Source: Paenibacillus chungangensis
GTDB lineage: Bacteria; Bacillota; Bacilli; Paenibacillales; Paenibacillaceae
Assembly: GCF_042675905.1 (NCBI RefSeq)
Contig: NZ_JBHTJZ010000011.1
Coordinates: forward strand, 54,636-118,635
Direction: 5' to 3'
Length of the DNA stretch: 64,000 bases
The position numbers were made by a program, and so were the translations under genes. Each line of letters starts with the position of its first letter. Position 1 is the stretch's first letter. Below, one piece after another: positions 1 through 64,000 of the stretch. Below the pieces are notes generated by a model. That model did not search any database, was not told where the DNA came from, and was given only the letters and a program-made list of their open reading frames with translations.

Positions 1-99
1 TTTTCCATTTTCATTCTTGCCTGTACAACCCACCAGCGTTGCGGCCACTGTAACCATTGCAAGCGCCAACAATAAGCTTCTGCGAGTAGTGCGCGTCAT
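1..99 (-). CDS. Lipoprotein N-terminus, partial (continues beyond the window start); possibly the solute-binding protein of the adjacent ABC system
   Basis: Reverse strand shows an SD GGAGGAAGGG then ATG at 99..97. The encoded peptide is MTRTTRRSLLLALAMVTVAATLVGC, a type II signal peptide with lipobox LVGC. Confidence 0.5.
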   Translation of the reverse strand, partial: MTRTTRRSLLLALAMVTVAATLVGCTGKNENGK

Positions 100-344
100 T
101 TCCCTTCCTCCAATCGACTGAGTATCATCCAACTTCACTATTAATCCTACCCGTGTTTTGTTCGGAGAGAAATAACAGATTATTAACTACGAAATACGCT
201 TTTATTAAGATTGACTTCACTTCTTCACAGGAACTTAACATGACATTACGGGGTTAATAAAACGGTATTCCATGTTAACGATGAGTTATATAGAGGAAAA
301 AACCAACCTGCTACAATGGAGAGGAAATCGATGAAAAGGATGGA

Positions 345-1277
345 TTGCCTATGGACCCGCATGTCAAATCAAGCATCAAACGAAGGTTGCCGCGAATCGC
401 CTGGCCGTTCCATGCCATGCTCTTGCCCGCAATCATTCTTGCTATTCTGTTCAATTATCTTCCCATGTTCGGCGTCGTCATGTCCTTCCAGCACTTCAAG
501 CCGTGGACGGGCTTCTTGCACTCCGAATGGGCCGGACTTGAACACTTTCAGGCGATCTTCGAACGGGATGACAGCAGGCAAGTCATCTGGAATACCTTCA
601 TTATCGCTTCCCTGAAAATAGTGTTCATTATTGTCGTGCCCGTCACGTTCGCACTACTTCTGAATGAAGTGCGCAAGCTGGCTTTCAAACGCACAGTGCA
701 GACACTCGTCTACTTGCCTCACTTCCTGTCTTGGGTTATTCTAGGCGGCATTCTAGTCGATCTGCTGTCCCCGCAGTCCGGACTCGTTAACCGCATATTG
801 CAGGGCTGGTTCGGGCTTGAACCCATCTTCTTCCTGGGGGACGGCGACTGGTTCCGATTCACGGCTGTAGTCAGTCATATATGGAAGGAATTCGGCTACG
901 GCACCATTATCTATCTTGCGGCTCTCGGCAGCATCAATCCCAATCTGTATGAGGCGGCTGAGGTTGACGGGGCAAGCCGCTGGCAGCAGACGCTCTTCGT
1001 AACCCTGCCTGCCCTGGTGCCGATCATTATGGTGTGCACGACGCTGGAGCTGAGCAACATACTAAGCGCCGGCTTTGATCAGATATTCAACCTGTACAAT
1101 CCCATGGTATACAGCAAGGGGGATATTATCGATACATTCGTCTATCGGGTCGGCATACTAGACCAGCAGATGAGCTTCTCTGCAGCTGTCGGACTGTTCA
1201 AGTCCGTGGTCAGTCTCATTCTCGTCGTAGCCGTCTATTCTATCGCTTACCGTGCCGCTAATTACCGAATTTTCTAG
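345..1277 (+). CDS. Carbohydrate ABC transporter permease, LplB/MalF-like inner-membrane component
   Basis: 310 aa and multi-TM. Motif LPHFLSWVILGGILVDLL and a high-identity paralogue at 7757..8659, typical of LplB-type polysaccharide/aldouronate permeases. Confidence 0.85.
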   Translation: MPMDPHVKSSIKRRLPRIAWPFHAMLLPAIILAILFNYLPMFGVVMSFQHFKPWTGFLHSEWAGLEHFQAIFERDDSRQVIWNTFIIASLKIVFIIVVPVTFALLLNEVRKLAFKRTVQTLVYLPHFLSWVILGGILVDLLSPQSGLVNRILQGWFGLEPIFFLGDGDWFRFTAVVSHIWKEFGYGTIIYLAALGSINPNLYEAAEVDGASRWQQTLFVTLPALVPIIMVCTTLELSNILSAGFDQIFNLYNPMVYSKGDIIDTFVYRVGILDQQMSFSAAVGLFKSVVSLILVVAVYSIAYRAANYRIF

Positions 1278-1287
1278 GAGGCAAGCT

Positions 1288-2166
1288 ATGTACTATAAAA
1301 CAAAGCCCTACCGCCTGTTCAGCGTATTGAACTACTTCATGCTTCTGTTCATTGCCGTCCTGTGCATGCTGCCGCTGTGGCACACGCTGGCCGTATCCTT
1401 AAGCGGAAGAGCGCCGGCCAACGCTAATCTCGTCACACTGCTGCCGATAGACATCACTTTGGACGCTTATCGGAAGACATTGGCCAATCCCGACTTTCTG
1501 CAGTCGCTCGGCATCGCGTTTCAACGAACGATCGTCGGTACGCTATTCGGCATGATCGTTATCTTCCTGGCCGCTTATCCGCTGTCGAAGACGAAAGGCG
1601 CATTCCGCACTAGATCGTTCTACTCCTGGTTTTTCATTATTATTCTGCTGTTCAACGGAGGACTGGTACCCACCTATATCGTCGTGCAGAAGCTGGGACT
1701 CATGAACTCCCTATGGGCGCTCATCCTGCCTTCCACAGTCAACGTCTGGCTACTCATTCTGATGATGAGCTTCTTTCGCGGCGTACCGCGGGAACTGGAA
1801 GAAGCCGCGCTCATCGACGGAGCGGGACAATTCCGAATTCTGCTGACCATATTCCTGCCGATCTCGATGCCGGCCGTTGCCACCTTGTCGCTCTTCACGA
1901 TGGTCTTCCATTGGAATTCCTGGTTCGACGGCCTCATCTACATGACGAGAGCGGAGAAATACCCGCTATCCACTTTTCTCCAGACTATTCTGGTCCAGAT
2001 TGACACCTCCCAGCTCGGCACTGCGAGCCGGGATCTGGAGAACATCTCGAACAAAACAGTGAAAGCTGCGCAAATTTTTATCGGAGCCTTGCCGATTCTG
2101 GCCGTCTACCCGTTCCTGCAAAAGTACTTTGTAAAAGGTATGGTGCTGGGGGCGATTAAGGAGTAA
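1288..2166 (+). CDS. Carbohydrate ABC transporter permease, LplC/MalG-like
   Basis: AGGAGG SD at 1277..1282 then ATG at 1288. Multi-TM protein paralogous to 8689..9567, with conserved EAALIDGA motif. Confidence 0.85.
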   Translation: MYYKTKPYRLFSVLNYFMLLFIAVLCMLPLWHTLAVSLSGRAPANANLVTLLPIDITLDAYRKTLANPDFLQSLGIAFQRTIVGTLFGMIVIFLAAYPLSKTKGAFRTRSFYSWFFIIILLFNGGLVPTYIVVQKLGLMNSLWALILPSTVNVWLLILMMSFFRGVPRELEEAALIDGAGQFRILLTIFLPISMPAVATLSLFTMVFHWNSWFDGLIYMTRAEKYPLSTFLQTILVQIDTSQLGTASRDLENISNKTVKAAQIFIGALPILAVYPFLQKYFVKGMVLGAIKE

Positions 2167-2175
2167 AACAAGAAA

Positions 2176-2237
2176 AACCGCTTCCGGCGGCTGCATTGAA
2201 GATTGCTCAACTTCATTGCATCGGAAGCGGTTTTTTT
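2176..2237. terminator. Bidirectional rho-independent terminator between convergent genes
   Basis: Stem ccgcttccg(2178..2186)/cggaagcgg(2222..2230) with an inner gcattgaag/cttcattgc stem, followed by TTTTTTT at 2231..2237. Confidence 0.6.
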
Positions 2238-2263
2238 CCTGTTTGTTAAATATTATTTGAACA

Positions 2264-5200
2264 TCATTCTTTTACAGACACCGCTTGTATGGCCCCATAA
2301 GCCCAATGATTGGAAGGTACATCATTCCATATCGGTGCCCCATCTGCATCAGGTTCAATACCCAGCAGCTCATTCATCATCTTGACGGCTTCGGCTCTTG
2401 TCAAGGACTGATCGGGACGGAATGTGCCGTCCATATAGCCGCTTATGACACCAAGAGCCTGCAGCTTCGCAACCGTCTCCTCCGACCAGTGACCATCCAT
2501 ATCAGAGAATGCCGCGGAAGAGCTATTCGCGCTTGACTCAAGTACACCGGCTACAGCAACTCCATTGATGGCTGCTCTGCTCTCTTGCTCCGCGCTTTCA
2601 ATCAGCTGCAGCAGCACGGTTGCCATTTCTGCGCGCGTTATCGCCCTGTCCGGCTTGAAGCCTCCATCGGGATATCCCTTCATCCATTGCAATTGAATCG
2701 TCTGCAGCACGGATGAATGCGCCCAGTGACTTCGTGGAACATCGTCGAAGAATACTCTGTCTTCAGATGGACTGCTTCCAGCATCTGTATCACTGCCGGC
2801 AATGCGCGAGAGCATGGCTGCGACTTCCGCACGCGTGACAGGGTTATTCGGTCGGAAGGTTCCGTCTTCATAGCCATGCATATACTTTGGAACAGCTGCA
2901 ACCTCTACCTCTTGCCAGCCTTGTACTTGAACCATTGTGAACACGCTGAATGAATCGACTTCAATTCGCAATCCCTTCTGGCCCGAGCGATTCATATCTA
3001 CGACTTCACCGCCTACAAGAGACCTGCTGCCGTCACTATGCTCAATATATACGCCTAGTTGTCCCCATTCCGCTTCATCGTACACATCCGGGTCAATAGG
3101 CAACGTTAACATAACAAGCTTGCCCTGCAGATTGGTCTCGATTCTGATGGGACGGCCAATTGCTTCAATCCCTTCATTCCGTTCAACCTCTGCAATTGCC
3201 TCATCAGTATTGGCTCTGCTCTCAATAGCCATTTTCTCGTCATCCGAGCGCAGCGGCGTAATTCGGAAGTAGATGCCCTCATTCAACTGCTGCAACGAAG
3301 CTGCCGGAATAACCACCTTCACATTGCCATTGGCAAGTACAAGCTCGACATCCGCTTCAGATAGCAGCTGCGCCGCTTCCTGATCGATGTTGAATAGCCA
3401 TTCGCCGACTTCATCTTCTTCGTCAGGCATCGGTATAACCGCGACTTTAGAACCACCTCCGGCACTGTCAAGTCGTTCGATTATTTCTTTTGTCTTCTGC
3501 TCATCCAGATGAAGCTCATCTTGTATTGTCCCGTTCGATTGCTTCGTCCGTATAATGCTCAGCTTCACGCCTGGACGTTCATCCTGTTCGCCATCGGCAC
3601 CAACGGTGACTTCAATCGTCTCCCCAAGCGTTCCTCCAGTCGAAGACGATCCGCCGCGCCCCCCTTCCTTAGTTGTAACCGTAAGCTGAATCGTATTCGA
3701 CTCCACCGACATGCCATTCAACTTCACGGTAGCGAAGAGTTCGGTTGAGCCCGCTTGCATGGCCGTAACGACGCCCTCACCGTCTATACTTGCCACTACC
3801 GGATTGCCGACTGTATAGCTAATCTCCGCGCCGGACAAGTCCTTCGTCGTGCGATCCTTCTCCAGCAGACCGAGCAATTCAATCTTGGTCGTCTCGCCTA
3901 CCTCAAGCTCAGCCGCTTCAATCGACAGCTCTGCGCCTGTCAGCTTCAAGATCAGCTCATCAATAGTGTACTTATATAAATTAGGAGACTCCGGATCGGT
4001 ATACATATAGAAGCTGCCGAAGTCATCTTGTGCAAGCTTGCGCACTCCGGAAGCCAATACGGTAACTTCCTTCGTCGCAGCATCTACCTTAAAGAACTTC
4101 CCGGCGACTGTGGCATATACATTGCCGTCCGTGCCCGTCTCCATCGAACCGTCGATCCAACGGCCGACCGCTCCCGGGAATGCGTTCTGGCTATGAATGA
4201 CTTGTCTCGTCACAGTATCGAAGATGAACAACTCACCGTTAGCCAGCCCCCATACATTGCCGTCCGGTCCGAGATGCAGAGCGGTAATTGCTTGTCTGCC
4301 CGGCGCAGGCACCGTCTCGAACACAATCTCCTTATTCAGCACATCCCATACGAACAGTCTCGCTTCAGTCGCTGTCGGCACACCGCCCTGTCCGCCATGA
4401 ATGGACGTGCCGCCATACAGAAGCCCATCCTTGTATACCAAGGAGAGAACGCTCTGGTTCGGTATTATATTCTCGTATACTTCAGGCTCGCCGCGCTCTT
4501 TCAGATCATAGACCGCCAACGCTCCGCCCAGCATGCCGTTCTTCGGCACTGTACCGACGAATAGCTTGTTGTAATCTTCCGCGCCCGCCATTCCGAATGG
4601 CCGATCCTGATTCAAGTCGCCAAGTGTGAAGAGGCGATTCGGATTCAGCTTGTCGGCGTTCGTGCGGTTCCATGGCTGCGCCAGATCGTATTCCATAATC
4701 GACGCGCCGGGATATACGCCAAGATAGAGCTTGTTATGAATAACGGTCATGCCTTCGCCCTGGCCGATGCCTTCATAATACATACTGTCGCCCGTGGAAG
4801 GGGTATATACGCCGAGATTGCCTTGCAAGTAACCGGCTGTATAGATTTTTCCATCCGGTCCTTTCACAATCTCATGGATGTTGACAGGTTCTGCCGGCAC
4901 TTGAATATCGGTCAGCCTGACCGCTCCCGTCTCCAGGTTGTACTTGAACATCTTCCCTGAATTGCCGGATAAGCCGACAAGACTATAACCCGGGAAGCCC
5001 GCTTCATTCAGCTCCACGAACGCATAGCCGATTGCCGCGCCTTCAATGGAAGCGCCTGTCGAACGATAGCTATTCGTATCCAGATCATATTCGAACAATT
5101 CACCGCCAGCCCCGGCGAAGTAAAGCTTGTTCGCAACCGGAGACACCGGCGACATGCCGCGCGAGAAATTAATGAACGTCGTCGACTTCTCGCCTGTATC

Positions 5201-7528
5201 GGCGTTCGTCACCTCGACCAGGTCGCCGCTCGCAATATCGACAACGAATGTTTCGTTGCCGTTGTTCGCTTCCTTGCGTGCGAACAATCGGCCATCGGCA
5301 AGATTAAGATCATAGACGGATACAATGTTTTCGAAGCCAGCGGGAAGCAGGTCGCGCTTGGCCCCTGTCGCCAAATCGTACTCCAGCAGCCGGGGTACAT
5401 TGCCTACACCGGCGTAGATCTTATGTGTCTCCTCATCGTACACGGTCACTCGCGTCCAGCGTTCACCGCTCGTAAGTGTCGACATCGTTCCGTAATCGGT
5501 ATAGGCATTCGTCGAAGGATCGTACGCATACAGATGCGCAGTCGGATACGTACTGCCGTACATGACGCCGTCCTTCCCTGCCGCCATCGGATAAAGCACG
5601 GAATCCTTCGTAGAGAGAGGATGTCCCAGATTAACCAGTTCGTCCGTTGACGGAATATAGCGATATAGCAAGCCCAGATTATAGGCGCCCATATATACCG
5701 AACCGTCACTTGACATCGTAACCGACCATGCGCCGGATGTATCAGGCATCGGAATGCTCTTGACAACTTGCTCGGTCTCAATATCGATCATAGTGAATAT
5801 GGACGGAGCCCCCGCCACAACGGAGTAGACCACATCTCTTCCCTCTCCATCCTTGCCGACAGCGCCGCGCATCATGGTCGCCTTGCGAATTTGCGGTCCC
5901 AGATTTTCTCCGAGGATCGTGATGGAATCTTCCGGAAGCGGCTCTTCTTTCATCTCGTGATTGCCGCGCATCAGCTGAATATTATCGATATAATAGGAAT
6001 ACGTTCTACGATCACTGCCGGCGAACAGAATCGCGGCATAATGCGCTCCCTCCGGCGCTTCAGCTACAATATACTGATCGAACCATTCGCCGAATGGCTC
6101 GCCTGCAATGTTCCAGCTTTGTTTATTCATATACGCACCGTTCTCATCGAAGAAGCGTAAGTACATATCCGCCGAGCGCGTCTCGACCAGGCTGCGCGAT
6201 ACTGCGGTGTAGGTCGCCCCGGCTTCGACGGGAATGAGATCACTGATTACATTGATGTATTGTCCCGGCGTATTCTTAATATGGAGACTGTATTCTCCTT
6301 CATCCTTGTACTCACTTGACAGTGTGAACGAGTCAGCATCAGCCGGCTTCGTCTTGCTCCAGCCAGGAATGACGCCATCTGATACCGGTTGTTCGAAATT
6401 ACCGTTGACCACTTGCTTCAGGACGCTCACTTCATCCACATAGAAGGTGAAGGAGCGTTTGGCTCCGGTTATAAGCGCAACCTTAAGCTTCGCACCGCCC
6501 GGCTGCACTGTGAACGCTTGCTGAATATATTTCCATTTGCCATCGGGTTTTGTCTCCGCTGCGTACATATGGAAGTCTTTGTTATCCGCGCTTTTCACCA
6601 GCTCACCGTTCTTGTCGTACACATACACGTAGAAACCTTGAATCCCGCCAAGCTCAAGCAACACTTGCGCCGAGAACACATAAGTCGCATTCTCCTCCAC
6701 ATCCATCAGATCAGATTCAATGTTGATCGCGCTTTGGCCCTGGTTCTCCACCAAGTGCAGCTTCAGACTGTTGTTACCGACAGCCGCCTGCTCGGAGCTG
6801 ACCGTCGGCGTTCCCGACTTGATTGTCCAATTGGGGATCATGCTGTCGGCGCCGCTTTCCTCAAAGCTTGCATTAGCAAGGAAGCGCACAGGATCGGAAG
6901 GCTCCGGTTCCGGTTCTTCAGGGACTGCTTGCTTCGTGACCACCATATTGTCCCAATAGCTCACGCCTCTTGAAGATTTCGCGTTAACCACAACAACGGA
7001 AGCGCTCACAGCTTCTGCCGGGGCGATATCGCTGACCGTTATCGTTTGCCATACGTTCGTCGGCGCATTTTGATAGTTGTCATTATGTGTTTTAATCGGT
7101 TGCAAGAGCACATCGTTTTCTCCATAATAACGGATTTGCAATTGAATATTAGAACCGCTGCCAATATAGACAGAAGAGGTTACGGTGTATAATTTTCCTT
7201 TTTCAACAGCGAACTTGTCGCTGTCCATGCCAAATAGTGACGTATTGTCGTTATCGGTTATTTTCAGACTCCAATTTCCTTCAAGTACATTCGTGGAATC
7301 GACGGTAACCGATCCATTTTTACCTACGCCAAAGTTTTGCGTCCAGCCCGGTATTGCTCCGTCTACCTCTCCCTCCTCAAACCCGAAATTAAACAGCTCC
7401 TCTTGTATAACCGGAGGTTGGGCCAATTCCGCCCGCACCGCAGCTTGCGGTGTTCCAGCCATAGAAAGCGCTACCATAACCATACATAAAAAGACAATAA
7501 ACGACTTCCCCCTACCTGTAAAGCGCAC
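2264..7528 (-). CDS. Giant S-layer-anchored surface protein: signal peptide, 3 CBM4/9-like modules, about 700-aa beta-propeller, Big_2 domain, Gly-rich linker, unknown domain, 3 C-terminal SLH domains
   Basis: Open frame of 1,760 aa. Signal peptide (M)RFTGRGKSFIVFLCMVMVALSMAGTPQAAVRA. SLH motifs FDDVPRSHWAHSSV, FSDMDGHWSEETV and WNDVPSNHWAYGAIQ. Big_2-like stretch ELSIEAAELEVGETTKIELLG. A probable GTG start at 7528 is preceded by GGGAGAGAGG, and the track ORF extends to a TTG at 7546. Confidence 0.8.
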   Translation of the reverse strand: MRFTGRGKSFIVFLCMVMVALSMAGTPQAAVRAELAQPPVIQEELFNFGFEEGEVDGAIPGWTQNFGVGKNGSVTVDSTNVLEGNWSLKITDNDNTSLFGMDSDKFAVEKGKLYTVTSSVYIGSGSNIQLQIRYYGENDVLLQPIKTHNDNYQNAPTNVWQTITVSDIAPAEAVSASVVVVNAKSSRGVSYWDNMVVTKQAVPEEPEPEPSDPVRFLANASFEESGADSMIPNWTIKSGTPTVSSEQAAVGNNSLKLHLVENQGQSAINIESDLMDVEENATYVFSAQVLLELGGIQGFYVYVYDKNGELVKSADNKDFHMYAAETKPDGKWKYIQQAFTVQPGGAKLKVALITGAKRSFTFYVDEVSVLKQVVNGNFEQPVSDGVIPGWSKTKPADADSFTLSSEYKDEGEYSLHIKNTPGQYINVISDLIPVEAGATYTAVSRSLVETRSADMYLRFFDENGAYMNKQSWNIAGEPFGEWFDQYIVAEAPEGAHYAAILFAGSDRRTYSYYIDNIQLMRGNHEMKEEPLPEDSITILGENLGPQIRKATMMRGAVGKDGEGRDVVYSVVAGAPSIFTMIDIETEQVVKSIPMPDTSGAWSVTMSSDGSVYMGAYNLGLLYRYIPSTDELVNLGHPLSTKDSVLYPMAAGKDGVMYGSTYPTAHLYAYDPSTNAYTDYGTMSTLTSGERWTRVTVYDEETHKIYAGVGNVPRLLEYDLATGAKRDLLPAGFENIVSVYDLNLADGRLFARKEANNGNETFVVDIASGDLVEVTNADTGEKSTTFINFSRGMSPVSPVANKLYFAGAGGELFEYDLDTNSYRSTGASIEGAAIGYAFVELNEAGFPGYSLVGLSGNSGKMFKYNLETGAVRLTDIQVPAEPVNIHEIVKGPDGKIYTAGYLQGNLGVYTPSTGDSMYYEGIGQGEGMTVIHNKLYLGVYPGASIMEYDLAQPWNRTNADKLNPNRLFTLGDLNQDRPFGMAGAEDYNKLFVGTVPKNGMLGGALAVYDLKERGEPEVYENIIPNQSVLSLVYKDGLLYGGTSIHGGQGGVPTATEARLFVWDVLNKEIVFETVPAPGRQAITALHLGPDGNVWGLANGELFIFDTVTRQVIHSQNAFPGAVGRWIDGSMETGTDGNVYATVAGKFFKVDAATKEVTVLASGVRKLAQDDFGSFYMYTDPESPNLYKYTIDELILKLTGAELSIEAAELEVGETTKIELLGLLEKDRTTKDLSGAEISYTVGNPVVASIDGEGVVTAMQAGSTELFATVKLNGMSVESNTIQLTVTTKEGGRGGSSSTGGTLGETIEVTVGADGEQDERPGVKLSIIRTKQSNGTIQDELHLDEQKTKEIIERLDSAGGGSKVAVIPMPDEEDEVGEWLFNIDQEAAQLLSEADVELVLANGNVKVVIPAASLQQLNEGIYFRITPLRSDDEKMAIESRANTDEAIAEVERNEGIEAIGRPIRIETNLQGKLVMLTLPIDPDVYDEAEWGQLGVYIEHSDGSRSLVGGEVVDMNRSGQKGLRIEVDSFSVFTMVQVQGWQEVEVAAVPKYMHGYEDGTFRPNNPVTRAEVAAMLSRIAGSDTDAGSSPSEDRVFFDDVPRSHWAHSSVLQTIQLQWMKGYPDGGFKPDRAITRAEMATVLLQLIESAEQESRAAINGVAVAGVLESSANSSSAAFSDMDGHWSEETVAKLQALGVISGYMDGTFRPDQSLTRAEAVKMMNELLGIEPDADGAPIWNDVPSNHWAYGAIQAVSVKE

Positions 7529-7588
7529 AATCCTCTCTCCCTTCAAAATAATGTTTGCCTTGAAAAAATAGTGAACATACCTTTACAG

Positions 7589-7605
7589 ACATGTATATTA
7601 CATGT
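7589..7605. promoter_or_regulatory. Perfect palindrome acatgta-tat-tacatgt in the divergent control region; candidate operator
   Basis: 7-bp arms, reverse-complementary, with a 3-nt centre, between the giant SLH gene start and the ABC operon. Confidence 0.2.
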
Positions 7606-7701
7606 ATGCGCAATTGGAAGTCAAGCTTTATTTTCTATCAACTTTCTCCCAAATAATTTTACCGAAAATATTGACAGTCCATGAAATATGGATTAACTTA
7701 T

Positions 7702-7721
7702 ATACAGGTAAAATACAGGTA
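7702..7721 (+). promoter_or_regulatory. Direct repeat ATACAGGTA x2 between a putative promoter (TTGACA at 7671) and the SD of permease 7757
   Basis: ATACAGGTA at 7702..7710 and again at 7713..7721. SD AAAGGGAGG at 7734..7742. Confidence 0.2.
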
Positions 7722-7756
7722 TTGAAGTTGGTAAAAGGGAGGCTTTCGCAGGCAAT

Positions 7757-8659
7757 ATGAGCAAACTACTAAACAGAATGAAACGCGAGCGATATATTTA
7801 CTTACTGCTTCTTCCGGGAGTTTTGTATTTTATTCTATATCGTTATGTGCCGATGGCCGGCTTAATTATCGCATTTCAGGATTATAATCCGTTCGCCGGC
7901 TTCAAAGGCAGTGAGTGGATTGGACTCAGTCACTTTACCCGAATGTTTGAGAGCAGCGAAGTCATTCAAGTATTGGTGAACACCATACAAATCTCATTGC
8001 TGCAAATCTTTGTCGCGTTTCCGGTATCCATCATACTGGCTCTCATGCTTAACGAAATGCGCAACGAATTGTACAAACGTTTTATTCAATCCATGATTTA
8101 CTTGCCTCACTTCTTGTCTTGGGTAGTCGTTGTTGGCATCTTCGTCGTTTTCTTGCGTGGCGAAGGGCTGGTCAACTCACTTCTTGCAAGCTTTGGATTG
8201 GAAGCGATTCCTTTTCTAACAGATCCGTCCTACTTTAAACCCATTATTATTATTCAGGTGATTTGGAAGGAAGCTGGATGGGGCACGATTATATTTTTGG
8301 CAGCGTTATCAGGCGTCAATCCTTCCTTGTACGAGGCTGCCGTCATCGACGGCGCCAATCGCTGGCGGCAGCTGTGGCATGTTACCTTGCCGGCCATTCG
8401 CAGCGTAATCGTTATTTTGTTCATCCTTCGTCTCGGTAACGTCATGGATACCGGATTTGAACAAATCTTCCTCATGCTCAATCCCTTCAATATGGATGCG
8501 GGCAATGTGCTTGATACTTATGTTTATTTTAAAGGCATACAGCAAGGCAATATCGGATTTGCAACTGCGGTCGGAATGTTCAAGGGGTTGGTCGGTCTTG
8601 TGCTCGTACTGGGAGCCAATAAATTGGCCAAACGGTTTGGAGAAGAGGGACTTTATTAA
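7757..8659 (+). CDS. Carbohydrate ABC transporter permease, LplB-like
   Basis: 300 aa and multi-TM. LPHFLSWVVVVGIFVVF motif, paralogue of 345..1277. Confidence 0.85.
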   Translation: MSKLLNRMKRERYIYLLLLPGVLYFILYRYVPMAGLIIAFQDYNPFAGFKGSEWIGLSHFTRMFESSEVIQVLVNTIQISLLQIFVAFPVSIILALMLNEMRNELYKRFIQSMIYLPHFLSWVVVVGIFVVFLRGEGLVNSLLASFGLEAIPFLTDPSYFKPIIIIQVIWKEAGWGTIIFLAALSGVNPSLYEAAVIDGANRWRQLWHVTLPAIRSVIVILFILRLGNVMDTGFEQIFLMLNPFNMDAGNVLDTYVYFKGIQQGNIGFATAVGMFKGLVGLVLVLGANKLAKRFGEEGLY

Positions 8660-8688
8660 CCTGGATCAGGAAGAAGGCGACAACTTTT

Positions 8689-9567
8689 ATGATAAAAAGA
8701 ACACCACTAGATCGGGCTGTCGATTGGATCAATATTATTCTTCTTACGATTGCAGCCGGATTCATGCTCTTGCCGTTCGTTCATATTTTTGCAGTTTCGT
8801 TCTCATCCTTGCAGGATGTGCTTCAGAAGGACTTTATTCTATGGCCTACGAACTGGGCTATTGAGTCATACCAAGCAATTTTCGCATCCAATTCCTTCAT
8901 CCGTTCTATACTAGTCACCATCTATATTACGGTTATCGGGACGGCAGTCAGCTTGTTCTTGACGTCCACGATGGCTTACGGGCTTACTCGCAATGTCATT
9001 GGACAGCGAGTGGTGTTGCTTCTAGTCATTTTCACGATTTTGTTCAATGCAGGCATGATTCCTGTCTATCTCATCGTAAAGGAAACTGGATTGATGAATA
9101 CGCTATGGGCGCTCATTATCCCCAGTGCGATCAGTTCCTTCAACCTCATCGTCATCAGACAGTTCTTCCTCAGTATTCCAAGCGAACTGACAGAAGCTGC
9201 CCTAATCGACGGCGCCAGTGAGATGAAGACGTTCTGGTCCATCATCCTGCCGTTGTCCAAACCGGCACTGGCCACATTCGGCTTGTTCTATGCCGTAGGT
9301 CATTGGAACAAATACTTTGAGGGCATTCTTTACTTGAACGATGCAGCCAAATGGCCCGTGCAAGTCGTATTGCGACAGATCGTCATTATGAACGAAGCAA
9401 CCTCGACCCTGGGCGCTGATGTCATGCTGCAGTTCGAGAACCAGCCCCCGCCGGCTACCATTCAGATGGCTGCCATATTAGTGGCGACCTTGCCGATTCT
9501 ACTTGTCTATCCATTCTTGCAGAAGCATTTCGCCAAGGGGGTGATGATTGGCTCCGTGAAAGGCTAG
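8689..9567 (+). CDS. Carbohydrate ABC transporter permease, LplC-like
   Basis: 292 aa and multi-TM. EAALIDGASEMKTFW motif, paralogue of 1288..2166. Confidence 0.85.
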   Translation: MIKRTPLDRAVDWINIILLTIAAGFMLLPFVHIFAVSFSSLQDVLQKDFILWPTNWAIESYQAIFASNSFIRSILVTIYITVIGTAVSLFLTSTMAYGLTRNVIGQRVVLLLVIFTILFNAGMIPVYLIVKETGLMNTLWALIIPSAISSFNLIVIRQFFLSIPSELTEAALIDGASEMKTFWSIILPLSKPALATFGLFYAVGHWNKYFEGILYLNDAAKWPVQVVLRQIVIMNEATSTLGADVMLQFENQPPPATIQMAAILVATLPILLVYPFLQKHFAKGVMIGSVKG

Positions 9568-9640
9568 AAGCTTCGGAATTCAAGTACATGTATCGCGTTT
9601 GAAGAGAACAACAAATCACGATTCGGAGGGGATCATTTCC

Positions 9641-11251
9641 ATGCACAGGTACGTTAAAAAGTCACTTGTCCTGTTAGCACTCACGATGGCAGTAACGGCA
9701 TGCTCCAACAATAACACGCCGCCGACTGGAACAGAAAAACCCGCGGGCGGAGCAACTGCAGAGCCGACCGCTGCGGCCACCGAAAAGCCGGAAGAAACGT
9801 ACAAAATTACAGGAGCGACTTATATATTCGGCAACCCGCCACCGAAAGACGGCCGCGGTCAACAAATGCTGAATGAGAAGTTCAATGTTGACTACTTCGC
9901 GGAGAAAATCCCGAATGACAATTTCGTCGAGAAAATAACGGCTATGGTTGCAGGCGGCAATATGCCGGATCAAATCAGCTTCCGCGCGGCCAATATCGAC
10001 CTGTTCAATCGCTGGGCCAAGCAGAACGCCTTCTTGCCGCTGAACGACTACATTGAGGAATTCGACTACTTGAAAGAAATTCCTGATGAGCTATGGCTTC
10101 CATTCACCGTGGACGGCAAAATCTATGGTATTCCAACCTGGTCTCCTGTCGAGTCGCAATCGTTCATGGTGCGCAAGGACTGGCTGGACAATCTCGGCCT
10201 TGAAGTCCCGACAAGCTATGAGGAATTGAAGGAAGTGGCGATCGCCTTCACCAATGGTGATCCCGACAAGAACGGTCAGAACGATACTTACGGTCTGGCT
10301 ATCGGACAGAACATTAACCCTACTTTCTCCATGGGGCCATATTGGCAGCATGATACCTGGTACCATCAGGATGCGGAAGGCAACTTTCTTCCAGGCTTGA
10401 TCTCCGATGGCAGAAAAGAACTCATTCAATTTTTTAGCGACCTTTACGCAGAGAAAGCGTTGACAAGCGATTTTGCCGTCGTCAACTGGGCCGACACCAA
10501 CAATGAATTCTACTCCGGCAAAGCGGGAGCGTTCCTGATCGCAGTCCGTGGAATGTCGCAAGATTATATGAAGACATTGCTTGAAATTAATCCGGGCGCA
10601 GAATTTGTCGTGCTGGAACCGTTCGCAGCGCCAGACGGCTCACAAGGCTTCTCCGCAGGACAGGGTTATGGAAGAATGCTTGCCCTTAATGCGAAGCTGG
10701 CCGACAATCCGGACAAAGTGCGCAAAATGCTGGAAATTCACGGCTTCTCGCGCAACTATTATCAAGCTTCCAAAAACTCTTCCGACAATGAAGATTTCGA
10801 CTGGTTCTACGGCAATGAAGGTACCGGCTATACGCTTGACAAGAACAACACACGCGTTCCATTGAACGAACCTGCTGCCGGGGTTGAGCCGTTCTTATAC
10901 TTCCTAGACAGTACAGCATGGATCTCCGCCGATGACGATGCGGAATACCCGCGTGCCTATTCGGAGCCTAAGCTAATTGAAGCTACTCAGCAGCTTGTTG
11001 ACATTAATAAAAAGTACAAACTATACTACCCGCCGCATGTCGGCATCATCTCGCCTGCCGAGATTGAGTTCGGTCCTGAATTGACGCAAATGTTAATGAA
11101 TGAGCAAACCAAAATGATTACAGGCAATCGTCCTATCTCGGATTGGGATGCGATGGTAACAGAATATATGGATCGCGGCGGCAAAAAAATCATTGAAGAG
11201 TACAACGCCGAGATCAAAGCAAGAGGTTATAGCGATCGAATTTGGAAATAG
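9641..11251 (+). CDS. Extracellular solute-binding lipoprotein (LplA/family-1 SBP-like)
   Basis: GGAGGGG SD then ATG at 9641. [25 protein letters not shown] lipobox. About 535 aa, typical of an oligosaccharide-binding protein. Confidence 0.8.
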
Positions 11252-11256
11252 GACCA

Positions 11257-11293
11257 ATATGTTGGGCTCTACAAAAGCCCAACATATTTTTTA
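11257..11293 (+). terminator. Rho-independent terminator after the SBP gene
   Basis: 12-bp perfect stem atatgttgggct/agcccaacatat, 7-nt loop, then TTTTTT. Confidence 0.7.
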
Positions 11294-11330
11294 TCCACTA
11301 TCTCCATTACTTCAACAAAAGGTTGTGACA

Positions 11331-13031
11331 ATGATGCCTGCAGCAGCTCGATTAGCCGTATGGATTGATAAGGAAACACAAAAGCATAGACACCGATATG
11401 GCGTCAACGTCTTTCAAAATAATATTCGAGAAATGCTCTCTCACTCCGGGTTCACCTATACCGTTCTGGAAAGTGCAGAACAAATCACTCGTCAGGAAGC
11501 GGATATTGTCATTGCCGCATTGGTTAGCGAGCGAGAAGAAGATATGACGCTTCTCAAGCAATTCATGCTGGAAGGAGGCACCGTAATATCTTACGCAGGA
11601 ATGACCCCGCTTGCCGCCGAATTATCTTGCACGCCGATGAGGCCGCTGCCTGTCGGCTACGCCGAGCTGCACACTGGCTGGTATGAGGACGTTCCTCTAC
11701 GTTGCTTTGATAGCCGACCTTGGGAACTGGCAGATGCCACTGATGCTTCGGTCTCACAGATCGGGACGCTTCGTCAGGATCATCCCGAAGGATTGCGCTG
11801 CGGTATGCTGCTGCAAAGCTTCCAAGTCGGCGAGGGTAGACTGGAGCGCTGGGCTGTTGATATTCCCGCAACTGTAGTAAGACTACAGCAGGGCAGCATG
11901 CCGATCGTATCAGATGGTCTTCCGGCGCCGGATGGAACAGGCGCTGTAAATGACTGGATTCTGAAAGCCGACGACGATGTGCAGCAGGACTGGGAATACG
12001 ATCGCCTGTCTACCGAGACGGGAATGGCGTACTTCGCTCATCCTTATGCCGACTTATGGAAGCAAGTCATCGCCGGACATTTGATCACAGTCGCTGCCGA
12101 ACAGGGTCTCATTCTGCCATTCGTCGATTACTGGCCAGACGGTGTCGATCGCATCGCTATGATCTCGCATGACAGCGACCTTAATATCGACGAGGCGGCG
12201 GAGATTACGCTGCAAGTGTTGAAGGAACACGATGTGCAGAGTACATGGTGCATGATCGAACCGGGGTTCTCCCCGCATCTCTATGATCAGATCAAAGCAG
12301 ACGGTCATGAGCTTGCTTTGCATTACAACGCGCTGGAGAAAGACAATGGCTTCTGGGACGAACAGGAATTCGTCAGGCAGTTGGAATGGTTCCTGTCTGC
12401 TGCAGATGTCCCGCAGTCCGAATCCAATAAAAATCATTATACACGCTTTGAAGGCTGGGGCGAGCTGTTCGACTGGTGCGAGAAACACGGCATTGCATCC
12501 GATCAATCAAGGGGGCCCAGCAAAAAAGGAAATATCGGTTTTACATTCGGAACATGCCATCCTTACTTCCCTATCGCCTGGTCCGATCAACAGAATCGCA
12601 TGTACGATGTATTGGAGATCGGCTTCCTCACCCAGGATCTGGACCATAGCACGTTGGCCGACAGCAGTGTCATTGCGCCATTCCTGGAAGGGGTCAGCAA
12701 GGTGAGCGGGGTCGCACATTTCTTGTTTCATCAAACGCATATTTTGGAGCAGCCCAAGGTTCGCGAAGCCATCATGAAAGTGATAACAGAATCGAAGCGT
12801 CGCGACTTCCAATTTTGGACTGGACGTCAAATCAATCATTGGGTCCGCGCAAGACGACAGCTTCGCTTCGAAGGCATAGATAAGTGCGGAAATATGCTGT
12901 ATGATAACCCCGCGAGCATCAGCGGCGCTGTTGTATGGACCCCGCTTCTTGCGGAAGATGCGGCACGGCTCGAGCCTGATCATGTTCAATTGAAATTCGG
13001 CTTGCCTTGCAGGAAATCGATAATCGAATAA
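11331..13031 (+). CDS. Two-domain protein: N-terminal class-I glutamine-amidotransferase-like fold plus C-terminal polysaccharide deacetylase (CE4/NodB-like)
   Basis: Probable start [13 protein letters not shown] after the terminator (the track ORF from 11193 runs back through it). Deacetylase-like stretch [38 protein letters not shown]...HELALHYN. Confidence 0.5.
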
Positions 13032-13053
13032 ACGCAGATGAGGTGAAGTCCAA

Positions 13054-14295
13054 GTGAAGCTTTCGCATAAACTCGCCATTCATGGTGGAGAAAAAACAAA
13101 GAAAAATCCTTTCGGCACCGGAAAACGATTCGGTGCTGAGGAAGCGCAGCAGTTATTAGAAGCTTTGGAGCAAAACACATTATTCTATCATTTCGGAAGC
13201 AAGGTAAAACAATTTTTGTCCGACTTCAATACCATGTACAGTGTTCCATATAGCGTTGCCACCTCGTCAGGGACAGCCGCTTTACACGTAGCGCTTGGCG
13301 CTGCCGGAGTGTCTGTAGGGGATGAGGTGATTACAAGTCCGATTACGGATCAAGGCACAGTTATTGGCATTTTGTATCAAAACGCCGTTCCTGTATTCGC
13401 TGATCTGGAGCCCTATTCATTTAACCTGGATCCCAAATCCATTGAGGCGTGCATCACTCCGCGAACGAAGGCGATCGTCGTTGTCCATCTGGCGGGCAAC
13501 CCATGCGATATGGACCCCATTATGGAAATTGCCAGAAAATATAATGTAAAAGTAATCGAAGACTGTGCGCAGGCATACTTGACCAAATATAAAGGCAGAC
13601 TCGTCGGTACGATCGGTGATTATGGCTGCTTCAGCACGAATGATTTCAAGCATATCTCGACAGGAGACGGCGGCATTGTAACCGTCAATTCGGGAGATGA
13701 GGCAGATTACCACCTTACGCATGCTTTCGCCGATAAAAACTATAAACGTCTGGGCAATGATCTGAACCGAATGCCTGAGAGCCTCGCGCCCAATTATCGG
13801 ATGACAGAACTGCAAGGCGCAGTTGGCATCGCGCAGCTAACAAAAATGGAATGGATATGTGAACAAAGAACCCGATTCGGCAATGCCATTAATGAAGGTC
13901 TGCAAGGCTTGAAAGGGTTGACCCCCATGCAGGTGGCAGCAGATAATACTTGTACTTATTGGTTCTACATGTTCCGGCTGAACGAAGAAAATCTAAACTG
14001 TACCCGCGAGCAATTCTGCGACGCCCTGCATGCGGAAGGCATTACGAATCGCATGGGCTATATCCCTGACGTCGTCTATATGCAGCCCATGTTTCAAAAC
14101 AAGCAAGCTTATTTGAACAGCCAGTTTCCTTTCGACTTGACTGACACGACTTATAAGAGAGGCGATTGCCCGGTTGCGGAAGCGATTTTGCAAACGGCAG
14201 TGCAAGTGCCGATTAGTGAATTTTACACGAAAGAAGATATTGCGGAAGTTATTGCGGCCATACGCAAAGTAACCTTATACTTTCAGAAACTGTGA
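13054..14295 (+). CDS. DegT/DnrJ/EryC1/StrS-family PLP-dependent sugar aminotransferase
   Basis: GTG start with GAGGTGAAG SD. Motifs GDEVITSPITDQGT and STNDFKHISTGDGG (PLP lysine). 413 aa. Confidence 0.8.
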   Translation: MKLSHKLAIHGGEKTKKNPFGTGKRFGAEEAQQLLEALEQNTLFYHFGSKVKQFLSDFNTMYSVPYSVATSSGTAALHVALGAAGVSVGDEVITSPITDQGTVIGILYQNAVPVFADLEPYSFNLDPKSIEACITPRTKAIVVVHLAGNPCDMDPIMEIARKYNVKVIEDCAQAYLTKYKGRLVGTIGDYGCFSTNDFKHISTGDGGIVTVNSGDEADYHLTHAFADKNYKRLGNDLNRMPESLAPNYRMTELQGAVGIAQLTKMEWICEQRTRFGNAINEGLQGLKGLTPMQVAADNTCTYWFYMFRLNEENLNCTREQFCDALHAEGITNRMGYIPDVVYMQPMFQNKQAYLNSQFPFDLTDTTYKRGDCPVAEAILQTAVQVPISEFYTKEDIAEVIAAIRKVTLYFQKL

Positions 14296-14314
14296 GAAAA
14301 GGGAGAGCGGTTCA

Positions 14315-16192
14315 ATGAGCTTTACTGATCTGGGCATTCCTGTAGATGCGGTGGAATCGAGAACCGGGGCCGTATGCGTGAACTCCGCAGGCGACAGCCG
14401 CATCGTCATAGCTGCAAAAGGCTTCTTGCTCGTAGCGGACCCCGTATCGGGGGATTGCCGGCAGTTGTTCTTCCCCGACCATCATTCCGAATATCCATAC
14501 GACACTTTCAGCAGCCGATGCGGCATGCTTTATGTGGGAGCCGGCAACAGATTTTACGTCTTCGATCCCTTCCGGCTCCACTATATAGACACGCTGTTCG
14601 CTGACGATGAGAACGAGCTCTGCGGCTTCAGCTACGCGGAGAATGAAGAAGGACATATCTACATGACTTCTTACCCGCAGAGCAAGCTTTACCGTTATCG
14701 ACCCATTGAACGGGACTTCGTCTGTATGGGCAGTATGGATCCAGAGCAAAAATACCCTTCGCACATGGCTGTTGATGCCTACGGCTGGGTTTATATAGGT
14801 ACGGGTACAACCAAAAAAAACATTGTCGCCTATCACCCTGCAGACAGCTCGACTCCTCGATCCCTGCTTCCAGATGAGCTCAGAACGATCGGCATCGGCG
14901 TCGTCAGACAAGCCGGTGCGCCTCAGGCGCCCTGCAATCGGGTATACGCTCAATTAGGCGAGCAATGGGTGCTGCTGGAGCAAGGGGGGATCGTCGGGCA
15001 TGTGCGCGATGAGGAGGTCCCCGCCTCCTCATACAACGGAGCCAGCTTCGCGAAGTTCCATCGCCAGCTTCCCGGAGACTGGGAGCTCATTAGCCACAGT
15101 CTATCGAATAGGGAACTGCTATTGCGTCACCGCCATACCGGGCAAGCAAGGCGGATAGAGCTCCGCTATTCATCGGAGGGAGCGGCGCTGTCGCCGATTG
15201 TCGCCGGAGCGGATGGCTGCTTGTACGGCACGTCTAACCATCCGCTGCATTTCTTCACCTATCAACTGGTTGACCCTACTGGAGAATCCTCACACGATTC
15301 CCAAGCCGGAGATTCTTCCAGACTGCACAATCTGGGGCCTAGAATCGTAAAGGGCGGCAATCTGGCCGCTTATGCCGTGCAGAGGAATATTCTCGCAGGC
15401 GCTGCGTACCCTGGCGGAGGGCTGTATCTCTTCGACACATCGAAGCCATTGCATTCGGCGAATGCCGAGCCGAACGGTACGCTTGATGGCTTGCACAACC
15501 CGCGACTCGTCACCGAGCATATCGAAATTCATCGTCCCAGATGCGCCATTGCGCTGCAGGACGGTGAACATATCGCTTATGGCGGATTTCCGGGCTACGG
15601 CATGGTCGGCGGAGCACTATGCGTCTACCATCTGCCTACTGGCAAGGATCATCTTCTGCTGCATACGGAGCTGGTTCCCAATCAGAGCACAGTCTCTCTT
15701 GTCGAGACAGCTCCCGGCATTCTAATTGGCGGCACGAGCGTTGAGACGCCGGGCGGAGCGGAGCCACTATCGCCGACAGCGCGCCTATATATGCTTAATT
15801 GGAAGGAACGTGACGTGATGCGGATCTGGAAGCTTCATGACCGGATTCGCGAATATTCCCATCTTCTGATGGATGCAAGAGGCAGGCTGCATATCCTGAC
15901 CTCTTGCTCCACTTATTATGTGTGGGACCCCGTGCATGAATCCATTGTGTGCGAGGAAGACCTGTCGGCATGGGGGACTGTTGTCAGACAAGGCTGGGAG
16001 ATGAGCGAAGAGGACGATTGCATATACGGGGCGCTCAGCCAGGCTCTATTCCGCATCCCGCTTAGCAGCATGAAGCCCGAACGAATAGCCATCCCTCCAG
16101 GCCATGTTACAGCGGGCTTCGTCAAGCATAACACGGAGTTGTATTTTGCAATCTCCACCCATTTATGGAGATACACATTGCCAAAGAGGTGA
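14315..16192 (+). CDS. Cytoplasmic beta-propeller protein, paralogous to the propeller module of the giant SLH protein
   Basis: No signal peptide. Shared blocks LYRYRP versus LYRYIP, and LVPNQSTVSLVETAPGILIGGTSVETPGGAEPLSPTARLYMLNW versus IIPNQSVLSLVYKDGLLYGGTSIHGGQGGVPTATEARLFVWDV. Confidence 0.6.
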   Translation: MSFTDLGIPVDAVESRTGAVCVNSAGDSRIVIAAKGFLLVADPVSGDCRQLFFPDHHSEYPYDTFSSRCGMLYVGAGNRFYVFDPFRLHYIDTLFADDENELCGFSYAENEEGHIYMTSYPQSKLYRYRPIERDFVCMGSMDPEQKYPSHMAVDAYGWVYIGTGTTKKNIVAYHPADSSTPRSLLPDELRTIGIGVVRQAGAPQAPCNRVYAQLGEQWVLLEQGGIVGHVRDEEVPASSYNGASFAKFHRQLPGDWELISHSLSNRELLLRHRHTGQARRIELRYSSEGAALSPIVAGADGCLYGTSNHPLHFFTYQLVDPTGESSHDSQAGDSSRLHNLGPRIVKGGNLAAYAVQRNILAGAAYPGGGLYLFDTSKPLHSANAEPNGTLDGLHNPRLVTEHIEIHRPRCAIALQDGEHIAYGGFPGYGMVGGALCVYHLPTGKDHLLLHTELVPNQSTVSLVETAPGILIGGTSVETPGGAEPLSPTARLYMLNWKERDVMRIWKLHDRIREYSHLLMDARGRLHILTSCSTYYVWDPVHESIVCEEDLSAWGTVVRQGWEMSEEDDCIYGALSQALFRIPLSSMKPERIAIPPGHVTAGFVKHNTELYFAISTHLWRYTLPKR

Positions 16193-16197
16193 CATAA

Positions 16198-17237
16198 TGA
16201 GCTATCAGCTATCACAGCTTTCCGAAGAGACCTTCCCACATCTTCTCAATGGTATTGCTGACCCGACCGCATGGGAAGCGAAGCGAGACCGCATTGCCGA
16301 AGTATGGCGCCAATACATCGGATGGATGCCTGATCGCGTGCCTTCCTCTTATACGGTTCATTCCGAGCATAGGGAAGGGGATCATATCCGCATTCATCTA
16401 TCCTATGAGACTGCTTATCGCGATCTCGTCTACGCCTATTTGCTAATTCCTATCAAGAACGCAGCAAGCGAGTCGACGGAATCACAGCGGTATCCGGCTG
16501 TATTGGCGCTTCATCCGACCGATAGCAGAGGCAAGGCCGATATCGCGTTAAGTACGGGGAGAGAGGGACGTCAGTATGCGCTTGAGCTTGTAACCCGGGG
16601 ATATGTCGTGCTGGCCCCTGACACCATCGCGGCGGGAGAGCGCATCTATCCGGGTACGGCAGCGTTTCAGACTGCACCGTTCTATGAACAATTTCCAGAA
16701 AGCACCGCAGTAGGTAAAATGATTCATGACCATAAACAAGGCATTGACCTGCTGCAGTCGCTCCCTTATGTGGACCCGGACCGGATCGGCGCCATCGGTC
16801 ACTCACTCGGAGCATATAACGCTTATTTCCTGGCGGCCATGGATGACAGAATAAAAGCTGTCGTATCCAGCTGTGGATTTTGCCCATTCCTGTATGATCC
16901 CGATCCGAATCGTTGGGGACAGCGCGACTGGTTCTCTCATTTCCCTAGGTTAACCAATGCTATTCAAGAAGACCGGATTCCGTTCGAATTCCATGAAATA
17001 ATGGCACTAATGGCGCCGACACCTATATTCAACTGGTTTGCTCAACAAGACAAAATATTTCCGAACTGGCACGCCGCCGCATTTGCTTCAATGGACATTC
17101 ACCGCTTATATCAATGGATGGGACGAGCAGACGCTTACATCTCTTTAATGGGCTGTGAAGGTCATGATTTCCCCAAGCATATTCGACCCGTAAGCTATCA
17201 ATTTCTTGATCACTGGTTAAGGAATTATGATGTATAA
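16198..17237 (+). CDS. Alpha/beta hydrolase (dienelactone hydrolase/esterase-like)
   Basis: AAAGAGGTG SD then ATG at 16198. Nucleophile elbow GHSLGA in IGAIGHSLGAYNAYFL. Confidence 0.65.
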
Positions 17238-17299
17238 TGTATATATCATTAGTCCATATAATGGATAAAAGCTGATTTAGATTTAGGAGCGGATGGATT

Positions 17300-18748
17300 G
17301 TGCTACGGAGAAAAGATGATTTTGCAAGGCGGTATGAAAAATTCAAAAATGATCTCCGAGGAGAGATAGTAAGCGGAACGATTAAACCAAACGAATTTAT
17401 ATTGCCGGAAAACACATTAAGCGAACGTTATCAGCTTAGTCGTGTCTCTGTCCGCAAAGTATTGGCGGAGCTCGTCGAAGAAGGGCTCATTGAGAAAATT
17501 TCCGGAAAAGGCAACCGAGTCACAGTTCCGGCTAAAGGATTGGAAAGCAAGGAAACGATAAAACTATCCTGGTTCTCTACCTCGTATGAAATAGATATTG
17601 TTCGTGAGATTATACAGCAATATGAGCGCTCTCAGCCATTCGCCAATATTGATTTGACGATCATTCCTGAATCAGGATATGTGGAAACGCTGACTCAGCT
17701 CATTGAGAATGATGATGGGCCAGACGTATTCATGATTTCCGACAGTCAATTTCGTGAATGGGTGGATATGGAGAAAACGCACCTTTTCCATCCCTACCTA
17801 TCAGCTGACATGCACCCGGAAACGGACAGCTATCCAAGTGTATTCAACCTGTTTGAACATGAAGGACAGGCCATCATCACACCGTTCCTGTTCTCTCCGG
17901 TTGTCATCTGCTACAACGAGAATTTAATTGATCCCGCAAGCGTTCATGAGAAGCAGGCATTTGCCAATTGGGATACATTGCTGGAAACAGCCAAGATGAG
18001 TACGATTTATTCAGAAGACGACGAGCGTATTAATCACTATGGCTTTTGCTTCTCTTCATCACCGCATAGATGGCCCGTCTTCATGCTGCAAAATGAAGGG
18101 ACTTTACTATCGGACAACGAGGAAAGCAATAGGGGCAATGCCAATACGATTGAATCATTGCAGTTCTGCCTTGATTTGATGTATAAGGAGCATGTGTCCC
18201 CGATTTATTCGCACGGCAGCGAGTTTTTGGCTGAATCGCTGTTCGCGAAAGAACGGGTAGCGATGATTCTGAGCACGTATTACTTTATGAACGAGTTCAG
18301 AGGTAGCTCGATTCCCTGGAACGTGAGGCTGCTGCCCAAGCAAAAAACGGAAGGCACACTCCTGCTTGGCGGCGGACTGGCGCTGAACAAGAAAAGTCCT
18401 CGGCGCAAGCTGGCCCAAAGCTTTATCGACTATATGGTCAGCGCGGAAGCACAAACGCTGTTGAAAAAGCGTGGTTGCACGATACCGGCCCGCAAGGAAA
18501 TTGCGGAAAACGATAAGCTGTTAAATCCGCAAATTCATCCCAGGGATTATAATATTTTCAAAGAAATGATGCCCTATGCGGTTCCGCTGCTAAAACTGGG
18601 ACTGTCCCATAGCGAGATCAATATGATGCGAAATGAACTCCAGTTAATGTGGATGAATATGGAGAGCCCTCGCGATGCTTGTCCCCGGATTGCAAGACTT
18701 ATCCATGAACAGCGTGCTGCCGGCCGATATGCGAAGACCAGAGGCTGA
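17300..18748 (+). CDS. GntR-family transcriptional regulator fused to a periplasmic-binding-protein-like sensor domain
   Basis: GTG start after AGGAGC. N-terminal winged HTH (SERYQLSRVSVRKVLAELVEEGLIEKISGKGNRV). About 400-aa C-terminal SBP-like domain. Confidence 0.7.
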   Translation: MLRRKDDFARRYEKFKNDLRGEIVSGTIKPNEFILPENTLSERYQLSRVSVRKVLAELVEEGLIEKISGKGNRVTVPAKGLESKETIKLSWFSTSYEIDIVREIIQQYERSQPFANIDLTIIPESGYVETLTQLIENDDGPDVFMISDSQFREWVDMEKTHLFHPYLSADMHPETDSYPSVFNLFEHEGQAIITPFLFSPVVICYNENLIDPASVHEKQAFANWDTLLETAKMSTIYSEDDERINHYGFCFSSSPHRWPVFMLQNEGTLLSDNEESNRGNANTIESLQFCLDLMYKEHVSPIYSHGSEFLAESLFAKERVAMILSTYYFMNEFRGSSIPWNVRLLPKQKTEGTLLLGGGLALNKKSPRRKLAQSFIDYMVSAEAQTLLKKRGCTIPARKEIAENDKLLNPQIHPRDYNIFKEMMPYAVPLLKLGLSHSEINMMRNELQLMWMNMESPRDACPRIARLIHEQRAAGRYAKTRG

Positions 18749-18772
18749 ACCTCTTATGAACGCTGCATCAAT

Positions 18773-18801
18773 TGACAACCCTCGGCCAACCGGTCATAAT
18801 G
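18773..18801 (+). promoter_or_regulatory. Sigma-A-type promoter for the downstream Uma2 gene
   Basis: TTGACA, 17 nt, CATAAT. About 100-nt leader with a gcaataattgc hairpin. SD GAGGGGGA precedes ATG 18901. Confidence 0.4.
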
Positions 18802-18900
18802 AAAGCAATAATTGCTTGAGGAAGCACCTCTGAAGATACGAGACACCTGTGTGTTTCTTCTTTAGGGGTGCTGTTCATATTGAGGGGGATGTTGATTGAT

Positions 18901-19509
18901 ATGAATCGCAACAAAAACGATGAAGATGCAAATCTCGCTAAAAATAAGGATAAGATCCGGGAACAGTCGATCACGTACGAGATGTATGCCGAGCTGCCGG
19001 ACGACGGGCAACGATATGAGATTTTCGACGGAATATTGGAGATGATGTCTCCAGGGCCTTCGCCAAGGCATCAAGATGTAAATAGAGAACTGGAATTTAT
19101 ATTGATGCAGAGCTGCAGGAACGACTATCTCATTTATGATGCGCCTATTGATGTCATTTTAAGCGACAGGAATGTCGTTCAGCCCGATGTGCTAATGATT
19201 CATCGCAGTCGCCTGCAGATCATCACGAAGCGAGGAATCGAGGGGGCTCCTGATCTTGTCGTGGAGATCGTCTCGCCCGGCTCACGCAGCAGGGATCGCA
19301 TCACGAAACTGAGGCTTTACGCCCGACATGACGTTCCCGAATATTGGGTTATTGATGCGGATTCACTCACGCTGGAGCAATACAGGCTGATCGATGGCGG
19401 GCAATATGAGCTGATTAACCTGTTCGAAGGAGACGATCGGGTTTATTCGGACAAGCTGCCGTGCGTCTCATTCTCCGTAAGCGAGATTTTCCGGGAAGTT
19501 CGCGGTTGA
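18901..19509 (+). CDS. Uma2-family (DUF820) putative restriction-endonuclease-like protein
   Basis: Motifs ERYEIFDGILEMMSPGPSPRH and PDLVVEIVSPGSRSRDRITKLRLYARHDVPEYWVID. Confidence 0.75.
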   Translation: MNRNKNDEDANLAKNKDKIREQSITYEMYAELPDDGQRYEIFDGILEMMSPGPSPRHQDVNRELEFILMQSCRNDYLIYDAPIDVILSDRNVVQPDVLMIHRSRLQIITKRGIEGAPDLVVEIVSPGSRSRDRITKLRLYARHDVPEYWVIDADSLTLEQYRLIDGGQYELINLFEGDDRVYSDKLPCVSFSVSEIFREVRG

Positions 19510-19596
19510 GACACTCATTAGATACGCCGTCAACGTCACGCGGTCATCTTCGCTTAGTTGAAACTGCAACTTATTCATAACATTTACCTCCTATGT

Positions 19597-19639
19597 TAAA
19601 AAAGCCACAAAACATAGGTATCCCTAGTATTTTGTGGCT
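19597..19639 (-). terminator. Rho-independent terminator of the sulfatase gene
   Basis: 10-bp perfect stem agccacaaaa/ttttgtggct with a 17-nt loop. The A-run at 19597..19602 on the plus strand is a T-run on the minus strand. Confidence 0.6.
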
Positions 19640-19695
19640 CTGCTATTATGTCTCGGCACGCATTAGCCGCAGGAGCAATTATGAGCTCGGCTTCT

Positions 19696-21117
19696 TCAGC
19701 TATACGCCTCATTAGGCTGAGGAATTTTCGCCTCGACTGAATGCCGCCATTCATCCAACTTCCGCTTCATCCGCTCCGCCAGCTCCGGCTCTGTCTCGAC
19801 CAGATTGCGACTCTCCTCGATATCCTCGCGCAGATGATAGAGCTCCAGACGTCCGTCCTCATAGAATTCGATCAGCTTGTAATCGCCCATCCGAACCGAT
19901 GAGCCCGGCGTTCCGCCTTGATTGCCGTAATGCGGATAATGCCAGAATATCGCTTCTCTCTCCAGCGGCCCTGCGCCGCTAAGCAACGGCATGAGGCTCG
20001 TTCCGTCGATCGCATGAGACGGCTTCGCCCCCAGACCCGCGGCTTCCATGAAGGTAGGATACAGATCCGGTGTCGTAATGGGCTCCTCCGACACCCGTCC
20101 GGATGCAATGACGCTGGGCCATCGCATGATGAAGGGCTCGCGCACGCCGCCCTCGTACATCCAGCCCTTGCCTTCGCTCAGCGGAGCATTGCAGGTCGGA
20201 GAGCCTTCCGCCGTAGACAGGCCGCCGTTGTCGGAAGTGAAGACGATAAGCGTATTGTCCGCTTCTCCCGCTTCCTCCAGCGCATCCAGTAGCCGGCCAA
20301 TGTTCCAGTCCAGATTATAGACCATCGCTGCATAGACGGGATCGGATTGCACCCGTCTGCGCGTCACCTGCAGATGCCGCTTCTGCTCCGTAGGGAAGGC
20401 TTCTCCCACTTCGAACGGCTGGATCTTATCCAGTCCCATCTCCCCCGCTTTCTTCCTGAAGCGCGCAATGTCCTCCTCCTTCGCTTGAATCGGCGTATGG
20501 ACGGCATAATGCCACAGATTCAGGAAGAATGGACGTTCATCCTTCTGCCGGATGAGCGCAATCGCCTCGTCTGTAATCCGGTCGGTCAAGTATTCTCCCT
20601 CCGGCCCGTCCTTCAGTGCCGCCAGGCCGTATGGGCTGAAGTAGCCCTTCTTCGGACAGCCCCAGCTGCTGCCGCCGATATTGACATCGAATCCGTGCCG
20701 CTCCGGCTCATAGCCTTCTCCGCCCAGATGCCACTTGCCGACATGCCAGGTCCGGTAGCCCGCCTCCTTCAGCTCCGTCGCAATCGTCCGCTCTTGCAGC
20801 GGAAGCTGCTTCACATAAGGCACGTCGACCAGCTTGCCTCGGCACGGATGATAATTGCCCGTATCGTCGATCCAATCCGTCACGCCTACCGTCGCAGGAT
20901 ACTTGCCCGTCAAGGCACTCGCCCGTGTAGGCGAGCAGACCGGGCATGCAGCATAGCCATCTGTGAAGCGGATGCCCTCCTGCGCCATCCGGTCCAGATT
21001 CGGCGTCTCATAATAGTCGCTTCCGTAGCATTGCAGGTCCTTCCAGCCCATATCATCAATCAGTATAAACAGGATATTCGGTGCCGTACGCATCATGAAC
21101 CTCTCCCTTTTCTCCAA
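19696..21117 (-). CDS. Formylglycine-dependent sulfatase (arylsulfatase family)
   Basis: Sulfatase signature CSPTRASALTGKYP (C-x-P-x-R). NILFILIDDMGWKDL N-terminal motif. 473 aa. Confidence 0.85.
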   Translation of the reverse strand: MEKRERFMMRTAPNILFILIDDMGWKDLQCYGSDYYETPNLDRMAQEGIRFTDGYAACPVCSPTRASALTGKYPATVGVTDWIDDTGNYHPCRGKLVDVPYVKQLPLQERTIATELKEAGYRTWHVGKWHLGGEGYEPERHGFDVNIGGSSWGCPKKGYFSPYGLAALKDGPEGEYLTDRITDEAIALIRQKDERPFFLNLWHYAVHTPIQAKEEDIARFRKKAGEMGLDKIQPFEVGEAFPTEQKRHLQVTRRRVQSDPVYAAMVYNLDWNIGRLLDALEEAGEADNTLIVFTSDNGGLSTAEGSPTCNAPLSEGKGWMYEGGVREPFIMRWPSVIASGRVSEEPITTPDLYPTFMEAAGLGAKPSHAIDGTSLMPLLSGAGPLEREAIFWHYPHYGNQGGTPGSSVRMGDYKLIEFYEDGRLELYHLREDIEESRNLVETEPELAERMKRKLDEWRHSVEAKIPQPNEAYS

Positions 21118-21161
21118 TGAATGTCTGCGTGCATAAGCACACCAATCCGTGTTCAGTTACT

Positions 21162-22373
21162 TCAATCGCTAATCCGTCTGGAGACGATCAGGTACCACCC
21201 CGTATATATCGCGCAGACGACGCCCAGAAATCCGAATCCCCCGAAGATGTCCAGAAGGGACGAAAAGTAGCCAAAGCCAAGCCCCGTCGCTGCCATTGCC
21301 GCATTCAACGCCAGCGATTGAAAGGAATCGATCGTCGCCCTCATGGAAGAGGAGCCGATCCGGTGATGCAAATACCCCGTCGCAAGCGGTTCGATCATGC
21401 CTGCGAACAGGCAGATGAGCACGATAGCGAAGATGCCGCTCTCATGACGGATCGCTCCCAGGAAGATGTAACCGGCAGCGGAGACGAGCAATGACACCGT
21501 TATCAACGTCCGATAGCTGAAGCGGTTCTTCAGCTTGTAAGCTAGCAAGCTGCCCGGCAACCGGATCAGAAAGATGATCGACGAGAATAGTCCGAACGCC
21601 AACAGCGGAATGCCTAACCGATCCAAGTAAAGCTGCCAGAACTCATCGATAAAATTGATAGCCGCTCCAATAAGCATGCCCGATAGCACGACAAGCGCAG
21701 CCCCGGGATGGGCACGGAAGAATTGGAGCGAAGCGGCTATATATTGCTTCATCGTTCCAGGTTCCGTCTGTGCGGCTTGACCGGCTTTCTCTCCTTCCGA
21801 ATCGATAGCGCTGCTATCGGACTCTGCGAGCATGAGCGTCACAGCAAGACATACCGCCATACTGGAGAACGACAGCCAGTAATTGAGCTCGAAGCCGAAT
21901 GAAGCCGCTAGCAGACTGCCGCATAGTGCGGCTACCATCGTGCCGGCAATATCAAGAGCGGCCAGCCGTCCCAGCACCTTCTCGAAGCTGGACTTCTTGC
22001 CTGCCAGCTGCAGCGATTCATAGAGCAGCGCATGCTCCGCTCCGCTGGCGGACGCTCTTCCTACCGCCGTCAGGGCGATGACGAGCGCGAAGTGCCAGAA
22101 TTCCGTCGCGAACACCAGCAGCAGGAACTCCAGACATCCGATGATCGCCGACAGAACAAGCATCGGCTTGCGTCCCCATTTGTCAGCGAGTATCCCGGTC
22201 GGAAGCTCCGCCAGCAGTACGATTACAGCGAAGATGATCTCCGTATAGACAACGAGCGGAATCGTCATGCCCCGCTCTTCCCAGAATAGCCGTTCAATTA
22301 CATATGCAGGAATCAAACTGTGAAAAAAACGTATGGCATAAAGCTTGTAAACGTTGGATGCCATGCTTCTCAC
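21162..22373 (-). CDS. MFS transporter
   Basis: 403 aa, 12 predicted TM segments, motif GILADKWGRKPML. Confidence 0.75.
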   Translation of the reverse strand: MRSMASNVYKLYAIRFFHSLIPAYVIERLFWEERGMTIPLVVYTEIIFAVIVLLAELPTGILADKWGRKPMLVLSAIIGCLEFLLLVFATEFWHFALVIALTAVGRASASGAEHALLYESLQLAGKKSSFEKVLGRLAALDIAGTMVAALCGSLLAASFGFELNYWLSFSSMAVCLAVTLMLAESDSSAIDSEGEKAGQAAQTEPGTMKQYIAASLQFFRAHPGAALVVLSGMLIGAAINFIDEFWQLYLDRLGIPLLAFGLFSSIIFLIRLPGSLLAYKLKNRFSYRTLITVSLLVSAAGYIFLGAIRHESGIFAIVLICLFAGMIEPLATGYLHHRIGSSSMRATIDSFQSLALNAAMAATGLGFGYFSSLLDIFGGFGFLGVVCAIYTGWYLIVSRRISD

Positions 22374-22523
22374 AATCCTCTCTCATTCATTCTAAGGTTG
22401 GACTACGCCAAGCTTTGAAGAACGGAGGATCGCGTGAAGCTGCATCATCGCCATATTAACAAGGAGGTCTTGCCGCTCTCATGGAATCGCTCCTTTCCAT
22501 TACGCTTTTCTTACATTATATGA

Positions 22524-23552
22524 CTACATCAGCAGCCCAAGCCACTGTTCCTTAGTAATAGGCCCGAAGTAATACGGCAAGTCCAGCTGGTCGCTCCACT
22601 TCTGCAGTTCATCCGCATCGTACCGCTTGCCAATAAGCCCCGCAGCCACCTCGCTGCTCTCGCCCCGTCCGAAGTAATCGCCGAATATAGCGGCACCCAC
22701 AATGATGCCGTCTTCTACCTGCAGACGTACATCGAACGTGCCGACGCCTTCAATCCGTTTGCGCTGCTGCATGTTGAACGCCGGGGAACGGCCATATGTC
22801 CACTCCCAGCTGCGATAGCGCTCATTCGCTAATTTTTGCACATTTTCCCAGTCTTGATCCATCAACTCATAGGTTGGAACTTCATCCAATCCTTCGAATA
22901 TAGAGGCCAGTAGCGCCTGCCGGAACTGTTCTATCGCCATCGGCTCCTGCAGAAATTCTGAAATATTGGCGACACGGCTTCGGATCGATTTTGTCGATTT
23001 CGACACATATTTCTCTGCATTCACCTTCAGCGCGGAGATAACATTCTCGATCTCGGAATCGAACAAGAGCGTGCCGTGGCTGAACATTCTGCCCTTGGAG
23101 TGGAACTGCGCGTTGCCGGATATTTTCCGTTCGCCGACTTGCAAGTCGTTACGCCCCGTCAGCTCGGCGTCGACACCCATGCCCTGCAGCGCCTTCACGA
23201 CCGGCTCCGTGAACTTCTTGAAGTTATGGAATGAGGCGCCGTCGTCGCGCATAATGAAGCTGAAGTTCAGATTGCCAAGGTCGTGGTAGACGGCTCCTCC
23301 GCCGGACAAGCGTCGTACAACGTGAATGTTGTTCTCCTTCACATACTCCGCATTGATTTCCTCGACCGTATTCTGATTTTTTCCGATAATAATGGACGGC
23401 TCATTGATGTAGAAGAGCAAGTAGTCGTCATCCGGCAACGACCGCAATATATATTCCTCCAGCGCCAGATTCAGCGCCGGGTCCGTATTCCCGTTGTTGC
23501 TTACGAATCGCATAGGTTGTTCCTCCAATAGCCACATATCTGAGTCGTTCAT
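22524..23552 (-). CDS. lplJ: Lipoate-protein ligase A
   Basis: Near-colinear with B. subtilis LplJ: YLLFYINEPSIIIGKNQNTVEEINAEYVKENNIHVVRRLSGGGAVYHDLGNLNFSFI. Confidence 0.85.
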   Translation of the reverse strand: MNDSDMWLLEEQPMRFVSNNGNTDPALNLALEEYILRSLPDDDYLLFYINEPSIIIGKNQNTVEEINAEYVKENNIHVVRRLSGGGAVYHDLGNLNFSFIMRDDGASFHNFKKFTEPVVKALQGMGVDAELTGRNDLQVGERKISGNAQFHSKGRMFSHGTLLFDSEIENVISALKVNAEKYVSKSTKSIRSRVANISEFLQEPMAIEQFRQALLASIFEGLDEVPTYELMDQDWENVQKLANERYRSWEWTYGRSPAFNMQQRKRIEGVGTFDVRLQVEDGIIVGAAIFGDYFGRGESSEVAAGLIGKRYDADELQKWSDQLDLPYYFGPITKEQWLGLLM

Positions 23553-23701
23553 GGCTAATTATTCATGTCATCTGCATTATAGCCCCTCTCGCAATCCGCT
23601 TCAACTTGTCCTATACTGGTGAACAAAGGAAGAACGCACAGGGATGGTACAGATAAGATTGATCAGTCATTTACAGGTATAGTTGAAAGGAGAGTTGCGA
23701 G

Positions 23702-24676
23702 ATGGAATACCGTCATCTGGGAAGCAGCGGCTTGAAGGTGTCCAAGCTCGGGCTTGGCACGAACGCATTCGGCAAGAGAGCCGACCGTCAGGCCTCAATC
23801 GACATGATCCGTTATGCAATCGATCAGGGAATAACGTTCATCGACACTGCCAACATCTATGCGGGTACGCAATCGGAGGAAATCATCGGTGAGGCGCTGC
23901 AGGGAGTGCGGCATGAAGTCATCTTGACGACGAAGGCGGGTCTGCCGACAGGTTCAGGACCATACGACAAGGGGTCTTCCAGGAGGCATCTTATGGGGGA
24001 GCTGGAGAAAAGCCTGAAGCGGCTTCGAACAGATTACCTGGATCTATATCAGATCCACACGTTTGATCCGGACACGCCGCTGGAGGAAACGTTAAGGACA
24101 CTGGAGGATATGGTCGCATCGGGCAAGGTCCGCTATATCGGAGCGTCCAATTACTACGCGTGGGAGCTTATGAAAGCTCTCGGCATTAGCGATCGGCTCG
24201 GTCTGAACCGCTACGCCTCCATCCAGACCTGCTACTCGCTCGCCGACCGAACTCCGGAGCGCGAGCTGGTGCCCCTCTGTCTGGATCAGGGGGTCGGCAT
24301 CATCCCGTACTTCCCGCTCGCGGGAGGCATCCTCACAGGGAAGTATCGTACCGAAGCCGAAGTTCCGGCAGGCTCACGGGCGGATACAGACCCGAACTTC
24401 CGGCGCTTCCTCAGCGAGGACGTAATGGCCCTGGGAGATGCGGTGGGACGGCTGGCGACAGCCGTCGGCACGACGCCCGGCGCATTATCGCTCGCCTGGC
24501 TGATGGCTCAGCCTGCCGTCTCCACAGTTATCGTCGGTGCGACGCGCACCAGCCAGTTGCAGGATAGCCTAGCCAGTGTATCGCTGAAGCTGAACGACGA
24601 TGTGCTGGCCGAGCTTGACCGTGTGAGCGCCACCTTCCGCAGCGGCGAGCCGTTCGCGGTCTACAGGCTGACGTAG
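23702..24676 (+). CDS. Aldo/keto reductase
   Basis: MEYRHLGSSGLKVSKLGLGTNAFG N-terminal signature. 324 aa. Confidence 0.85.
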   Translation: MEYRHLGSSGLKVSKLGLGTNAFGKRADRQASIDMIRYAIDQGITFIDTANIYAGTQSEEIIGEALQGVRHEVILTTKAGLPTGSGPYDKGSSRRHLMGELEKSLKRLRTDYLDLYQIHTFDPDTPLEETLRTLEDMVASGKVRYIGASNYYAWELMKALGISDRLGLNRYASIQTCYSLADRTPERELVPLCLDQGVGIIPYFPLAGGILTGKYRTEAEVPAGSRADTDPNFRRFLSEDVMALGDAVGRLATAVGTTPGALSLAWLMAQPAVSTVIVGATRTSQLQDSLASVSLKLNDDVLAELDRVSATFRSGEPFAVYRLT

Positions 24677-24705
24677 AGGAGGCACCGGCGGCAGGGCAAG
24701 TGCGT

Positions 24706-24978
24706 TGACAGTGCAGCTGATCGCGCTCCAGGCGGCGCGGCTTGTGCGCTGTCAGTGCTGCTGATCGCGCTCAGGCGGCGCGGCTTGTGCGCTGTCAGTG
24801 CTGCTGATCGCGCTACAGGCGGCGCGGCTTGTGCACTGTCAGTGCAGCTGATCGCGCTCCAGGCGGCGCGGCTTGTACGCTGTCAGTGCTGCTAATCGCG
24901 CTCAGGCGGCGCGGCTTGTGCACTGTCAGTGCTGCTGATTGCGCTCAGGCGGCGCGGCTTGTGCACTGTCAGTGCTGC
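24706..24978. repeat. Non-coding tandem direct repeat, about 44-bp unit x about 6.5, GC-rich
   Basis: Unit GTCAGTGCTGCTGATCGCGCTCAGGCGGCGCGGCTTGTGCGCT with point variants (gcag/gctg, cc insertion). No spacers. Stops in all frames. Confidence 0.8.
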
Positions 24979-25076
24979 TGCATACCCCATGGCATTTAAA
25001 TGGATTTCATGCAGTTATTGACGATCCAAAGTTCAGACATAAACGATTTAATGGAAAAAGTACAGCTAGTTTGGGC

Positions 25077-25110
25077 AATGAAGTCTTGAAGTGAACTTCA
25101 AGACTTCATT
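25077..25110. repeat. Perfect 15-bp-arm palindrome (hairpin) in an AT-rich core between the two repeat arrays
   Basis: aatgaagtcttgaag-tgaa-cttcaagacttcatt. The arms are exact reverse complements. Confidence 0.7.
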
Positions 25111-25191
25111 AATGACATGAAATCCAGTTAGTCAGACAGAATCACCTATAATTCGTCATATTAACTACTATAAATCCAGTTAGTCTAATAA

Positions 25192-25600
25192 CCGCATCCC
25201 CATATCATTCTGCTGGACACTTCAGTCCCTATTACCGCATCCCCATATCATTCTGCTGGACACTTCAGTCCCTATTACCGCATCCCCATACCATTCTGCC
25301 GGACATATCAGTCCCTATTACCGCATCCCGATACCATTCTAATGGACACTTCAGTCCCTATTACCGCTCACCTTACCGTTCTACTGGACATATCAGTCCC
25401 TCTTACCGCTCACCTTACCGTTCTACTGGACATATCAGTCCCTCTTACCGCATCCCCATACCATTCTGCTGGACACTTCAGTCCCTATTACCGCTCACCT
25501 TACCGTTCTACTGGACATATCAGTCCCTCTTACCGCTCACCTTACCGTTCTGCCGGACACATCAGTCCCTCTTACCTGTCTGCCGGATACACCAGTCCCA
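25192..25600. repeat. Non-coding tandem direct repeat, 43/42-bp units x about 9.5, two alternating subtypes
   Basis: Subtype A is ccgcatccccatatcattctgctggacacttcagtccctatta (43 bp). Subtype B is ccgctcaccttaccgttctactggacatatcagtccctctta (42 bp). Order is A A A A B B A B B then a degenerate copy overlapping the 3' end of CDS 25572..26579. Confidence 0.8.
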
Positions 25601-26579
25601 ATTGCCGTCTCGCTTCATCCATAATCTCCAAGGTGAGCATGGATACTTCATGTGTGTTCACCGCAGATTCCATGCGTCCTTCCTTGATCAGGGAGATGAA
25701 CTCCGCCACTTCGTAGTACATATTGTGCTCCACCGTCGGCTTCGACAGCTCCTCCGTGCGTCCATCGCGATAAGCGAGCGTAATCCCCGTCGGTTCGCTA
25801 ATCTTGTTAATGATGAGACTGGCGTCCTCCCCTTGAATTTCCGCTGGCAGCGACGAATGCGTGATCTTGGAATACATCAACACCGCATCCATATGCTCAT
25901 ATTCCAGCAAAATGCTGCCCTCGCCGTCGACGCCACTCTCCAGCATATACCCTGTCGCCTTCACCGCCTTCGGCTTGCCGAATAGCACCACGGCTGGATA
26001 GATACAGTAAATGCCGATGTCTACTAATGCACCGTTAGACAGCTCCGGCTTGAACGCATTCATCACATTGCCCGCCTTGTAGGCATCGTATCTGGAGGAA
26101 TATTGGCAGAAGCTTGCGAAATATCGGCGCACCTGGCCAATTCGCCCAAGATTCTCCCTCAGAGCTCCAAATCCCGGCATGAACGTAGACTTTACCGCCT
26201 CCATCAGCAGGACACCGTTCTCCTTCGCGACGGCGATCATCTCTGCGAACTCGCGCGCATTGGAGGCAACCGGCTTCTCGCACAGCACATGCAAGCCATG
26301 CTTCATGGCATCCATCGCTTGCGCCGCATGGAAGCTATTAGGACTGGCGATATAGAGCGCATCGATCTCCCCGCTGCCGAACATCTCCTCCATATTCGTG
26401 AAAACATGCGGAATGCCGTGCTTGTCCGCGAACGCTCTCCCCGTCTCCTCCTTGCGCGAATAGACCGCCTGCAGCCTGAACTCCTCATGCAGCCGAGCTC
26501 CCGCAATGAAGCGGTCCGTTATCCAATTGGTTCCGATTACGCCAAATCGTATCATTGCTGACATCTCCTTCTTTGACAA
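25572..26579 (-). CDS. Gfo/Idh/MocA-family NAD(P)-dependent oxidoreductase
   Basis: MIRFGVIGTNWITDRF Rossmann N-terminus. EKP motif in HVLCEKPVA. Confidence 0.8.
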   Translation of the reverse strand: MSKKEMSAMIRFGVIGTNWITDRFIAGARLHEEFRLQAVYSRKEETGRAFADKHGIPHVFTNMEEMFGSGEIDALYIASPNSFHAAQAMDAMKHGLHVLCEKPVASNAREFAEMIAVAKENGVLLMEAVKSTFMPGFGALRENLGRIGQVRRYFASFCQYSSRYDAYKAGNVMNAFKPELSNGALVDIGIYCIYPAVVLFGKPKAVKATGYMLESGVDGEGSILLEYEHMDAVLMYSKITHSSLPAEIQGEDASLIINKISEPTGITLAYRDGRTEELSKPTVEHNMYYEVAEFISLIKEGRMESAVNTHEVSMLTLEIMDEARRQLGLVYPADR

Positions 26580-26645
26580 GCATCAATCTTCTAGTATATA
26601 TTGGGAAGCTAGTACAACTATTGTTATCATCAGGGGGGACAACTC

Positions 26646-28055
26646 TTGGATTCTCTCATCTTATTTATTATCGGAATCCTGTTTCATATCGCGTTATGGA
26701 CCGTTCTTATCGGCTCCAGCAAGCCGAAGGACAATCTATGGTTCGGCGTTACTTGGCCGAAGAAGGCGCTGGCCGATGAACAGTTGTCACGATTGCAGCA
26801 AGAATACCGCAAATCTATTACCATGTACAGTATCACTGCATTCGTAACGCTGCTGCCGATTTTTCTGCTTGGCGGCTTCTTTTCGCTTGCCTTCATTTAC
26901 TTGCTGCTATGGACCGTCAGCCTTCTCTACACTTCCACATCCGCGTTCAAGCGCATTCACCACCGGGCTATTCTGCTCAAGCGCAACAACAAGTGGTTCG
27001 TAGGCAAATCCCGGACGATCAACATCGCCGGCGATATTCAACGCTATACAGCCATGACTCCGCTATCCTTCTATTGGTTCCTCATTCCGGCAGCGATGTC
27101 GATCCTATTGATTGTGTTGTCGCTCGGCAATGATAACTTCCTGCTCCGCATGACCGGAGTCGCTTCTCTGACCATGACCGGCGTTGTCTTCGCCATTAAC
27201 AGGGCGTTCACAGACAGCAGACCGCGCGCATACAGCCTTAATCCCACAGCCAATATCGCCATTCACCATGCCGCCAGACGTTACTGGTCCATACTGTGGC
27301 TGGGCATGGCCATCTTCGAAGCGGCGAACGCATTTATCGCCTATTATGTGCTGTCGCAAGGTAACTCGACAAGTCCCGAACTGTGGATGGGCGGGGTATT
27401 CGTCATCTCGCTCGTACCGATCATGGCTATCTACTACGTGCATAATCTCATTCGCAACCTGCAGTACCGCTATGCCAATACGGACGGAATCAGCTACCAG
27501 GCGGACAATGACGAGCATTGGCGCTACGGCATTCATTATTATAACAAGGCTGACAGCAAAGTGTGGACTAAGAAGCGGATAGGCACAGGCTATACCGTCA
27601 ATATGGCAACCGCTGGAGGCAGAATGACCTTCTACGGCGTACCGTTGCTCATGCTTGCCATTCTCATTCCCGTCACAGCCATGATTGTGCGAGCTGATAC
27701 ATCGGCTCCTGCGCTTGCAATAGACGCAAACGGAACGGTAACGATACAGGATACCAGCTATCCTTATACATTCCAGCTTGATGATGTGATAGAGATTCAT
27801 CTGGAAGACAAGATGCCAAGCGGCTTCAAATCCGACGGCATCGCTACTTCCGCCTACGCCAGAGGCAACTTCAAGCTGAGCGAGCTGGGCAAGGCCAAGC
27901 TGTACGTATTCAAGAAGGCTCCGCCATTCATCGTCATGAAGCTGGACGAGCTGCATATTGTATACAACGAAGAAGACCCCGAAGCGACGAATCAGCTCTA
28001 CGAAGAGCTTCGGGAGCGCATGCGGATGACGGATAGTTCAACAGAAATCGATTGA
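26646..28055 (+). CDS. Polytopic membrane protein with a C-terminal bacterial PH-like domain
   Basis: 469 aa. Several TM helices, then a soluble about-120-aa C-terminal domain (TVTIQDTSYPYTFQLDDVIEIHLEDK...LYVFKKAPPFIVMKLDELHIVY). Confidence 0.5.
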   Translation: MDSLILFIIGILFHIALWTVLIGSSKPKDNLWFGVTWPKKALADEQLSRLQQEYRKSITMYSITAFVTLLPIFLLGGFFSLAFIYLLLWTVSLLYTSTSAFKRIHHRAILLKRNNKWFVGKSRTINIAGDIQRYTAMTPLSFYWFLIPAAMSILLIVLSLGNDNFLLRMTGVASLTMTGVVFAINRAFTDSRPRAYSLNPTANIAIHHAARRYWSILWLGMAIFEAANAFIAYYVLSQGNSTSPELWMGGVFVISLVPIMAIYYVHNLIRNLQYRYANTDGISYQADNDEHWRYGIHYYNKADSKVWTKKRIGTGYTVNMATAGGRMTFYGVPLLMLAILIPVTAMIVRADTSAPALAIDANGTVTIQDTSYPYTFQLDDVIEIHLEDKMPSGFKSDGIATSAYARGNFKLSELGKAKLYVFKKAPPFIVMKLDELHIVYNEEDPEATNQLYEELRERMRMTDSSTEID

Positions 28056-28063
28056 ACTGCCGC

Positions 28064-28849
28064 TCACTCCTCGTCGCTGACCAGCAGATCGCGGAGCAGA
28101 CGTTGCGGATTGTTCATGAATTGTCTCGTGATCGCCACATGCTCCGTCTCCTCCCAGCTGACTTCGTCTATCGCATCCTCGTTCAGTTGATAGATAATTG
28201 CGTCGGGATACGCCATTAGAATCGGCGAGTGCGTAGCGATAATGAATTGAGAGTTGCCCTCCACAAGCTGATGCATGCGGGCGAGCATCGCCATCTGGCG
28301 GGAGGGGGATAACGCTGCCTCCGGCTCGTCCAGAATGTACAGGCCGTTCCCGCTGAACCGATGCAGGAATGTCGCGAAGAACGACTCCCCATGCGACTGC
28401 TCGTGCAGCGACTTGCCGCCGTACGATTCAATGATGGGCGGACCGAAGGAGTGTTCCCGGTCCATCTCATCGATACTGGTCGCCAGATTGTAATAGCTCT
28501 CCGCACGGAAGAAGAAGCCGTCTCTCGGTCTTCTTGGCCCTTTCACTGTACGTAAGTATTCATGCAGCGGGGAATGGGTCGCCGCTGTCTCGAAGGTGAA
28601 GTTCATCGTTCCCCCTTCCGCATTGAACCCCAGCGCCACGGCGATCGCTTCGATCAAGGTCGACTTGCCCGCTCCGTTCTCTCCGACGATGAACGTCACC
28701 TTGGGATGGAACGCAAGCTCGTCGAGATGCCGTACAGCATCCAGGCTGAACGGATACGACTCGAAGGAAGGAACCTGTTCCCGTAGCAGATAGACCTTCC
28801 GCAAGTAATGACCCAACTCATACAGAGACACCTCTACACCGACCTCCAT
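28064..28849 (-). CDS. Small stand-alone ABC-type ATPase (AAA_21/COG3910-like)
   Basis: Walker A GENGAGKST, Walker B LYILDEPEAALSP, H-loop ATHSP. 261 aa with no effector domain. Confidence 0.7.
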   Translation of the reverse strand: MEVGVEVSLYELGHYLRKVYLLREQVPSFESYPFSLDAVRHLDELAFHPKVTFIVGENGAGKSTLIEAIAVALGFNAEGGTMNFTFETAATHSPLHEYLRTVKGPRRPRDGFFFRAESYYNLATSIDEMDREHSFGPPIIESYGGKSLHEQSHGESFFATFLHRFSGNGLYILDEPEAALSPSRQMAMLARMHQLVEGNSQFIIATHSPILMAYPDAIIYQLNEDAIDEVSWEETEHVAITRQFMNNPQRLLRDLLVSDEE

Positions 28850-28956
28850 CTCGCTTTCACATCACTGTCATACAAACCAATCCAATCCAATACCCGCTAT
28901 CAAACCTGCTTTTATCCGGTTGTCTACCATTGCATATCTCTATTATTCGGAGTTCG

Positions 28957-29475
28957 CTAATTCCCGCTCCACTTCTCCCCTTGCAGCTGCTTCCACACGG
29001 TTTTGTTGCTGTATTGCTTCTGCGAACTGATATCCTCGCCGAACCATTCCGGCGCGACGAACGCCTCCGCCTCCTCTACAGAGTCGAATTCCACCTCCAG
29101 CACAGCCAGTTGAATCTGGTCGTACATATCCATTTCCACCGTTCTCCCGTTCCACTGCGCGGTTAGGCGGTTTTTCGTCAGAGGCGTATAGCCGAAGGCG
29201 TTCATCACCTGCTCATAGATGCCTTCCGATATGTCGTATTCCACTTCTTCACGTACAAGTCCGTTGCCACGCTTGAACGTATGGGTGTAGGTCACTTCTC
29301 CTGTACCCATATCCGTAATGCGGCGGACTCTCAGCTCCTGCTGCTCGTCTATCGCGATATAAGTTTGTTCAATCCGCTGCTCCGACACCAGCGCAAGCTC
29401 CCCGGAATCCAGCTTGTCCAGTGACTGCTGCGGCAGCAAGTACTTTTTCTCTATCTCCATTCCCATCTCATCCAC
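28957..29475 (-). CDS. CYTH-domain (triphosphate tunnel metalloenzyme) protein, YjbK-like
   Basis: EIEKKYLL (ExExK) N-terminal motif. About 170 aa. Confidence 0.7.
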   Translation of the reverse strand: MDEMGMEIEKKYLLPQQSLDKLDSGELALVSEQRIEQTYIAIDEQQELRVRRITDMGTGEVTYTHTFKRGNGLVREEVEYDISEGIYEQVMNAFGYTPLTKNRLTAQWNGRTVEMDMYDQIQLAVLEVEFDSVEEAEAFVAPEWFGEDISSQKQYSNKTVWKQLQGEKWSGN

Positions 29476-29808
29476 TCCTGCTCATAATGACTTATTACTC
29501 TCACTGCTAAGGTTTATGAATTGAATGTACCAAATGACAATCTGGGAAGCAACTTTTAGATAGACATAGTTGAATCCAAAAAAATTCCAAATAATCCACT
29601 TGTAAACTGCTACCTAGTCACTAATACGAGTGTTTTACTCAATAGAGGGGTTACTTACACCTCTATATTGTATCAAGCAGACTGAGTGTATTTCTTTCAC
29701 GCTATTGTAAAAAAGCGTGAATCTGCAGAGGAAGGAGTTGATTACATAAATTCATTTTACAGATGAGTAGGGTTCAAAGAAAAGTTGTGATTTTGGAGGA
29801 CATTTCTC

Positions 29809-30597
29809 GTTGTCGTTATCACCTTCTCCATGCTACTTACTTTTTCTTTGCCACCAGCTTCAGCAACAGAAACAACACCTGACCTCCCAGCCAATGCCGA
29901 TCTTATTGTCAAGGAAATTATGGAAGGGCTATTGGCGGATCAGGTTCAACCGTTATCTTTTTCCAGTGATGATGAACCTCAAATTGTGGAATTAGATCAG
30001 GGATATGGCGTTCAGATTGAAACTAAAAATTCCAATGACGAGACCTCTTTGACGACAATTATTCCCTACAAAGTTGATGAAAATGACAATTTGATAAACA
30101 GTTTTGAATACTTAGCTGAGCAGAATGACGTCATCCGACCAATGGCCGAATCAACCGTTCCGACAACGTTCGTTGATGTGACTCTCACTGTTAAGACATA
30201 TTACGCACATTATTTTTCTTTGACAAATGTTTCAAATTTTTATCGTCATGCAGGAATTGAAGCTTGGTGGTCTTCCAATAACTCGACAGTCAGCGTATCG
30301 AGTATGACCGTCAATTATGAAACCGCCGGAGAACTGTATCGTTATCCTGACTGCATCGATGGATCGCTCAGTTCGACGAAAGTGCAGGACTATTATTACA
30401 AGAAAAGCAGTATTGTAAAATCGAATCCGACAAAAGACAACGTATACATTGATGGCAATAACACCATGCCGTTTGACCGTGTTGTATTGTTAACTGACTA
30501 TTTCAATCATGGGGGCCTCATTTATCTGAGTCTTACTTATTCAGTTAACGGAAACACGCGCACCGATGACAGGAGTTATTATGTTTATTCAAAATAG
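29809..30597 (+). CDS. Secreted hypothetical protein encoded in a low-GC islet
   Basis: GGAGGA SD then TTG at 29809 or ATG at 29830. LPPASA-type signal cleavage site. No recognisable domain. GC markedly below flanking DNA. Confidence 0.5.
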   Translation, partial: VVVITFSMLLTFSLPPASATETTPDLPANADLIVKEIMEGLLADQVQPLSFSSDDEPQIVELDQGYGVQIETKNSNDETSLTTIIPYKVDENDNLINSFEYLAEQNDVIRPMAESTVPTTFVDVTLTVKTYYAHYFSLTNVSNFYRHAGIEAWWSSNNSTVSVSSMTVNYETAGELYRYPDCIDGSLSSTKVQDYYYKKSSIVKSNPTKDNVYIDGNNTMPFDRVVLLTDYFNHGGLIYLSLTYSVNGNTRTDDRSYYVYSK

Positions 30598-31234
30598 AAA
30601 AGAGCTGGTACGTATTAGAAAAAATAGATCATTATTTAGTGTTAGTCTACTTGCTTTACTAGTGGCGATACTAATTGCGGGGTGTGCTTCTAGTAACAAA
30701 CCTTCTAAGGAACAAACCTCTACCAATCAATTGGATCAAGTTGTTGTTAATATTCATAGCGATGGGAATTACGTATTTGAGGACCAAGCCTGGATGACAT
30801 CCAAAGAAGATGTTATGAAGGCAAAGGGCTTCAATCAAGCAGATGTTAACGGGAAAGATAGGTTAATAGCCAAAGGAGAATTTCCTTTGGATGAATCTTT
30901 CAATCAATTAGTGATATACAACTTTGAAGACGATCAGCTTGTATCCGGTGAGTATCTCTTTTCTGTAGCTGACAAAGAGCGGTTTACAGCCCTCTCTAAA
31001 GAGCTAAAGATCCTATTATCATCATCGTTGGAAGCGCCAATTTCAAATGACTTGAGCCTACTCGATGAAGCCGCTTCAGCTGCGCAGGAAGGAAAGCATG
31101 TGATGTGGGAAGGTAAAGACAAAAGCAATTTGCGCTTAAACGTGCTGACAACAACCAATGTTGGAAAAATGGAATACTTATTGCAGATTCAGAGCAATTC
31201 CCCACGTCCCGCAAAGAAAACACTTCATTCATAA
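30581..31234 (+). CDS. Lipoprotein, hypothetical (low-GC islet)
   Basis: GGAG SD then ATG at 30581, overlapping the upstream stop. Signal LLALLVAILIAGCASSN with lipobox. Confidence 0.55.
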   Translation: MFIQNRKELVRIRKNRSLFSVSLLALLVAILIAGCASSNKPSKEQTSTNQLDQVVVNIHSDGNYVFEDQAWMTSKEDVMKAKGFNQADVNGKDRLIAKGEFPLDESFNQLVIYNFEDDQLVSGEYLFSVADKERFTALSKELKILLSSSLEAPISNDLSLLDEAASAAQEGKHVMWEGKDKSNLRLNVLTTTNVGKMEYLLQIQSNSPRPAKKTLHS

Positions 31235-31248
31235 AGGCCATAAACATG

Positions 31249-31290
31249 GGCTGGCCCTGTCATTTACATGATAGGACCAGCCATTTTTGT
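31249..31290 (+). terminator. Rho-independent terminator after the lipoprotein gene
   Basis: ggctggccctgtcat/atgataggaccagcc stem (13 of 15 positions complementary) then ATTTTTGT. Confidence 0.6.
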
Positions 31291-31502
31291 TCAACTCAAT
31301 AGACAATAGCCAAAGAGCAGTCACAGACATCTTGACTGTTCTTTAGCTTTGCCCATAACGTCTTGCTCTGTCCATCACGCCCCTGTGCCTCTTGAAGTCT
31401 TGGCGCTCAGCAGCGAATTCAGCTGCTCCAGCAGGTTGCCGCCGCCAGTCAAGGAGATGTGGCCGATCTTGTCGCATATTTTCTCCAGGAACTCCAGCTC
31501 CT

Positions 31503-32498
31503 TCAGCCGGAACACAGCGTCTCGTTCTCGTCCATCAACTTCGCCGTATTCAGCAAGCTGCGGGTGGAAGCCGTCTCCTCCCTGCGAGTAATCAGATTCG
31601 CCTGCGCTCGCTTCTCCGCCAGCAGCACCGTGTTCAGAATATCCTTCACCTCGCCGGGCAATATGATATCCTTCAGCCCAGCCGACAGAAACTGGATGCC
31701 GTAATCGCCGCTCTTCTTCTCCAAGCGCTCCAGCACGAACGCGCCGATCTCCTGCTTCATCCGCAGCATATCGTCCAGCTTCATCGTCCCCACATACTCC
31801 CGCAGAATAAGCTGCAACAAGATGTACACCTGATCCTCTAGATGCTTCACTTCCAGTGCCTGGAGCGGATTGACGACCCGATATTGGCAGACAAAATTGA
31901 GCCTTAGCGTCACTTTGTCCTCCGTCATCAGTTCTTGTCCGGTCATGTCCAGCTGCTGAATACGCAGATCGGCGGTGCGGACGGCCACTTGCACAGGCCC
32001 CTTCCAGAAGCAGTATCTCCCCGGCGCCAGCTCCCGCTGCAGCACATTGTCGTAGAACAGCAGACCCGTCTCATGGCTTCCCACCTCGAACGATTGCACA
32101 TAACGGGTCAATCGGGGCAATATCGCCTTGTTCATATCGGCGCCTATTTCCGGCTTACGGGTGTCTACTGCAACGAAGTGATGCTTCTTCATCGTGTTCC
32201 AAAATGCATACACGCCCGGCGTCAACAGCCTGGCGAACCGCCCGTCCTCATCATGCAGCACATACTCATGATCCTGCACCTCGACTACCTCAAGCTCCTG
32301 CATCAGCTCGGTATCCTGGAGGAAGACATCCAGCTCCTTGCCAGGTACGAGGAACGGCTGCGCCATGTTCATGGCGAGCATAGACTGTTCCGACCATTTG
32401 GTGAACCGGTATGTGCCCGGCCCCACATGCTTCACATAACTCCCGTTTTTGAACAGCAGCCCTCTCTCATCTCGGCCGATCGTCACTTTTTTCAACAT
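31503..32498 (-). CDS. SPFH/Band-7 (stomatin/flotillin-like) domain protein; the 3' end appears frameshifted (see findings)
   Basis: AAAAGGGG SD then ATG at 32498 gives MLKKVTIGRDERGLLFKNG. SPFH-like core. A conserved-looking tail continues in another frame down to 31375. Confidence 0.6.
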   Translation of the reverse strand: MLKKVTIGRDERGLLFKNGSYVKHVGPGTYRFTKWSEQSMLAMNMAQPFLVPGKELDVFLQDTELMQELEVVEVQDHEYVLHDEDGRFARLLTPGVYAFWNTMKKHHFVAVDTRKPEIGADMNKAILPRLTRYVQSFEVGSHETGLLFYDNVLQRELAPGRYCFWKGPVQVAVRTADLRIQQLDMTGQELMTEDKVTLRLNFVCQYRVVNPLQALEVKHLEDQVYILLQLILREYVGTMKLDDMLRMKQEIGAFVLERLEKKSGDYGIQFLSAGLKDIILPGEVKDILNTVLLAEKRAQANLITRREETASTRSLLNTAKLMDENETLCSG

Positions 32499-33127
32499 AA
32501 TGCTTGCACCCCTTTTCAATTTCATTGATAGCAAAATATCATTTCAAGGCTGGAATAGCCCTATTCAGCAAAATCGTCATCTGGTCGACCGCGCTGCGGG
32601 AATGATCCTGCCTTGCAAGGCGGAATACGGTTTAAGGGGGAGAGCGGCATCCCATTGACTGCCCCGTAGACTGACGGCCCTCGAAGCCCGACTTCGGTTC
32701 TTAACCCATCTGTGTCCGTGACAGCTTGCCGGAAGACGCTTCTCTTCCCCGGTATCCACCGATTGCGAAGCCCGCTCGGCAGTGGACAGCGGCATGGCCG
32801 CTATCCTGATCATTTCCGCGCAAAGTCTCTTCATCATCCATTCATTGTTCTCGATTGAAAGTCGAGTACTCTACCATGAGTGTATCGCCCTGAATGCGAC
32901 CGGGAATCGAACCCGAGACCAATATCCCACATATTGGAGGTTAGCGCCCCGCAATCCATACAGCATACAAGCGCACAGAGTGCGCCTGCACTGCGGAACC
33001 TAGTGATGTTCCTGCCCGGGTATGCCGCTGACAGACTGCTAACCGAAATCTATCATGAAAATCTCTTCTGGAGATTGTTCATTCCTTCATAATCAAAACT
33101 CGCTTCGGAAATGGTTGGTTTTATCGC

Positions 33128-34553
33128 CTAAACACCCTTCACTACCGCTAACGGCTTACACTTCGCCACAACATCCGCGAGCATAGCGCCCGTGACGCTG
33201 TCAATGATCTGATCGACATCCTTGTAAGCCTGCGGACATTCATCCAGTATCGTCTCCAGCGTGCGGTGGTTGACCAGTACTTCTTCCTCGGTGCCCACCT
33301 TCATGGATTGACGGAATTCATCCACCGTGACTAGCTCCTTCGTCGCCCGGCGGGATCGGATACGGCCGGCGCCATGGCAGATGGAGTAAAAGTTCTTCGC
33401 GCCTTCCTCCCGGCCGACCATAATATACGAGGCGGTGCCCATGGAGCCCGGTATGAGAGCTGGATGGCCCGTCGTCTTGTAAGCCGGCGTGTTCAGGAAG
33501 TGTCCCGGCGGCAGTGCGCGCGTCGCTCCCTTGCGATGCACCAGCATAAGCTCCTTGCGGTGAAATTCCTGCAGTGCATAATTATGCATCAGATCGTACA
33601 GCACCGGCAGCTCCATCTTCGCATCCAGCACATCGCGGAACGCCTGCTGCACGCCGAAAGCGATCATATGCCGGTTGCTGACGGCGAAGTTCAGTGCGGA
33701 GTACATCAGATTCAGATACCGCTTGCCTTCCGCGCTTGCGACAGGGGCATAGATCAATTGCGGGTCAGGATTCGTAATGCCCCAAGCGTCCATAGCCGCC
33801 TTGATCTCTTTATTATGCTCGCGGCCCACCATCGCGCCCCATGCTCGAGAGCCGGAATGAATCATGACGACAACCTGCCCGTCGAACATGCCCCATTGCT
33901 CTGCAAGCTGCCGCATACCTTCCGGTATTTCCAACGCTTGCAGCTCGATGAAGTGATTGCCGCCCAAAATCCGCAAGCGAGCCCAGTTGCCCGTGGGCAT
34001 GCTTGCGGATTTTGGGCGGCAGCTGCTCCAGATACTGCTGATCGTATGCAAAGGCTGCATGCTCGACATGCGTCAGCCAGCGCTCGTTCGGCACATATTT
34101 CTCCGGCAGTCCCTTCAGCCCGTGGCGGACTACCTCCATAATGTCGATATCTGCGTAATTTGTATTTGTCCGCTCATTCGTCGGGACGTATTGCTCAATC
34201 GCGTTCATGATCGCTCTGCGCAAGCTCTTATCCATCAGATCCCGCTTATGCAGCGGGGTAAGGTGGACCCTCATGCCGCAGCCGATATCGGAGCCGACGA
34301 TCGATGGCGATACGCAGCCATCCTTCATTCGCCATACCGCCGTCGTGCCTATGCACGTTCCGACGCCCACATGAGCGTCCGGCGTATAGCTGATATATTG
34401 GTTGCGCGGAATGCGCAGGTTATTGTCCGCCATCTCGTACACTTTGCCCTCGAACGTACCGAACACTTCCTCGTTAGCGAAGACATGCAGCTTGCCATTG
34501 TTTAGTTCCCATTCGTAGTGATTATTGCCGTGGTATTTATATTGATGGTTCAT
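33128..34553 (-). pseudogene. rtcB: RNA-splicing ligase RtcB, disrupted by a frameshift (two overlapping ORFs in frames 2 and 1)
   Basis: N-terminal part MNHQYKYHGNNHYEWELNNGKLHVF...KIRKHAHGQLGSL runs in the frame ending 34748. The remainder ILGGNHFIELQ...KPLAVVKGV runs in the frame of 33128..34069. The GGNHF(I/L)E metal-site motif and the C-terminal VVKG are RtcB hallmarks. SD GGGAGGAA precedes ATG at about 34553. Confidence 0.6.
33957..34021. repeat. Perfect 21-bp inverted repeat inside rtcB at the frameshift point
   Basis: tgccgcccaaaatccgcaagc (33957..33977) and gcttgcggattttgggcggca (34001..34021) are exact reverse complements separated by 23 nt. Confidence 0.8.
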
Positions 34554-34803
34554 CGTGTTGATTCCTCCCGTTACACTCCCGCGGTCATCTGGGGTGGCGT
34601 ATGCATTACACAGCCAGCTTCTTATCTTTGCCAGCCGCCCGCCGCTCGCTCTTCCCCGCTTGCCGCTTCCTGTTGCCTCTATGATGCCTGAATTCTCCTC
34701 CTGCGAACATGGTGAAAGTATTACGACTTGGCAAATTTCTGCACGCATTTACTCCCTTCTTCTTCTCCTGCTACAATAGTCTGGAAAGGAGCGATGTAGG
34801 CGG

Positions 34804-36123
34804 ATGGCCAGAGAAAGCTTCGATAGAGAGATTCAATACTTGCGCATGCTGGCGCTCACTAGCGGCGCATACAACCGCCAGCAGTATGCGGAGCGCCTCG
34901 GCATCTCTGTGCATACATACGACAAGATGGCCCGGCGTCTGAAGGAGATCGCAAGCACCGTTCAGCAAGCGGGACCGGATAAGGCCGACAAGGACTTCGG
35001 CGATATGCTGCGCTACAGCTATCCCGATTCCGCGGATCCCATGCTGCTGTTCCTGTTCCGGGGGAAATCGTTGAAGGAATCCGAAAGCCAGCGCTTGTCT
35101 CTTCTGCTTACGGCCATGCAGGACAGCCCGCAGACTGCGCTCCAGCTGCTGGACATCTGCTGCGAGGGAATGGATGAAGTTCTTTCCTTACCGGACGAGA
35201 AGACGATTCGCGGCGACCTGAAGTATCTGGAGGGTGTCGGTGTTATTCAGAAGCTGGGAAGCTCGCGTCCGTATCGCTATCAGCTGCGCAACGACTGGAT
35301 CAGCGAGCTGACTGCGGACGAGCTGCTGGACCTGTACGATTTCGTCGACATTATGGCCAACACCCAGCTCCCCTCCGTGCAGGGCTATCTGCTTCGGGAC
35401 AGTCTGAAGAAGCAACTGCTTCGGGACGGCTTCAAGGATGATCACGACGGGCTTGAAGCCGCGTTGTACAAATACCATTTCTACTCCCGCATTCTGGACG
35501 AAGCTCATCTGTTCAGCCTGCTGCAAGCGATCGAGGAGCGGCGCCGCGTCTCTTTCCTGTACTTCACCCCGAAGCGCGAGACAAGCTACGCCTCCCGCAA
35601 TACGAATCCGCTCTACGAGCGGGATAACATGGGCAAGCAAGTGTCGCTTCTCCCGTTGAAGATTGTCTATGACCATCAGTACGGCAGATGGTATCTGCTA
35701 GGCTTCAGCCGCGGACTGAACGTGCAGAAGTTCCGGATGGAGGGCATCACGCAGCTGGCTGTCGCGGATGTCGTGCCGGAGGACGAATATTTGGAGAAGC
35801 TGGAGCTGCTGGAACGGCGCGTGAAGCATAGCTGGTTAATCGATACGGGCCGCAAGGTGCTCATTCGCCTGAAATTTTACAATCCGGGACCGTCTATCCC
35901 GAACTTCGTGAAGGACCGGGTGCGGCATCAAGGCCAGTGGGGAACGATTACCGAGGAGCAGGAAGAGGGATTCATCTACGAGATTGAAGTGAACGGAACG
36001 ACCGAGATCAAGCCATGGATCAGAAGCTTCGGCTCCAGTTGCGAGGTGTTGGAACCGGCTTGGCTGCGGCAGGAGCTGACCCAGGAGTGGAAGGAGATCG
36101 GAGCATACTATGAGCCTCTTTGA
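34804..36123 (+). CDS. WYL-domain transcriptional regulator (HTH-WYL-WCX architecture, PafB/PafC-like)
   Basis: N-terminal HTH (YAERLGISVHTYDKMARRLKE). Literal WYL motif GRWYLLGFS. C-terminal WCX-like extension. 439 aa. Confidence 0.75.
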   Translation: MARESFDREIQYLRMLALTSGAYNRQQYAERLGISVHTYDKMARRLKEIASTVQQAGPDKADKDFGDMLRYSYPDSADPMLLFLFRGKSLKESESQRLSLLLTAMQDSPQTALQLLDICCEGMDEVLSLPDEKTIRGDLKYLEGVGVIQKLGSSRPYRYQLRNDWISELTADELLDLYDFVDIMANTQLPSVQGYLLRDSLKKQLLRDGFKDDHDGLEAALYKYHFYSRILDEAHLFSLLQAIEERRRVSFLYFTPKRETSYASRNTNPLYERDNMGKQVSLLPLKIVYDHQYGRWYLLGFSRGLNVQKFRMEGITQLAVADVVPEDEYLEKLELLERRVKHSWLIDTGRKVLIRLKFYNPGPSIPNFVKDRVRHQGQWGTITEEQEEGFIYEIEVNGTTEIKPWIRSFGSSCEVLEPAWLRQELTQEWKEIGAYYEPL

Positions 36124-36919
36124 GAAAATATTCAACTATCAAATTCTGTCGCGGCTGCATGACAACGGCACCTTCATGACGACATCTCATGAGCGGAGCT
36201 GGCTGAAGGGGATGCTGGAGCACGAAGCGGCGGACGAAGCCTTGCTGCCGGATACACTGGACAAGCTGAAGCGGCACTTGGCGGAGGAGGCCATGCCGGA
36301 TTGGGATCGGCATCTGCTCATGAAAGCGGCAGGGCGGGAGACGCAAGTCTATCACCCGCTTATTCGCCCGCTGCGAAGAGCGATGCTGAAGGGATGCTTG
36401 CTGCAGCTGGACTACGGCGTGAAGGATGGGCGATGCCATGAGCATGTTGCCGCCCTCCCTTACAAGCTGGAATATTCCATGGTGAAGCGAGAATGGTACT
36501 TGCTCTGGCTTCACGTACGTCTGCGCATGATGATGAGCACCCGGCTTAGCAAAATAGTGGCGTTCCGCGAGACGGAATGCCCGCAAGAACAATATGCGGA
36601 GCTGCTTGCCACCGTCAAGAAGCGGTTGGCAGGCAAGCAGACATCGGCTGTTATCCGCATCGTGCCGGAATATAATGAGGAGCTGTCGCGCATTCTGTAC
36701 GCTTTTTCACCTTTTGAACGCGATATTGATTACGACGAGGAAGCCGGCGAATACCGGATTACGCTCTATTTCGCCAAAGATGAACTGGAATATGTGCTGT
36801 CGAAGCTGCGCTTCCTCGGCAAGCGGGTGCAGGTGATTCAGAATGATCGGCTCATTCAGCGGATGCGCCAGACGGTAGAGTGGGTCATGGAACGATATAG
36901 TGAGGAGAGGGAGTCATGA
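36110..36919 (+). CDS. WYL-domain regulator paralogue, translationally coupled to the upstream WYL gene
   Basis: ATG at 36110 overlaps the upstream stop at 36123. Motif REWYLLWLHV. 269 aa. Confidence 0.7.
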   Translation: MSLFEKIFNYQILSRLHDNGTFMTTSHERSWLKGMLEHEAADEALLPDTLDKLKRHLAEEAMPDWDRHLLMKAAGRETQVYHPLIRPLRRAMLKGCLLQLDYGVKDGRCHEHVAALPYKLEYSMVKREWYLLWLHVRLRMMMSTRLSKIVAFRETECPQEQYAELLATVKKRLAGKQTSAVIRIVPEYNEELSRILYAFSPFERDIDYDEEAGEYRITLYFAKDELEYVLSKLRFLGKRVQVIQNDRLIQRMRQTVEWVMERYSEERES

Positions 36920-37125
36920 GGGGTTCGTCGACAATATCCTATGCCGATGGTCCGCCCCCACAATGGTAAGTGTGGGCGGTCAGCGTACGTTTGGTGCGGC
37001 TATGTGACCATTTTGAGCGATAGAGAGCGACTTTGCGACGGACGAGGCACTCTTGGTGGGCGAAGCTATCTAGACGAGCACGAACGCCGCTACGCAACAC
37101 ACTTGCCGCGTCCCCTCAACCCACT

Positions 37126-38985
37126 CTACTCATATACCACGCCGGCATAATGCTCAAGCACATCTCTGATGAGCAGGAACGCTTCGCCATTCGTTAATGC
37201 AGATTGATTACTCAATGATGCCACTCGCTCGCGGCTGAGCCACCCCTTATCCTGCAGCACATCAAGCGCATGTTCCCGATCCGTCTTCACCCCTGCTGCC
37301 AAGCACATGACATAGGCTGCCTCCTGCAAGCTCAGCGCCTCCCCTGTGCCTATAGCCGATGCCTCCCGAATCCCCTCGCCCTTCACGCCATCAGACAGTC
37401 TTCGGAAATAGGGCGGATGTATGATCGCCAGCTTCCCTAACATCTCTTGAAAACGACGCGTACCGGCAGTCCCGTCCAAGTTCCAACGATCGTTCCCGTA
37501 ACCGCCCGTCGTCAGGTTCATGCTAACTGCGGCGAGCAAGCCGGGATATGCCGGATGCTGCCGGTACGCAGGCTCAGCCAACTTCTGCATGACAAGCTCC
37601 ATCCCTTGCGAGACAAGCCGCTCCTGCAGCGTACGGATGGCCTCCTTCGACCGTGACAGCTCGCGGACGGACATCCCCCGCTCCAGCGCCAGCTTCGCGG
37701 CGGCTCCCGCCGCTTGCCCCGTTGCCATGCCCAATGGAATGACACGTGCACTTCCATGCGGCAAGGAATCGAAGCTGGCAGAGCGGCCCACGACGAGCAG
37801 ATTATCGACCTTAAGCGGCACCAAAGTGCGGTACGGCACGCCATATTGTAGCGGCGCCATCATGACCGCGCCGTTATCGCCACGATCCAGCCGTTGAATG
37901 TCCACCGCATAAGAGCCATAAGCGATGGCATCCCAATGATCGCGATTCTCCATCACATCCGCCATTGTGAGCCGGTATTCTCCCTGTATGTGCCTCGACT
38001 CCCGAACGTATAGCTCGGGAGCGGTTCCCGCATAGTCAAGTTGCTTCAATTCTTTGAAGGTTCGCTTCAAATAGGCAGCGATTTTGGGTGCTTCCTCGCG
38101 CCCAATCCGCATCCCCTCTGCCCGCGATGAGACATCCAACGGGTCAATACCGAATAGATGCATCGCATTGATCAGGACAGTGCCATCATTTTGCCGTCCG
38201 ATGTTCAGCCCGCGCAGCGCTACCCGCTTCGGACGCGACGAGACATAACGGCTCGCCTCGGGGAATCCCCATGCGCTTCTGTCGTCTCGCCCCGTATCCT
38301 TGCGCCGGCCGATCGCCTTCCAGCCTTCGTCAGTGATGCCACGCATCTTGAAGACGAGAGTAACGGCCATTCTGGATGATGGGTCGCCCAGATCCTCGCG
38401 TCCCACCGTATAAGGCACGCCCGCCATCGCAGCAATATCCGCATCCTGTGTCGCATCAATGACCACGGAAGCATGGACCTGCTCCGCTCTCCCCGCCGCA
38501 TCCACTAGCTTCAGCCCCTCCAGCTTCCCCTTGCGCACAATCGGCTCCCAATCCTGCAACTTCAACTTGACTATAATATTCTCCTCTTGCTCCACCAACT
38601 GGCGGAATGCTCGTCCTGCGGAGACTACATCAATCGATGTACCCTCCAGACGATCATACCATTCCTGAAAGATCCCTCTGTTCAGAAAACGTTGCCCGTT
38701 TTGTCCTTGCTTCTTCGCTGGAGAATAGTTCAAATCCAGCGAGTTCAACCAGCCTAGCGTAATGAGCCCTCCTAGCTGTTCACGTCCCTTACCGTCCACC
38801 AACAGCACCTTCAGCCCATTCCTCGCCGCAGATACGGCCGCCGCTATCCCTTCCGGATCCGTTCCCGCCACGATAACGTCATAGCGTTTCTGATAGGACT
38901 GCGCATTAACGGGAGTCACTGGAGCAAGCAACATGAAGAGAAGCCCCGCTAACACACATCCAACTGTCACCTTTCTAAACTTCAT
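37126..38985 (-). CDS. Secreted FAD-dependent oxidoreductase (FAD_oxidored family)
   Basis: Signal peptide MKFRKVTVGCVLAGLLFMLLAPVTPVNAQS. Dinucleotide-binding motif YDVIVAGTDPEGIAAAVSAARNGLKVLLVDG. Confidence 0.7.
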   Translation of the reverse strand: MKFRKVTVGCVLAGLLFMLLAPVTPVNAQSYQKRYDVIVAGTDPEGIAAAVSAARNGLKVLLVDGKGREQLGGLITLGWLNSLDLNYSPAKKQGQNGQRFLNRGIFQEWYDRLEGTSIDVVSAGRAFRQLVEQEENIIVKLKLQDWEPIVRKGKLEGLKLVDAAGRAEQVHASVVIDATQDADIAAMAGVPYTVGREDLGDPSSRMAVTLVFKMRGITDEGWKAIGRRKDTGRDDRSAWGFPEASRYVSSRPKRVALRGLNIGRQNDGTVLINAMHLFGIDPLDVSSRAEGMRIGREEAPKIAAYLKRTFKELKQLDYAGTAPELYVRESRHIQGEYRLTMADVMENRDHWDAIAYGSYAVDIQRLDRGDNGAVMMAPLQYGVPYRTLVPLKVDNLLVVGRSASFDSLPHGSARVIPLGMATGQAAGAAAKLALERGMSVRELSRSKEAIRTLQERLVSQGMELVMQKLAEPAYRQHPAYPGLLAAVSMNLTTGGYGNDRWNLDGTAGTRRFQEMLGKLAIIHPPYFRRLSDGVKGEGIREASAIGTGEALSLQEAAYVMCLAAGVKTDREHALDVLQDKGWLSRERVASLSNQSALTNGEAFLLIRDVLEHYAGVVYE

Positions 38986-39218
38986 GCTTCCATCAACCTC
39001 CCAGCCCATGATCTTCCGACTCGCCACATCGCCTACAGCTCCACATCCATGCACTTACCTGCCTCCAACCGAGGCCGCATCGTCTGCGATTTTCCTTACA
39101 TCGGTATATTTCCCTGCCGAAATTCCATAAATTCAGAAAAGGCCAGAATAACTAGAAACAGCCTTCCAACAGGTATTTCTTACACAGTTTTTCCAGTATA
39201 ATGATAATACTGTGACAG

Positions 39219-39761
39219 TTGAATGGGATGAATACTGATCAGATGAATAAAAAAATCTGGAGCGGCATCATAATCGGATTAGCTTTAGTAGCCTGCATAT
39301 TAATCATCATTAACAACTCTGCTGAAGAGCCCAAGCTTAGCAGCAGCTCCTTCAATGGGATCACATTGAACAGCCTGAAAGACAGCAAGGCGGTGGATGT
39401 CAACTATGCCGACAAACCGACTGTCCTCTCCTTCTTCACCTCCTGGTGCACCTATTGCAATAGAGATGCTCCGAAGGTGGTAGAGCTTCATGAGAAATAT
39501 AAGAATAAAGTGAACGTATTTGGTGTGAATTTGATCGACAGGGATCAGCGTAAAGAAGTATCAAAATATGTGGAGCGCCATGAAATTCCTTATCCCGTCC
39601 TGCTGGACACGAATGGAGACGTGTTCAGGCAATATAACGGAAGAGGCTTTCCGACGCTTTACTTCATCGACCGGAAAGGCCAAGTGATCGATGTGATTAT
39701 TGGGAGCAGCGAGCTGGATACGATTGAGGAAGCTTTCAACAAGTTGGCGAAGAACGGATAG
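39219..39761 (+). CDS. Membrane-anchored TlpA/ResA-like thiol-disulfide oxidoreductase
   Basis: N-terminal TM anchor. Thioredoxin CxxC motif WCTYC in VLSFFTSWCTYCNRDAP. Confidence 0.75.
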   Translation: MNGMNTDQMNKKIWSGIIIGLALVACILIIINNSAEEPKLSSSSFNGITLNSLKDSKAVDVNYADKPTVLSFFTSWCTYCNRDAPKVVELHEKYKNKVNVFGVNLIDRDQRKEVSKYVERHEIPYPVLLDTNGDVFRQYNGRGFPTLYFIDRKGQVIDVIIGSSELDTIEEAFNKLAKNG

Positions 39762-39893
39762 CTTCATGTCTTCTTAGTACCGAAGAACCGATAGCATCAC
39801 ATATCTTCTCCCGACCATGGAAGCCTCGTAATCTCGTATTTTGTTATAATGTAGAGATATGGTTCTTACCTAGCTACAGGAGGGATTTCAGCC

Positions 39894-41099
39894 GTGAATA
39901 TTATACATATCGATATGAATCAAATCGACGAGGACAAGGATCAGCCCAGATATCAGTTCCAAGAAGATGCGCTGCAAGAGCTGATGAACAGCATACAGGA
40001 GATTGGGCTTCTGTCCCCGATCAAGGTAAGAAAACTGGAGAACGGGCGTTATAAGATCATTTACGGCAATCGCCGTTACAAAGCAAGCAAACTCCTGGGA
40101 CTAGCCGCTATCCCATGCATCGTCTCTAGCGCGACGGATGAGATGGAAATCTATCTGGAGCAAATTGCGGAGAACTTGACACGGGAGAACTTCTCCCCTA
40201 TCGAGGAAGCGGAAGCGTTCAACAAACTGCTCAATGATTCCAAGTTCCGCAGCTCGATCAAATTTCTGTCGGCTAAGCTCGGCAAGCCGGAGAACTATAT
40301 TAAAAACAAGTGCGATCTGCTTCAGTTCAGCAACGCCGTCAAAAAACTCATCGTCAGCGGTACAGAAATCCGTAAGGACAGACTGACGGAGGAACAGCTG
40401 ATGCCGCTGAAGAGCTTGCCAATGGAATATCGCGATACCCTCGCGCTTACAGCCGCCAGAGACGAGCTGCCTGTCAGCGATATTCGCAAAATCGCCAAGC
40501 TGTTCAAGGACAAGGCGATTTCCGAAGGCACGAAAGACAAGCTGCTGCTCAAGTCAGGCAGCGGTCTACTGGAGACTTGGTCCACCTATGAGCAGAATCG
40601 CAAAGAGAAAGCGAGGAAAGCGGAAGAGCAGGCGGAGCGAGTAAGGGATGCCGAGGAACAAGCGAAGCTCGCGGAGCAGCATTCCGCCGCTGCAGGGCAG
40701 CCCGCTGAAGCAGCGTCCCCTACAAGCGGCAACGCTCGCCGTATGCCAGACACGAGGACAGAAAGAAATGCAACCGTAATAAACAACCTCACGGAGCACA
40801 GTGTTCATGCGCACAGTGCTCATGCGCATAGTGCTGCTGACATGCGGCAGATTGCGGAGCCGTTCGATAGATCGCAGCTTAAGGGAGCAGCCACACTGCT
40901 AGGAGAGCTGCAGACTATGCGGACGACGATAGCCGCACATGGCGCTCTGTCGGATACATATGCCGCTATTCTGCAAGGTTCTGCGCCAACAGATCAAGGA
41001 GCGCTTAGCTTGGAAGCGGAGCAGTATGTGATGGAACTGGAGTTGTTGCTGGGCATATGGAAGAGAGCTTTGGCCAAGGCGACTAACGAACAAGACTAA
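39894..41099 (+). CDS. Orphan ParB/Spo0J-like N-terminal-domain protein with a low-complexity C-terminal half
   Basis: GTG start. ParB box IIYGNRRYKASKLLG. C-terminal Ala/Glu/His-rich region (HSVHAHSAHAHSAA). Confidence 0.6.
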   Translation: MNIIHIDMNQIDEDKDQPRYQFQEDALQELMNSIQEIGLLSPIKVRKLENGRYKIIYGNRRYKASKLLGLAAIPCIVSSATDEMEIYLEQIAENLTRENFSPIEEAEAFNKLLNDSKFRSSIKFLSAKLGKPENYIKNKCDLLQFSNAVKKLIVSGTEIRKDRLTEEQLMPLKSLPMEYRDTLALTAARDELPVSDIRKIAKLFKDKAISEGTKDKLLLKSGSGLLETWSTYEQNRKEKARKAEEQAERVRDAEEQAKLAEQHSAAAGQPAEAASPTSGNARRMPDTRTERNATVINNLTEHSVHAHSAHAHSAADMRQIAEPFDRSQLKGAATLLGELQTMRTTIAAHGALSDTYAAILQGSAPTDQGALSLEAEQYVMELELLLGIWKRALAKATNEQD

Positions 41100-41238
41100 G
41101 CAAGCAACCACTTCTGAGTCCAGTGCCTATGAACATAACAAGACGCAGCAAGGGCTGTCCTTAAGGTCGCAAGACCTGGGACAGCCCCTTTCCATTCATA
41201 TGGGCATATGCGGTATAAGCATAAGCCTTACACCGCCA

Positions 41239-42870
41239 TCACTCGTCGCGAAGCACGTATTGAGCAATGTTTTTGCTGTGGTCGCCCACACGCTCCAGAT
41301 TACTCAAGATGTCGAGGAATATCGCGCCTGAATTGCCTGTACACAGATTCTGATTCAGGCGAGCGATATGCGCTTTGCGGAATTCCAGCTCCATCCGGTC
41401 AAGCTCCGCCTCGCCCTTGAGCGTGTCGGAAGCCGCCTCCTTATCTTTATGCTCCAGAGCGTACAACGCTCTGGACAACGTATGATCGGCCGCTTCCAGC
41501 ATCATTTTCAGATCGCGCTCCGCTTCGTCGGAGAATTCTACTTTATTGTTGATGCTGAACTCCGTAAGCTCCACTATATTCTCGGCATGATCGCCGATTC
41601 GTTCAATATCGTTAATGGTATGCATTAAGCCTGATGCAATTTCGGACTCGCCCTCCGTCAGGCCGTTCTGATGAATCTTTACCATGTAATCCGTAATCTT
41701 GCGGTCAAGCTCGTTAACCAGTTGCTCCTTCTGAAGCGCCAGGTTAGCCGTCTTGCTGTCGCGCTTGAAGAAGAAGCTCGACGCATCGTTCAATGTCTCA
41801 CGCGCCAGATTGCCCATGCGAACAATCTCATGCTGCGCTTGTCCCAGCGCGATCGAAGGGTTAGCCAGCAATCTGATATCCAGATACTTTGGTCTGAACT
41901 CCAGCTCTTGCTCCTTCATCGGAACCAGCTTCGTCACAATCCAGGCAAGTACGGATACGAACGGCAGGAAGATCAACGTGTTCGTGACATTGAAGAAGCC
42001 GTGCGCGTAAGCGATCTGCATCCGTATATTGACGTCTTCGCCCATCCATAGAACGACTTGATACACAAGATCCAATGCAAGCAAGAACAGAATGGTACCC
42101 AGCACATTGAAAATAACGTGCACAAGCGCTGCTCGCTTGGCCGCGACACTTGCACCAATGGATGCCAGCACCGCTGTAATCGTCGTTCCGATGTTGTCGC
42201 CGAACAATACCGGCAATGCACCTCTCAGCTGAATCATGCCCTCATCGGCAATTGTCTGCAAGATGCCAATCGTTGCGCTGGAGCTCTGCACGATTACCGT
42301 GAATACTGTGCCAACGATGACTCCCAGTATAGGCGAATGCGACAGGTCGACGATAAAGTCGGTGAATTCAGGCAGCGATCGAAGCGGCTTCAGTCCTCCC
42401 CCCATCGTCGAAAGCCCCAGGAACAGCGTACCGAAGCCGAATATGACTTGGCCAATATACTGTATCCGCTTTTTGTTGATGAAGAACAGAAGGAACGCCC
42501 CTACCCCAATAATTGGAAGGGCATACTCCTCAATTTTAATGCCTACGATAAATGCGGTCATCGTCGTCCCGATATTGGCGCCCAAGATAACGCCGATCCC
42601 TTGCCTTAAGGTCATGAGTCCGGCATTAATCAATCCGATAGCCATAACCGTTGTGCCTGTAGAGGTCTGGATAAGAATTGTGACGACAATGCCGACCAAT
42701 ACGCCTAACAAAGGGTTAGAAGTATACTTGGCCAACAATCCTCTCATCTTATCGCCTGCTGTCTTCTGCAATCCGTCCGACATATACTTGATGCCGAACA
42801 GGAAGATGCCGAGTCCCCCGACAAATTTAAAGATAATCTCCTGCCAATCCACCTGAAATCCTCCCGCCAC
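41239..42870 (-). CDS. Na/Pi-cotransporter-family protein with C-terminal PhoU-like domains
   Basis: 543 aa. Duplicated Na_Pi_cotrans repeats (QTSTGTTVMAIGL.../QSSSATIGILQTI). C-terminal helical PhoU-like region. Confidence 0.8.
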   Translation of the reverse strand: MAGGFQVDWQEIIFKFVGGLGIFLFGIKYMSDGLQKTAGDKMRGLLAKYTSNPLLGVLVGIVVTILIQTSTGTTVMAIGLINAGLMTLRQGIGVILGANIGTTMTAFIVGIKIEEYALPIIGVGAFLLFFINKKRIQYIGQVIFGFGTLFLGLSTMGGGLKPLRSLPEFTDFIVDLSHSPILGVIVGTVFTVIVQSSSATIGILQTIADEGMIQLRGALPVLFGDNIGTTITAVLASIGASVAAKRAALVHVIFNVLGTILFLLALDLVYQVVLWMGEDVNIRMQIAYAHGFFNVTNTLIFLPFVSVLAWIVTKLVPMKEQELEFRPKYLDIRLLANPSIALGQAQHEIVRMGNLARETLNDASSFFFKRDSKTANLALQKEQLVNELDRKITDYMVKIHQNGLTEGESEIASGLMHTINDIERIGDHAENIVELTEFSINNKVEFSDEAERDLKMMLEAADHTLSRALYALEHKDKEAASDTLKGEAELDRMELEFRKAHIARLNQNLCTGNSGAIFLDILSNLERVGDHSKNIAQYVLRDE

Positions 42871-43031
42871 ACAAATCAGTTTTTCGCAATTCCTATACCA
42901 TTATATAAGATTGAGTCGAATTTACAAATGTTTAATATGATCTTATTCAGCATAATTTGCGTCCATTTTGCAAATTGTAAGGATGTAAAAACTGGATACC
43001 CGTTATTATCATGAGCCAATGGGGGAAAACT

Positions 43032-43748
43032 ATGCACTTCGTGAAAGATTCTCTGCTCGTTATTATTCGCATCTACACCATATTTCCGCTTATGTTGATC
43101 GTTGCGTTATTTATGGGAAGGCGTTCGATCGGACAGCTGCCTATCTTTGACTTTATTATCATCTTATCTCTCGGTTCCGTTATCGGGGCCGATATTGCCG
43201 ATCCTCGAATCGAACATATCCATACTGCAGTCGCTATCATCTTCATCGGCTTGCTGCAGAAGCTGATCTCTTATTTCATGCTGAAGTATCGCAAGTTCGG
43301 GAAGCTGATCACATTCGAGCCCGTCATCGTCATTTACCAGGGCAAGTTTATGCACCACAATCTAAAAAAAATACAATACACGGTTGACGATATTTTACAG
43401 CTGGTCAGGGAATATGAAATATTCGATCCTGCTACAGTGGAGCTCGCGATACTGGAGGGCAACGGAGGCATAAGCATATTGAAAAAAGCAGGCAGTCAGC
43501 CGGCTACCAAACAGGATCTCGGCCTGAGCGGCAAGCAAGTCGGAATCGCCTATCCCGTTGTCAAAGAAGGACTTCTTCAAATGATTACGCTAAAGGAATT
43601 GGGGTACAGCCAGGAGTGGTTATTGAAACAATTAGAGCTCCGAGAAAAGAAGCTCTCGGAGATTTTTTTCGCTTCGCTTGATGAAAATGGTCAACTGACC
43701 GTAACGGAATACGGCAACGTTCCTGATACGCCGCCCGTCTATCATTGA
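43032..43748 (+). CDS. DUF421/YetF-family membrane protein
   Basis: N-terminal TM helices plus C-terminal YetF-like domain (VIVIYQGKFMHHNLKKIQYTVDDILQLVREYEIFDPATVELAILEGNGGISILKK). Confidence 0.65.
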   Translation: MHFVKDSLLVIIRIYTIFPLMLIVALFMGRRSIGQLPIFDFIIILSLGSVIGADIADPRIEHIHTAVAIIFIGLLQKLISYFMLKYRKFGKLITFEPVIVIYQGKFMHHNLKKIQYTVDDILQLVREYEIFDPATVELAILEGNGGISILKKAGSQPATKQDLGLSGKQVGIAYPVVKEGLLQMITLKELGYSQEWLLKQLELREKKLSEIFFASLDENGQLTVTEYGNVPDTPPVYH

Positions 43749-43861
43749 ATGTGGACACAAATCCATCATTTGTAATGTGATTGAAATATTACGAACATCG
43801 TCCTTTAACATTCAGGGGCTATACTAGAACTCGACCCCCTTTTTAATAATATAAAAAATTT

Positions 43862-43895
43862 GACCCGCAGCCCGTTGCTGCGGGTCCCTTTTTTT
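43862..43895 (+). terminator. Rho-independent terminator
   Basis: gacccgcagc/gctgcgggtc 10-bp stem, loop ccgtt, then CCTTTTTTT. Confidence 0.7.
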
Positions 43896-43963
43896 AGACA
43901 AGGAAAATCCCTTACGGCATCAATTGGCCATACTCTTCCGGCCCGCATGACCTTTTCGGCGCC

Positions 43964-44318
43964 CCAGTGTTGGATGCATACACTGCTGACCCACCCGCAC
44001 GCGATTCCACCACTCCAGTGTTGGCTGCATACACTGCAGATCCGCCCTCACGGAATTCCGACACTCCAGTGTTGGATGCATACACTGCAGATCCGCCCTC
44101 ACGCGATTCCACCACTCCAGTGTTGGATGCATACACTGCAGATCCGCCCTCACGCGATTCCACCACTCCAGTGTTGGCTGCATACACTGCAGATCCGCCC
44201 TCACGGGATTCCGCCACTCCAGTGTTGGCTGCATACACTGCAGATCCGCCCTCACGGGATTCCGCCACTCCAGTGTTGGCTGCATACACTGCAGATCCGC
44301 CCTCACGGGATTCCGCCA
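43964..44318. repeat. Non-coding tandem direct repeat, 51-bp unit x about 7
   Basis: Period exactly 51 (catacactgcag recurs at 44028, 44079, 44130, 44181, 44232 and 44283). Point variants (ttggatgc/ttggctgc, cacgcgattccacc/cacgggattccgcc). Lies between the terminator and the 3' end of 44339..45196. Confidence 0.8.
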
Positions 44319-44338
44319 AAGGTGTCTCTAAGACTGCC

Positions 44339-45196
44339 CTAGAATGCCGGCGATGCCAGCTCTACAAGCACAATCTCCGGACGATTGAATAGGCGCTGGG
44401 GGAATACGCTGTTGCCTAATCCCCGATTAATGACAAGCGTCGAACCGTCCCTCTCGTGCAAGCCTTCCGACAGCTCCGGCCACATGCCTTGGCCCGGGGA
44501 GTAGACGCCGCCGATAAGCGGCAATCGGAATTGTCCTCCATGCGCATGACCGGCAAAGCTCAGATCAATACTGTGATCGGAATAGACATGGAACAGTTCT
44601 GGCCGATGGGACAGCAGAATGCTGTAATCTTCCGTTACCTCTCCCCCTATCGCTTCCCGAAGATGAGCCGTCATCTTGTCGACATCTCCGTCCTCCTGCC
44701 TGTTGAAGATAGGGTCATCCACCCCGATAAGGGAGATGTTCCCGTCGCCCGCCTTGATTCGCACTCGTTCATTGCGCAGCACATGTATGCCGAGGCCTGT
44801 CAGCTTCTTCTCCAGCTCCGGGAAGGTGCGAGACGCATATTCGTGATTACCTGCAGCAAAGTAGACAGGCGCGATCTCCGTAACCCCTCGCATCAGTACC
44901 ATCGTCGCCTCTTCGTCATAATGACCGGCATCCACCATATCACCCGTCATGACGATAATATCCGGCTTCAGCCGCTTCACTTTGGACACGACCGGGTATT
45001 GGTCATTGGGATACATCTTGCTCTGCAGATCCGAGAGATGAACGATTCGATAACCGTCCAGCCCTTGCGGCAGCTCACTTGAGCTGACCGTGTAAGTCGT
45101 AATGCCGATATGATTGTTCTCTTCGTACAAGAACAGGCATAGCAGAATTAGAAATCCAGGTATATAAACGAACAACCATCGTTTGCCTCTGCTCAT
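44339..45196 (-). CDS. Membrane-anchored calcineurin-like metallophosphoesterase (YkuE-like)
   Basis: Motifs GDMVD, AAGNHEY and GHAHGGQ. N-terminal TM helix. Confidence 0.75.
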   Translation of the reverse strand: MSRGKRWLFVYIPGFLILLCLFLYEENNHIGITTYTVSSSELPQGLDGYRIVHLSDLQSKMYPNDQYPVVSKVKRLKPDIIVMTGDMVDAGHYDEEATMVLMRGVTEIAPVYFAAGNHEYASRTFPELEKKLTGLGIHVLRNERVRIKAGDGNISLIGVDDPIFNRQEDGDVDKMTAHLREAIGGEVTEDYSILLSHRPELFHVYSDHSIDLSFAGHAHGGQFRLPLIGGVYSPGQGMWPELSEGLHERDGSTLVINRGLGNSVFPQRLFNRPEIVLVELASPAF

Positions 45197-45245
45197 AAGC
45201 GTCCCTCCTCTCTCTTTCTACTTCTATAAGACGACGGGAGCTCCT

Positions 45246-46736
45246 TCACGGTCTCAGTCGCTGCCAAGAATAATTCCAAGACGCCCAATGCGCCCTGTCA
45301 TCCGCATCTTCTGCGAGGTCCTCCAGCCACTCCTCTAGCTGTGCCAGATCAGGATGCTGCCGATGCAGCTCCATCATCGCTGGCGCCGCATCTGCAGACA
45401 AGGTGAGCAGATAGGACATATCAATCTCGCCGGACGCAGCATATCGCTCGGCATTGTTCTCCGCCACTCTGGCATCCAGATTCACATAGTTCATGATGAC
45501 ATAAGCGGCAATTGCGCCGCATAGATACGCTTTCGCCAGCGAGAAGCGATCCACCCATACCCGAATCAGGGCGGCGGCAAGCAGCAAGCCGAGGAAGATC
45601 ATGAAGCCGTGCGCAAGCAACCTGGCAATCGTATAGCCATAAGCTTGTTCATACAGCGACAACCGGATATAAGCGCTCGCCAGCATGACGAAGGTGGAGC
45701 AGAGGAGCAGACTGAGCAACACTCTCCTTGCCAGCTCGCCAAGCGCTCCGGCGGGCAGAATAAAGTGCAGTCCCATCAGCAGAAGTCCCTGATTCATCAG
45801 GCTGAGCAAGACCAATTCGGCGAATCCTTGCCTGGCATACTCCGCATACGCCACACCCTCTGGCAGAAGCCCTTCCGCCGCGCCGAATAAATAAGAGAAC
45901 TGGAGGAACGCGAACAGCGCGTATACGGCATTCACGCATATCAGCACCGTTCCTGCCGTCACTGCATTCATGCCGATCGCAGCCTTCTCCTCCTCTGGAG
46001 GTGCGGAAGGCGCTTGTCGCGGCTTGCCGGGGAAGAGTAAGCTCCACATGAAGCAGAAGAGGTAGACTGCAATCGCAAGAGCCGCCAGCATCCTTGCCAC
46101 GACCGCGTCCAGGCCCGCTTGCTCCAGCACCTGCGGTATAGCATTGATCCACGATTGGAAGATGCCGTCCGCGGATGACAACAGCGCCACTATAATCAGA
46201 AGCAATGGAGCGGCGATCAGCATCCCTGACAGCACTTTCAGAATGTGGCTGCGTTCCTTGCCCTCCTCATCGCCCGCACGCAGCCAGCCGCCTAGTATCA
46301 AGAACGGTTCACGTATGTGCAGAACGGGCTGGACGAACAGCTGACGGATCATCTCTCTGTAGAATTTCAGGCGATGCCAAGGGACGGAGCCACCTTTGGT
46401 CACCAGCATCATTTGAGCTGTTACAAGAATGATTAGCACGATAGCATTTAATCGGTGAAAGAAGGGATTGCTGTACAGGACATAGGTCATCGACAGCAAA
46501 AAGATCGGGATCAGCAATAGCAAGCCCGATCGCAGCTGTCCTCTCCATCGCTCGAACCCGCCCAGACGGCCTTTCGCCGCATAGAAGAACATGCCGTATA
46601 TACAGAGCAGATACAAGGGCACGGATACGCCCGTAGCTCTTCCTAGAAATAAGTATTGGCCGAACAGGCCAAGCAGAATAGCCAGCCACAACATCCCGTC
46701 ATAGCGTTGCCGCCACGGTGCCGGATTTCGCATCAT
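45246..46736 (-). CDS. Polytopic integral membrane protein of unknown function
   Basis: 496 aa. About 12 hydrophobic segments. No catalytic motif recognised. Confidence 0.5.
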   Translation of the reverse strand: MMRNPAPWRQRYDGMLWLAILLGLFGQYLFLGRATGVSVPLYLLCIYGMFFYAAKGRLGGFERWRGQLRSGLLLLIPIFLLSMTYVLYSNPFFHRLNAIVLIILVTAQMMLVTKGGSVPWHRLKFYREMIRQLFVQPVLHIREPFLILGGWLRAGDEEGKERSHILKVLSGMLIAAPLLLIIVALLSSADGIFQSWINAIPQVLEQAGLDAVVARMLAALAIAVYLFCFMWSLLFPGKPRQAPSAPPEEEKAAIGMNAVTAGTVLICVNAVYALFAFLQFSYLFGAAEGLLPEGVAYAEYARQGFAELVLLSLMNQGLLLMGLHFILPAGALGELARRVLLSLLLCSTFVMLASAYIRLSLYEQAYGYTIARLLAHGFMIFLGLLLAAALIRVWVDRFSLAKAYLCGAIAAYVIMNYVNLDARVAENNAERYAASGEIDMSYLLTLSADAAPAMMELHRQHPDLAQLEEWLEDLAEDADDRAHWASWNYSWQRLRP

Positions 46737-46846
46737 TCACACTCCTTGCCGCTTTATTCTTCTCTCTTTTTATTGTAACCTAGAAAACAAGAACAAAAAG
46801 TGCAAATTAAAAAATGGAAATTTCATATTTTAGAGGATGGTGAAAC

Positions 46847-48668
46847 GATGAAGCTTCGGAGGCATTATGCGGCGCTAAGGCGTGCCTTCCCGGATGTGAG
46901 GGAGCAAGAGCCGATAGACGCGACAACCGGGCAGCTTGCCTCCATCGTCGAATGCACCCAGCGCAATATGGTCATCTTACTGCGTCGGATGGAGGAAGAA
47001 GGTTGGCTGAGCTGGCAACCTAACAGAGGCAGAGGCAAGCGCTCGCAGCTCCTGTTCCTCGCATCGCTAGACACCATCCTGCTGCAGCAAGCGAAGGAGC
47101 ATGTGCAGAAGCAGGATCTCGCATCCGCACTTCGAATTGTCCAGGAGCTGGACGAGTCAGGAAGCCGGCAGCAGGAGCAATTCCGGGATTGGCTCTCCGG
47201 GCAATTCGGCTTCCGCTCCGAAGTGGAGGGCAAGAAGCGGCTGGACGTGCTGCGCTTCCCCTTGCCCCAGAGCATCGATACACTGGACCCCGCCGCCATT
47301 CACTATATCGGGGAATCCCATCTTGTCAATCAATTGTTCGATGGACTGGTCGCCATGGATGCCGCAGGAAGAAGCATTATGCCTCATCTGGCGCATGCAT
47401 GGGAATCCGACACGGAGCGAACCACATGGACATTCTATCTGCGCAAGGGGGTCTCCTTCCATCACGGCCGCGAGATGACGAGCGCCGACGTCGTCTACTC
47501 CCTGAAGCGACTGCAGAGACTTGCACCCGACGGACTGTACAGCTGGGTATATAACGATATTGCCGAAGCGGTGGCGCTGGATGAGACGACTGTGCGCATT
47601 TGTTTGAAGCGGAGGAACGAGACGTTCCTCTCCTTCCTGACGACCAATCGCGCCTCCATCGTTCCGGAGGATCTGTGTGAAGCGGAGGCCAGCGCATTCG
47701 GCTCGAAGCCGGTCGGCACCGGTCCGTTCCGGCTGCTGGGCAGCGAGCGGAGTGTATGGACGCTGGAAGCCTTTCTTCCCTACTTCCAGGGGAGGGCGTT
47801 CCTTGACCGGGTGGAGGTATGGACGATGCCGGATTCCGTCTCCGTCGAATGGGAATCCAGCGAGCCACAGCATGAGAGGACATTCCAAGTGATGCACAAT
47901 ACTCGGCTGCAGAAAGGCGATAGCGGGCAGTGGCGGCAGGTGAGGCAATCCGGAACGACCTGCAAGTTCATCACCGTGAACGAGCTTAAGCGCGGGCCGC
48001 TCGCTGCGCCTGATGTGCGCGCCATCTTGAACCGCGCCATCCATCGCCCTGTTCTGCTAGACATGCTCGCCGGCGATGTGATCGAAGCCTCGTCCAGCTT
48101 CTGGAGCGAGCACGACGGCGATAACCGGATGGAGGAGTCCGAGTCAGCCGCCCCTTTCGACATCGGGCAGTTGCGGCGCGAACTGGCGCAGAGCTCATAC
48201 GACGGCCAGCCTATCTCGATGATGACCATCTCGCAATATGCCGCCGATGCCAGCCTGATTGCCGGATTGCTGGAGAAGGCGGGGTTCAACGTGACGATCT
48301 CCATCGTGCATGTCGGCGCGTTCAAGGGAGCGGCGCGGATGGAGGCGGACTTGCTGCTGTTCGCCACCATGCTGGACGAGCATCGCGAGCTGCGGCTCAT
48401 CGATCTGTACAAGAGCATGCAGCAGCATATGCTGCCAACGGCCAAGAGCAGCGTGGAGCGGTCGCTGCAGCGCATCATGTCGGAGCCGGATGTCAGGGAG
48501 AGAAGGAAGCTGTTCATCGGGATCGAGCGGCAGCTTCAAGAGCGGCACAGCCTTCTTTTTCTTTATCGCAAGGCACTGAAGACCGCCTTCCATCCCGCCG
48601 TGCGCGGCATTGCCCTGGAATCGCTGAGCTGGGTACGCTTCCGCGACTTATGGTTCAAGCAGGAATAA
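46847..48668 (+). CDS. SgrR-family transcriptional regulator (SgrR_N winged helix plus SBP_bac_5 solute-binding domain)
   Basis: AGAGGA SD then ATG at 46847. N-terminus MKLRRHYAALRRAFPDVREQEPIDATTGQLASIVECTQRNMVILLRRMEEEGWLSWQP. Family-5 SBP-like C-terminal domain. Confidence 0.7.
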
Positions 48669-48679
48669 ACAGGAGGTTC

Positions 48680-48736
48680 ATGAAACAATTTGAACTGATG
48701 TGGCGTATAACTGTTTTTACACACTACCATGAATAA
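48680..48736 (+). CDS. Candidate 18-aa leader peptide (upstream ORF) MKQFELMWRITVFTHYHE
   Basis: AGGAGGTTCA occurs at 48671 and is duplicated at 48735. The uORF stop TAA overlaps the second SD, which serves ATG 48752. Confidence 0.25.
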   Translation: MKQFELMWRITVFTHYHE

Positions 48737-48751
48737 GGAGGTTCACACACT

Positions 48752-49180
48752 ATGGGATTCGGTCCATTCGGTGGGGGATTCGGCTCCGCATTCTCCCTCT
48801 TTCAGGTCATGTTTTTTCTCGTGTTCGGCGTCATTATTGTGATGTTCGTAATGAATGCGGTCAAATACTTTCGCAATGCCAGCGCGCCTCAGGAGTCCAC
48901 ATTCGCCCGCATCGTATCGAAGCGTACGGAGGTGAGAAGCTCCAGCAACCATCACCATCATCATGACCACGTTCATATGGGCTCATCGTCGAGAACGTAT
49001 TACTACATTACGCTGGAGTTCGATAACGGCTCGCGCAAGGAATACCTTGATGTGAAAGGATTGTACGGACTGGTCGTCGAAGGAGACTCCGGCTATGCGG
49101 CGGTGAAGGGCGACTGGATCATCGCATTTCAGCGGCAAGCAGGCGAACAGCCCGGCAGCGGGAATGGGAGCGGCTATTGA
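48752..49180 (+). CDS. DUF2500-family protein with an N-terminal TM segment and a His-rich tract
   Basis: FSLFQVMFFLVFGVIIVMFVM TM segment. SSNHHHHHDHVHMGSS. 142 aa. Confidence 0.55.
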   Translation: MGFGPFGGGFGSAFSLFQVMFFLVFGVIIVMFVMNAVKYFRNASAPQESTFARIVSKRTEVRSSSNHHHHHDHVHMGSSSRTYYYITLEFDNGSRKEYLDVKGLYGLVVEGDSGYAAVKGDWIIAFQRQAGEQPGSGNGSGY

Positions 49181-49469
49181 GTGCCGCTCTCCAACCGAGG
49201 TCACATCGCCTACAGCTCGCCATTCATCCATTTAAAAAAAGACTATGTTAAAGCTTAATGTTTATATTGAACAATTACGAACAAATGCTCTATAGTGAAG
49301 ATGACATTGCTGTTCGGAGATGATTTACAAACCGATTTTAAGGAACTGCAAAAGCTTGCTGGTACGTTAGATGATAACGGCAAGCGAGAGCTTATCTACT
49401 TTTTGTAGTCACGAACAAAGGGTGTGGCGATTCCTGTTCCAGCAATTGATGAAATTCAAGAGCAGAAGC

Positions 49470-49870
49470 ACAAAGATGGGCTTGTTTGTCCCCATTACAA
49501 AACCCATTCAGCAAAATGACTTACTCTGGTGTACTTGGACGTGGGCGTATTCGGACAACAAAATTGGATGAGGTGATTGTGGTCATCTATCTGACTCAAA
49601 CGTGCTATACACTGATTCCTGGAGGGCATTTAGTTCCTATGCGAATTCAAAAAGGTTTGCTAATTACCGTTTCAAGTCCGACGGAAAACAACGTGTTAAA
49701 GGCGTGTACCATATCCAAAACGTAAACAGCTATCACACCCGCTTGAAGAAATGGATGGACCGCTTCAATAGTGTTACAACCAGATATTTGTAACATTATT
49801 TGGCTAGGTTTCGTTATATAGACAGCAAAGAATATGAGAATACCTCATCGAATAAGAAAATATGTTGGTA
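49470..49870 (+). mobile_element. Decayed IS1595-family (ISXO2-like) transposase remnant, multiply frameshifted
   Basis: Fragments in three frames: zinc-ribbon-like LVCPHYKTHSAK, DDE-region TDSWRAFSSY, and C-terminal KGVYHIQNVNSYHTRLKKWMDRFNSVTTRYL / HYLARFRYIDSKEY. AT-rich. Confidence 0.45.
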
Positions 49871-50013
49871 AAATCGTGCCTGTTTTCTGTGACCGACACA
49901 AACACCAAACTTCGGCTTGCTGCTTGTTCTTGTTAAGCTAACTGGCAGTTATGTTCAATAACGCTGGTTGGATATCCGCGTAATAAAGTGTGAGAAAAGC
50001 ACAGGGGTGGAAT

Positions 50014-50172
50014 ATGGTTATAGAGGTCAAGTTAGGACTACTCTTGCTTATAGTCGCCTTAATTTGTACTGGTTGCGGTTTAAGCAAGACAGATGTGCTG
50101 GAACAGTTGGTTTCAAAAGAAGAAGGTAAATTCACAATGCAGATACTTTCGGCTTCACGAGATTGGGATTAA
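50014..50172 (+). CDS. Small lipoprotein (53 aa), hypothetical
   Basis: AGGGGTGG SD then ATG at 50014. MVIEVKLGLLLLIVALICTGCG lipobox. Low-GC context. Confidence 0.35.
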   Translation: MVIEVKLGLLLLIVALICTGCGLSKTDVLEQLVSKEEGKFTMQILSASRDWD

Positions 50173-50477
50173 AAGGTAAACGGGGTGCATAATTCTGAAC
50201 CAGCACTTCTTAAGTACATTTAAGAAGTGACAATACATTCGGAGAACGATAAATTGGGATGGTTTAAAGTATTAGGTCTTGAAGAAAAGCGTCCGATTAT
50301 CCTTATCTTTGATGCCGAAAAGATTGTGTTCCATACAAATAATCCCGAGGAACTTAGAGAATTTGCCAAAACACTTGAAAAATAATGTCCTCCACTAACG
50401 AGAAATGATAGCTCAATAAACCGTCTTTCAACCAAGGCGGTTTTCATTTGGCTAAAAATCAACATTAACATTGCCTT

Positions 50478-50517
50478 AAAAAAAGAGGCGACGAGCATGC
50501 TGCTGGCCGTCGCCTCT
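50478..50517 (-). terminator. Rho-independent terminator of the PHP phosphoesterase gene
   Basis: 10-bp perfect stem agaggcgacg/cgtcgcctct with a 14-nt loop. The T-run lies on the minus strand (A7 at 50478..50484). Confidence 0.6.
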
Positions 50518-50539
50518 TGCATTGGCGCTGTATACTGGA

Positions 50540-51367
50540 CTATTCCGCTTCAGCTTCCCCCATCTGCTCCGCATACCATTCCCATCCGACGCCTACATGC
50601 TCCGGCTTGTGGGAATCGGAGCCGTATACGCAAGAGATGCCCAGCTTACGGCACTCAGCGAGGAACCACTCCGGCACATAAGGCTTCCCGCATGTCGGCA
50701 CGCGTAGGCCTGCCGTATTCACATCAATTCCGACGCCCGACTTCGCAAGCAAGGGCAGAATGCGCTCCAGGCGCTGCCGAACGAGCGCTTCGTCAATCGG
50801 CGGCAGCTCGCGGCGGAATTTCTCGATCAAGTTGATATGGCCGAGCCGCTTCCTCATCGGTAATCCGGCGGCGAAGGCAATCGCCTCCTCCACATGGTCG
50901 TAGTACGCGTTCACCACATTGTCCATACTGCCATAATACGCAAGCAGATTGGTGCGGAAGTCCCCCGGTGTGAAGTCTATACATCGCATGCCGCCCACGC
51001 CGGGCAGGTAGTGAACCGAATAGACGACATCCTCCAGCTCAAGCTGCCACCGCTCGACGATCGCTTCCGTGTAATCAAGACCACCCTGCAAGTAGTCCAG
51101 CTCCAGGCCGACCGTAACCTCCAGCTTCCCTTCGTAGCGCTGCTTCATCGCCTTCGCATAGTTCATATAAAGGGGAAGCTCATCCTCCGGCATCGCCAGC
51201 TCCTTCCATAATGGCAGGTCTACGATCCAGCCCTCCGGCAGAGGAGGATGCTCACTGATCGTATAACGCTGGAATCCCAGCTCTATGGCGCGATCCAGAT
51301 ACAATTCTTGCTCCGCGTCGCTGCCATGATAACAAAATTTCGTATGCGTATGCCCATCCCATTTCAT
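50540..51367 (-). CDS. PHP-family phosphoesterase (HisJ-like histidinol-phosphatase family)
   Basis: MKWDGHTHTKFCYHGSDA HxH metal motif. 275 aa. Confidence 0.65.
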   Translation of the reverse strand: MKWDGHTHTKFCYHGSDAEQELYLDRAIELGFQRYTISEHPPLPEGWIVDLPLWKELAMPEDELPLYMNYAKAMKQRYEGKLEVTVGLELDYLQGGLDYTEAIVERWQLELEDVVYSVHYLPGVGGMRCIDFTPGDFRTNLLAYYGSMDNVVNAYYDHVEEAIAFAAGLPMRKRLGHINLIEKFRRELPPIDEALVRQRLERILPLLAKSGVGIDVNTAGLRVPTCGKPYVPEWFLAECRKLGISCVYGSDSHKPEHVGVGWEWYAEQMGEAEAE

Positions 51368-51545
51368 GCTCTGTCGCTTCCCTTCGATATATTACTATCG
51401 CTATAGCATAATTCCTACATCAAATGTACCATTAATCCGCTACTATTTCACCGATATGAAGGAAAATGCGGCTTATTGTCGAATAGATAAGAGCTGCAAA
51501 TTAAAAAGAAACTTGAATGAACCTCATTAATCAAGGAGGAAAAGT

Positions 51546-52562
51546 ATGAACTGGATGTCGAAACACTTCACATTCGTCATCATACCGGAAGGCAATCAAT
51601 CAGTCAGACGCTACCGGTTGAACCGCTTGGCACTGATCCTAACCATATCCTGCATCCTTCTACTTGCGATATGCTCCGCTCTATTCATCTACTTATTCTG
51701 GGATCGATCCGATCGCGTTCAGAAGCTGTCCCTACAGCTGACATCGACCGAAGCAGATTACGAGCAGCAGCTTCAGTCCAAGAGAGTCCACATTGCAGCC
51801 TTGCAAGGTGATGTCTTGCAATTGACGCAGCAAGCGCAAAGCATCGAGAGGCAAATGTTCGAAATCGAGCAGCTGGAATCTCAGCTTAAAGAAATCGCCG
51901 GCATTAAGGAACCTGCTGTGCGCATTTCTTCAAGCGCTTACAATTCCGAGGAAAGCGGGCAAGGCGGTGAAGAGGTGCCTGTTCCTGTGCCAATGTCCAC
52001 TGGTGGCGCCCTGACCGCCAGGACTATGGACAGCTACTCCCATATTCAGACCAATATCGAGGAGCTGGGCCCCAGTTTAAAATCCACCATCAACGCTCTG
52101 CTCAAGCACCAGCATACGATGAAGATTACGCCGACGATATGGCCCGCCGATTCACGCAAGATGACGTCGCAGTTCGGTTACCGCAGAGATCCCATCTCTG
52201 GCAGATCCTCACTGCATAACGGCCTGGACATCGGCGGCCGTCGAGGCGAACCCGTCTACGCCACTGCCGACGGAACGGTCACTTTGTCAGAGCGCACCTA
52301 TCCGCATGGCAACAACATTATGATCGATCACGGCAGAGATATCGAGACCCGTTATCTTCATCTGAACGCAAGATATGTCGAGATTGGCGACAAGGTCGTG
52401 AAGGGACAGCAGATCGGAGAGCTTGGCAATACGGGGCGAAGCACCGGACCCCATCTGCATTACGAAGTCATCGTGAATGGCAGCCATGTGAATCCACTGC
52501 CTTATATTCAGGACGCCAGGAAAGATGCGAGCGAAGGAGAAGATATACATGTTCAAGAATAA
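51546..52562 (+). CDS. M23-family metalloendopeptidase with an N-terminal TM helix and coiled coil
   Basis: HNGLDIGG...GEPVYATADGTV and GPHLHYEV (HxH) motifs. Confidence 0.8.
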   Translation: MNWMSKHFTFVIIPEGNQSVRRYRLNRLALILTISCILLLAICSALFIYLFWDRSDRVQKLSLQLTSTEADYEQQLQSKRVHIAALQGDVLQLTQQAQSIERQMFEIEQLESQLKEIAGIKEPAVRISSSAYNSEESGQGGEEVPVPVPMSTGGALTARTMDSYSHIQTNIEELGPSLKSTINALLKHQHTMKITPTIWPADSRKMTSQFGYRRDPISGRSSLHNGLDIGGRRGEPVYATADGTVTLSERTYPHGNNIMIDHGRDIETRYLHLNARYVEIGDKVVKGQQIGELGNTGRSTGPHLHYEVIVNGSHVNPLPYIQDARKDASEGEDIHVQE

Positions 52563-52947
52563 AAGCGGCAAAGTCAATCCGGATACGACCGACACCTTAA
52601 TCGGTGTGGGAACCGTGCTGGAGGGCACACTGAAGTCCCAGGCGGGAATCCGCATCGAGGGCACCGTCGTCGGCGACATCGTATCCAGCGGCGATGTCAT
52701 CATCGGAGAGAGTGGCCGCGCCCAGTCCAACATCGCCGCACGAAATCTGATGCTGGGGGGACAGCTGGACGGCAATGCAGAAGTGACGGGCAAGCTGACG
52801 ATATGTGCTACCGGGGTGCTGAACGGCAATATCTCCGTCGGTTCGCTTATTATTGAAGCAGGCGGCGCTTTCAACGGAAGCAGCAAGATGGCTGCCGCAA
52901 CGAAGCAGGAGACGTCGGCGGTTAAACAAGAGAAACCCGCTAGTTGA
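52549..52947 (+). CDS. Bactofilin (DUF583) cytoskeletal protein
   Basis: Start ATG at 52549 overlaps the M23 gene by 14 nt. Repetitive beta-helical pattern VLEGTLKSQAGIRIEGTVVGDIVSSGDVIIG. Confidence 0.75.
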   Translation: MFKNKSGKVNPDTTDTLIGVGTVLEGTLKSQAGIRIEGTVVGDIVSSGDVIIGESGRAQSNIAARNLMLGGQLDGNAEVTGKLTICATGVLNGNISVGSLIIEAGGAFNGSSKMAAATKQETSAVKQEKPAS

Positions 52948-53026
52948 TCAACTTTTAACATCGCGCTTACATTGCACATACAATCTTTGTCTATACTAGG
53001 TCTATATCCCTTAGGAGGTATAGACA

Positions 53027-53473
53027 ATGAATGGATGGCAGCGCAATATTGCGTTAATCATAATGGCAGCTCTCACCTTGACGGGCTCTCTCATAAGCCG
53101 ACCGATAGCGGATGCCGCATCCACTGACCTGACACTGGAGAGGCAATCGGCAGAAGCAGTCTCGAATCGTCAGACGGTCCAGCCACTGGAGCGTATCGTT
53201 CTGAAAGATACGAGCATGCACGACAATCAGGCCTATATCGCGCTTGATGCGCTTATGAAGCAGACGGACGGCTTCATCTCTTACAACAATGAGAACGACA
53301 CTGTCGATATCGTCATGAACGATATGCCGTTCTCCCTGCTGCTACGGGAGCAGGCGATCATGAGCAACGGTTATGAAATTCCCGGCGACTTCTATATCGC
53401 CGACAATGGCGACGTCTACTTGTCCGTGGAGCAAGCGGCGAAGCTAAGCAAGCTGAATTTGGCAGTTCGCTAA
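53027..53473 (+). CDS. Secreted hypothetical protein
   Basis: Signal peptide MNGWQRNIALIIMAALTLTGSLISRPIADAAS. 148 aa. Confidence 0.5.
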   Translation: MNGWQRNIALIIMAALTLTGSLISRPIADAASTDLTLERQSAEAVSNRQTVQPLERIVLKDTSMHDNQAYIALDALMKQTDGFISYNNENDTVDIVMNDMPFSLLLREQAIMSNGYEIPGDFYIADNGDVYLSVEQAAKLSKLNLAVR

Positions 53474-53628
53474 CGGGTGCCATGGATGCTATTGGAGCGA
53501 ATTTAGCCCCATTTTCTCCGGCCAATTAAGCTCGCTCACAACCGTTAGCGACTTGGCGGGAAGTCGGAACTGAAGCCGGATTTCAGCAACCGTTAGCGCG
53601 TTGAAGGGATGCCCGACGCATAGATAAC

Positions 53629-53691
53629 AAAAAAAACCATGACTGGCAAGTGAAGCAAAAATGCTCTCCTCGGTCATGGTTATTCGTATTA
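53629..53691 (-). terminator. Rho-independent terminator for the minus-strand small gene
   Basis: Stem aaccatgac/gtcatggtt with a structured loop. The plus-strand A8 at 53629..53636 is the minus-strand T-run. Confidence 0.5.
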
Positions 53692-53725
53692 CAGCAATGC
53701 TTCTATGTAGAGACGGCTTTCTTCG

Positions 53726-53905
53726 TTACAAGTCTTCCGCATTTTTCAACGCATGATCCCAGCTGGGAAAGTAGAACAGTGCGTTTCTCATTAGCTCAGG
53801 ATCGTGCTGCTTGACATATTTCTTGCTCAGCGAGCCTCCTGCCGTACGCATGTGCTTAATGCGCCGCAATACCTCATCCGGACCAAGAGTGTTTTCCATC
53901 GCCAT
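53726..53905 (-). CDS. Small hypothetical protein (59 aa), not in the ORF track
   Basis: SD AAAGGAG 3-4 nt upstream of ATG 53905. MAMENTLGPDEVLRRIKHMRTAGGSLSKKYVKQHDPELMRNALFYFPSWDHALKNAEDL. Followed by its own terminator. Confidence 0.45.
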   Translation of the reverse strand: MAMENTLGPDEVLRRIKHMRTAGGSLSKKYVKQHDPELMRNALFYFPSWDHALKNAEDL

Positions 53906-54082
53906 GACTCCTTTCCTTAGATGGTTTCCTCAACAGTCTGTCTTAATTCGGCGACAATATACCTTCATGTCAGATCATATACTGGCATTCCGCTATTATC
54001 ATCGCCCCGCAGAGAACTGCGTGCGCGAGTTGCCCGCCCCTTCAAGAGGACGAGCTGATTTCTTTTTTCTCTTATGGCATGG

Positions 54083-55312
54083 CTAGCCGATCAGCATGCC
54101 CCCCGCGGCTCCTGCCAGCACAACGAACCAAGGTGGCAGCTTCCAGTAGACCAACAGCAGGAATAGCGCAAGCGCCATCACGAAGTCCGCGGGTGTCGTC
54201 ACCGAGCTCGTCCAGATCGGGTCATAGAATGCCGCCAGCAAAATACCGACGACTGCAGCATTCACGCCCTTCAGCACGCCTTGCACCTTAGGCAAGCCTC
54301 GCAGCGCGTTCCAGAATGGCAACGTGCCGACGACGAGCAGGAACGCCGGAAGGAATATCGCAACTGTGGCAATAAGCACTCCCCACCATCCGCCGGCAAC
54401 AGCACCGATATAAGCCGCGAATGTAAATAATGGGCCGGGAACGGCCTGTGCGGCGCCATATCCGGCCAGGAACTGCTCCTCCGTCACCCATCCGGCAGGA
54501 ATCGCTTCCCGCTCCAGCAGCGGCAAGACGACATGACCGCCTCCGAATACAAGCGAGCCCGAGCGATAGAAGCTCTCGAACATCGCCAGCCAGCCGCCGT
54601 CCGGCGCCCATATTCTGGCCAAAGGAAGAACGATTAAAAGCAGAGCGAATGTCAGCAGCGCAATAACGGCAGTAGTTCGCGTTACCGGGACGGCAGTCCC
54701 ATGGGCAGCAGCAGACCCAGCTGCCTCAACAGCAGCAGCCTCTTCCACTCCCTTCTGTCCTCGGTAGAGCCATAATCCGATCAGTCCTGCCACAACAATG
54801 ATGACGATCTGGGTAACCGAAGTCGGCAACAGCAAGGCTGCGGATACCGCCATAACCGCTATCGTCATCCGGCTTCGATCGGGCGTCAGCTTCTGCCCCA
54901 TTCCCCATATCGCTTGCGCTACGATTGCGACTGCAACCAGCTTCAAGCCATGCAGCCAGCCTGCGTGCTGAAGATCCATTCCTTCCATGAGCAAGGCGAA
55001 CAGCGCCAATGCAACCACGGACGGGAGTGTGAAGCCGAGAAAGGCAAGAAGTCCGCCTAGCATGCCTCCGCGCATAAGTCCGATGCCAATGCCGACTTGG
55101 CTGCTAGCCGGGCCGGGCAAGAATTGACAGAGCGCCACCAGATCGGCATAACTCCGCTCGTCCAGCCACTTGCGGCGCTTCACATACTCCTCATGAAAAT
55201 AGCCCAGATGGGCAACAGGGCCTCCGAAGGAGGTCAACCCCAACCTTAACGAAACTCCGGCGATCTCCAACAACCGCCTGCCAACTGTATTACCCACGTC
55301 TCCATCCCCCAC
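54083..55312 (-). CDS. chrA: Chromate transporter (CHR family, fused two-domain)
   Basis: LGLTSFGGPVAHLGYFHEE and a duplicated CHR domain. 409 aa. Confidence 0.8.
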   Translation of the reverse strand: MGDGDVGNTVGRRLLEIAGVSLRLGLTSFGGPVAHLGYFHEEYVKRRKWLDERSYADLVALCQFLPGPASSQVGIGIGLMRGGMLGGLLAFLGFTLPSVVALALFALLMEGMDLQHAGWLHGLKLVAVAIVAQAIWGMGQKLTPDRSRMTIAVMAVSAALLLPTSVTQIVIIVVAGLIGLWLYRGQKGVEEAAAVEAAGSAAAHGTAVPVTRTTAVIALLTFALLLIVLPLARIWAPDGGWLAMFESFYRSGSLVFGGGHVVLPLLEREAIPAGWVTEEQFLAGYGAAQAVPGPLFTFAAYIGAVAGGWWGVLIATVAIFLPAFLLVVGTLPFWNALRGLPKVQGVLKGVNAAVVGILLAAFYDPIWTSSVTTPADFVMALALFLLLVYWKLPPWFVVLAGAAGGMLIG

Positions 55313-55597
55313 TTATCCCCGATACTTAAAGAGAATGGCCGCATCATGCGGTCACCCTCCTTGTCTCTTCGCATCTTATAAAAATATTGTAGCTTAAATC
55401 GTCTGATCATGAAAAGTATTGCTTATGTAAACGATCAAGCGTCTAATTATTCCCGTATACGATATTACCTGCTTAGGGTGAGCTGGAACAGAATGAGTGT
55501 GATACAATGAGCATAAAGTAGATTTGAAGACACAGCCTATTCGGCAGATGCCCGGCGTTCCAGCTCACTTTACTCTAATTGGAAGGGGAGATCGAGA

Positions 55598-56254
55598 TTG
55601 ACGAATAGCTTACATACAGACCGCACTCTTGAGAGAGATCGTTCATTCACCATTGAAGTTACGGGAGAAGGGATGGCCTCAGCAGCTCCGGATAGAGCTG
55701 TCATTGAACTAGGAACCGTCACAGAAGGCGAATCTCTCAAAGAGCTGCAGGAGAAAAATGATGCCGCCATCGCGACGATTCAGCAAGGATTGCAAGCACA
55801 GCAAATACCCCAAGATCAAATTCAGACGGTTACTTACTCCGTTCAGCCTCAATACGACTACTCGAATGGGCAACAAATATTCAAAGGCTATAAAGTGACG
55901 CACTTATTGCGCATTACGATCGATGATCTGGAGCAGATAGGACGTATCATTGATGAGGCCGTTACCAATGGAGCAAACTCTGTGTCCGGCATTACGTTCG
56001 TCAACCGCGATATCGAGCAAGTACAGCAAAACGCCCTTGCAGCTGCTATGAAAAATGCAGAAGCGAAAGCCATAACGATTGCGGAGTCGCAAGGTTTGTC
56101 ATTATCCTCTATCCCCTGCCAAATTCAAGAGCTAACGGACGCTGCTCCTCCCGCAGTCTTCAAAGCAAGCATGGCTATGGAAGGAGGCCCCTCCATTCAA
56201 CCTGGCCAACTGACCTACAATGCCGCTGTTCGTGTATGGTATGTATACGCATAA
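55598..56254 (+). CDS. SIMPL-domain (DUF541) protein
   Basis: TTG start after GGAAGGGGAG. IEVTGEGMASAAPDRAVIELGTVTEG is a SIMPL N-terminal signature. Confidence 0.7.
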   Translation: MTNSLHTDRTLERDRSFTIEVTGEGMASAAPDRAVIELGTVTEGESLKELQEKNDAAIATIQQGLQAQQIPQDQIQTVTYSVQPQYDYSNGQQIFKGYKVTHLLRITIDDLEQIGRIIDEAVTNGANSVSGITFVNRDIEQVQQNALAAAMKNAEAKAITIAESQGLSLSSIPCQIQELTDAAPPAVFKASMAMEGGPSIQPGQLTYNAAVRVWYVYA

Positions 56255-56356
56255 AACCCTGCCCGGTTGAAGAAACGAAACGTCTCTTTCACCCGGACAG
56301 GGTCTTACTGCAGCGAAGCTGCGGAGCTGCCAATGCAAACCTGAATTAGCTGGAAT

Positions 56357-56962
56357 TTACTTGAAGTACTTCACGCGATCTTCCAGCGGCTTGAACTCCT
56401 TCGCGCCAGCTGGCGCAACTGGCTTGCCGAACGGCATCTGTGCGAGCAGCTTCCAGCTGGCGGGTATGCTCCACTCCGCTTTCACCGCATCATCAATGAG
56501 CGGATTATAGTGCTGCAGCGTAGCGCCGTAGCCCTCCAGCTCCAGAGATGTCCACACCACGAATTGGTGCATGCCGCTAGATTGCTGCGACCATACCGGG
56601 AAGTTGTCTGCGTACAGTGCGAATTGCTCCTGCAATCCCTTGATAACGTCCTCGTCCTCGAAGAACAGCACTGTGCCATATCCCGCTCCGAACATATCCA
56701 TCTTCTGCTGTGTCGATTCGAAATCCCCCGCCGGAACAATCGCCTTCAGCGCATCCGTCGTCATGCTCCACAGCTTTTTATGATGATCTCCCAACAGTAC
56801 CACGACGCGGGCGCTCTGAGAGTTGAATGCAGATGGCGTATGTTTTACAGCGTGATTGATAATTTCATGAAGCTTCTCGTCAGAGATGACCTGCTCATTG
56901 CTGATCGCATACAAGGAACGTCTTCCTTCTACTGCTGCATAAAAACCCCTTTGTTTTTCCAT
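56357..56962 (-). CDS. Nitroreductase-family protein
   Basis: 201 aa. RRSLYAISNE / HTPSAFNSQSARVVVL motifs. Confidence 0.7.
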   Translation of the reverse strand: MEKQRGFYAAVEGRRSLYAISNEQVISDEKLHEIINHAVKHTPSAFNSQSARVVVLLGDHHKKLWSMTTDALKAIVPAGDFESTQQKMDMFGAGYGTVLFFEDEDVIKGLQEQFALYADNFPVWSQQSSGMHQFVVWTSLELEGYGATLQHYNPLIDDAVKAEWSIPASWKLLAQMPFGKPVAPAGAKEFKPLEDRVKYFK

Positions 56963-56988
56963 TACAAAATCCCTCCACTAAGTTGTTA

Positions 56989-57852
56989 TTATTGTACAGA
57001 TAGTTTGATCGCGAATCCCCATGGACTACTGGCCACCCAGCCATTACTTGACTGCCTCACTCCGACATCTGAACGCTGCAACCGCTCGACGGTGTCCATC
57101 AGCGCCGCATGATCCGGGAAAGTAATCGTAAAAGATGACATGCCCGTTGCATGATCGGGAATAGAGGGAGCGTGCAGTCCGGCCCATATATTCAACCCGA
57201 TATGGTGATGATAACCTCCTGCAGCAAGGAACATGGCGCCCATACTTCTCATCATGTCCGCTTCTACGGAGAAACCGAGCGCATCACAGAAGTAGCGCTT
57301 CGCTTCAGTCATATCGCCAACATGGAAATGGACATGACCGATTGTCGTGCCGGAAGGAAGTCCTTCCCACTCATAACCGTCCGCTTCTTCCAGTAAGCTT
57401 TCCCATTCAATCGGATCCGTACCCATCTTCAGGCCGCCTTGGGCGTCATATTTCCATTCGGATCTTGGCCTATCGCGATAAATTTCAATGCCGTTGTGAT
57501 CCGGATCGGACAAATACAGCGCTTCGCTAACGGCATGATCGGCCTGACCAATGGCTACGTCTCGTTCCATCAGATGCCGAGCCATCAATCCGAGATGCTT
57601 CCTCTCTGGCAACAATATGGCGAAGTGATACAAGCCGCTGAACGATCTAGGAGGCGTCACTGTTGCGCCTGGAACGGCTCGCAGTACGACTAACGTTGTT
57701 TGACCGTCTGCCGTCAGACTGGCGCTGTCCTCCCTTTCTTCCATCACCTGAAGACCGATAATGTCCTTATAAAATTGGATAGAACGCTTCAGATTACTCA
57801 CCCGCAGTTCAACCTCGCCCAGAGCAATCCCGGGATGCAGCGTAGCCGACAC
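56989..57852 (-). CDS. Two-domain VOC-family (glyoxalase/extradiol dioxygenase-like) protein
   Basis: Duplicated VOC modules (LGEVELRVSNLKRSIQFYKDIIGL... and GTTIGHVHFHVGDMTEAKRYFCDALGF). Confidence 0.7.
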   Translation of the reverse strand: MSATLHPGIALGEVELRVSNLKRSIQFYKDIIGLQVMEEREDSASLTADGQTTLVVLRAVPGATVTPPRSFSGLYHFAILLPERKHLGLMARHLMERDVAIGQADHAVSEALYLSDPDHNGIEIYRDRPRSEWKYDAQGGLKMGTDPIEWESLLEEADGYEWEGLPSGTTIGHVHFHVGDMTEAKRYFCDALGFSVEADMMRSMGAMFLAAGGYHHHIGLNIWAGLHAPSIPDHATGMSSFTITFPDHAALMDTVERLQRSDVGVRQSSNGWVASSPWGFAIKLSVQ

Positions 57853-58081
57853 GAATCATCACCTCAATCCACTTTTTAATGTTACTTACTATTTGTTATT
57901 AAGTATATATTCAAAAACTACTATCGTCAAGTTTGTTAGCGAACTTTCTCGTTAACAAGTGTTCCCTAATTGCCCGAACATATTAAAAAGCGCCTCATCG
58001 CATCATGCGATCAGACACTTAACGTTATTATGCTTATTTCGTCTCCAATGACGCTTAAATAGTTGATACTAGCCCGTTCTT

Positions 58082-59572
58082 TCAGGCAACGACTACATTC
58101 TCCGCCATATTCCCTTCTTGCACCTCATACACATGATCGGCGTTACGAATCGTTGACAAACGATGCGCAATAATGATCGTCGTCTTCCCTGCCCGGAGCT
58201 CATCCAGATTTCGCTGAATGACGCGCTCCGTCTCCAGATCAAGGGCAGATGTCGCTTCATCCAGCAGCAAAATTTCCGGCTCCCGAAGAAGCGCTCTTAC
58301 GATAGCCAGCCGTTGTCTCTGTCCCCCTGACAAAGTGACGCCCCGCTCCCCCAGAACGGTATCGTATCCATCCGGCAACGCCGCCACCGTATCATGAATA
58401 AGCATTTTCTGACAATAAGCGATCATCTCCTCTTCAGAGATGTCCTCATTGCCCATCATCAAGTTCATCCGTATCGTATCCGGGAAGAAATAAGGCTCCT
58501 GAGACACCAGCGCGACCTTGCGCAGCCAATCCTCCCGCTTCCACGCAGACAGCGGCTTCCCATTAACCAGAATCGCTCCTTGCTCCGGCTCATAGAATCG
58601 AACCAACAATGTAGATAAAGTGGACTTGCCTCCTCCGCTCGTTCCGATCACGGCCAGCTTCCGGCCAATAGGCAGATCTACAATGAGGCGGGTCATTTGC
58701 TGCATCGACACGAAGTATAGCAGTAGAAAGCCGATGAATTCTCCTGCCGTCAGCATATTCTTCTGGAGAAGCCAGCTGCCAATGACGAACAGCCCCAATG
58801 CGCCTGCGTAATAACTGAACATCCGCCCGCTTCCGCGCAAGTAAGAGAGGAAAAACGCCTTTACCACCTGAGCATTCCATGCGTCCACCTTATTCAGATA
58901 ACGCTTCAGATCCCACTTCTCCGCCGTGAATAAACGCAGTTCCCGAATCGCGGATACACTTTCATGCGCTTTCTGATTCGCTTCAATTCTGGCCCCGGCC
59001 AGCGCTTTGCCTGCAACCGCCGCCCTTCGTTCAATCGCGGGACCATACAAATAATATAGCGCGAAGAACGGAACGGCGACGAGCGTAAGCTGCCAGCTGG
59101 ATGACACCATGGCGCCCAGAGCGATCATCGAGAATAGGAGGCTGAAAATCATGGAAGGGAACAATTCCCGGTACAGCTTCTGAATCGACGCCACTTCGGT
59201 ATTGAGAAAAGCCAGCGTCTCTCCTACAGGATGCTGCTCATAGTAAGCAAAACCAAGTGTTCGAAGATGACGAAAAATGGACAACTGCATATCGCGGGAA
59301 GCCTTCTCTTGCACATGACGCTGAAGCCAGTTCCTAGCCATGGAAAGACTGATCAAAATCACAATCAGCAAAACGAGCAGGATGACTAACCACAGGAATG
59401 AGCTTCTGTCCTTCGCCGGCACAATGTCATCAATGAAATATTGAATCAGCTTCGGAATAACCAGTTCCACGCAAGCTGCAGCACCCATTACTGCTACCAA
59501 TCCCGATACAAGCAGCTTATAGGGCTGCAAGAACGAAATAATCCAACGATACACCGAATAAATAGATGTCAT
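58082..59572 (-). CDS. ABC exporter, fused transmembrane domain plus ATPase
   Basis: Walker A GTSGGGKST, signature LSGGQRQRLAIVRA, Walker B ILLLDEATSALD. Confidence 0.8.
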   Translation of the reverse strand: MTSIYSVYRWIISFLQPYKLLVSGLVAVMGAAACVELVIPKLIQYFIDDIVPAKDRSSFLWLVILLVLLIVILISLSMARNWLQRHVQEKASRDMQLSIFRHLRTLGFAYYEQHPVGETLAFLNTEVASIQKLYRELFPSMIFSLLFSMIALGAMVSSSWQLTLVAVPFFALYYLYGPAIERRAAVAGKALAGARIEANQKAHESVSAIRELRLFTAEKWDLKRYLNKVDAWNAQVVKAFFLSYLRGSGRMFSYYAGALGLFVIGSWLLQKNMLTAGEFIGFLLLYFVSMQQMTRLIVDLPIGRKLAVIGTSGGGKSTLSTLLVRFYEPEQGAILVNGKPLSAWKREDWLRKVALVSQEPYFFPDTIRMNLMMGNEDISEEEMIAYCQKMLIHDTVAALPDGYDTVLGERGVTLSGGQRQRLAIVRALLREPEILLLDEATSALDLETERVIQRNLDELRAGKTTIIIAHRLSTIRNADHVYEVQEGNMAENVVVA

Positions 59573-59721
59573 AAGCCATCACCTTCCCCTCGTGTACATG
59601 CGTGTTTCAACATCATACCGAATGGATTGGAAAAATGTAACATACCTATTTTAAGATTGGCTAATCGTATTTAAGCAGAGGCATTCGTCATACCTGGGCA
59701 AACAGCACAAGGAACGGCAGG

Positions 59722-59767
59722 AAGCCGCCCTTCGATCATCGTTATGACGAAGATCAAAGGGCGGCTT
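59722..59767 (-). terminator. Strong hairpin downstream of the PKS operon (putative terminator, weak U-tract)
   Basis: 11-bp perfect stem aagccgccctt/aagggcggctt with a structured 24-nt loop. Confidence 0.4.
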
Positions 59768-59798
59768 AAAGGATATAACGGTGTATGCGGCGCATCAG

Positions 59799-61001
59799 CT
59801 AACCGGGACGCAGCCGGGTAGCTTCTACGAACTTGCATGCAAGCCGGGGACTTAGTCGGGCCAATCCCGGAAGGAGGCGTGAAGCGGCCGGATGGCGCAG
59901 CATTCCTTCAACGACCTTCCCCCACCTCAACGGGCCGCTGAATTGCGAATAGATCGCCTGGGTATAAGCGATGCGCCATTGTTCATACGTCCATTCTCCC
60001 GCCAGGTAGCGATGAGCATCTGCAGCGCATAACTGCGCCGAGCGCAACCCCATCGACATGCCATCCCCGCATAGCGGAGGAATGCGGCCGATGGCGTCTC
60101 CAATATGGGGAATGACGCTCCAAGGCACGGGATGCTTGCTAATATGGACCGGAGCGACAGCAGATTCTGTTCCATGTACAGGCTGGGCGTCGACCATTCG
60201 GCTATGCAGAGCGGGATTCCGGCTGACAGCTTCCATCAGCATCCCCTCCACAGTGGAATGGCTTCGGGGAATATCCTCGCTATCCAGCAGAGCCGCCATA
60301 TTGTAGTGTCCACACTCGATTCCGTTAATGCCCAGGTAGCCGCCCGGGAAGAAATACAGCTCCACCGCATCACTTGGAGAGCTCGCGCCGGCGCTCCATG
60401 CGAAATGCGACTTCACCCCGATCGCACCGCGTTCATGCGCCGATCCTGAGCGCCGCTTGCGCCAGCTACCGTCATCGACGCGATGGTCATGTCTCCCAAG
60501 GATACGCCCTTGTCCGCCAGCGCCCCAGGCAGCCACTACGGCACGGGCTGTGATCTCCGTCGACTCTCGTCCTTGTCTGACATGAAGGATATAGCCGTGC
60601 TCATAGGGCACGACGGCCGTGACGGTCCCCCCTTGCAGAAGGAATGCCCCTTCCGCAACGGCATGTCGATGCAGCGCCGCATCCAATCTATAGCGGCTAA
60701 CCCCGAGAGCGGTCCCGGGAAGCGGCAGCTCAACCTGTCCGCCACCGGCCAAGTATAACGCAATTCGGGAGATGCGATGAGGCTCAAGTGACTGCACCGT
60801 CTCCCTAAGTCCCATAGCCGATAATATATGCTGCGACTCCGGCGACAGAAATTCGCCGCACACCTTATGCTTCGGGAAGCGCTGCCTGTCCATTAACGCC
60901 GTTACCCAGCCGCGTGCCGCCAGCATCGCCGCCAGACTGCTGCCTGCCACGCCTGCGCCAAGCACCGCAGCGTCATAATCCGTCCGCATAGCCTCCACCA
61001 T
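59799..61001 (-). CDS. FAD-dependent oxidoreductase (geranylgeranyl-reductase/flavin hydroxylase-like), SrsC-like
   Basis: YDAAVLGAGVAGSSLAAMLAARGW GxGxxG fold. 400 aa. Start overlaps the methyltransferase gene end. Confidence 0.7.
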   Translation of the reverse strand: MVEAMRTDYDAAVLGAGVAGSSLAAMLAARGWVTALMDRQRFPKHKVCGEFLSPESQHILSAMGLRETVQSLEPHRISRIALYLAGGGQVELPLPGTALGVSRYRLDAALHRHAVAEGAFLLQGGTVTAVVPYEHGYILHVRQGRESTEITARAVVAAWGAGGQGRILGRHDHRVDDGSWRKRRSGSAHERGAIGVKSHFAWSAGASSPSDAVELYFFPGGYLGINGIECGHYNMAALLDSEDIPRSHSTVEGMLMEAVSRNPALHSRMVDAQPVHGTESAVAPVHISKHPVPWSVIPHIGDAIGRIPPLCGDGMSMGLRSAQLCAADAHRYLAGEWTYEQWRIAYTQAIYSQFSGPLRWGKVVEGMLRHPAASRLLPGLARLSPRLACKFVEATRLRPG

Positions 61002-61710
61002 CCTTCCGAATCATGACCGCATAACGGAATAGGGGGCGCCAGCGATAGAGGAGCTCACCGCTCCCAGCCGCTGCTTCGAGCGAGCGCCAGTCTGACGGGC
61101 GGAATCCCTTGGCCACCGACAATGGGCCGTCATGCCGAATGTAACGGTTGCGCGACACCAGCCGCGCGGCCAGCCATACAGCGATCCAAGCCAGCCAATG
61201 GCGGTGTATATCGTTAATAACCACGCCGTAACGCGATGCCCGCACCATGCTGCCGACCACCTCATGAAGCCGTTCGCCCTGGAAGTGATGAAGGAACTGC
61301 GTACCCGTTACAATATCGGCACAGCCGCTAGGAAGCTTCAGCACATCGTCCCTCCTTACTTCCACACGAGGCTCGTCTCTGTAATACAGAGCGGCTTCCT
61401 CGCAGGCCTCTTCCGTTACATCCAATAGCGTAATTCTCATTCGCACCCCATGCTTGGCGCTCCAGTCCAGCAATCGCCGATTCACATCACCCGATCCGGC
61501 GCCTACATCCAGTATGGACAGCTCCTCCGGACAGCCGGCTTGCCGCCATAGCCGGTTCACGCCATACAGCGTAGGCGCAGATGCGGCGAACAGCTTGTTC
61601 AATCTGCGGAGATGGACATGCGCCTCCCGCAGCTCCTCCCCTCCACTCGCGAGATCGTCCATCAGCTCATCAGCCTCCGCTCGATGGCGAAGCCATGGCC
61701 CCTCAAGCAT
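60973..61710 (-). CDS. Class I SAM-dependent methyltransferase, SrsB-like
   Basis: ILDVGAGSGDVNRRL SAM-binding motif. Probable start MLEGPWLRH next to the PKS stop. Confidence 0.7.
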   Translation of the reverse strand: MLEGPWLRHRAEADELMDDLASGGEELREAHVHLRRLNKLFAASAPTLYGVNRLWRQAGCPEELSILDVGAGSGDVNRRLLDWSAKHGVRMRITLLDVTEEACEEAALYYRDEPRVEVRRDDVLKLPSGCADIVTGTQFLHHFQGERLHEVVGSMVRASRYGVVINDIHRHWLAWIAVWLAARLVSRNRYIRHDGPLSVAKGFRPSDWRSLEAAAGSGELLYRWRPLFRYAVMIRKDGGGYADGL

Positions 61711-62920
61711 AGCTGCCCTCCCGGCAATCGGCGGAGGCTGCAGCATTGGTCTGGGTGGAAGCCGGTACATAAGCAATCTCCAACAGCTCGGCCGTAATGC
61801 CTGGCCCGAATGCGAGCGCCAGGCCGCTTCGTTGCCGCAGCGCGTCGTGCGAACGAAGCTGCCGTCTCAGCTCGGCAAGCACGAACAGGATTGTGGCCGA
61901 GGACATATTGCCGTAATGACGCAGAATAGAGCGACTGGCGGAGGTCTGCTCATCACTCAGTTGGAAGACGTCCTGTAGATTGTCCACAATCCCCTTTCCT
62001 CCCGGGTGAATCGCCCACAGCTCGGGAAGGCCCCCCTCTTCAGCTTGCGCCCCAATCAGCCGCTCCACTTCATCTGGAATAACGCGCCCGATCAGCCCCG
62101 GGATGGAGGGAGACAAGTAGAGATCGAAGCCGCGATCGCCTACCTCCCACACCATCTCGTCTCGGCAATCCGGCAGCAGCACGGTATGCTCCTTGCCCAG
62201 CAGGAAGCAATCCCTGCTCTCTGCTTCCGCTTCGCCTACTACGCATGAGGAGGCGCCATCGCCGAAGAAGGAAGCGCCGTACAGCTCTTCCTTGCCGCCC
62301 GAAGGCTGGATATGAAGCGTGCACAATTCCACACAGACGATTAAGGCATGTGCGTCCGGACGCCCTTCCACGAGTTGTCTGGCCACGCACACTGCCTTCA
62401 GCCCCGCTGCGCAGCCAAGGAACGTCAACGGAATCCTCATTACATTCGTACTTAGCCCCAGCTCCCAGACGAGCGACGCATCAAGACCGGGCAGGAACTG
62501 TCCCGTGCAGCTGACTGTAATCAGATGCGTAATATCGCCAGGCGTCAGTCCGCTGTCCTGCAGAGCGGCACGCGCAGCTTCCACGCCAAGCGGCACAGAA
62601 GCCTCCTTGTATAGCGACATCCGCTCCGCTGTCGTCGGAGCGGCTCCTTGCGAGTCCTTGCCGGGGAAGAAGCGACAGCTCTCTGCCGGCTCCAGCAGAT
62701 TCGGCTCGCAAGTATAACGCGTCTGAACCCCGCATTGCTTGAATATGCGCTTCGCCCAACGCGCGGAATGTTGCTCTCCGGCGCGAGACAAGGCTTCCGT
62801 CAATCTGGCGGAAGTATCCTCCTGATCCATCCTTGCGGACGGCACAGCGGTGCCGATCCCTTTTATAGCCGATCTCTTTATTCGTCCGTCCGTTAGCTCC
62901 CTCACTTTCATATCCAGCAT
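61703..62920 (-). CDS. Type III polyketide synthase (chalcone/stilbene-synthase family)
   Basis: Active-site Cys in IPLTFLGCAAGLKAV. AIHPGGKGIVD near the C-terminus. 405 aa. Confidence 0.85.
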   Translation of the reverse strand: MLDMKVRELTDGRIKRSAIKGIGTAVPSARMDQEDTSARLTEALSRAGEQHSARWAKRIFKQCGVQTRYTCEPNLLEPAESCRFFPGKDSQGAAPTTAERMSLYKEASVPLGVEAARAALQDSGLTPGDITHLITVSCTGQFLPGLDASLVWELGLSTNVMRIPLTFLGCAAGLKAVCVARQLVEGRPDAHALIVCVELCTLHIQPSGGKEELYGASFFGDGASSCVVGEAEAESRDCFLLGKEHTVLLPDCRDEMVWEVGDRGFDLYLSPSIPGLIGRVIPDEVERLIGAQAEEGGLPELWAIHPGGKGIVDNLQDVFQLSDEQTSASRSILRHYGNMSSATILFVLAELRRQLRSHDALRQRSGLALAFGPGITAELLEIAYVPASTQTNAAASADCREGSYA

Positions 62921-62928
62921 CCCTCTTT

Positions 62929-62996
62929 CTGCGAATAGTCATCTCGCGCAAGGCAAGGTCGAGACAAGCCTCTTGCTACCAACAGTCTATTCGCAG
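62929..62996 (-). promoter_or_regulatory. Inverted repeat/stem-loop in the 5' leader of the PKS operon
   Basis: ctgcgaatagtc (62929..62940) pairs with gtctattcgcag (62985..62996), with a nested gcaag/cttgc hairpin. On the minus strand it lies immediately 5' of SD AAAGAGGGA. Confidence 0.25.
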
Positions 62997-63076
62997 GAAG
63001 CTGGAATTATGAGCGCTGGCTACAACAGAAAGCCGTTCTGCCTCGCTATCGCGACAATGACAGAGCGGCTTCTTCA

Positions 63077-63769
63077 TTACATATCCACGTCATCCACCTT
63101 GCGGAAGGACAGATAAGTTAGCAATATGCCCAGTATGCCCAGTGACAACGGTACCGCGATAATGTGGCTCAGGCTGAAGCCGTTGCTGTTGGACACGACA
63201 ATCGCGACGATTAAAATGGACGAAACAACGGTTGTGGCTACCGATTTGGAGCGCATGCCGAAGGCGAGCGGCATCAAGCTCATTCCCGCGGCTCCGAACG
63301 ATTGCATCAGCACGTTCAGCCCCTGCTTCTGCAGCAGCTCCGTCGTCACCGCATCGTCGACATAACCGACATATGTGTTCACGGCGACAACCAGCGCTCC
63401 CAGCACCACATTGAGAATAATGAGATTCACGAACGTCCAGCTGAACACCATCGCCAGCTTGGCGAATATGATTTTCTTGCGGCTAATGGGATAAGCGAAC
63501 ATCAACGTCATCGTCTTGTCCCGAAATTCAGAGATAATCAGCTTGGACAGCATGACGGAAGCGTATACGATGAATGTTGCTCGTCCTATCGTATCGATCA
63601 GACTGAACATGTCCCCATAACCGGTGAAGACTGGCTCATCCTCGCTGGGCGCCTCCACAAAGTACATTAAGAAGAAGAAAGCTGCAATAGACGCATAAGC
63701 GATGAGCGATCCCCACACGTAACTGATCATCTTGCCTTTCTTAAGCTCCAGCTTGATGAGATGCAGCAT
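63077..63769 (-). CDS. ABC-2-type transporter permease
   Basis: 230 aa. 6 hydrophobic segments. Typical ABC-2 fold without an ATPase domain. Confidence 0.65.
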   Translation of the reverse strand: MLHLIKLELKKGKMISYVWGSLIAYASIAAFFFLMYFVEAPSEDEPVFTGYGDMFSLIDTIGRATFIVYASVMLSKLIISEFRDKTMTLMFAYPISRKKIIFAKLAMVFSWTFVNLIILNVVLGALVVAVNTYVGYVDDAVTTELLQKQGLNVLMQSFGAAGMSLMPLAFGMRSKSVATTVVSSILIVAIVVSNSNGFSLSHIIAVPLSLGILGILLTYLSFRKVDDVDM

Positions 63770-64000
63770 GCTGATCGCCCCCTTTAATCAGAGAGATGAA
63801 GTATTCTTCCAAGGTGTGGGCCTTCCGATCGATGGAAGTAATCGGTACATCATTCATGATGAGCGCCTTGGACAGTTCCTCTTGTGTCCCCTTCCAGTCA
63901 TAAATGCGCAGCATACGCTCACCCATCACCTTGAAGTTGCGGATGTCGAGCGTCTCCTCCAATACATATGCAGCCTTCCGCACGTCCGGCGTCGTCAGCT
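63741..64000 (-). CDS. ABC transporter ATP-binding protein, C-terminal part (partial; continues beyond the window end)
   Basis: C-terminal ABC-ATPase-like tail ...HTLEEYFISL. Overlaps the permease start by 29 nt. Confidence 0.55.
   Translation of the reverse strand, partial: LTTPDVRKAAYVLEETLDIRNFKVMGERMLRIYDWKGTQEELSKALIMNDVPITSIDRKAHTLEEYFISLIKGGDQHAASHQAGA

What the first reader, a model, noticed from the sequence alone, without database searches (positions are those of the whole stretch)
59799..63983. srsABC-like phenolic-lipid operon (type III PKS, methyltransferase, flavoprotein) preceded by an ABC-2 exporter
The gene order PKS, SAM methyltransferase, FAD oxidoreductase with overlapping stop and start codons mirrors the Streptomyces griseus srsABC operon (alkylresorcinol to methylated alkylquinones). 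It is also related to Bacillus bpsAB. An upstream ABC-2 ATPase and permease suggest dedicated export. In a Paenibacillus-like host this would predict membrane alkylresorcinol or alkylquinone production, which may be linked to antibiotic tolerance.
Basis: partly seen in the sequence, partly recalled or inferred. Interest (0 to 1): 0.55.

Follow-up and report, generated by a model that had tools for sequence, protein, structure and literature searches.

The report
Paenibacillus phenolic-lipid operon, hierridin type
This is a real but fairly ordinary three-gene operon (type III polyketide synthase, methyltransferase, flavoprotein) for making membrane phenolic lipids. It is shared by most Paenibacillus species, it resembles the cyanobacterial and planctomycete hierridin/alkylresorcinol operon more than Streptomyces srsABC, and the neighbouring ABC-2 transporter is not part of it.

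Summary
On the minus strand lie a type III PKS (61703..62911), a SAM methyltransferase (60973..61710) and a flavoprotein (59799..60989/61001). The coding sequences overlap by 8 nt and by 17 or 29 nt. The host is Paenibacillus-like (91% identity to Paenibacillus sp. J5C2022).

- **Conservation:** the trio keeps this order in 38 of 39 related Paenibacillaceae loci.
- **Methyltransferase:** it is a class I enzyme (PRK06202-like). It is not the membrane ICMT type found in srsB- and bpsB-type operons.
- **Closest relatives:** all three proteins are homologous to a planctomycete methyltransferase–oxidoreductase–PKS operon of the hidABC kind.
- **PKS:** the Cys-His-Asn triad and the Trp at the position linked to resorcinol formation are invariant in 121 homologues.
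- **ABC-2 pair:** it belongs to a separate response regulator–kinase–ATPase–permease module and ends in a hairpin.
- **Promoter:** a conserved promoter-like motif (35 of 40 loci) lies between that hairpin and the PKS gene. It resembles sporulation mother-cell promoters.
- **Transporter:** 30 of 39 relatives carry an MMPL transporter as a fourth gene. It is missing here.

Verdict: a new, uncharacterised member of a known kind, of modest interest.

The parts
62984..63012 (-). Conserved promoter-like bipartite motif TCATAAT-N13-GAATAGACT (family consensus TCATATT-N13-GAATA[G/C/T]AT). It resembles sporulation mother-cell sigma-E-type promoters.
   Evidence: Found 60-135 nt upstream of the PKS alignment start in 35 of 40 loci, allowing up to 3 mismatches in 14 positions. 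Background is 0.06 per 250 nt. At 2 or fewer mismatches, 24 of 33 hits in about 0.7 Mb of sequence (both strands scanned) lie upstream of the PKS genes. The sigma assignment is an inference from PMC3789822, PMC517825 and memory.
62959..62970 (-). Conserved downstream box GGCTTGTCTCGA (family pattern C[A/T]TGTC[C/T]). It may be an operator; its reverse complement, GGACAWG, is SpoIIID-like.
   Evidence: Present within 45 nt after the -10 element in 21 of 35 loci, against 0.013 expected per 45 nt. The SpoIIID assignment rests on memory of the consensus and is not tested.
61703..62911 (-). Type III polyketide synthase, 402 aa (an alternative ATG lies at 62920). Catalytic Cys167, His302 and Asn335, plus Trp255 at the ArsB-W281 / Pks11-W230 / CHS-G256 position.
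   Evidence: Pfam and NCBIfam matches. PDB matches to PKS18, Steely1, ARAS2 and Pks11. The four residues are invariant in 121 homologues. Tree.
60973..61710 (-). Class I SAM-dependent methyltransferase, 245 aa, PRK06202-like (HidA-type, not ICMT/SrsB-type). Its start overlaps the PKS stop by 8 nt.
   Evidence: Homologues sit next to type III PKS genes in Falsirhodobacter (34.8%, E 2e-23), Deinococcus and Paludisphaera. No similarity to the Streptomyces ICMT.
59799..61001 (-). FAD-dependent oxidoreductase of the geranylgeranyl-reductase superfamily (HidB-type). The probable start is 60989. It overlaps the methyltransferase gene by 17 or 29 nt.
   Evidence: It is 32% identical over its full length (E 2e-26) to the Paludisphaera operon flavoprotein. 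The halogenase-like PDB hits lack the WxWxIP motif.
59722..59767 (-). Intrinsic-terminator-like hairpin ending the operon, 32 nt after the flavoprotein stop codon.
   Evidence: A stem of 20 base pairs with a 4-nt loop and one internal mismatch. The 101-nt stretch folds at -38.4 kcal/mol with a z-score of -5.4, and 0 of 200 shuffles fold as well.
63029..63071 (-). Hairpin followed by a U-rich tract at the end of the ABC-2 permease gene. It marks the upstream boundary that separates the transporter operon from the PKS operon.
   Evidence: -27 kcal/mol, z-score -1.9. The stem is kept in L001 through a compensatory T-A to C-G change (sequences).

Best explanation
This is a self-contained three-gene operon for a membrane phenolic lipid.

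**Pathway (inferred)**
1. The type III PKS takes a long-chain fatty acyl thioester and adds three malonyl units.
2. It most likely closes the ring by aldol condensation, giving a 5-alkylresorcinol or an alkylresorcylic acid.
3. The class I SAM methyltransferase methylates the ring. Whether it acts on oxygen or carbon is unknown.
4. The geranylgeranyl-reductase-like flavoprotein most likely hydroxylates the ring, giving a methoxy-hydroquinone or hierridin-like phenol.

**Transcription**
The three genes are transcribed from their own conserved promoter and end at a strong terminator. The promoter resembles a sporulation mother-cell (sigma-E-type) promoter.

**Relationships**
By descent the operon belongs with the hidABC/planctomycete alkylresorcinol operons, in the hidC>hidA>hidB order. 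It matches srsABC only in chemical logic. The upstream ABC-2 transporter belongs to a separate two-component/ABC module. The transporter usual for this family, an MMPL protein encoded as a fourth gene, has been lost in this lineage.

**Shown versus inferred**
- Shown: gene content, overlaps, homologies, conserved synteny, conserved motifs.
- Inferred: substrate, product, order of tailoring steps, sigma factor.
For: - **Gene anatomy and overlaps:**
- **Conserved order:** the trio is in the same order in 38 of 39 Paenibacillaceae loci.
- **Active site:** Cys167, His302, Asn335 and Trp255 are invariant in 121 homologues. Trp255 aligns with Pks11 W230 and CHS G256. This is the position reported to decide resorcinol against pyrone in ArsB/ArsC and to be conserved in SrsA, FtpA, PKS10 and PKS11 (PMC5916927; PMC9927152).
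- **Closest solved relatives:** long-chain acyl enzymes PKS18 and Pks11, plus Steely1 and ARAS2.
- **Homology to the planctomycete methyltransferase–flavoprotein–PKS operon L041:**
  - flavoprotein 32% over full length, E 2e-26;
  - methyltransferase 28.9%, E 3e-7;
  - PKS 36%;
  - both methyltransferases match PRK06202 and both flavoproteins match TIGR02032.
- **Tree:** the PKS groups with Paludisphaera and Deinococcus at 84% bootstrap, apart from the srsA-like enzyme and Pks11.
- **Published function of relatives:** planctomycete operon PKSs make pentadecyl- and heptadecyl-resorcinols (PMC10896814). HidA methylates 5-pentadecylresorcinol, and HidB is proposed to hydroxylate the ring (PMC6836626). 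The hidC>hidA>hidB order is known (PMC8086630).
- **Own promoter and terminator:**
- **ABC-2 belongs to a separate module:**
- **MMPL fourth gene:** present in 30 of 39 loci and absent here.
Against: - No product was measured.
- The Trp is not a perfect predictor. DquA has it yet makes only pyrones (PMC9827899), and a DpgA-like enzyme also aligns with Trp there.
- Hid proteins themselves were not available. The planctomycete operon was used as a proxy; its proteins are reported 48-55% identical to their Hid counterparts.
- The tree is small, NJ only, and uses partial PDB sequences plus a CHS sequence recalled from memory.
- The role of the flavoprotein is unresolved even in the planctomycete study.
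- The window methyltransferase scores below the PRK06202 cut-off (139 against 243 bits).
- The -10 half of the promoter motif mostly starts with A rather than the canonical C of mother-cell promoters. No known sigma-E-dependent gene was available as a positive control.
Confidence: 0.72

Rival explanations
1. One reading: a true srsABC orthologue that makes methylated alkylquinones, which the upstream ABC-2 transporter exports as a dedicated pump.
For: - The functional order is the same (PKS, methyltransferase, flavoprotein) with overlapping genes.
- The srs-type flavoprotein and the window flavoprotein both fall in the TIGR02032 superfamily.
- The three loci with the ABC-2 module nearby (window, L001, L002) all lack the MMPL gene.
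Against: - The methyltransferases are not homologous: ICMT against class I (PMC6669644).
- The flavoproteins are only 27% identical over 94 aa.
- The PKS groups away from the srsA-like enzyme and Pks11.
- The ABC-2 pair is part of a regulator–kinase–ATPase–permease unit that is conserved as a unit in L002, 3.5 kb from the PKS.
- A hairpin and the conserved promoter-like motif separate it from the PKS.
- Window, L001, L002 and L009 form one clade, so the MMPL loss and the ABC-2 proximity count as a single evolutionary event.
Confidence: 0.08
2. Same operon, but the PKS closes the ring by lactonisation. It would then make alkylpyrones, as BpsA and DquA do, and the methyltransferase would methylate the pyrone hydroxyl.
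For: - DquA carries the same Trp yet yields only pyrones (PMC9827899).
- BpsA gives mainly triketide pyrones (PMC5686519).
- The top PDB hit, PKS18, is a pyrone synthase in vitro.
Against: - Trp255 is invariant, whereas PKS18 has Leu at this position.
- The closest operon-level relatives that have been tested make alkylresorcinols (PMC10896814).
- A ring hydroxylase fits a resorcinol substrate better.
Confidence: 0.17
3. The flavoprotein is not a hydroxylase. It could be a reductase, as in geranylgeranyl reductases or MenJ, acting on an unsaturated alkyl chain. It could also be a halogenase.
For: - The best NCBIfam matches are the geranylgeranyl-reductase superfamily and MenJ.
- The best PDB sequence hits are flavin-dependent halogenases PltA and ChlB4.
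- The enzyme that chlorinates hierridin C is unknown (PMC6836626).
Against: - The halogenase WxWxIP motif is absent. PltA's TWVWQIP aligns with GYLGINGIE.
- The same superfamily contains the monooxygenase QhpG and the srsC-like monooxygenase.
- Hydroxylation is the role assigned to SrsC and proposed for HidB.
Confidence: 0.1

Closest known systems
hidABC (hierridin biosynthesis, Cyanobium sp. LEGE 06113) and the homologous planctomycete methyltransferase–oxidoreductase–type III PKS alkylresorcinol operon
   Same: - All three proteins are homologous to the operon on the Paludisphaera borealis plasmid: PKS 36%, methyltransferase 29%, flavoprotein 32% over full length, E 2e-26.
- The family assignments agree: PRK06202 methyltransferase and TIGR02032 flavoprotein.
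- The PKS groups with it in the tree.
- The three genes are tightly coupled.
- A hidC>hidA>hidB order is known in cyanobacteria.
   Different: - Identity is low, about 30-37%.
- The host is a Gram-positive endospore former.
- Most relatives add an MMPL transporter gene.
- The promoter looks sporulation-type.
- The product is unknown.
- Hid proteins themselves were not compared directly.
srsABC of Streptomyces griseus, and pkqABC of Mycobacterium smegmatis (assumed here to be of the same type)
   Same: - The order is the same: PKS, methyltransferase, flavoprotein.
- The chemical logic is the same: alkylresorcinol, then methylation, then hydroxylation to a quinone.
- The PKS is about 34% identical to a Streptomyces srsA-like enzyme and shares the Trp.
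- The flavoproteins share the geranylgeranyl-reductase superfamily.
   Different: - SrsB-type methyltransferases are small ICMT-family membrane proteins and are not homologous to the window enzyme.
- The flavoproteins are only marginally similar.
- The PKS lies in a different branch.
- The ICMT nature of PkqB rests on memory and on indirect statements.
bpsAB of Bacillus subtilis (and dquAB of Sporomusaceae)
   Same: - A type III PKS that uses long-chain acyl starters in an endospore-forming Firmicute.
- bpsA is upregulated during sporulation, which fits the sporulation-type promoter seen here.
   Different: - It is a two-gene operon with no flavoprotein.
- Its methyltransferase is ICMT-like.
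- Its products are mainly pyrones.
Deinococcus radiodurans megaplasmid operon: type III PKS, PRK06202 methyltransferase and monooxygenase (uncharacterised)
   Same: - The order and gene overlaps are the same.
- The PKS is 38-41% identical, the closest outside the Paenibacillaceae family.
- The methyltransferase is in the same family.
   Different: - The flavoprotein is a UbiH/PHBH-type hydroxylase, not the geranylgeranyl-reductase type.
- A glycosyltransferase follows the operon.

Membership tests
Type III polyketide synthase (chalcone synthase superfamily) | N- and C-terminal chalcone/stilbene synthase domains | tested here: met
   PF00195 at 99.5 bits and PF02797 at 88.7 bits, both above the 27-bit cut-off.
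Type III polyketide synthase (chalcone synthase superfamily) | Cys-His-Asn catalytic triad | tested here: met
   Cys167, His302 and Asn335 align with CHS C164, H303 and N336. They are invariant in 121 homologues.
Bacterial alkylresorcinol-forming type III PKS (ArsB, SrsA, PKS11, HidC kind) | Trp at the ArsB-281 position (Gly in the pyrone-forming ArsC) | tested here: met
   Trp255 aligns with Pks11 W230 and is invariant. The rule comes from PMC5916927 and PMC9927152. It is imperfect, as DquA shows.
Bacterial alkylresorcinol-forming type III PKS (ArsB, SrsA, PKS11, HidC kind) | Long-chain acyl starter and a resorcinol product | not testable with these tools
   This needs expression and LC-MS. 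The only support is indirect: the closest solved relatives use long-chain acyl starters.
srsABC / pkqABC operon | ICMT-family membrane methyltransferase (SrsB) | tested here: not met
   The window methyltransferase matches class I families only. It has no similarity to the ICMT of the Streptomyces srs-type operon L043. SrsB is taken to be ICMT-like from PMC6669644.
srsABC / pkqABC operon | SrsC-type flavoprotein hydroxylase | tested here: inconclusive
   Both are in the TIGR02032 superfamily, but pairwise similarity is only 27% over 94 aa, E 6e-4. S. griseus SrsC itself was not available.
srsABC / pkqABC operon | Order PKS, methyltransferase, flavoprotein in one operon | tested here: met
   Overlaps of 8 nt and of 17 or 29 nt, one promoter-like motif and one terminator.
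hidABC / planctomycete alkylresorcinol operon | Class I SAM methyltransferase homologous to HidA | tested here: met
   Tested by proxy. The window enzyme is 28.9% identical (E 3e-7) to the Paludisphaera operon methyltransferase, and both match PRK06202. Planctomycete proteins are reported 48-55% identical to Hid proteins.
hidABC / planctomycete alkylresorcinol operon | FAD oxidoreductase homologous to HidB | tested here: met
   Tested by proxy. 32% identity over 389 aligned residues, E 2e-26, to the Paludisphaera flavoprotein.
hidABC / planctomycete alkylresorcinol operon | PKS in the HidC branch | tested here: inconclusive
   It groups with the Paludisphaera and Deinococcus enzymes at 84% bootstrap, but the NJ tree is small and contains no HidC sequence.
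bpsAB operon | Two-gene operon of a PKS and an ICMT-like methyltransferase | tested here: not met
   There are three genes and the methyltransferase is class I. BpsB is ICMT-like according to PMC9827899.
ABC-2 transporter as part of the biosynthetic cluster | Conserved linkage with, and co-transcription with, the PKS operon | tested here: not met
   Adjacent in 1 of 39 loci and 3.5 kb away in one more. It forms a separate regulator–kinase–ATPase–permease unit. A hairpin and a promoter-like motif lie between it and the PKS.
DpgA (3,5-dihydroxyphenylacetyl-CoA synthase) | Score above the NCBIfam equivalog cut-off | tested here: not met
   140 bits against a 425-bit cut-off. No Dpg partner genes are nearby.

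The most novel reading that the evidence does not exclude
The Paenibacillus phenolic-lipid operon may be a sporulation gene set. It would be switched on in the mother cell by sigma-E and tuned by SpoIIID through the conserved downstream box. Its alkylresorcinol-derived lipid would normally be handed to the developing spore envelope by a dedicated MMPL transporter. This would be an endospore counterpart of Azotobacter cyst lipids and of Streptomyces spore polyketide quinones. The window's lineage would be a natural variant that has lost the MMPL gene.
Probability: 0.3. Interest if true: 0.55.

Novelty: new member of a known kind. Interest (0 to 1): 0.3.

Why it matters
Phenolic lipids made by type III PKSs change membrane behaviour in dormant or stressed cells. 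Known examples are Azotobacter cysts, beta-lactam tolerance in Streptomyces, and alternative respiratory quinones in mycobacteria and Streptomyces spores.

This work adds four points:
- Nearly all sampled Paenibacillus species carry one well-defined operon of this kind, and no study of its product was found in the library searched here.
- The operon is related to the cyanobacterial and planctomycete hierridin-type system, not to the actinobacterial srs type. Predictions about its methyltransferase chemistry should therefore follow HidA, not SrsB.
- The operon carries a conserved regulatory region that suggests a testable link to sporulation.
- It corrects the assumption that a neighbouring transporter is part of the cluster. 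It points instead to MMPL as the transporter usually encoded with the operon.

Tried and rejected
**Sequences and papers that could not be obtained**
1. A direct comparison with S. griseus SrsA, SrsB and SrsC was not possible.
   - The sequences are in none of the collections I could still reach.
   - The single genome-contig scan returned only Paenibacillaceae.
   - The Funabashi and Nakano papers are not held.
   - I used instead a Streptomyces plasmid operon with the same PKS–ICMT–monooxygenase architecture (L043).
2. No paper that spells out the sigma-E consensus could be found. That comparison rests partly on memory.

**Ideas tested and rejected**
3. The flavoprotein is a halogenase. The top PDB hits suggested this, but the WxWxIP motif is absent.
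4. The operon was recently acquired by horizontal transfer, which would explain 60% GC against a window mean of 51.5%.
   - The trio is about 5% richer in GC than its flanks in 37 of 39 species, and it tracks each host's GC.
   - GC3 is not deviant.
5. The PKS is a DpgA-type enzyme. It scores far below the cut-off.
6. The ABC-2 pair replaced MMPL. The co-occurrence reduces to one clade and therefore one event.

**Checks that gave nothing useful**
7. The generic sigma-70 promoter and terminator scan found nothing above chance in the region and missed both hairpins.
8. A search for other genes carrying the promoter motif, as a sigma-E positive control, found no recognisable sporulation genes among the few extra hits.

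Full report
**What is there**

All genes in the flagged region lie on the minus strand. In transcription order they are:
- the 3' end of an ABC ATPase, which runs off the window end;
- an ABC-2 permease (63077..63769; PF12730);
- a 156-nt spacer;
- a type III PKS (61703..62911);
- a methyltransferase (60973..61710);
- a flavoprotein (59799..60989 or 61001);
- a strong hairpin;
- after a further spacer, an ABC exporter gene (58082..59572).

The PKS most likely starts at ATG 62911, not 62920. AGAGGG lies 9 nt upstream of it, and the 91%-identical NCBI homologue is also 402 aa. The methyltransferase ATG overlaps the PKS stop codon (ATGCTTGA) and follows GGGAGG. The flavoprotein start overlaps the methyltransferase by 17 nt (ATG 60989, the start conserved in L001) or by 29 nt.

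**The enzymes**

*PKS*
- It carries both chalcone/stilbene synthase domains.
- It has the Cys167-His302-Asn335 triad. Numbering was fixed against alfalfa CHS2, recalled from memory; that sequence reproduces all canonical CHS positions.
- Its best solved relatives are the long-chain enzymes PKS18 and Pks11, plus Steely1 and rice ARAS2. Plant chalcone synthases score lower.
- Trp255 occupies the position of Pks11 W230 and CHS G256. The literature reports that Trp here (ArsB W281, against Gly in ArsC) directs resorcinol rather than pyrone formation, and that it is conserved in SrsA, FtpA, PKS10 and PKS11 (PMC5916927; PMC9927152).
- The triad and Trp255 are invariant in 121 homologues.
- The rule has an exception: DquA has the Trp but makes pyrones (PMC9827899).

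*Methyltransferase*
- It is a soluble class I SAM enzyme (Methyltransf_25/11/12).
- It resembles NCBIfam PRK06202 at 139 bits, below the 243-bit cut-off.

*Flavoprotein*
- It belongs to the geranylgeranyl-reductase superfamily (TIGR02032, 89 bits), with weaker matches to MenJ and to the monooxygenase QhpG.
- Its best PDB sequence hits are flavin halogenases, but the WxWxIP motif is missing.

**Conservation**

A scan of one genome per species returned 39 loci. Nearly all are Paenibacillus, with two Cohnella, one Neobacillus and two metagenome-assembled genomes.
- The three genes are present in the same order in 38 of 39 loci; L023 lacks the flavoprotein.
- In 30 of 39 loci a fourth gene follows on the same strand, encoding a protein of about 715 aa of the MMPL family (PF03176, 260 bits). 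It lies directly after the flavoprotein gene in 29 of these; in L028 a ketosynthase gene intervenes.
- That gene is absent from the whole 64-kb window and from nine loci, including the closest relative L001.
- Eleven loci have an FAD-oxidase/Rieske gene just upstream.
- The operon's raised GC (60% against 51.5%) is not a sign of recent transfer. The trio is richer in GC than its flanks in 37 of 39 species, it follows each host's GC, and its GC3 is ordinary.

**Which known system is it?**

- A cluster sharing 51-63% identity with the S. griseus srs operon is annotated as PKS, isoprenylcysteine carboxyl methyltransferase and monooxygenase (PMC6669644).
- A Streptomyces plasmid carries exactly that architecture (L043). 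Its methyltransferase matches ICMT (PF04140, 96 bits) and shows no similarity to the window enzyme.
- BpsB of B. subtilis is also ICMT-like (PMC9827899).
- The srs-type flavoprotein is in the same superfamily as the window protein, but the two align only weakly: 27% over 94 aa.

The planctomycete Paludisphaera borealis, by contrast, carries a methyltransferase–oxidoreductase–PKS operon (L041) in which all three proteins are homologous to the window's:
- flavoprotein 32% identical over its full length, E 2e-26;
- methyltransferase 28.9%, E 3e-7, also PRK06202-like;
- PKS 36%.

This is the operon type studied in Planctomycetota. There the PKSs made pentadecyl- and heptadecyl-resorcinols, and the proteins are 48-55% identical to cyanobacterial HidA, HidB and HidC (PMC10896814). 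For hierridin biosynthesis, HidC makes the alkylresorcinol, HidA methylates it (shown with recombinant enzyme), and HidB is proposed to hydroxylate the ring (PMC6836626). A hidC>hidA>hidB order exists in cyanobacteria (PMC8086630).

A small NJ tree places the Paenibacillaceae PKSs with the Paludisphaera and Deinococcus enzymes (84% bootstrap). They sit apart from the srsA-like enzyme and Pks11, and apart from plant CHS. Deinococcus has the same PKS–methyltransferase–flavoprotein order and a PRK06202 methyltransferase, but a UbiH-type flavoprotein.

In short, the window's operon works like srsABC but descends with the hid type.

**The ABC-2 transporter**

Several results argue against a dedicated exporter.
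- In L001 the ATPase and permease follow an OmpR-type response regulator and a histidine kinase.
- The same four-gene unit occurs in L002 (74%, 53%, 70% and 60% identity). There it is 3.5 kb from the PKS, with two unrelated genes in between.
- No other locus has the unit within 8 kb.
- In the window the permease gene is followed by a hairpin and a U-rich tract (63071..63029; -27 kcal/mol). L001 keeps the stem through a compensatory change.
- The three MMPL-less loci that have the module nearby fall in one clade together with L009, so they count as one evolutionary event.

**Regulation**

Upstream genes differ among species, yet 35 of 40 upstream regions contain the motif TCATATT-N13-GAATA(G/C/T)AT.
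- It allows up to 3 mismatches in 14 positions. Background is 0.06 per 250 nt, so about 2.5 hits would be expected.
- At 2 or fewer mismatches, with a fixed spacer and a downstream ORF, 24 of the 33 hits in about 0.7 Mb of sequence (both strands scanned) are the PKS genes.
- The window copy is at 63012..62984, downstream of the ABC-2 hairpin and about 70 nt before the PKS start.
- A second box, C(A/T)TGTC(C/T), follows within 45 nt in 21 of 35 loci, against 0.013 expected per 45 nt. The window copy is at 62970..62959.

The -35 half contains the ATA that is typical of sigma-E promoters, and the -10 half resembles the CATA-type -10 of mother-cell sigma factors (PMC3789822; layout in PMC517825). 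Most copies, however, begin AATA rather than CATA. The reverse complement of the second box, GGACAWG, resembles the SpoIIID site as I recall it. These assignments are inferences. They fit the reported rise of bpsA transcription during B. subtilis sporulation (PMC5686519) and the induction of the Streptomyces operon in spores (PMC9927152).

After the flavoprotein gene, a stem of 20 base pairs closes the operon (59767..59722; the 101-nt stretch folds at -38.4 kcal/mol, z-score -5.4).

**Verdict**

This is a genuine, intact and conserved phenolic-lipid operon. It is an uncharacterised member of a known kind. I found no paper that characterises the Paenibacillus version; genome papers list it only as 'T3PKS'. 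The class of product is right. The srsABC orthology, the bpsAB relation and the ABC-2 export role are not. Interest is modest. The most interesting open point is the possible sporulation control together with the missing MMPL partner.

Noticed in passing
window 58082..59572 (-): The ABC exporter gene downstream of the operon (transmembrane domain fused to an ATPase domain, 496 aa) lacks about 60 residues between the end of TM6 and the Walker A motif when compared with Sav1866, MsbA and P-glycoprotein. Query residue 300 aligns with Sav1866 residue 364. This looks like an in-frame deletion that probably inactivates the protein. The gene is absent from the closest relative L001.
   Followed up: partly
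L001 11404..13218, compared with window 58082..59572: The stretch between the flavoprotein gene and the glyoxalase-family gene differs between the window and its 91%-identical relative. L001 has a GH30/GH59-like glycosyl hydrolase where the window has the truncated ABC exporter. This is the same place where 30 other species carry the MMPL gene, so it appears to be a hotspot for gene replacement.
   Followed up: partly
L003 11082..13226, and the equivalent position in 29 other loci: An MMPL-family transporter of about 715 aa (PF03176) is the conserved fourth gene of the operon in most Paenibacillaceae. It is the likely dedicated lipid transporter of the family. It is missing in the window.
   Followed up: yes
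L028 11169..12416: In Paenibacillus eucommiae an extra FabF-like beta-ketoacyl synthase gene sits between the flavoprotein and MMPL genes. It could supply or modify the acyl starter.
   Followed up: no
L003 6016..7809, and 10 other loci: A fused FAD-dependent oxidase (DAO) and Rieske 2Fe-2S protein is encoded directly upstream of the PKS, on the same strand, in 11 of 39 loci. In L017 no promoter motif lies between it and the PKS. It may be an extra tailoring enzyme in that subgroup.
   Followed up: no
L034 8001..9123; L037 1785..2758; L007 9859..10988: The PKS (L034, L037) or the flavoprotein (L007) matches are split into two pieces or two frames in these genomes. This suggests frameshifts: either pseudogenes or sequencing errors.
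   Followed up: no
protein P0064: A PKS 60% identical to the window's is labelled as coming from a 'Candidatus Udaeobacter' (Verrucomicrobiota) metagenome-assembled genome. This could be a binning error or horizontal transfer.
   Followed up: no
window 63077..64000 (-); L001 4482..7840: The ABC-2 ATPase and permease form a four-gene unit with an OmpR-type response regulator and a histidine kinase. This arrangement is typical of peptide-antibiotic sensing and detoxification modules in Firmicutes. What it acts on is unknown.
   Followed up: partly
window 59799..62911, and the same genes in 37 of 39 loci: The three genes are on average 5.4 percentage points richer in GC than their flanks in almost every species, whatever the host GC (44-69%). 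GC3 is not unusual, so this probably reflects amino-acid composition.
   Followed up: yes
L043 2803..7984 (Streptomyces sp. NBC_00184 plasmid): An srs-type operon (PKS, ICMT methyltransferase, monooxygenase) lies next to a UbiA prenyltransferase gene and two further methyltransferase genes. This resembles the Actinoplanes agq prenylated alkylhydroquinone cluster.
   Followed up: no
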